A stretch of DNA of 51,150 nt from Fonticula alba ATCC 38817 (Eukaryota > Protista > Nucleariida): NCBI GenBank assembly GCA_000388065.2, contig KB932201.1; one strand, written 5' to 3'. Of the stretch, positions 1 to 51,150 are shown in pieces. Under the pieces are notes generated by a model. That model made no database searches. It was not told the DNA's origin and worked only from the letters and a program-made list of their open reading frames with translations. Position numbers and translations under genes: made by a program. How positions within the stretch are numbered: position 1 is the stretch's first letter; the number at the start of each line of letters is the position of its first letter.

Positions 1-240
1 GGGGGGGGGGGAACGCGGGCGGCCCTCCAGCCCCAGGTGGCCTCTGGTTGCTAGTCATGGGGCCGGGCGCGTGTTGCCCTCGCCCCGTCCCCTCCCCGGG
101 GCCTCCGGGGAAAGGGACAACTGCGCGGGCGCGCCCCGGTCCCGGGACCGCCCTATTGCCCGCCACCGAGCGCGCCCCCCCGCCAAGGGTGGAGGACGCG
201 GCAAGTGACCGAGCCGCCGGGGGAAGGTAAAACTGAGGGC

Positions 241-267
241 CACCACCATCACCACCACCACCACCAC
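241..267 (+). repeat. (CAC)n microsatellite
   Basis: caccaccatcaccaccaccaccaccac. Confidence 0.9.
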
Positions 268-1360
268 TACCGCCGGATCGGAGCCCAATGCTCGGGGAAT
301 AATACCCGCCGCCGAGCCCCCTCTCCCCGCCCCGGGTGCCTATGGCGGCCCAACGGCCAAGCGTTCCCCACCACAGGGAAGATCAACACAGATCGCCCGC
401 GTGAAACCAACGCCTTCCCAGCCCCCTCCCCGGGCCAGCCCTCCTGGCCGAGGGCCGATGCTGTTGTTATGATTCGGGCGCCCTTTTCCCGGGGGCGAGA
501 GACTACCCCGCACGCGGGTCAGCCAGCATGGCCCCTGGGGGGGGGGGGGGGGACCCCCCCCCCGAACGCCGAGTCCCCCGCATGGGGAAACGGACTGGAA
601 CATTAGTCCTGGGCCGGCTGAAGCCACCGGCATCGGCCACAGAGGGGGGACACACCCAGAAGGGTGCGCCGGGCGAGATAACCAGCGCGCGGACCAGACG
701 AGGGCGAAGGGCTGGTTAAGCGGCGGCGCTTGTGTGGGCGCGCGCATGGCCGACACTCGCCGCGCGCGCGCATCCTCACGTAAGCGCGCACATGTGTCTC
801 CCGCGCGGCCAGAGCCCTTTCCGGCTACGGGGGGTGGCGAAGGACTCCGCACGCGCGCCGCCCCAAACAAAAAGCCCGCCTCGGGGGACTCTCGCCCGCG
901 CACCAGCGCGAACCCTCTCGGCCCGGAGCCTGGGGGGACAACATCCACCCGCTCGAAAGCGCCCGAGGGAGGGGGGGGGGGGACAGGGTTCTGCCACAGA
1001 CCCGAGACCCTCTCGAACTTGGCGGTGGCCGCTGCTACTGCTGATGCTCCGGCAGTTTGGTGGGGCAAGCCGCATTCCCCTCCGCTGGCCCCCCCCAACC
1101 TGGCCGCCTGCAGGCCCCCCCTCTCCGGAGGGGCCGCCGCCATTCTAAAAAGGCTTGGCAGGAGCGCCGGCGGCCGAACGCCGCGCCCAGGACACATAAC
1201 CCCGGGCTCCCTCCCCCCCCCCCCCCTCTGCCGGTCACGGCCAGCCCCGAGGGAAACAGCGTCATATCCAGCCGCGCCCCCGTGAGCGACGCAGGTCTTT
1301 TCTCTCCCCCCCCCCGCGCACTCGTGCTTGTGGCGCCCTCCGCTTCGCAGCACGGACGGG

Positions 1361-1393
1361 CCCGGCCCCGGCCCCGGCCCCGGCCCCGGTCCC
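1361..1393 (+). repeat. (CCCCGG)n hexamer microsatellite (GGGGCC on the minus strand)
   Basis: cccggccccggccccggccccggccccggtccc. Confidence 0.9.
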
Positions 1394-2099
1394 AGGACAG
1401 GTTGCGATCCCCCCCCCCCCCCCCCCCCCCCCCTCTGATAGGGCAGCACGACCCGCAGCCATCTGGGGGAGGGGTAGAGGCAGGTTGTGGAGACGGGAGA
1501 GAAAATTGCACGCCCGGGCTGCTCCGCGCGGCGCGCCCGCCCGCGCCACCAGCCACTCAGGCTGACGCTCTCGCTCCGGGTGCACCCGCCCGCAACCCGC
1601 CGCCCCGAAGGACTTCACCCGCACAGCCCTCGCCCCGAGGGAGGCAGACTGGCAACGCCACGCCGGTCTGGTCGGGCGAGAGGAGGTAATGAACACCGAC
1701 GGCGAGGCAAATCACCCGAAGTGCATCTCATATCACGAGGAATGCCGGCCCTCGGCCCGCATATCGAATGACATTCTCGGCGTCGAGAAATACTGCCAGC
1801 AACCTCGGGCAGGGGTGGCCTGCGGCCCCCCTGCTACGGCGGGGGAGGTGAAGGCATCCTTGTAACACGAACATACATTTCATCCTCGGGGAGGGGGGGG
1901 GGGGGGGGGCGAAACGTTTGGGCGGTGCGTGGACTCAGGGCCGGTGGTGGTGCGGATTTGGCGGCGACGCCGCGCCCTGCCCCGAAAGACACACACATGC
2001 ACGCTTTTACACAAGCTTGGTCCACAATATTCCTACACCTTGATCTCGCTCTCTCTCTCTCCCGCCCTCTTTCTCTTCAGACCCTTCTCTCCCCTGTAG

Positions 2100-2468
2100 G
2101 CCTCCCCCTTGGCGGTTCGGTGGCGCCCTCGTTCACCAGCTTGCCGGGGACCGGCCTGCCTGGCCATGCCAGTCCGGCCGGACCAGAACAGGACGAAGCT
2201 CGCTAGCGGCATCAGAGCCAGTGGCTGGTGCGCCTCCCGTCCGCCCCCCGTCCCCCTGCACGTTCCACGGGGGAGCGCCGGCTGGAGCTGTGTCGCAGGC
2301 GAGAAGAGGATGGAGCCACACGGAGACAGATCCAACCGAGGGCGCTTGACCAGCCAGGAGGCCAAGCTCTCCGGCCGTGCGGCCACCTCCGGCAAGAAGA
2401 CCAACATGTCCCTTCAGGAGCCCCCCCCCACCGGCTGCCGATCCGTTTCCAGAAGGAGGAGGGCATGA
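2100..2468 (+). other. Possible terminal coding exon of an unidentified gene
   Basis: Long pyrimidine tract and TAG acceptor (2097-2099), open frame with C/G-ending codons to TGA at 2466-2468, then (GA)n and AATAAA at 2639-2644. Confidence 0.25.
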
Positions 2469-2474
2469 AGAGAA

Positions 2475-2510
<36 letters not shown>

Positions 2511-2873
2511 GGAGGAAGGGCTAAGGGGCGCCCCCGTTGGCCAACAGCCCAAAGGGAGCCCCAGGCCGGGATGACTGCAACTTGCCGCGCGTCTTCATGG
2601 CCATGAGACCCGCCCTGGAGCGGATATATATGTGTGGCAATAAAAAACCACTCCGGTAGTCTCGGACCCTCGGCTGCCTCCAACACAAACAGACAATATA
2701 TTTGGCCCATGCCAGTCGTCCCCCCCCCCCCCCCCCCATGCCCCTCTCGCCCTCGGGTATCCAGCACACTCATCCACCCGCGAACACCGAGTGGGGACAT
2801 TCAACAAAGCCCGGCCCATGCCGACGAAAAGGTGCCCGGGCCCATCCCCCCCCCCTTCCCCCTCCCGCCGGGA

Positions 2874-5113
2874 ATGAAAAGGGGTCGCCTCTCATTTCAG
2901 CGAACATGCCCTGGCGCGCGTGACCCATCCCAGCTGGTGGTGACTCTCCCCTCCGGGGGGAAAGAACGCTTTGAGCTGAGCATCATCCATACTGGCCGGG
3001 CCAGACTTCGAGCGAGACGGCTTGACACCGGCATCGAGTGGCCCCCCCCCCCCCGCCACCCGATGGGCAGACAGGCGGAGCCGCTTGAACACCCGGATAG
3101 GTTGTTGACGCCCAGGGCCCCGGAGGCTCGCGCCGCTGGCGCTTCCGGACTAACGTCCACCGGTTCATGGCAGCCCCCCCGCCTCCACGCCCGCCCTGCA
3201 TGCCGGGCGGTCGTGCCAGGAGGGCGCACCCGATGTTTGCTGCAGGCCGGTCCCCGCCAATCGCCCGGCACGGCGGTCCGAACTTCCAACACCCACCTCG
3301 TCCCACAGGGGGACGCCTGGCAGGGGGCGGCGGGGCATGGGCCTGGAGCGGCAAGCTCCCCGGCACCGACACATCCCTACGAGTCATCAGTGTTGAGGAG
3401 CGGCGCCCTTGGACCGCCTGGCCCCCTTCCCCACATTTCCATGCTCCCAGCCCGCCAGCAAGAACAAGCGGAAAATGCCCCCCCTCTCCTGCCATACACG
3501 TGGGGTACTGTCCGGTGGCGGGTGCTCGATGGGAGCTACAAGTGCCGCCGATTGTCATATGCCACCGTATAATCAAACCAACGTGTTTCCTTTCTTCAGA
3601 CTGTCACATGCCCAAGCCCCGCATGAAGTATCACATATGGCCCCCGCCAAGGGGAATCCCCGAGTTGGGGCCAGGGGCCCTCATGCATTGGCAATCATCC
3701 TCATGAAATGCCCACAATTGTCGAGCCGTGTGCGGGCTGCGGCCCCGGCGGCTGTTCCACCCCCCCCCTGACCAGCCTTTTCTCCCCCCCCCCCCCCCCC
3801 CTGCCCGAGGTGGCAATGCTGTGCACACGATGGGAGCCGGCTAATCTTCGCCGGAGGGCCATTATCCCGGGGGAGTGTCCGCGAAGCCGGCCTCCTCGCC
3901 GTCTTTCGTGCGGTGCAGGCGCCCACTCGCAGGGACTGGCCCCCACCCTGGCAGGGGATCGAGGCGCCTCCAGCAAGGGCATCAAGCATGCCCCCCCCCA
4001 CCAACCCCTGGTGGATCGCCACACAGTCCTGCCTTCTCTTTCCTAAATCCCCGCTCGGCTCTGCCGCCAATGGTTCCGCACAGACTGCCCCCTGCCCGGG
4101 CTTCTGGACCATCGATGCTGGGGATGCTTCACGGCCCGCGCAGTCCTCGTGCTGTTGCCCATCGGCCCCGACCGGCTTGACGGTCAACCGGGGACTCCCA
4201 CCCGAAGCAGGCCTACCCGTATCCGGTGAACCCCCTCGGCCGATGTCTGTTCACACTGAGCGAACACCACCAATGGCCCCGCCTCCCCCCCCCCTGCCTC
4301 GGACAGAGGGCAACGCGTCTCGAGCCCCCGCCAGAGACCTAGGCCCGCCGGCCGCCCCGACTCGAGAGTACCCCCTGGGCGTGAACGTGCCTAATCGGGG
4401 CTTCTCCCGGGGCTGGAATGCCGCTCGCTTGCCCGCCCAGCCGCCATATCCATGTCTCCACAATATATACTTGCGGCTGGTATGTAAGCCAATGAAGCTG
4501 CATCCACGAGGGTGCTAATCACACACAGGCGCGCATACATTGTCACACATGCCGCCACACGGGCGGCGGCCCCTGCCGCGCAGTGCGATGGTGTCCGGGA
4601 AAGCTACAAGCTCGACCTCCCCCTCCCCAGCATAGCTGGGCCCCCCTTTCCCGAGGGACGTCTTCCCACCGGCGGTTTGCCCTGGTGACCACAGTGCGAA
4701 CATCGGCCCCGATCCCCGCGCGCGCCAGAGCAAGCTCCCACCTGGTTTAGGGGGCCGGTATGTAAAGAGGGTGCCCAGAAAATCAAGCAGGCTCCGGCAG
4801 GTCGGAGCCCTATAACAGTCGAACCGTGAGCACATCCACTCCCCTGACCAGCGTGGGGGCACGCGCTTCCAGAAGACGGGATATCCACTCATCGATTATC
4901 ATGGACAAACGTGGACATGCGGATAGCTTATCCTTGGCTAGGCCTCCGGTCGACCATCCAGGCCGGCCGGCCGGCCGGCCACTGGCTGCCAGCAGTCTTG
5001 CCTGTCCATGTGCCAGAGGGGTGGGCTCTAGCGCGGAGTCGGTCGCTCGGGCCAAGGCCACGGCCCCCTCGCCCCCGTTCAGTGAGCTGCTCGGCCGGGA
5101 ATTTAGGTGGTAA
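2874..5113 (+). other. Possible unresolved plus-strand hypothetical gene
   Basis: Protein-like open frames at 2874..3572 (..QLVVTLPSGGKERFELSIIHTG..), 3913..4518 and 4826..5113. The last ends at a TAA overlapping AATAAA (5113-5118). No domain recognised and no consistent splice model built. Confidence 0.25.
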
Positions 5114-5758
5114 ATAAAGGTAACAGGGACGAAAAAAGCCCAAGCCGGGTATCGGGGATCCCTTCCTCCTGCCCATGTTCCATTGCTATGAAGGCCAAAA
5201 GCGCGACGCGCCGCGTGGAAGCCGTGATGTGACCTTTCGACCGGGGCAACCAAATCGCCGCATCAGTGCCGCCCCCTCCCTCTCTCCCCCCCCCCTCGCC
5301 CCCCAAGACACACACGTGCTTTGCCTCCGAGGGGTATAAATCATCACAAAGACCCCTTGGCACATGATGCACGCTGGGGATCTTCCCTGGGAGGCAACCA
5401 GACCGCCCCACATAAATGCCCAAAAGTGCACGCAGGAATCGAAAGAGGGGAAAAGGCAAAGGGGCGAGAGCGGAGACAAGGCCCGATGACGGTGGGAGAG
5501 GGGTGGGGGATGAGAGAGAAGGAAGTTTCTGTGTATTGACTTGGAAAGTTCAGGACACGCGGGGACCAAAGCACTTCGGCTCCCGGTCGATGGGCGCGCA
5601 GAGAGCAACCCATGTGAGAGTAAAAAAAAAAGAACCAGGCCAGCACCCCTCCCCTCCCCCCTAAGAGGGCATGAGCTGGGGGATCGTCCCCATCGGGAGC
5701 CGTCCGGGCACGAAGCGCACGTCAGGGAGCTCAGTGTCACCGCCACGACCAGACACGT

Positions 5759-7688
5759 CTACAGACACTCCAGAGGCACGGTGAAGTCCTCGGTGACGGG
5801 GCCAGTCTCCGGGGCGGTGGCATTCTGGCCGAGACCGCGGCGAGCGAAGCCCCGCCAGTAGGCACAGGTGTTGGCACCGTTGTAGTTCACCTGGTCCGCC
5901 AGGAGGATGGCATCACGAGCCTCGGTGAAGGTCGGGTTGCAGGGCTGGATCTTGAGGCCATCCACCAGATTCTGCATGAAGCGGTTGTTGGCGCCATCGC
6001 CCTTGTACAGATCCGCGTCCCAGGGGAACTCGTCGAGCATGTTGCGATAGGCGTCCATGAGCATGGTGCACCAGACCTCGCCCTTGGCATGGTGACGAGA
6101 GTACTGCGATTTGTTGAGGTATCCGAAGGTCTGGGGATTGAGTTCCATATCGTCGGTGTACGGGTAATTGCGAATGTTCCGGCTGGCCGCATACTCTGCC
6201 ATGCCGAAGGAATCGTCCCGGCCATACTCCCGGCGCCAGCGGAGGATCAGGGAAAGGCAGTCGCCGATGCCCTCGCCCTGGCCGGAGGCCTGGGCCGAGG
6301 ACATGCAGTTGGAGTTGGCCGGACCGCCGCACAGGCGATTGGAAATCCCATGGGAATACTCGTGGACAATGAGGCCATTGTCATAATCCCCATCGATCAT
6401 GGGGGTCTCCTGGTTCCAGATGTACATGCGCATCTTCGGGCGCTGGCCATCCGGCGGGGTGGCGAAGTTGGCGTTGTTGTAGGTGGTGCCATCCTGGGCA
6501 TTGGCCTGGACGGCGTCATTGCCGAGGCCGCCCTTGCGGAAGTTGTTCTCCTGGAAGTTGCCGGACACCTCGTCGAAGCCATACTCATAGAAGATGTCAT
6601 GCATGATGTTGTTCCAGTAGAAGAGGTTGGTCACCGCGGCGTCCAGGCTCTCCACCGGCTCCTTGGTGAAGTCGATCGGGAAGTCGAAGACCAAGTCCGA
6701 CCCGCCGCTCGGGCGGTAGTTGTTCTTCCAGCCAATCTGCCGGCCGGTGAGGCTCTCCTGGGCGTAGACATTGTTGCCGCGCGTGTCGGTGAAGGTGTTG
6801 TCCGCGTCCATGGTGTGCCAGCCGAGGGGCGACCCGGTGGACAGCTTGTGCGGGTTCCTCACCAGCTCGCGGTCGCCATCATGCGGGTCATTGACACCGG
6901 GCGGGTAGACCCGGTAGTTGCCGGACCGGCTGACCCAGTTCACCGCGAAGACCACCTCGCCGGTGGTGGCCGACACACCGACATCCAGCCAATCGTCATC
7001 CTGCTCGATGTTCATGTGGTACACCAGCTCCAGGCCGCGGGTTTCCGTCTGGACGAAGGCCACGCGCACCTCGATGTGGTTCAGCGACAGGTTGTCCCCT
7101 TCGAAGAGGGCCACCGGCCGGGCGGGCTCCTCCTCGGCGTCGAAGTCGGCCGAGGCGTAGGCAACCGGCACAAGGCTCCCCTGCTCCAAGCCGATGCCCA
7201 GATAGCTGGCCAGGCGCAGGACCGCCTGAGCCGGGGACAGGCGCTGGCCGTCAATGCCACGGGCCAGGGCCGCCTCGGCGCGCTCCAGCAGCTCCGACCG
7301 GCGGACGAAGGTGGAGCCGATGTTCAGGACATTGCCATTGGCGTCGATGTTGATGTTGACATCGCCATTGAGGATGGGCACGCCGTTGATGGTCTGGCGC
7401 AGGTACACATGGCGGACGCCATTCTTGGAGGTGTAGTCGTTGGCCACGCGGTACTGGACGTGGCGGCCGAAGCGGCGGGTCACAAAGTCCTGGACGCCGG
7501 TCTTGGCGTCGAGGCTGCGCGCAGGGGCGGGGGGGGGGTCACACGAGAGCAGGGCAGGAGGCGGATCGAATGGCGGTGAGCGGGGGAGGGAGCGGGGAAT
7601 GCCATGCTCAGGAGGCGGACAGAGGGAGGCAGGTCAAGAAAAGGGGCAGCGGAACATACGGGATGGTGGCGAAGAGGTTGTCCAGACG
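5759..7688 (-). CDS. Fungalysin (peptidase family M36) zinc metalloprotease with FTP propeptide; 5' end lost in gap 7689-7984
   Basis: Translation shows an FTP-like propeptide (YRVANDYTSKNGVRHVYLRQTINGVPILNGDV), M36 hallmarks (AAVTNLFYWNNIMHDIFYEYGFDEVSGNFQ, NNANFATPPDGQRPKMRMY), zinc motif HEYSH, downstream GEGIGD, and PCNPTFTEARDAILLAD. Exons 5759..7514 and 7660..>7688 join in frame through a phase-2 GTATGT..CAG intron (7515..7659). Stop TAG at 5759-5761. Confidence 0.95.
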
Positions 7689-10600
7689 NNNNNNNNNNNN
7701 NNNNNNNNNNNNNNNNNNNNNNNNNNNNNNNNNNNNNNNNNNNNNNNNNNNNNNNNNNNNNNNNNNNNNNNNNNNNNNNNNNNNNNNNNNNNNNNNNNNN
7801 NNNNNNNNNNNNNNNNNNNNNNNNNNNNNNNNNNNNNNNNNNNNNNNNNNNNNNNNNNNNNNNNNNNNNNNNNNNNNNNNNNNNNNNNNNNNNNNNNNNN
7901 NNNNNNNNNNNNNNNNNNNNNNNNNNNNNNNNNNNNNNNNNNNNNNNNNNNNNNNNNNNNNNNNNNNNNNNNNNNNNNNNNNNNGGGGGGGGGGGGGGGG
8001 GAGCAGCTTTCGCTGCTTTCCATTGGGGGCTCCTCTGCTCCCTTTGCAGCCCGGGGCTGGCATGCTGACATTCGGAAACACACATTCATCGCGGCCCCGG
8101 CGGTTAGTATGGGGCTTTGGGTGGGGCCAGCATCTGCCCGGCGGGGCTCGGGAGATGTGTCGGACCAAGGGAGGCCCCTGCCACTGGCGGGCGGGCGGGC
8201 TTGGAACCAGTGGAGGTGAACAGGGCCGGAGGGGGGATTTTCGGGAGAAAGTGCAGCATGGTGGAACTGCGCCTCACCCTTCAAAAACAGGGACCGCCCT
8301 CTGTCGGGATCCGCTGGGAGCATCAAGTGCCCGGCCAGACAAGACCACCGGCCCGGCGCCCGCCCTGACCCTGGCTTTGAGGATCAAAGGGAAGGTCACT
8401 GTGCCAGTTGTCGCACAGGCCAGAGGCGGGGACAAGGGCACCGAGGAACGATATGCTCGCCAGGCGCGGGGCCGCTTCGGACGAACGCGCTGCCCTCCAC
8501 ACAAACACACACACACACACAGACACACAAAACATCAAGAGTGGGGGCCAAAGAAGCATGCAGCCCCGGAACACGGGGCGGGGGTCCCTTGAGCGTGTGC
8601 GTCCTGTTGGGCGGGGAGGGGCATGGGAGCCGCCCTGCCTGGGTGTCTGTCCTGGGCCCGAGCTTGGGCGATCGGGGCTCCGCACCGACCGGGGGCGAGA
8701 TCGAAACACAGGTCGGGGGCAGGCCCGGCACGGGCCCCCGTTACCCGAGGACATCCGCGCGGGCTGGAGACCGTGTTGAGCCGCCAGAGTTACCCGGTTG
8801 CCACGCCATCCACAGAGCAGGGTCCAAAAGGTACACGCAGGGCCAGGGTGGCCCCCTGGGCTCCTCCTGCCAGACCCTCTCCTTTCGGGGAAGAGAAGCC
8901 GAGGGTCGTGGATGCGCACTCGCACCAAGGCCCTTTGATCGGGCATTTAAAATCACACACGCACACATACACACAGGAAGGGCCGCGTCTTTGAGCTGGA
9001 AAGGAGTTAGGGAGAGCGGCAAAGGGAAGTCGGGGGGGGGGGGGGGGAGCATGTCCGCGGCCAGGCGTCGGCCCGTTGCCAGCAGCAGGCACGCTCGAGC
9101 GGGGCACACACCCAGGCGGGTGTGAGATTCCAAGGACAGGCCCAGAAATCTGCCGGGAAAAGCTGGCCAATCCCCTCCTCCCTCCCCTCGGCCTGGCCTG
9201 GCGATCGGACAGGACCTCCCAACAGAAGGTTTCGACAAAAAAAACAGCCCCGAGAAGCCATGCCATCAGGATCCCCGCCCAAAACCACATCGTACACACG
9301 CGCACAGCGGTGCTGGCGACTGCCCGGCCCCGGGGACCGGGATTGGCAAAATATTGCCCAGTCATCCTGCCAGCAGTGGGTCGGGGTCTCAATGAGGGCG
9401 GGACCGGATGCTAATGCATCCCCCCGGCTGCACGCCCTCCGCGAGGCTGGAAATGAGGGACATCATCGAGAAATCCGGCCTCGAGGCCCGGACACAGGGA
9501 CCCGATGCGGACCATCTGCGAGCATGCGCCGGCGCGAAAGCCGGCGAGAGAGAGAGAGAGAGAGAGAGAGAGGGTCAGAGAGGAAGGCAGAACCCAAACA
9601 GGGCGACCCCGGGCGCCGGCGTATCGGCCCACTCTGTGGGATCCCCGAACAACGCGGCCAACACGAGGCCGGCCGAGAGGAGATCGGCCCGAAGACTGGC
9701 CAGACTCAAAGACTGACCAAACGCAAAGACAGACCAACGCCCCCGGGGCCCGGGAAGGCCCATCACTGGGGACACCCCAATAGGGAGAACTGCAAGCAAG
9801 ACGGCATGCCTACCGCCCCCGGCGGAAGAGGGGCCGCGGGTCGGCACCGCCACGCGGTCACGGGGGCCTCGGGCCGGCGCGCGAAAAAAAAAAACACACA
9901 TTTAGTTCTGGAGCAGGGCAGACCCCTTTGACAGAAAATACGCCATAACGACGCCATGGGAGGGCGCCCCCCGCCGCCCGGCCCCGGGCCCCGCTTTCTT
10001 GCCAAGGGGGATGGCGCACGGGCGGCGTCCGCTCGGGTGCCCCCTATTCACACCCAGCGCGCACGCCCGTGGCCTTCCCCGTGCCGCCCAGTCCGGCCCC
10101 GATGGGCTTGGAGTAGCTTGTCGGCACCGACCCGCGCATTAATAACGGTCCTTTCTTTGTTGGCTCCGAGAGGTCCGGAGCCGAGCCCACGCTCGAGTCC
10201 GACTGGGACGGACAGCCCCCAAGAAGGTCCCCCGGCCGCTGGGTAGGTTCGCCCAACCGGTGGACGAAAGGATGGCACACACGCGCCTCCCGGCGGTCCA
10301 TGTGGGGCCGCCCTAGGCGAAACACGTCCCACCCTGGCAGCCATTATCATCCTCTTCTCCATGAAGGTCGTAACACAGGCCCCGGGCCCGGGAAAAGCGG
10401 CCCACGGCCGCTTCGGTCCCGGCCTCCCGGTGCCGACTCGGCATCCCCGCCCCCCTCCTCCGGGCCGCCAGGCGCGGAGCAGCAGCACCTGGCGTCCCGG
10501 ACCGGCAACAGTACACCCGATCCTGCCGCCACAAGCCCCACCCCTCCTCGACACATCGAAAGAACTCACCTGGACGCGTGGGGCTTCCTCGGCCCGGGCC

Positions 10601-12072
10601 TCGCCCTGTGGCGACCGACGCAACACGTGTGCGTGTGTGTCGCCGGCTGGCTGGGTGCCTGTGTCCGAATGATCGATGAGCCTCAGCCACTGCTCCGCGC
10701 AAGCTGAAACCTCACTTCATGTGGGGATGAACAGCGGCCTGAGTCTCGGAGGGGGGGCCGGGAAGACCCGCTGGCTCCCTGCGGATTCGTCTGTTGGCCA
10801 CCATTCAAGAAGGCCTCATGTGTATGTATGTAGAAGGGGCCGAGGGCCCCCCCCCCCCGGGGGGGGTACGCCGAGGTCCAAGCATCTGTCGACATCCGCG
10901 GTTGGCAATCGCACCCCTGGGCCGGAGGCTCCAGCCACGGTCCGGGGGATGTGACGCTCAACGACAAGGAGGAGAAGGCCGCCCCTCCTCGCCAGTCGGA
11001 GTTGACCCGCCCGACAAGCCGATGCTGGGAAAACGCCCGGGCCCCCACCGGTCCCCGGGCATGGCCGATAGGGCGATCATCGACGAGCAGACACTCCCGG
11101 CCGTGGGCCGGGAGGCCGGATACCGCGGGAGACGACCATACAAGGGCCAGATTTTCCAGACTCAGGCCTGGCAGGAACCCGGGGAGGGGGGGGGGGGGGG
11201 GGCGACAACGACCTGTGCCGGGCCTGAAAGCCCGTTCAGCCCCGAGGGAGGGGAACTCCTCCGGTGAAGGGGGAACAGCCGTCCAGAGAGGCCAGGGGCG
11301 GTACACAGCGCGGAGGCTGGCTCCGACGAAGGCCCCGGTCGCGAGGCCGCGCCGCACCACACGGCTACCAAGAGCAGCAGGCTGCTCCGTGACTAGGCTC
11401 CCAGACTCCCAGGCCTCTCGCCCTCCGCCTCTTCGCTGCGGGTGGACATGCGGACCCCGGCGTGCGCGCGGCCGCAACCGCCCGGAGCAGGCGTAGTAAC
11501 TACCAAAGTGCTTGAGGCCCTCCTCCTTGCCGATCGAAGAGAGGTGTCCAAGTCGGTGTTCCCCCCAGAGCAGGGCACAGGAGGGGTGGCCCGCCGCCTC
11601 GGTGATGGGAAAACCCTCGGCAGAAGCTACCCCCCTCTCCCCCAGTGCCAGCAAGCGACAGACAGCCAAGCGACCGCCAGAGTCTCCTGGGTGCACGGGG
11701 ACGTTCCCGCCGGAGTCGCGCTTGGGCGTGCTCGGTCGACCTGGGGTGGATCTGGGGGCCCGACCGTGCGCCGTCATTTCCCGCGGAGCTTGCATGCACC
11801 TCCAAAGTGAAGCACCCTCATGGCCTCCAGACCGCCTCGCATTCCAGAATGGAAGGAATGCACTTTACAGATCCCAAGCCCGCGCCCTCAAGGCCAATGC
11901 TTCAGTTACGCCTTCCAGTTTAGATGCCGGCCATCCGCCAATGATGATGGTGTCCCCGGGCGGTGGCAATGGAACCACATCAACAGCACGACGAGTCTCT
12001 AAGTCTATTGGGAGAATGACCCCACCAGGCTGGGGAGACACACGACGAACAAGAACACCGAGAGGCCCAAGA

Positions 12073-15000
12073 CTAGGCCGGCAGCCGTCCACCAAGAACG
12101 CCCCTGGCCGCGACCTCGCCCTGTCCCTGCTGCGCACAGAGCTCCTCCAGTAGGATATCCTCAAAGGCCTGGATGATGCTCCGCAGCCCGAGCAGGTAGC
12201 CCTGATCGGCCGTCAGGCGCCAGTCATCATTGCCCGTTGGACGGGCCGGCGCGGGGTCATGGCTCGATGACGACGACGACGACAACGACGACGACGGGGT
12301 GGATGTCCGCCCCCCGCCACCGGCGGAAGAGGGCAACGGCGGCCGGCCCCCGGCATCAGGACCGCAGGAGGAGGGAGGGCCCCCGGTGCTGGGTGCCGCC
12401 CCGGCCGAGGCCAGGTGATTACCGAAGGTAATCCACCCCTCGTCCTCTTCATCCTCCTCCAGGGGTGCAGGCACCGAGGCAAGTGCAGGCGCAGGCGTAG
12501 GTGGCCGCGGCGGGCGCCGGCTCATCGCCCCGGTCTCCGAATCGCTGGCCTCATCGCAGGACGAGGAATCGGCCCCATCTCCGGCGGTCCCTGCCTGGTC
12601 GAAGTCATACTCCGTCCCAAACCCATAGGACTCCAGTGCCGCGATGTCCAGGATGTCCAAATCACAGCCAACCGGGCCAATGTGGTCAAGATCCGATGGG
12701 TCAAAGTGCCCTGCCGCCGGGGAAATCCCCAGCGGCCGGAGGGGACACACTTGGAGACGCTCGGCCGCCGCCGCGGCCGCCGCCTCCTCCGGCACGCTGA
12801 TGAGCTCGCGCCGGCGACGAAGCCACCGCCGGCGCCGGCGCCGGCGCAGCCGATCCGTCACATGCACGGAATTGGCAAAGTCAATGATCCGCAGGTCCAC
12901 ATCGCGACTGGTCAGCAGGTCCGGGCTGATGGGCAGGCCGGCGGCTGCCATGGCAGCCGCCGGGGTGGCCCCCTGGCTCGGAGCCGCCTCGGAGGCCGCC
13001 AGCACCACCCCCCCGCCGGCGGCCGACTCCGGATGCCCGTCATAGATCAACAACAGACTGCTCCCATAGAAGCGCCATTCCGGCAGCGACTCAATCACAC
13101 GATACAGCTGATTCAGTCGGTCGATGAAGGCCGGGATGAACTGCAATTGCAGGCCGGACACTTGACTGGGGAGAGGCCGGGCACGGGGGTTGGCACGGGT
13201 GCCCTGGCTGGCGCCGGCCCCGGCGACCGCGCCGTCGGCCATTGCTCCGGGAGGCCCGCTGGCAAAGCCCGGCCGCGGGGACGAGGCCACCGACGAGGAC
13301 GAGCAATAGAGGCTGGCTCGTCCGCCGGTGGTCAGGTACGTGCGGATGGCTCGGCGGAAGTCCTCGCGCGTCTTGAGCTTTCGCCCGTCATACTTGCTCT
13401 GATAGTGATACTCCCCGGTTTCGGCATCGTAGACCTGCGTCGGGGGAGAGGGAGTGACAGGAACAGTGACAGAGGAGAGGAAGGGGGCGAGGGGAGGGGA
13501 GAAGGGGGAAGGTTAGCGCAATCGAGAGGATACGGCCATGTTGTCGGGAGCAAAGGAAGAGAGGTAGGCCAGGCGTGGCCTTCCCCTTGCCGCTGCTGGC
13601 GGCGAGCGGCCAAGGACATACCTCCATGCCGCACATGCGCACGCCCAGCGAGGCCGATGTCGTGGAGAGGCACTTGCGAACTTGACTGGCCCGCTTGGCG
13701 GCCGTGGCGTGGGCCCCATGCTGACGGGTACCCATCTTCAGATCCAAAATGCAGGGGGCTCGAAGGCCGAAGGTCAGGTCCTCCAGTAGCACAAAGTGCG
13801 AGGTGGATGGCGCGGCCGGCTTCGACTGGACCAGGGGGTTGGGCCGGGGGGGCGTGGCAGCGGCCCGTGAAGACAGCAGCGTCGTGAAGGGCCGCCGGTC
13901 GGACAGGTCGGCGGCCACGGCATATGCCGCGGTTTCCAGCGAGGTGGATGCCCGCTCATTGAACAGGGCCAGCAGCTCCTCCGGCCGTGGGGGACGCTCG
14001 CCGAAGCGCATACGCGCCAGCACATCCGACCGCAAGTCCGGCGAACTGAACCCCCGTGCTAGGGCCAGGTGCTGCGATGCGGCGGGATGCAGGGAAAGTG
14101 CCGCATGGTTTGCGGGTGTTGCTGTTGCTGCGGCCGCCGACGGCATGTAATGTGAAGAGGGCCCCCCGCCGACGGCATACAGACTGGCGCCGATGGACCG
14201 GGCGCTTGGCAGCTGCCCAGGGCCAGCAGAGGAGCCGGCTGTTGGTGGGCCGACAGCCGACACGGGCCTGGACTCCGGGCCAGGGAGAACCTGCGCCAGC
14301 ATGGCCGACACATCAGGATCGGCCAGGCGATGGCCAGAGGGCGGCAGGAGCCCGGAGCCAGGGGCCGCCATGGCGAGCGCCCTTTCCCGAGAGGCCAGAT
14401 CCAGGGAGGAGCCGGCCGGTGGCCCGGGCAGTGGCCGTTCTGGGGAGGTGTGAAAACCGGGTGACAGGTCGCCCGGTGAGGGAAGTGCCGTCCGGCGAAA
14501 GGGGTTGTTCACCTGGAAGAAGCTCCGCAGCGCGTCGATGAAGTCCCCCAAGAAGGGATCCCGTGGCCCGGCCGCGCCGATATCCAGAGGCTCCTCCTCG
14601 AGGGCGAGCTGGCCATCGTCAGACTGGTCCTCGCCATCCGACGAGTCGGCCAGTGGTGGCAGGGGCAGCGGCTCGTGGAGCAGTTGCCCATCCAGAGTGG
14701 CAAGGGCCGCCGCAGCGGCTACCATACTGCCCGGGTCATGGGCGAAGGAGCTGCCAGACTCATCGTGTCCGGTGGTGGCATCGGCAGCCGCCAGGAAGGG
14801 ACCCTGGGAGCCCACTGTTAGGGAAGACATGTTGTCCGGAAGAGGTCCGAGGCCCGGCTCGGGGATGCCTTCATCGGGCCCGGTGGAACTGCTGCTACCA
14901 TTGCCAGCGATACCAAGCAGTGATCCGGACATGACATCAGCCTCGGACGAGGAGAAGGGGTCATCCATGGCTGGGAGGCCACCGGTAACGGTCGCACTGG

Positions 15001-15781
15001 AAGAGAAACCACTGATCCCATCGAGGGGGGTGGTCACGCCGCCAAAGGGAGACCCGGCAGGGCCGAAGGAGGAGCCGGCAGCGTCGAAGGAGGAGCCGGT
15101 GCTTCCCCCAAACGAGGAGCCGGTGCTTCCCCCAAACGAGGAGCCGGTGCTTCCGCCGAAGGAGGAGCCGGTGCTTCCGCCGAAGGAGGAGCCGGTGCTT
15201 CCCCCAAACGAGGAGCCGGTGCTTCCCCCAAACGAGGATCCCTGGCCGTAGGAAAAGAGACAAGCCGAAGAGTGCGGCCGTGGGAGGGAGGCTGCCGTGG
15301 GGACGACGGCCGCCGGCCCCGGGGCCGCTGACTGTGCAGATGTCAGGCCTCGGGCAGCGGATCCCGGCCCGGGGCTCGGGGCCGTCGACCGGACATGCGG
15401 CGGGGGCGGAGAGCTGGCCCGAGAAGGAGCCTGGGAACTGCTGCGACTGCCGCGCCCCTGGCCTGGCCGAGTTCGCAGGAGGGTACCGGACTCGGTCAGA
15501 CGGACGGTGCCCAGGTAGTGCGGGACAAAGGGGACAAGCGTCGGAGAAATAGAGGGCATGTGTTCATAGAACTGATGCTCGGATCGGACCATTGGCTTCA
15601 AGATTGTCCGATCCTCAACTTTTCTGATGACCGATTGCCCGCCCACCTGGAAGTGGAAGGGCGGCAGGATGGCGGCCGCCTCCGTCGCAGCCGATGTCGC
15701 CAGCGTGCCTGTGCCATGCGTGCTTGCGGGCGGTGCGGTTTGGGAATCGCGCGACGGCCGCTGCTGCTGCTGCACCTGCAT
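12073..15781 (-). CDS. IP6K: Inositol hexakisphosphate kinase (IP6K/Kcs1 family), ~1170 aa with long low-complexity inserts
   Basis: Motifs [47 protein letters not shown] (PxxxDxKxG), [18 protein letters not shown]|[20 protein letters not shown] and DQGYLLG. Exons 13622..15781 and 12073..13434, with a phase-0 GTATGT..CAG intron 13435..13621. The start is uncertain: ATG at 15781, or an ATG-only exon at 16400-16402 spliced across the gap to 15775. Confidence 0.93.
15038..15241 (-). repeat. 24-bp coding tandem repeat encoding (GSSFGGST)x6 plus three degenerate units
   Basis: Six 24-nt units at 15098..15241 in two synonymous variants (TCG TTT GGG GGA vs TCC TTC GGC GGA), ordered A A B B A A, followed by [14 protein letters not shown] and GSPFGG. 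Confidence 0.97.
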
Positions 15782-18700
15782 TGGCTCAAGAGGGGGGGTG
15801 GCAGAGGGGTGAGAGAGGGGCAGCACCAGCGGGGTAACCTCCGAGAGGGGGGCCCCGGCGGGATGGCATGGTTCCGGGGGGGCGGAGGGGGGCTGCTGCG
15901 CGCGCGAGCGTCGTTCGGGTGACCGGGAGTGCTGTTGTGCAGGGGCGGGGATCCTTGGCTGGNNNNNNNNNNNNNNNNNNNNNNNNNNNNNNNNNNNNNN
16001 NNNNNNNNNNNNNNNNNNNNNNNNNNNNNNNNNNNNNNNNNNNNNNNNNNNNNNNNNNNNNNNNNNNNNNNNNNNNNNNNNNNNNNNNNNNNNNNNNNNN
16101 NNNNNNNNNNNNNNNNNNNNNNNNNNNNNNNNNNNNNNNNNNNNNNNNNNNNNNNNNNNNNNNNNNNNNNNNNNNNNNNNNNNNNNNNNNNNNNNNNNNN
16201 NNNNNNNNNNNNNNNNNNNNNNNNNNNNGTCATCACGTCGGGAACGCCAGTCGCGTTCGGGGCCTCGGCGGCGGGGCATGAGCGTGTGCATACATGTATG
16301 GAGGGTAAGTGGCGAGGTGTAAACGCGGGCAGGGGCCGAAAAGATTCGGACCGACACGATCGGCACTCGGCAGGTGGGGAGAGATCCCGGGCGACATACC
16401 ATCAGATTGTCGCGGGCGTGGTTCCGGGGAAAGCCATGGAAAGGGGGAGGGGAGGAAGTGGCGGGGGGAGGGAGGAGGAGGGAGGGGGGAGGGGAGAAGA
16501 GGGAGGGCGGGCGCAAAGGGTGGAAGGGGGCGGCAAACGAGGGGGGGGGGGCCTGATTGCGGGGGATAGGAAAAGGTCTCTTCCCGGTGGGAACGGCACA
16601 GAGAGAGGGATCTCAAATCGATTTGGGCAGGCGGGTGACGGGCCTCGCCCTCCGGCTGTGCCCCGGTGTCGGTCCGGCTCCCGGCGGGTGCACACGCGCC
16701 CACACGCACGGGCGTGAGCTTCAGCCAGGGGTCGGGATGATGCATGTCGCCGGGATGTGTGTGTCTGTACACATCGCATACCAGCACCTTCCCCCGGGAG
16801 GGGGTACGTCTCAAACCCCGATCCCTGGGAACCGGCGCCCGCCTCGGGCACTTTCGCCCCGGGGGGCGGGGCGCGGGGGGGAGAGGGGGGAAACACGTTT
16901 GTTCACCGGCCAGACGGTCAGCACGCCCCTTCCGGAGACCTTCCAGGGCGGGGGGGGGGGGAGACTGCCAGGCGCCGTCTATTTGCGAGGTCGTCTCGAG
17001 GCGCGGGAAGGGCAGAACTCGGGCTCGCTCTCCGGCAAGGGGATACCACTCCGCGCTGGGATCAGGGCGAGCGGCGCGCACGCGCCCCGCCCCGCCCGGA
17101 CAGGGTCCAGAGCTCCCCCCCCCCCTTCCATGCTGGGGGAGGCCCCTGCGGGGAGCTCTCCATGGTGTGCCCCCTCCCCCCGAGGCGGATGTCGCACATG
17201 GATGTGCACGGTGCCCGAACGCGTATGGTGTGTGTGTATGTGCACGGTGTCCGATCCGCGGAGGGGGACCCGGGAAGGGCTGCCCGCATCCGGGAGGTCG
17301 GGGCGTGGCGCGGCGCGGCGCCCCGGTGAGGCACCCCCCGCCCCCCGACCGGGCACATGCACGTTTGCCGGCCGTGTTGCCGCATACGCACCTGGGAAAG
17401 TGTAATTGCAGTGCAAGCCCCTGCAACGATGGGCGCCTGGGAGGGGGGTTGTATGCGGCCGATCCGACGCAACGTGAGAGCCATGCCGACACCACTGGGA
17501 GATGGGCGCTCAGGGTGCNNNNNNNNNNNNNNNNNNNNNNNNNNNNNNNNNNNNNNNNNNNNNNNNNNNNNNNNNNNNNNNNNNNNNNNNNNNNNNNNNN
17601 NNNNNNNNNNNNNNNNNNNNNNNNNNNNNNNNNNNNNNNNNNNNNNNNNNNNNNNNNNNNNNNNNNNNNNNNNNNNNNNNNNNNNNNNNNNNNNNNNNNN
17701 NNNNNNNNNNNNNNNNNNNNNNNNNNNNNNNNNNNNNNNNNNNNNNNNNNNNNNNNNNNNNNNNNNNNNNNNNNNNNNNNNNNNNNNNNNNNNNNNNNNN
17801 NNNNNNNNNNNNNNNNNNNNNNNNNNNNNNNNNNNNNNNNNNNNNNNNNNNNNNNNNNNNNNNNNNNNNNNNNNNNNNNNNNNNNNNNNNNNNNNNNNNN
17901 NNNNNNNNNNNNNNNNNNNNNNNNNNNNNNNNNNNNNNNNNNNNNNNNNNNNNNNNNNNNNNNNNNNNNNNNNNNNNNNNNNNNNNNNNNNNNNNNNNNN
18001 NNNNNNNNNNNNNNNNNNNNNNNNNNNNNNNNNNNNNNGGGCCGGAGGCATCACTTGCGGCCTGTTGATCCACCGTTGGTTGAAAGCCTACGGGACGGGT
18101 ACCTCCCGAGGCGAGCTAAAAGCCCTTGACCCCTGCCTGGGCGCTAGAGGAAGGGGGGCGCGGGCGAGCCGCCGCTAATGACACCAGCCTGCGACCTCCA
18201 GGGCCAGGGTGCCATTCTGGGGTCATGTGCGTTCCCCCGCGGAGGGGCGACGCCGGGTCCTCATCACTGGGGTCCATACGGATGCCAGTGACCGAGCCAC
18301 ATATGATAGCTCCGCACTCGATCCAGGAATCTGGACCCCCACACACGAAGCCAGAACCCCAGATGAAGGCGCAGGGCAGCGGCAGGGGGGGGGGGGGGGG
18401 GGGGGCGGCGCTGGGCGCCGAGTGGTGGACCCGCAGACCCATCATCAGCACACCGTCGAGGGCCCCCCTAAAAAGACACCCCCAGTTCGCGGTCCCAGGA
18501 CCGGCCGGCCGCACCTTGCATCCCTGTGCGCGAGCCACCGTCACACCCCTGTCCCTCTCACAGACGGCACTCTCCCCGCCTTCGTGCGTCCCTCGCCCCG
18601 GGGGAGGCCCGGCAGAGTTGCCGTATCTCTTGGGCGGATTCGACTTTCCGCGCCCCACCTCCCATCGAGTGTCACCTCTCCAGTGAAGTGCCCCATGCTT

Positions 18701-20188
18701 GCGAGGCACAGTCCCTCTCGCCCTGGCTTTCTCTTGCTGGGTGTTTGGGCGCCTCGGGGCGGAGCGCGGCCTGGTTGGCCTGCTTCGACTGGCCGCCCCT
18801 CTCTGCTGCGCGCGTTCCCCCCGGCATACTTGCTCAGACATCGATGGGTTTCGTCAGAACGGGGCACAACCCTATCGCGAGTCACATGTTACATTTGGGA
18901 GCGGTCTTGCACCCTCGACCGCCGGGCCCTTGGTAGAGGTATTGTCATCTGACTTTCTGATCATGACCACCGGAATGCGCTGGCATCTGCGGGTGTGGGC
19001 CCGGATCTTTGGCGGGCATGCCTGCCGACGGATGACCCAGCTGCAAGTGCTGTTGGACCCCCCCCCCCCCTCCGCCCGATGGATCTCTGTCGGGACGTTC
19101 CGTGCCCTCCGACGTGTTAGCCGGCTCCCACATTCGCGAGGGAGGCAAGCGACGCAGCAATGGCTGCCGAATGAGCTCCCTGCCGGGCGCGGCGGCGGAG
19201 GGGCGCTGGAGAAGAAGGCTGGTCCCGATCTTGCCGGCCGCCCGTCGGCGCCCACCAACTGGCGGGGTGATCCTCAGGGAAGATCCATCCATACCCAAGA
19301 AATAGGGGGGGAGAGACGGAGCCGTGTGGCTGAAATACAACGTGGAGCGGCCAACGAACGGGGATTCCGGGTGCGACGTGGATTCCGTCCGCGACGTGGG
19401 ATCGCAAGATTGCAAAGGGTGTAAAGGCCTTCGCGTTTGTCGTGGAGACCTTCGCGAAGGGGAAGGGTGTCGAAAGGAAGATGGGAGGTGGGCGCCGTCG
19501 GCACCCTGCCTGGCCCTTCCCCCGCACCGCCGACACGAGAGTAGGTAGCGGCCCCCCTCCCCTGACACCACTACCACTGGGGTTGGCTCCCGGCCGACGC
19601 CCATCGCGCGCCACCGAGGACGATAGCAGGGCAAGGACGACATGGCCGGGGATCGCCACCCGTTTCCTCGCCCCGCCTTGGTGCGAGCGGCGACAAGCAC
19701 CGGAACCAGGCCGCCGCCTGCCCGTCCCCCGAAAGCCATGATCGGCCAGGCTCTCCCGGTCCCCTCCCTCCCGCCCTGATATAGACAGGCGCACCGTCCT
19801 CCTCCCTCGTCCCGGACGCAGCACCTTCCCCTGAGAAGCAGGCCCAGCCACCGAAACACATAGACACACAGGCAGATCTCGCGCACATGCAGCATGCCCC
19901 CCCCCCCGATACGACGGCCCACAAACAGAGCAACAGCGAGAGAAGGAGAGAGAAATAGAGACACGCCTGCCCCCGCCCCCCCCCTTCTTGGCGGCACCAC
20001 ACAGGTCGCGCCAGTGCAAGCACACACACACGGCGGCGGAGAGAGGAAAAGAGGGGAGAGGGAAATACACGCTGAGAAGGGAGTGTGTTTTGTGTAGGGA
20101 GAAGCACATTGTGGGGGTGTGGTTTCTTAGCTGAAAGGGAGACAAGAGAGGGGGCGCGGGGGAGACACCTTTCGAGGCACACTCTCTC

Positions 20189-21306
20189 TTAGAACTTCAT
20201 GGCGTGGGGGAACTGGCCCTTGCTCAGGGTGAACTTGGCACCAAGGTAACCCTTGAGGAGGGGGGTCTTGTTGATGGCGGCGAGGAGGGCCTTGTCAGTC
20301 TCCTTCTGGTCGGCAATGCGGCCAGCGTCGATCTGGGTGGTCTGTGGGCCGGGACACGCGCGTGGACGTGCAGAGGAGGAGGAGGAGGAGGAAGAGCGGG
20401 TTTGTGTGGTTAGTGAAAGGGAGCGGCGGCCGAGAGCGTGACGCGCGAGGAGGAGAGAGGCGGGGACGCGCGTGCATGCGCGCGCGCGCACGACGCCGCC
20501 CACCACACGGGCGACAGAGAACACAACACACGCACCTCCTTGTGCTGAGCAAAGAAGTCCTCGGCACCACGGGTCTTGGTGTCAGCGGGGCGCTTGAAGT
20601 ACTCGTCGGTGAACTTCTCGGTGTTGACGCCAGAGATATCGACCTTGGTGGAGGTGGCGATGACGTAGGCGGGGTTCACACGGCGGAGGGGGACACCGTT
20701 GACCTTGAAGGGGCCAGAGACGACCAGGAGGCCGGAGTTGAGCTGCTTGAGGCAGACAACGCGGGTACCCTTGAAGCGGCCGGCAAGGAGGATCAGGACG
20801 GCACCAGGAACGATGGAAGCGCGCTGTGTGTCATGAAGGGCAAAAAAGCACAGACAGGGGGAGTGGTTAGCGAGTCGCCGGGTGAGAAAGGAGCCCCTCC
20901 CGGTCCAGGCGCGCGCAAAGGGCCAAACAACGAGGAGAGGCACATCCGCATACGGATGCAGGAATGCGAAAGTCACATCCGACTATCGGAGAGGGGCAGC
21001 CGAGATGGGGGGAATTGGTACGCACGACCTTGGCGGGCTTGTTCTTCTTGTGGTTCTTGGCGAGGGTCTTGGACTTGCGGCAGTCAGCGGCGAGGCTGCG
21101 AGCGACCGGGAACTGAGCCATGGACTATGATGGGGAGGGAGGAGTGGTATGGACACGTGGGGGACATTGTAAGAGACACGGCAGAAGGAGGGGTCAGTAA
21201 GAGGGTGTGCGCGCGCTTCTGACGAAGGACAAGAGAGAGAGATGCAACAGCAAGAGGGAGGGACTTTGCTTGTGGGGAAACGCACGGTGACAGTGGGGAT
21301 AGTCAT
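20189..21306 (-). CDS. RPL6: 60S ribosomal protein eL6 (L6), 186 aa, four coding exons plus an inferred 5'-UTR intron
   Basis: Exons 21286..21306, 21026..21124, 20536..20823 and 20189..20341 splice in phase 0 (GTGCGT donors, YAG acceptors, CTRAC branch points). They give [92 protein letters not shown], the eL6 signature. Inferred 5'-UTR intron 21308..22016. Confidence 0.97.
20941..20982 (-). promoter_or_regulatory. Intronic self-complementary element shared with the RPL3 intron (RPL6 copy)
   Basis: Sense strand reads TCGGATGTGA ctttcgca TTCCTGCATCCG tatg CGGATGTG inside intron 20824..21025. The near-identical copy is at 37727..37755. Function is inferred, not shown. Confidence 0.6.
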
Positions 21307-22653
21307 TCTGGCGATGCCGAATCGAGACAACGGGGGTGGGAGGACGAGAAAGAGGGCGGAGGAAGGGGGACACCGAAATGAGGAGTGTTAGCTGAGCATG
21401 ATCCCGCCATGGCGAGGGTGGTGGCACTCATTTGTGAGTGCCCGGGTGCGACGCAGGACACCATCATACGATCGGGTGCGGAGAGGGGGGGGAGGGCGCA
21501 ACGAGGAGCCTCTGGCACAATGCACACATCCATACACGCGAGTGCGTTGGCCCCCCCCCCCACAACACTCGGCCCCTGACCTCGGGGCCAGTCTCTCTCT
21601 CCCTCTCGAGTCTGATCCGCCCATCGGTGGTGTACACACACACACGGAGGCCGGTGGGCGGCGCCCGGCCCTTCGCTGTCTCCGGCAGCAACATGTCGCC
21701 CGATGCGCTGGTGGAGGGGAGGAAGAGAAGGGAGGGCGTCCCCGGGGCAGACACCGAGCATGAGGGCGCGCGCGCGCACACACACACACACCACCGGCCC
21801 ACAGCGATGGCATGAGTCTAGCGCGAGACCGGGACTCAGGGCAACGAGCGCGCCCATCGGACCAGGGAGGCACACACGTAGCGTGCAGACGCAGAGAGCC
21901 CGAGAGAGAGAGAGAGGGCAGGGCAAAGGAGGGGGCGAGGTGTGGGGTATACAAGAGGAAAGGGCGAAAGTAGGCACTGGAAGGGGGGGGAGAGGGAGGA
22001 AGGGGAAGAGACGCACTTCTCCTTTCTGATTTGACGGGTGAATATACCAAACAGACCAGATGAGTAGAGGCCTCTGCTCTGAGGAGGCAGCCTCCACCAG
22101 GGGCCCACTTCTAACAACTCATCAGCCCCCTGAACCGTGCTTCTCTGCTGGCGGCTGCCCTGGGCCACCCAAGGTGCCCGTTCGCCTCCCCCCCCCCCTC
22201 CCCCCCCCTGCGCCTGTTCCCGCCCCCCTCTCCCACACACACCCCGCGCCTCGGCCTGCCTCCCCCACTCTCTGGGGGGGGGGGGGAGGGGGGGAGGCCC
22301 GGCCGCGCACCCCGCTCCCTTGGCCACCATGTATGCCTGGCGAAAGGGCGGTCGCGAGCGCCCGAGAAAGAGAGCGGCGGACGCGGCCGGAATCCGCCCT
22401 CTCTCTCTCTCCCTGTGCCCTGTTGCCCCCCCCCTCCCCCCCCCGTCGGGAGGCCCTTGCCTGAGGTGGGGCTGGTGGACCCGAGACAGGGACACCCTGT
22501 TAGCCTTCCCCGGCCCCGAGAGTTCCCCGACACGCACCACACACGAGCCCGGACCAGGATGAGAAGGATGCGCGTGAGCACATGCCCGTGTCTGCCCCGC
22601 CCCCCCCCCCCTCCCCGCCCTCTGTATCGCCTGGCCCTGCCACGCCTCCAAGT

Positions 22654-23480
22654 ATGGATCCCACCGCCGCTCCACGGGCGGGGGGCGCCCCCCTCCTCAG
22701 GAAGGCCACATCTCGAAAAGTGCCGAGTCTCGTCTCCACGAACTCGCCCGTTTGCGCGGCGGCTGGATGCGCCCGGAGCACCAACCGGGACCAACCAACG
22801 CTCCTCCGCCCCCACCAAGGCATCCTCTCCCGCCGGCCCACCTTCAGAGAAACGCACGGAGGTACCATGTCGGTCGCAAGTCAGCCAGCTCCAGCTCCAG
22901 CTCCAGCTCCAGCTCAAGTACGCGTCCTGCACCGCGCCCCCCTTCCGTGTGTCCTGCCCCGGCCGCATCTGGGGAGAGGGATCCGCCACGCTCCGGCGAG
23001 AGGACCCCACGCATCGACATACCACTGGATAAGTGAAGTGTGTGTGGAAGGACACGTGTGTGGTGCGTACTTTCGGCCTGTCCAGGGAGCGCGTTTTTGA
23101 TCTCTCCCCCCCAAAACGTCTGGCAACACGCTCCCCCCTCCAAGGAACCAATGCTTGAGCTCGCTGGGGCGACGCTGAAGGACGGCCCCCGATCTGCTGG
23201 CCCTACGGATGGAAATACATGCAAGGAGGAGGAATGTGGCTTTCTGGCCTCTTTATCCTCCGCCCCCCGTTGTATGTTCATACACGGGAAAAAGGGCCGG
23301 CGGGCTGGCTCAGGCCTTGCACCCTCGAGGGGTGAACCTTGGCCGTGGAGAAATGGAGCGCGGTGCGTACCCCCCCCCCCCCGCCGCCCCGCTCGCACCT
23401 TCACCCGGGTGTGTATGTGTGCGGACAGCGGCCTGCCTGGTCCTCGAAGGGGGAAGACCCGCGCGCTCTCGAAGGGTTAA
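22654..23480 (+). CDS. Hypothetical two-exon protein (~200 aa), no recognised domain
   Basis: Exons 22654..22917 and 23145..23480 join in phase 0 through a GTACGC..AAG intron with a pyrimidine tract. AATAAA at 23569-23574, about 90 nt after the TAA. No homology recognised. Confidence 0.45.
22885..22914 (+). repeat. (CCAGCT)x5 hexamer repeat encoding PAPAPA in the hypothetical gene
   Basis: ccagctccagctccagctccagctccagct. Confidence 0.85.
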
Positions 23481-26469
23481 TCCCCCTCTGGCGCGCTTGC
23501 CTATGTGTTGTACGCGCACCGCTTGCGTGCGCGTGCCCGAGCGTCACTTTGTCACCAATAATCAAGCCAATAAAAGCGACTAATATATATCAATCTGAAA
23601 AAGGGGGTGCGCCGGCCCCGGAACCGGCTGCGGCAATAGTGAGGAGACTAACGGGTTCGCCATTTCCGAGCCCCCTCCCGAGAGAGGGGGGCGGAGCACT
23701 TGAAAGTGCCCAGGCGTGCCGCCAGCAAGACCGCGTCCGAGTGCAGGGCGGAGGGGGGGGGGCACCGGAGATGGAGCCAAGGGATGCCTGCCGTGCTGCC
23801 TGCCGGACACTGACCGGGCCCGACCCGACTTGGCCTCGGACGAGCCCCGCTGGCCGGCCCCACCGGAGGGGGGGGGGGGGCGGGGGGGGGGGCCATGCAC
23901 AACGACGCTCTTGGCCAAGTTGCGGGGCAGACGCATCGCGCCAGACGGCCAGCCGCCGCCCGACTTGTCCTCGCGGGCGAGGGGCCAGAGGCCCAGGCCG
24001 TCGACGCCCGGGGGGAGGGGGGGGCCGACCGGCGGAGGACACCGTCCGTTCCTGGGGTGTTGCTTCTTAGTGTTTTCCCCGTTCTTCCTGGTGTCGGCTG
24101 CGACGGGGCTGGCAGGGGGCAGGGCCGCGCGTTGCGTCGGGAGAATGGACAGGGGGCGCCTCGCTTTCAAACCCGCACGGCGGCCCGGCATCCGATTGCC
24201 GGCCCAGGGCCGGTGCCGATTTCCCGAGCAGCGCGCGCGATCACGGAAAAACACCCGTTTGGTTATCGGCCCCAGGCGCGCGCCGGCCGGTTGTTCGCCC
24301 ATGTTTGAGGGACCCGCGGCCCTCCTGATCCTCGGGGTGCCTTGACGCCCCGGCCACGGAGGGACGCGCCCGGGCTCTCGCGCGTGTGCTATCGAGAGAC
24401 ACACGCAGCCCGGGTGCTATCTGGCACCCGGGCCGTTGGTGCCCCTGGCCTGGCCCCCCCCCCCCCTCCGGGATAGATGGCACCTCGGGCTAGGGTGGAT
24501 GGCCCTGTTGTGCGTTGCGCGCGCGCGCGCGCCCGAACCTCCCTCCTCCCGCGGGGGATGCGGGGCCGGGGGAGCTTCACTGCCCTCCGACAACAAGGGC
24601 GCACTGCTTTGGGCCGCGATGTGCCGGTTCCCGGCAACCGAGGTCTTGGCCCTGGCCAACGTCTGGCGCGCGCGCGCGCACGCGCCTACCCACGAACACC
24701 AGCGTGAGATTGGCTCCCCCGATTGTGCCCGAGACTGTTCGCAGGGCCCCGTCCCCGGGGAGGACGACCGGCGCGCGCGCTCCGGCGCCCATGCCAGGGT
24801 GATTATCGTCGTGCGGTCCCCCCCGAGTCCTCCTATGCATGCTCCCTCTCCGCGCCGCGGCCGCGAGCCCTTGCTTCATCTCCGCGGCACGCGCGTTTCC
24901 TCGCGACTATCGTCCCAGGGGGGATTCCGGGGTTCGGAATCCGGGGGCGCTTCGGCCAGATGTGGGGGCGTCCCCAGAGGTGCCCCCTCCCCCCCCCCCG
25001 GCGTTCTGTCCGCGTGCGGCAGCACGCGCCTGTGCTGTGCCGGCGCCTACAGTGCCCCAGCCTCCCTCAGCCCCTTGGGGGCGGTGGGGGCGGGGGGATG
25101 GAGGCCCACTCGCGCGCCAGGATCCCTGGTCTTTGTGTGCGAGCCGGCAAGGATCGACTCTCCCCCCCCCCAGGGGGGGGGGGGGCGGGGGCCGGAAGAC
25201 CGTTGGTCGCCCACGGCCGCCGGGCGACGAACGCCCACCCCTCAGCATTGCGATAGAGCCACGCTGCTGGCGATAGAGAACCAGCCTGCGCCGGGTACCA
25301 GCGTGGTAGGCGGCCTCCGGGGCCCGATAGCCGGCCCGCGTCCCGGCCAACCTTGGCCAACGTGGGGGCCGCCGTGGCGGCGGTGTGCGTGAGTGGGGGC
25401 GGGCGGCGAGACCCGCACGCCTCGGGAATTGCCCGGGTGGACACCCCCGGGCCCGGAGCTCAATGCCCACTACACTTGGGGAAGGTGTCACATAATGTAT
25501 CCCGAACCAGGGGCATGTACGCCCCGGGAGGGGCAGCAAGGCTGCTGCCCGGTCGTCCCCCGCCCCAGAACCGAAGAGAGGCCCCGCCCCTCGGGTCTGT
25601 GTGTAGAGGCCGCCAGGAATGGCGGCGCCCATGTAGGGCAAACTGCGATCCAGGCAGGGGGGGGGTGTAAAGGGGCAAATGCGTTAGGTACTGGCGGTTC
25701 GCCGATACGCCTCTGGGGCAGGATGCGGAGGGCCCCATGCGAGCTGCTTGTTGCGCCCCCCGTCCCGGGCCCGCCAGCATCACGGTCCCCTTTTGTTCCT
25801 TCGCTCGGAAGAGACCCGGTGTGAGGCACCATCACCGGCCCCCCCCCCCCCCCTCGGTAATTGTCTCTCTTCTCTCTTCCTCTGTCTTCCTCCCCCGGCC
25901 GTCCACAAGTCCCCCCCTCCAGATTGCAAGCGCATCAGTCCCTCCACCCACCCACCTGTGTTCCCGCTACCGCTGCCACATTTCTGACTCACCACCCAGA
26001 TCCCCCCGTCGCAGAGGGGCCGCGACAGACCCCTCCTGCCCCTCCCTGCTGCCCGGGCCCAGCTCTCTTTCTCACCTTCTCCCTTCCTCCCTCCCTCCCT
26101 CCCTCCCTCCCTCCCTCCCTCACACACACACACACACACCCTCTCTACCGCTGGCGCGCCCTCTCCACCTCCTGGCCTCTCCACTTTCTCTCTCGCCCAC
26201 CCACGCCCCTTCGCCCTGTGCCTGCCCCGAGCCGCGTGTCTGTCTCCTCCCGCCCTCCTGGCCCGTGCCCTCCGCCCCACTCCACACCGAGCGCACGGCA
26301 GAGAGGGAGCGAGAGAGAGAGAGAGCGAGAGAAAACGAGGCGCCCGCCCGCCCGCCCGCCCGCCCGCCAGTGAGTGGGCTTGGCTCGACCCCCCCCCCCC
26401 TCCTCTCCCCTCCTTCCCGCCGGCCGCGGCTTCTCCGCACACCTACGCTCGCCTCCGTAGCCCCTCAGG

Positions 26470-29400
26470 ATGTGGATCTTCCCCATCAAGATCGACTCGG
26501 CTGACCAGCCCGGTGCCTGGTCTGAGATCGAAGAGAACTCGCTCTTCCTGCTGCAGGAGCGTCAGTCTACCCCACTGACGGTCAAATCTCTAGCGGCCCG
26601 CCTGCTTGGCACGTCGCCCTATTCGACATCCCCGACAGCTGGTGCCTCCGGTGGCCGGGGGAGCGCCCCCCTTTCGGCCAAAGACGTTGCCTTCCGGATC
26701 TCCTCCGGCGATGATAGCCAGTTCCGCTTTCGCATTCTCCTTCGGCATCGGAGTTGCAAGGTATATGTTCCGAGCCCCCCACCCCCCCCCCCTCGCCCCA
26801 CATATGATGGCCTTCACCGCGACATGGGCATGGCACACCCGCACGCACACCCGCACGCACACCCGCACGCACACATGCACATGCATGTACCAGTCTATCT
26901 GCCCCCTCGGCCCATCTCACCTCCCCGGCACCGTCTGCCCCCCTTCCGTCATGACAGTTTGTCGTGTCCGTGGCCAATACCCTGGAGGCCATCCGCGTCG
27001 ACTGGACATGGATCGAGCAGGTCCCCTTCCGCAAGGTGTCCGAAGTGATGATGATCTCCACCTCGCCCATCGATGGCACCAGCCCCACGGCATCCTTCCC
27101 TGGGCCCGCCACCGGGGCTGCTCCCACGTCGGCAGAGGTGATGTCGATGCCGGGCCCCGGCACTTCGGCTGCCTTCGCCACCGCTGCCCTCGCTGCCTCG
27201 GGGCTTGAGATCCCCACCGCCTCCCCGGGATTGGCATCGCGCTCGGTTAGCGGGCGCTTCCGCGACACCCCTCCATCTCCCTTCCGCACATCGGATGACG
27301 CCCATGCTCCGCCCACCTCCTCCAGCCTGTCTTTCCAGCTACTAGCCGACGCCGCCGGACCAAGCACCCCCGGCTCTGGTCCCCCGTCCCATACATCGCT
27401 CCCTGTTCCGGAGTGCCCTACCTCGGGAGGCTCCCCCCCCGGTGGTGGCCCCAGCGTCGGTGGCCAGCCTGAGCCGGACTGTTCCAGCCACCACCACCAC
27501 CACCAGCAGCAGCAGCAGCAGCAACAACCAGCCCCCCCGACCCCGGCCACCATCGCTGCCAACCGGCCTCTGACCAAAAAGCTCTCCAGCACCGAGTCGC
27601 CCTCCTGCTCGCTGCCCGGTTCACCGAGCCTCCCACTGATGGCCGACACCGGGGACGACTCCTTGGACCTGGCCGCCGGCGGGGATCCCCGGGATGCCGA
27701 TGACACCCAGACCTTCCGCCCGCATACCAGGTTCCATCTGGGACCGGACCCCAGCGCCAGCCTCTCGACCGCCTCGACGTCAGCCTCAGCCTCATCCTCA
27801 GTCGGCGCTCTGGCCGCCGGCGGCCACCCCTCTCATCATCACTCGGCGCCGGGTGTCGGCCAGTGCGCCCCTTGCGGGAGCACCTTCCACACGCCAACTT
27901 GCCCGGCATGCGTCCCGACCCCCGGCCCGGGCCAACGACCTGCCGGTCCCTCCGGGAATAAGGCCATCCAGTCTGTGGTGTCCCCGCCCATTTCGGCCAT
28001 GCCCTCGTCGTCGCTCTCGCCGCCGACCCCACCCCCCTCAGCCGGGCCGGCCTGGGCCCGGCGCCGGTCCTCCCTGGATCTGACCGAGCTTTTGACATCG
28101 CTGCCGGCCGAGGACGCCCTCGGCGCCGGGCGGATCGCCGGGCATCGGCAATCGACCGCTCCTCTGCCTGTGCGCGGACATGCGGCCGCGATGGCCGCAA
28201 CCACCGCCGCCGAGCAGCAACAGCAGCGCGAGCTCTTCTATGCGTTTGTCCCATCGCCACCCTCCTCTCGTTCTTCCCTATCGGAGGCATTGTTGCGGGA
28301 TGCCAGTCCGGCCGGCGGTGCACCACCGCCGCCCTCCGATCGCCGCAGTTCTCTTGGCCTCTCGCACATGCCTCCCCCTGGGTCTTCGGATGCCCCTCCC
28401 CCATCACAAGTTGCAAGCACCACCCCCCGCCCGGGGTCCGTCTCGACCGCGGCCGATGCCGGGCCAATGCCCTTCCCCGGCTTCAATGAGCACATTGACC
28501 TCTGGCTGTTGAAGCTTTTCACCACCAAGGCCCATGGCGATGAGTCGGACGAGTCTCTGATCCATGAGCTGACCGCCAACATGGGGGTTGAGACGGCCGA
28601 GGCACGCGCCACCGGCCGCTCTGCCGCTGTCGCCCCCCCTGAGCCCGAGCCCGGTGACTTGCAGCGGCCATCGCATCACCCGGCCCCGGCGCTGGCCGCC
28701 GCGGGCCACGACCTCTTTGCCTCTCCGCAGGATTTGGCCTACGAGGCCCCGGGGTCCGGGGGGGCCGCAGGGGGGCCATCACGCGGGTCGTCCGGGGGGG
28801 TACCCCTCCGGGCCGAGTCCTCCGGCGGGAGTGCTCGCCAGAGCGAGCTCGACACCCCGCCATCCAGCTACATCCCGACGCCGTCGTTGCTTCGGGCCAA
28901 TTCCGGCCCCAGTGGCGGCATGGCGCGACCCTTCTCAGCGATCTACCCCTCGACCGGGGTCGGCCTTCACGCCGGGGGCGCCTCCCTGCATGGGTCCCCC
29001 TATGTCGATGGTTCGGCCAATGGTGGTGTCGGGCCTGGTGGCCTGCTCCGGCCATTGTCCCTCCATCAGGATGCCTTCTTCCGGCCATCTCGCGAGCCGG
29101 ATTCCCCCTCCTCCATTGGGTCCTCGGATCTGGGCCTCTCACCGCCGGGATCTGCCACCGGCGATCGGCTGCCCCCCTCGCTGATCCACCGCCACGGTTC
29201 CTTCGACCTGGGACAGGGTGAGCTCCGTCTTTCGGCCAGTGGGCCATTGCTGCCGGTCACCGGTGCCGGTAGCCCAACCTATCCGGTGGCCCTGCCGGCC
29301 CATCTGCTTGGCCCCGGCGGCCGGCCCTTGTCGGCTTCCTTCCGCAGCCCGGGGCCTGGCCTGTCGCCGCTGGCTGCCGCCACCGGCCTTGTGCCGCACC

Positions 29401-32259
29401 ATCGGTCCAATTCCCTGGGAACACTGGCACCCGGTGCCGGAAGCCTGGGGCCTCCCGGCCGGGCGTACTCCCCTACAGCCCTGATCCCGGGCGGCATGGC
29501 GGGACCCGGGGCTCTGGCCGGCGACCAATCCAGCGATTCGGTGGCCTTGGGCCCGGCCCCGGTCCCGGTGTCGGCCCCGGCCCCGGCTGTAACACTGCAG
29601 CTGCCGAAGGCCTTCCAGCAGGCTTTCTCCTGCCATCCGACGACCCTGGTGCTGGACATCCTGGATGCGGAGTTCCGGTCGGCCCCGGCCACCCTGGTCC
29701 TGACGCCGGAGTGCGTCATGCTCATGAACGAGGCCGGCGCCACCGAGCGCGTTTACTTCATCAGCGTCGAGTCGGTCTTCCTCACGTCCGAGGGCCGGCA
29801 GATCTGCCTCTTCCGCGGGACGCCAGTCCTCTTTTCTCTGGTGCCCACGGGCAGTGGCGGTACCAGTGCCAGCGGCGGCTCCATCGACGCGGCCCGGCTG
29901 GTGGAGCACCTGCGCCTTTTGTGTGACATCGCCGCGCGACGCCTCTCCCGCGGCACGGAGGCCGATTACAGCAACCCGGTGGAGCGCTTCCTCACCGGCG
30001 ACCACGGCCTGGATGTCCCGCACATGGCCGCTCCCCGGCGGAATATCCTCCCCCATGTGATGGCCACGGCCTCCTCGCCGGTGGCTCTCTTCCGGCCGGA
30101 CTCCACGGCCGATGGCCGGCTTCTGTCCCCGCACGTGGCTCCCCCAACAGTCACTGGCATGGGCTTCGATCAGCTGAATGCCTCGAATGGGGCTGCTGGC
30201 TACGAGATCGCCGCTCCGGGCGACATGCTGCTCCTCGGTCCTGGCGGGGGGCCAGGCGGCTATGGCTACTCGCCCTCGACCCTGATGGGCGCCGGTAGTG
30301 ACTTGGCCGTTGACCGGCTTCTCCAGTCGGCCGACTTCGATCACCATCCCACGGACCTGGGCCTGGGCCCGCCTCCGCATATGGCCGATCTGGCGAGCTC
30401 CGCACATGCACACGCCTCGCCGCTGCATGCCCCCCACTCGGTGCGTGTCCCGCACATGCTCCTCTCGGCCACTTGTCCCGCTGTATGGCGGCATCTAACT
30501 CCTATTCCTGCTCTCCCCTGCCTCCACCAACATCATGCGCGACCGCGTGCCTGTCGGCGTGCCTGTTTTCATGTCGACGCGGCGACATGCATACAGGCTC
30601 CTCCTGTGGAACATCCCTCACTGCCAAACGAGCAGGAGATCCTCTCGCCGAAGGGCTTCTCTTTCGAGCAACTGAAGCTGGTCACCACATGTCAGTTGCA
30701 GCGCAGTCTCTTCCGCCTGCCCCCGGAGGAGCAGCTCTTCTCGCACCGGCGCGCATCGCTCCTCATCCCGGAAGACAACCACTTCCTCTATGGGCACATC
30801 TTCCTGTGGAGCCGGTTCCTGACTTTCATTTCGGATGGTACATCAGCGTCGTGTGGCCCCCCCCCCCCCCCCCCCCCCTGCTCTCGGCCCCGCCCCCATC
30901 CCCTCCCCTCGCGTCTTCTGCTCTTCTCCCTCCTCGCGGCCGGCCACAAGTGGCTTGCATGTGTGCCTTCGGCTAACCACTCGCACACGCACGCGACGGC
31001 GCACACCACCCCGCCACAGATTCGGTTACCCTGTTTGTTCTTCCCCTCTCAGAGATCACATCCTTCGGTAAGCCCTCCGGCTCCTGGAGCGATATCGCCT
31101 TCAAGGCCCCGATCACCATTTACACCCGCACGAAGAACAAACTCATCCAGATCCGCGATCCGCGTGGCGGTAACGAGCTCCAGGACAGCCTCCTGCTGCA
31201 CTTGCGCTCGGTGTGCTATCCATACTCCTCGTCAATGGCCCAGATGGCTGCCCAGCGAAGCACCAATGGAACGCCGGCCAGTTCGATGCCGCCCCCTGGC
31301 GGTGTCCCATCGGGCGTCGCGGCGGCCTGGCATTCACCCTCGCATTTGGCGGCCGCCTATGGGGGCCCCGGCGGCGGCGGGCCTGCCTCTTCCCCAACCC
31401 TGGCCGACCCCTTCCTTTACCTCCCTCGTGCAGGGGGTCTGCCCTCGCCGGATGTTTCCTTCCATCCCTTGGGTCTGTTGCCAACCATCACGGCTGCCGG
31501 GACTGTGTCCACCAAAACCCTGAACGATTACTTTCCGCCCGATAGGTGCGCCTCTTATTTTGTGCCTCCTTTCTTCTTTTTTCTTCTCGATGCCTCCACC
31601 ATATGGCGTCTCTGCTTCTTTCCTCCTCCTCCCCCTCCTCCTCCTCCTCCTCCCCCACGCCACGCCAACCGTGACTCACATGGGGACATGCGCCTCGGCC
31701 CGCGCTCTGGTCCTGTGCCCTCCCTCCTCCCTTTTTTTCCCTCCTGCACTGTGCAGTACCTCGGGTCTTGAGCCCTCCGAGAGCGAACTCGAGGCCTCGA
31801 ACCAGCGCTGGGAAGCCATCATGAAGGGCACCCATCTTGGCTCGGGCTGCCTCTACCGCTCCCTCTCCTTGGTCAGCGACTGTGCGTGTGCTGCTCCGCC
31901 TACCATTCTACACCATTCGAGTCGTGAGCATCTTGTGGCGCTAACTGTCGCTATCCCTTCTGCCAAATCCTCGGTCAAAACACACACACACACATACACA
32001 CCAACAACATAGGCTGCATCCACGGCATCCCGTCACACCTCCGGCCCACGATCTGGATGCGCCTGAGCGGGTCCTGGATCGATCGGCCCTCGGACGAGTA
32101 CTACCTCAATCTTCTCGAGGGCAACCGAAACAAGCACACCCCGACCCTGGACGAGATCGAGATGGACCTGCATCGGAGTCTTCCCGAGCACCCGGCCTTC
32201 CAGTCGGATGTACGCATATGCCCCACCCGCCCCGCCTGTCCTGTTCTTTCCCCTCGCAC

Positions 32260-32295
<36 letters not shown>

Positions 32296-35200
32296 ACATG
32301 CAAATGCCACAAGCCCTCCTCAGCCTGGAAGAGGGGGGGGGGGGCTAAGACACCCTTCTTGATCTCTGACCCAATATGCTCTCCTCTTGCTATCCCTGCA
32401 TCACAGGTCGGCATCTCCTCCCTGCGGCGCGTGTTGACGGCCTACTCTTGGCGCAATCCGAGTCTCGGCTACTGCCAATCCATGAACATCATCGCCAGTG
32501 TCCTTCTTCTCCAGCTTCCGGAGCCCGGTGCGTCAGGCGCGCTGGCTCCGCCTCCTCCATTTTCTCCCTCCTTCCCTTTGCCCTCTCATGTGCCCCTTGC
32601 TCTCTGCCTCCCCCGGCGTCTCCCTCTCATCGGACCCCCCCCCCCCCCCCCCCCGCCCACCGCACAACACCCCACCCCCCCCCCACCCCCCCCCCTCCGC
32701 TCCCCACACACACTCTCACCCCCCCCGCCCCCCTCTGTGAGCGGATTCTCCCCTCGTACTATACGAAGTCCATGATCGGCGCAGTTGTTGATCAGCATGT
32801 CTTCCGGTACCTGGTATTCCGCGAGCTGCCGTGCCTCTTCCGGCACCTGGACCAGCGCGGCGTGGACCTCAATTTGCTGAGTGTCCCCTGGTTCGTGTGC
32901 CTCTACTTGAACGCGGTTCCCCTGGCCTCGGCCCTGCGGGTGATGGACATGTTCTTCCTCGAGGGGCCGCGCTTCCTGTTTGTCTTCGGATTGGCCGTGC
33001 TCAAGCACAACCAGAAGCGCATCATTGCCCTGCAGGATGACGACGAGATCATCCACCTGCTGAAGGACTTCTTCTCCGGCCTGCGCGACGATGCCCAGCA
33101 GAAGACCCTCACCACCATCCTCGCCGACGCCACCTCCAAACAATTCCGGTCGATCACCTATGACATCATCAACAAGCTCCGTGGGAAGTACCGCCTTGAG
33201 GTGGCCTGCAAGATCGAGTCCACCTCGCGCAAATCTCAGCTCCGCACCATCGAGACGGCCGGCGTGGCTCCGAGCCTATCCTTCGGCGACATGGGCGCCA
33301 TTTACGACCTTGTGAAGCGTGTCAAGTTCGAGCACAACACCCTGGAGAGCCGGCACATTTCCGAGAGGTACGGCACATAGCCCCCCCCCCCCCCCCGGCA
33401 CCCCGGGGCGAGAGCCGCTGACATCCAGCACCCCGCTACCGACACCCAACCTGACTCCTTCTTCCCTCCTCTTCTCCCCCCTGTCCCGTGTTCTCATCCA
33501 CTCCGCTGCCGATGGCCTATCGCTTCGTGCCTGGGGATCATCTGGGCCCCTATCTCGATCACAGCGAGTTCGCCTCGATCGTGTCGTCGATCCCCGGCCC
33601 CTGGGCCTTCAGAAAGCTTGCCCAGCGTGTGATCAATCCGAGGTGCGCCCATGCCCTGGCCGTCATGCCATGTGGGGGGCCGATGCTCGCCCGATGCACA
33701 TGCTGCCCGACCACATTTGAACATGCATTCCCTCCCTTTACCTTGCTCTGACTCTCCTGCCACGGTCCTCCGGGGGGGGGGGGGGGGGGGGGCAAACCCA
33801 TTCCTAGCCCGACACAGTCGCTGGCGTCCAGTTCTCTGGATTCGACCAATGCCCCGCTGCCTCCATTTATCCGGCTTCTGTATAACCAGTGCCAGCTGAT
33901 TGCCCGGGGGTCGGCCATCGTGGCCATCACCGCGGCCGCGGTCAAGGCTCAGGCGGCCGCCGGCAGTGGCGGTCTCGGTCTTGGAAGTATGGCAGGAGCG
34001 GCCCTTCCCTCGCCGCATATCGGTGATGCCAGCCCCTCGCTCTTTGGGGCCACTTGTGGGGGGGACCTCTCGTCGGCCAGTCCGGCGGTGGGGACCTGCC
34101 CTGGGGCGGGCATCGGCTCGGGGCTCCTGTCTTCGGCAGCCGCGTTGCAGCACATCGATCCGCAGGCCCTGCAGGCGGCGTCCCCGCTGGAACTCGCGGA
34201 AGCCGTGGCCCGGCTTGTGTTTGCGGCCTTGGTGGAGACACCGGCGGGGCCGGGCCCCGGTGCTGGCGAGGCTGCCGAAGACACCGTCAACCCCCGGCAT
34301 TCCTTCGGCATTGTGGGCGACTCGCCGCCCCTGGAAGCGGCACCGGGCACCGGTTCGAGCCCGGAGGCCGAGGCCGAGGCCGCGCAGCAGCTCCGCCTGC
34401 CCACCAACTCGCCGGATATCAAAGCCTCGGCCTCGGTGCCGGTGGGAGTCTCCTCCTCCTGCTCTCCCTCCGGACCTGGTAGTGCTTCGGCCGCGGCTGG
34501 CCAGCACCCGTCCACCTGGGCCCTGCTTGAGCTGGCCGAGAAGATCGCCAGTGTCGCCCTCGGGCAGAAGCTCATTTCCCTTGACGATATTCTCACGGTT
34601 CCGGTGACCCTGCCTGTCGTCATGCATGTCCTTGCCACCATGTGTCGCGAAACCCCAGAACGCCGGCTCCAGGTGCGTACTCACTGGTTCTCTTTCTTTT
34701 TTTTCCCGTTCCACACCTACCTGCCTGCCGCTCGGCCGGCCAGGGAGGAGAGGCCCTCTGCTGGCTTTGGCCATCTCCCCACCGCGCCGCCGCTGGCTGG
34801 CGGCCCCCCTTTTGGATGACTGGCATCTCTGACATTCGCCGACCCATCGACGCGCAGTTCTACTTCCGCGCCTTCGACCGCGACCACGATGGCTGGCTCA
34901 CGCTGTCAGAGCTCACCGAGTCCCAGAACACGTACGCAAGACCCGCCACCCGGCGCAGGGCGGACTATCGCATCACACGCTACCTCCCTGTGTGCCTGTG
35001 TCCATGCGCATACAAACAATTCCGCCCCCATTCACTAACCGCCCTTCGCGTGGCTCCCACAGGCTGATCCTGATCTTCGAGAACCAGCCCCTATCAGACC
35101 AGTACTCGCTCTCCGACGACGAGTCACTCCTGAAGTCCTTGACCAACTTCGTTCAGAACAGTACGATCAACCGTCCTCGTGCACCACACAGCCCGCGCAC

Positions 35201-35533
35201 CGGGATTGGGGGAGGGAGGGGCATGTGTGCCTCCTTGATGCTGCGCACCCCCCCCCCCCCAGGGGCGCCCCTGGGGGGGGGGGGGGGGGGGGGGCAGGGA
35301 GCGGCGATGTATGTGGCTAGATAGATGACTGACAATGTATTCGTGCCTGCACGCGCGTCCGCGCTTTGCACCCCCTCCGCGCTTCCCTTCTGGCAAAAAA
35401 AAAAACACACGGCACAGCGCTCGGGAAGTCTGTCTTCCAGCAGAACTATCGTATCCACCTGAATGACGTCTGCCAGGAGGCCCAGGTGCTACTGCCCTTC
35501 TTCCGCCGCGAGGCCGCCTTCCCTCTGCGCTGA
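26470..35533 (+). CDS. TBC1D9: GRAM-TBC-EF-hand Rab GTPase-activating protein (TBC1D8/TBC1D9, yeast Mdr1/Gyp2 family), ~2270 aa, 13 exons
   Basis: Exons 26470..26760, 26958..30440, 30597..30837, 31053..31545, 31757..31881, 32013..32209, 32407..32527, <32733..33367, 33565..33642, 33808..34672, 34858..34931, 35063..35160 and 35418..35533. Phases are consistent except for the missing acceptor before 32733. Family N-terminus (MWIFP..W..NSLFLLQ, DWTWIEQ), GRAM ([21 protein letters not shown]), TBC with Arg finger IEMDLHRS and Gln finger GYCQSMN, and EF-hand [19 protein letters not shown]. Assignment is to the family; the exact paralogue is uncertain. Confidence 0.92.
26830..26872 (+). repeat. 12-bp tandem repeat (GCACACCCGCAC)x3 in TBC intron 1
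   Basis: Read directly; it decays into gcacacatgcacatgc. Confidence 0.85.
35248..35285. repeat. Perfect 38-bp palindrome C13-AGGGGC|GCCCCT-G13 in the last TBC intron
   Basis: Read directly; zero-spacer inverted repeat. Confidence 0.9.
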
Positions 35534-37298
35534 GTAGAGGGGGGCGGCACTGCGCGAAGTAGCAGCGGCAGTCGTGGCACGCGGACATGATGGCGGGGGG
35601 AATTGGAAGGCGTGAGATCGCGCAAGGGGCACCAAGGACGGGCTTCCCTCCTCCTGTGCCCTCCCCCTTCCCATCCTGCCACATGCCTGGCCCGTTGCAC
35701 GAAGCGCCCTGACCCGACGCGCCCCCGCCCGCACACAATAATCTACCACCTTCTTGTAGCAGCCTGCTGTTGGTCCTCCAAACCGGGGGGTGGAGTGGGA
35801 CCGGGGGGGGGGGGGGGTCCGTGGGGGGGCAGAGCAGGTCGGTTGGCGGGCGGGTGGGAGGAGGCAAGGCGAATGGAGGGGGGCGGTCGAGTGGGGCCTT
35901 TCCGCGCGTTTGGGCCCCCTCGCCCGGGGCACGAAAGCGGGAAAATGCTCGTGGACACGTTTGTCTCCCAACTCCCCATCGCCGAGCGAGCCCCTCAGGG
36001 GGGTTGGCCCGGCTTCCTCGGCATGTTCTCGGTTAACCATTCCGATCTGCACCCTGGGTTAATCGGACCGCAGGTGCTCAACTTCGGGCACTCCTTGGCC
36101 ACGATATTAAAAGGCTATTAAATCTTTTTTATAATCATAAAGTGCGGATCCTGCTTTTGCCTCTTTTGTGGGCAGCCACCCGACGCTGGGCAGGAGGGTC
36201 TTGCGCCATGTGCCTGTTTTTCGCTCATCCGAAGCTAACCCCCGGGGCTCCGCAGCGGGCGATTCCGGGCCGAGTTGCCGTGGTGGTGCGCGCTGGGGTG
36301 GGTGCTCTCGATGGACAGCAGGGACCTCTGCAAGTGTGGGTGTATGTTGGGGGGACCGCCTTTCCGCCTTCTGCCAGGGACCGGGGGGAGGGCGTGACGG
36401 AGGCCCGGGTCGGTCGTCCGGACTCCGGCACGCTGAGGGATCCCGGCATCAGGCCACGGCATCCGGTGGGACTTGCGCTCGGCTGGATGGCCCCGCACAG
36501 AGCAATCTGTGCCCTGTCAGTGCCTGCATTTGCGTGATCCTGGGTGCGTTTGTATTTGTGTGTGTGTGTGTGTGTGNNNNNNNNNNNNNNNNNNNNNNNN
36601 NNNNNNNNNNNNNNNNNNNNNNNNNNNNNNNNNNNNNNNNNNNNNNNNNNNNNNNNNNNNNNNNNNNNNNNNNNNNNNNNNNNNNNNNNNNNNNNNNNNN
36701 NNNNNNNNNNNNNNNNNNNNNNNNNNNNNNNNNNNNNNNNNNNNNNNNNNNNNNNNNNNNNNNNNNNNNNNNNNNNNNNNNNNNNNNNNNNNNNNNNNNN
36801 NNNNNNNNNNNGGGGGGGGGGGGGGGGAGGGCAGGGGATGTGTGCCCCTGCGTCCGGTTGGGAGTTGTACACAATGTCCAACCAGGGGCAAGGGCGAGGG
36901 TTCTTCCTCTCGCGAGGCCGAGCCGTCGTCCTGGGAGCGGGTGCCGTGTGTGCGCGTGTGCGTGTGCGCGGCGCGCGGCTGGTGGCCCGCCCCCGGGAGA
37001 GGGGGAGAGGGGGGTGGTCTTGTGCGCCGGCCTCTTGGCGCCGGGCGCGCGCCTGGCGGGGGCGCAGAGGGCATGGGCTCGTGGCCCCCCCCCCCCCGTT
37101 TCCCCCCAGGCTCGCCCGGCCCTCCTCCGGGGGGGGGGGGCGGAGGGGGTGTGTGTGTGTGCGGAGCGGGCGCAGAACTCCCAGGGACGAGGAGGGTGCC
37201 TTGATGTGGAGCCAGTGTGGTGTCCGATGCCCCAGGCTGTCTCCCTCTTCCGTTTGCGCTTTGAGTTTGTTTTCATTCCGAATCGCAGTCGAATCGAG

Positions 37299-48643: not shown

Positions 48644-48805
48644 GACGATTGTGGCATTCTTTCGTTTGTATTTTTACAACCCATCTCCAGAGCAGCAGCA
48701 GCACCGGGCTCAGGGCAGGGAAAGGGGGACAGGAGGGGGGATATATGTGTATGTCTGCGTATGTGCATGTGTGAAGCAAGGCCGGTACAGGGGAGGGAGA
48801 GGGGG
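48547..48805 (+). repeat. 259-bp segment duplicated at 50894..51150; its last 35 bp also occur at 45669..45703
   Basis: Identical by eye except (AC)19 vs (AC)18. Two of the three copies begin directly after an N-gap. Confidence 0.95.
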
Positions 48806-48994
48806 AGGGGAAGGGGGAGGAGACCAAATCTAAACAACAGCCACCCCATCGCCCTCTCCTGGGTGCCTTTTTTTTTTCTTCTCCCGTCCTCGCAACATGA
48901 TCCTACGCGGCGAGGCAGTGGCCGGCCCCACGCGGGGTGATGGTCGCCCGACGGTGACAAGAAAGTCGTCCAACGGCAGAGGGAGGCCGTCCCT

Positions 48995-50501
48995 TTAGTC
49001 GTCGATGCCCTCCAGCAGGGCTTTCCGGCGCTTGCGGCGCTCGCCCTTGCTCAGGCCATCGCTCTGACCCTCGTCGGCGAAGGCATCGCCACCCTCGGCA
49101 TCGTTGGCACCGGTCTCGGGCTCGGTGTCGGCCAAAGGGCGCTTCTTGAGGGCCTTCATCTTGCGGGTCTGCAGCTGCGACAGATCCTGGCGCTCCATGT
49201 GGATGCGACCATACGAGCCGATGTCGTCCTTGGTGACGTTCTTCTCCTTCTTCGGCTGCAGGGTCCGGTTGACCTTGAGGGCGGCCTTGCGCACCTCGGC
49301 CGAAGCCTCCTTGTGCCGGCGGAGGACCAGATCCATGGACGGACCCATCTCCTCGAGCTCCACACGCGGCAGGCGCTGGCCGGACTTCTTGAGCTGCGCG
49401 GTGTACACGCGGAAGAAGATCTTGTTGCTGTACACCGGGAGGGGGGCCCAAGAGCAACGGAGGGTGAGAAGGGGCAAAGAGCACACACACACACACACAC
49501 ACGCGGAGCAAAGGAGGAGAATGAGGGGAAGGCCCATTCCTGGAGAGCGTACCCATCGTCATCGGCCGTGACCGAGATGAAGTGGTCAGAGCGCGCAGAT
49601 CCACCTGGTCGATGGCCTCGCCACGGAAGAAGTCTATGGCGGAGCATGAGTATGCGTGGTGACGACGTTGCGGAGGGGAGGAGGGGGGGGGGAGGAGAAG
49701 GAGGGCAAGGCGGGGCGCAGGAGGCTGGGTAGGACGAACCGAGGATAATCTCCTTGAACAGACGCATCTGGGGGTTGACATCGAACACCTGGCCGTTGAA
49801 GAGGAACATGTGCTTGCCACCCACACCGATGGTCGAGGACTGTTGCGATTGTGCGGTTGTGCGAGTGTACGGTGGTGCAACGGTGAGTGACAGCCGCCAT
49901 AGGGAGGGGCAGCAGGGGGAGCATGTGTTCGCCAGACAAAGGAACAGGCACAACGGACCTTGAACTCCTGGATGGACTTGAAGTTCGTGATGCCAACCTC
50001 AATCATGTCCATCAGGCGGTGGTTGAAGAACCGACCGAAGACCAGATTGCTCGGGCGCTTCTTGTTGCTGGAGGCCAGGCAGAAAAGAGAGCTATCAGGC
50101 CACGGAGGATCAGACAGGGACATGTTTCATGGCAGTTAGCAAATGGCAGCCGGGTCGAGACAAGTAATGTGCACACACACGCGCGCACACGAGCGAGAGA
50201 GAGAGAGGGAGGGAGAGAAAACGCAAGAGAAAAGGAGAGAGGGAGGGAGAGCAGGACGCACGTGTCGTTCTTATCGGAGAAGAACTCCAGCGAGGAGGCG
50301 TCCTCGAAGGGGGAGATCTGGTTCTTGCGGCTGAAGAGGACGGCATTCGGCTTCTTCAGGGAGTACAGGTCGCGCAGGGCACCGAGAGACACCTCGTTGG
50401 TCTGGATACCACGCAGGAAGATCGCGGACTTGGGGTTCTCGACGATCAGCGGGGCCTTGGCGTCGAGAACGCGCTTACCCTTGGCGGTCTTGGCCTTCTT
50501 G
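48995..50501 (-). CDS. RPF2: Ribosome production factor 2 (Brix domain, 5S RNP recruitment); 5' exon not visible; apparent 1-nt frameshift in one exon
   Basis: Exons 50262..50501, 49959..50091, 49740..49839, 49553..49633 and 48995..49427. They give KRVLDAKAPLIVENPKSAIFLRG, PFEDASSLEFFSDKNDTSLF, SNKKRPSNLVFGRFFNHRLMDMIEVG, DFFRG, RVELEEMGPSMDL and KPKKEKNVTKDDIG-like segments, all RPF2 signatures. Exon 49553..49633 is 81 nt but needs 82 to keep frame. Confidence 0.93.
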
Positions 50502-50893
50502 CTGAGAATGGGAAAGGGGGGGAGGGGGTATGCGGGTGAGAGGGGGCGNNNNNNNNNNCCCATCCACCCACCCGTCAGCCTCACTCCCTTTCCCCGGGTC
50601 TTGCTTGTCATCTCTTATTTCCCCACCCTCTCCTGCCTCCTTGCCCCCTCGGGCCTCCGCCCCTGTCCCCTCCGCTTTACCCTGCCATCCCTCGGGTATG
50701 CCGACTGGGGCTTGTACAGTATAATATAGGACAGACAAAACAGCAACCATGTGTCCCGTTCTCGCTCCCTCTTTTTTCTTCTTTCGGGCCTCGTCTGTCG
50801 CCCCTGATTTCAACAAGCGAACAAGAGAGCCCGATCAACAGGCAACTTTCCTCCCTCATCCCACAAAAGCCGCGCAATACGGCGAAAGAGTGA

Positions 50894-50947
50894 GGGGGAG
50901 AGATAGAGCCCCGATTGTTGCTGCGCCGAGCAGTGGGGAGCACAAAA

Positions 50948-50988
<41 letters not shown>

Positions 50989-51150
50989 GACGATTGTGGC
51001 ATTCTTTCGTTTGTATTTTTACAACCCATCTCCAGAGCAGCAGCAGCACCGGGCTCAGGGCAGGGAAAGGGGGACAGGAGGGGGGATATATGTGTATGTC
51101 TGCGTATGTGCATGTGTGAAGCAAGGCCGGTACAGGGGAGGGAGAGGGGG
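50894..51150 (+). repeat. Second copy of 48547..48805 (runs to the window end)
   Basis: Direct sequence identity with a shorter (AC)18 tract. Confidence 0.95.

Follow-up and report, generated by a model that had tools for sequence, protein, structure and literature searches.

Yeasts, animals and plants co-regulate their ~80 ribosomal protein (RP) genes through DNA motifs that differ from lineage to lineage, and Myb-type telomere-binding proteins regulate RP genes in fungi and plants. In budding yeast, RP introns also carry stem-loops, which include the RPL30 kink-turn, the hairpins of RPL22B and RPS14B, and the structures in RPS22B and RPL18A that are cleaved by Rnt1. Where elements are common to different RP genes of other eukaryotes, they are to our knowledge DNA sites in nearly every case, and we know of no eukaryote in which an intronic RNA regulon element across non-homologous RP genes has been described. 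Likewise, we are aware of nothing known about RP co-regulation in nucleariids, the sister lineage of fungi.

In fission yeast the HomolD box (CAGTCACA / TGTGACTG) is an RP core promoter element that is bound by Rrn7 (PMC10253590; PMC5769750), while in Candida a telomere repeat, GGTGTACGGATGT/C, is bound by Rap1 (PMC6510891). In plants the intron-mediated-enhancement signal TTNGATYTG is present in several copies; its activity is confined to transcribed sequence no more than ~1 kb from the start, and it may act either as DNA or as RNA (bioRxiv 10.1101/269852). Here we compare with these systems an element that is held in common by introns of two RP genes of Fonticula alba.

The element lies in spliced introns of RPL6 and RPL3

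The window analysed is a single 51,150-nt stretch of the F. alba assembly GCA_000388065.2 (scaffold KB932201.1, ~1,721,762-1,772,911), and positions given below are those of the window. Its only two RP genes are eL6/RPL6 and uL3/RPL3, both of which hold the element in an intron. The product of the RPL6 gene is annotated as '50S ribosomal protein L6e [Fonticula alba]' (P0122), and the RPL3 open reading frame clusters with XP_009492514.1, '60S ribosomal protein L3 [Fonticula alba]', with its locus on KB932201.1 and an annotated gene of 1942 nt for 418 amino acids.

In RPL6 the host intron is on the minus strand at 20824..21025 (202 nt, GTGCGT...CTAAC...CAG), where an RNA contig connects 20823 directly with 21026, and the distance of the element from the 5' splice site of this intron is 43-84 nt. 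A further minus-strand intron in the 5' leader (21125..21285, 161 nt; RNA contig joining 21124 to 21286) is without the element, and since it is spliced upstream, the host intron is intron 2 of the transcript and not intron 1. Both joints are spanned by one contig, with a depth of 902, from an RNA run of Fonticula dated 2012; the contig contains zero intron words, and upstream of the leader intron the transcript has a long 5' exon that takes up at least 511 nt of the contig. Neither a retained intron nor intron-derived RNA was seen in the RPL6 RNA contigs, and the host intron is efficiently spliced.

The RPL3 copy lies in intron 1 on the plus strand at 37302..37986 (685 nt, ATG/GTAAGT...CTAAC...TAG/TCT, with slashes at the splice junctions), and is separated by ~415 nt from the 5' and by ~230 nt from the 3' splice site. 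This intron is annotated, its removal is required by the universally conserved N-terminus M/SHRKF, and in RNA runs X12-X14 words of the RPL3 locus were present only at an exon-sized share. We also considered the start of contig L002 at 37684 as an internal transcription start and rejected it, as the word shares of the RNA runs are at odds with an RNA origin of L002.

Both copies share two arms, extra CGGATGT cores and orientation

Pattern searching of the 51-kb window for the bipartite sequence TCGGATGTGA-N7/8-TTCNTGCATCCG returned exactly two occurrences. The RPL6 copy, established by direct reading and pattern searches, is on the minus strand at 20953..20982 (sense 20982..20953) and reads TCGGATGTGA-ctttcgca-TTCCTGCATCCG, while the RPL3 copy, located by pattern searches, is on the plus strand at 37727..37755 and reads TCGGATGTGA-aatgcaa-TTCATGCATCCG. 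Both are sense-oriented relative to the host gene, with an identical left-arm 10-mer, a right arm that agrees at 11 of 12 positions, and a spacer of 8 nt in RPL6 and 7 nt in RPL3. Every sequence detail given in the initial annotation, which had reported the same ~30-nt element in two RP introns, proved correct on direct reading and in pattern searches. Identity between the two genes is 22/23 across the arms, compared with ~2/7 and a length difference in the spacer and ~50% in the flanks. That the arms are so nearly identical beside a diverged spacer and diverged flanks implies that they are under selective constraint, irrespective of how the two copies arose.

Each gene also has extra direct copies of the core, as had been stated for both. 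In RPL6 the extra copy is CGGATGTG at 20941..20948 on the minus strand, 4 nt (tatg) past the right arm, and in RPL3 it is CGGATGT at 37718..37724 on the plus strand, 10 nt upstream of the left arm. RPL3 has in addition a degenerate direct copy, CCGATGTG (37753..37760, plus strand), which overlaps the end of the right arm; its counterpart in the alignment is the ATGTG within the extra copy of RPL6, and ATGTG also comes immediately after the RPL3 core. All four direct cores (4/4) are CGGATGT and both inverted cores (2/2) are CGGATGCA, a systematic difference at positions 7-8 (TG in direct and CA in inverted copies), and the inverted arm is thus more than a further copy of a single DNA site. The spacing between the inverted cores differs by 1 bp between the genes (17 vs 16).

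Similarity between the two introns spans ~85 nt, made up of an upstream TTCYCCCCCWTCTCG pyrimidine block, the core, and a loose GCCTCTC..GTTGTYTG block downstream. The pyrimidine block is TTCCCCCCATCTCGG in RPL6 (21000..21014, minus strand) and aligns with TTCTCCCCCTTCTCGCC in RPL3 (37685..37701, plus strand); base composition alone may be behind this upstream similarity. The loose downstream match that had been proposed is likewise present, as GCCTCTCCTCGTTGTTTG in RPL6 (20924..20941, minus strand) and GCCTCTCTGTTGTCTG in RPL3 (37778..37793, plus strand). The ~50% identity outside the core is little above that of an optimised alignment of pyrimidine-rich intron sequence. A coding reading of the shared block was rejected, since the peptides are unconserved and the 1-nt difference in the spacer shifts the frame.

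The resemblance exceeds chance

In the 51-kb window the left arm occurs exactly only at the RPL6 and RPL3 sites, the right arm has no third site with one mismatch allowed, and half-patterns with one mismatch gave no further full element. The hexamer CGGATG itself is not enriched in the window, with 36 sites compared with ~35 expected from composition; three such sites within 45 nt are found only at the RPL6 and RPL3 elements.

Local alignment of the two introns scored 42 sense against sense and 20 in antisense, while 1000 shuffled-intron alignments scored 22 +/- 2.8 with a maximum of 35. When the RPL6 intron was compared with the window in ~2300 overlapping pieces of 202 nt, taken from both strands, the best partner was the RPL3 element (score 42) and the next unrelated segment scored 29. 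The reciprocal query was disregarded because it was swamped by the poly-C and CAG tracts of the RPL3 intron. The chance of the best match of one copy landing sense-wise in the other RP intron is ~685/102,300, or 0.7%. Comparison of the 5' regions of RPL6 and RPL3 for common 9-mers gave chance-level matches only.

We also built a covariance model, R1, from the 39-nt core of the two copies and searched the window with filters off. Only these two copies were recovered, at 50.2 bits (RPL6) and 47.6 bits (RPL3), and the next-best match, at 13.3 bits, was the antisense of the RPL3 copy; E-values were ~1e-11 for both copies and 0.3 for the next match, from a model trained on those same copies. Together the pattern and covariance-model searches bear out the earlier by-eye impression that the element is absent from the other introns and the intergenic DNA of the window.

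Across all JGI metagenome contigs the strict pattern gave only 2 matches, neither of which matches the window, and which is about the number expected by chance on a rough estimate. One is a GC-rich stretch resembling bacterial coding sequence, and the other lies in a 40%-GC contig. A fortuitous resemblance would be favoured by the post hoc nature of the discovery and by a genome that is GC-rich and of low complexity; against it, both the shuffle null and the empirical window null are exceeded, the covariance-model E-values are separated from the next match as above, although the model derives from the same two copies, and the strict pattern is scarce in metagenomes. These results effectively refute chance, which we regard as extremely improbable, and the two copies are too alike to have arisen by it.

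In the protein database the next-best sequences are 77-79% identical for RPL3 and 67% for RPL6. The metagenome runs X10, X15 and X16, which cover only part of the locus, are from the same strain, at low coverage and with 0-1 differences, and the Logan contigs that carry the RPL3 open reading frame (L001 and L002) are colinear to the genome, with no new variation across the element. The intron of Rozella RPL3 is 29 nt long and sits at another position, and RPL3 of the chytrid Gaertneriomyces has no 5' intron; the CGGATG cluster is absent from both genes, an absence that is uninformative at such distance.

A common hairpin is predicted but is not the preferred fold in RPL6

Using RNAalifold on the two sequences we obtained a consensus hairpin in which CGGAUGU pairs with GCAUCCG through six Watson-Crick pairs and one U.G pair, followed by a 2-nt bulge and then by GA/UC. 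The variable positions of the core coincide with the loop and bulge of this hairpin, and the G-C and A-U pairs on the far side of the bulge account for the otherwise odd conservation of TGA and TTC. All eight stem pairs are invariant between RPL6 and RPL3, so the stems, being identical in both copies, provide no covariation.

The common hairpin has a predicted energy of -7.4 kcal/mol in RPL6 and -9.4 kcal/mol in RPL3. In RPL3 it is the minimum-free-energy fold (-14.6 kcal/mol for 37 nt, z -2.75), while in RPL6 the preferred fold instead pairs GCAUCCG with the downstream CGGATGTG copy, in a hairpin of 7-8 bp with a UAUG loop. Wider regions had z-scores of -1.3 to -1.5, which gives an overall range of -1.3 to -2.75. 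The competing CGGAUGU copy is thus upstream in RPL3 and downstream in RPL6, and what stays constant is a single GCAUCCG arm accompanied by at least two CGGAUGU arms, rather than a fixed architecture. The RNA structure that had been suggested is a weak reading: the common hairpin is modest, and in RPL6 it is out-competed.

Described elements do not account for the sequence

Rfam gave no match at gathering thresholds across the whole window; at E<=10 the RPL6 intron likewise gave none, and the RPL3 intron only spurious miRNA matches. In the literature searched, no relevant connection appeared between Fonticula RP genes and either introners or a motif within introns. The view that the element belongs to no described family was borne out in both searches.

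The resemblance to HomolD that had been pointed out did not survive comparison. The likeness is that of a short motif common to non-homologous RP genes in a fungal relative, with TGTGACT in the RPL6 copy; however, agreement is 7/8 in RPL6 (TGTGACTt) and only 5/8 in RPL3 (TGTGAaat), and the Fonticula element is bipartite, with an inverted repeat. Furthermore, HomolD lies at about -60, whereas the Fonticula element is in a spliced intron hundreds of nt downstream, and in RPL6 at least 610 nt of transcribed exon and one earlier intron precede it, which does not fit a core promoter position. Identity with HomolD thus fails on the RPL3 sequence and on position in both genes.

For the Rap1 site, GGTGT-N2/3-GG(G/A)TGT, only the second half-site was found: the CGGATGT/C core is identical to the second half of the Candida repeat (PMC6510891), but the GGTGT first half-site is missing and the Fonticula copies are 10-33 nt apart, not 7-8. 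By analogy, the half-site match is a lead toward a Myb-type factor and not a test.

Among RNA elements, the Fonticula sequence has neither the tandem G.A motif of a kink-turn nor an AGNN loop, and a kink-turn of the RPL30 / L7Ae type was rejected by eye, since the 3' strand has CA, not GA, beside the stem (UGCA-UCCG). A box C/D or H/ACA snoRNA was likewise rejected, with no relevant Rfam match and the boxes absent by eye, and no conserved alternative 3' or 5' splice site was seen by eye in the element. Introner-like elements and MITEs also make introns of unrelated genes resemble each other, with the shared sequence oriented as transcription is; here, however, there are two copies in 51 kb, both in RP genes, and the similarity is internal, without the splice sites. 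A dispersed repeat or introner was rejected, as the window has no further copy, in line with the earlier claim at this scale, and the similarity covers only ~85 internal nt.

Discussion

Since its two copies are too similar for chance, the element is probably a common control element, as judged from sequence. It may be a cis-element of an RP regulon, a reading that rests on n=2, with the element in 2/2 RP genes of the window and nowhere else there. The explanation that we tentatively prefer is that of a selectively maintained, RP-gene-specific cis-element, most likely acting on the sense-strand pre-mRNA. The arms CGGAUGUGA and UUCNUGCAUCCG would fold into a short hairpin, the stem sequence of which would be recognised by a common trans-factor, and the one or two extra CGGAUGU copies would compete for the single GCAUCCG arm. 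Such an element could couple the splicing, or the fate of the unspliced RNA, of several RP transcripts to one regulator; action as RNA, binding of the factor and presence beyond the two genes are all parts of the model that we infer. It is doubtful that this extends so far as a regulon-wide RNA switch, in which most Fonticula RP pre-mRNAs would carry, in a 5'-proximal intron, a sense-only hairpin whose CGGAUGU arms compete, with one trans-factor setting splicing or decay of the RP set by growth state.

Several observations favour action as RNA. Both copies found on the two strands of the 51 kb are sense and in introns of the only two RP genes, and the ~0.7% chance of a best match falling sense-wise in the other gene's intron points the same way, as does the contrast of arms (22/23) with spacer (~2/7) and flanks (~50%). 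The positions that vary are exactly those of the loop and bulge of the consensus hairpin, which is the minimum-free-energy fold in RPL3 (z -2.75), and the position at which CGGATGCA departs from CGGATGT would be a U.G wobble on the RNA and a mismatch on the antisense. The element is also distant from a core promoter: in RPL6 at least 360 nt of transcript precede it, and in RPL3 it lies ~490 nt downstream of the annotated start. On the other side, the RPL6 hairpin (-7.4 kcal/mol) loses to pairing with the downstream copy, so that no single structure is conserved, the stems lack covariation, and z-scores of the wider regions are just -1.3 to -1.5. The same orientation in 2/2 copies would arise by coincidence in 50% of cases, the RNA contigs lack intron retention and intron-derived RNA, and n is 2. 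Because the hairpin is modest and is not the preferred RPL6 fold, action as RNA and action as DNA are nearly equally likely.

Action as DNA is accordingly a serious possibility, in which a sequence-specific factor, for example of Myb type, would bind a cluster that packs three CGGATG(T/C) sites, two of them direct and one inverted, into 45 bp. The cluster would form a promoter-proximal intragenic enhancer, similar to intron-mediated-enhancement signals or to the telo-boxes of plant RP genes. Each element has three cores, in both orientations, and the differing placement of the extra copies in the two genes suggests selection for copy number and not for one fixed fold. These are also the sole three-site clusters of the window, despite no overall CGGATG enrichment, and, as far as is known, RP regulons elsewhere are driven by DNA sites. 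The ~0.5-0.9 kb between transcript start and element is within the range of intron-mediated enhancement (bioRxiv 10.1101/269852), and beyond the half-site match with the Rap1-bound repeat, the RPL6 inverted copy has the 11-mer TACGGATGCAG in common with one Candida repeat oligonucleotide (PMC6510891). A set of equivalent DNA sites is harder to reconcile with the systematic TG versus CA difference at positions 7-8 of direct and inverted copies, with an inverted-core spacing that is off by 1 bp (17 vs 16), with conservation that is asymmetric beyond the hexamer, with the same orientation of the whole module in both genes, and with the lack of copies upstream of either gene. Descent from a common origin with no present function, as a mobile-element or introner-like fragment or an ectopic intron-to-intron copy, is unlikely. 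It would explain why the similarity is a block of ~85 nt and not a single short site, and why an imperfect palindrome with a 2-nt bulge recurs in both copies, as descent predicts; moreover, the RPL3 intron position is absent from Rozella and a chytrid, and the introns may therefore be young. Yet flanks and spacer are near saturation with one change in 23 arm positions, for which selection is needed, there is no third copy in 51 kb with about 20 further introns (a count taken from the initial annotation), no terminal repeats or target-site duplication are seen by eye in the flanks, and the similarity stops short of the splice sites. Less probable still is an intron-hosted small non-coding RNA, snoRNA-like or otherwise processed, that is freed after splicing: snoRNAs are common in RP introns and ~85 nt is a compatible block length, but Rfam gave no relevant match in either intron, neither block has a RUGAUGA, CUGA, H or ACA box by eye, and the RPL6 RNA contigs contain no intron words, although poly(A)-type libraries would miss small RNAs.

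The element described here is real and constrained, new in sequence and, being intronic, unusual in position. With two instances, it is a lead rather than a result. As an element common to RP introns, it would offer a first handle on the RP regulon in Fonticula. If it acts as RNA, in the manner that we tentatively prefer, it would represent an unusual post-transcriptional coordination of RP genes, while if it acts as DNA it would be another case of promoter-proximal intragenic control, comparable to intron-mediated enhancement.

Both possibilities can be compared with known systems. The stem-loops of budding yeast RP introns are RNA structures in RP pre-mRNA that control splicing or decay, and Rnt1 is one factor that acts on the introns of two different RP genes; unlike those gene-specific sequences, the stem sequence in Fonticula is itself common to both genes. 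The plant signal TTNGATYTG is similarly short and multi-copy, and lies in introns close to the promoters of highly expressed genes (bioRxiv 10.1101/269852). It differs in having no inverted arm, and TCGGATGTG matches the plant signal at only 7/9 positions, which falls short of it by sequence. The distance from the annotated and contig starts fits, and there are 2-3 direct copies per gene. By analogy, the plant intron-mediated-enhancement signal is the nearest functional analogue of the Fonticula element.

Gene models and the 5' leader of RPL6

The public protein models of both ribosomal-protein genes begin at in-frame upstream ATG codons in their leaders, which places 24 amino acids ahead of MSHRKF in RPL3 (37227-37301) and MTIPTVTS ahead of MAQFPV in RPL6 (21284-21306). 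These N-terminal extensions are probably annotation artefacts, because orthologues begin at MSHRKF. For RPL6, an mRNA contig defines a 161-nt intron in the 5' leader (21125-21285, minus strand) and, upstream of it, a 5' exon (21286-21500 and beyond, minus strand) that extends at least 511 nt past the leader-intron join. By the standards of ribosomal-protein genes this exon is exceptionally long, unless the contig has merged with an unannotated upstream transcript; the minus-strand ORFs at 21306-23151 gave no Pfam match.

Assembly features and occurrence of the locus in other runs

Scaffold gaps account for 1928 N in the window, with N runs at ~7690-7890, near 15900-16140, near 36630-36840 and at 48372-48546. 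The two copies of a 202-nt direct repeat (48604-48805 and 50949-51150) are 100% identical; the repeat extends to the end of the window and adjoins an assembly gap, and may therefore be an assembly duplicate. Homopolymer runs of G and C, 15-25 nt in length, are dispersed over the entire window, and the RPL3 intron holds long poly-C and (CAG)n tracts (37330-37365 and 37400-37430).

Sequencing runs whose labels name soil, sediment or sludge metagenomes also contain the locus, and so do the 2025 DNA runs assigned to another organism, 'organism B' (taken together, runs X5-X10, X15-X18, X25 and X26). Between the reference and the three metagenome runs compared at the RPL6 locus (X10, X15 and X16) there were 0-1 differences. 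The explanation is either a wide, clonal distribution of F. alba or cross-contamination of these runs.

Similarities to the intron element

Within the unannotated 4.4 kb separating the IPK gene from RPL6, where ORFs had no Pfam match, lies CGGATGTCGCACATGGATGTGCAC (17186-17209, plus strand), which carries two GGATGT cores in direct orientation, 14 nt apart; it could be weakly related to the intron element or could have arisen by chance. The inverted arm of the RPL6 copy (20953-20965) reads ATACGGATGCAGG on the plus strand, and shares the 11-mer TACGGATGCAG with a Candida maltosa telomere-repeat oligonucleotide that is bound by Rap1 (PMC6510891, Table 1).
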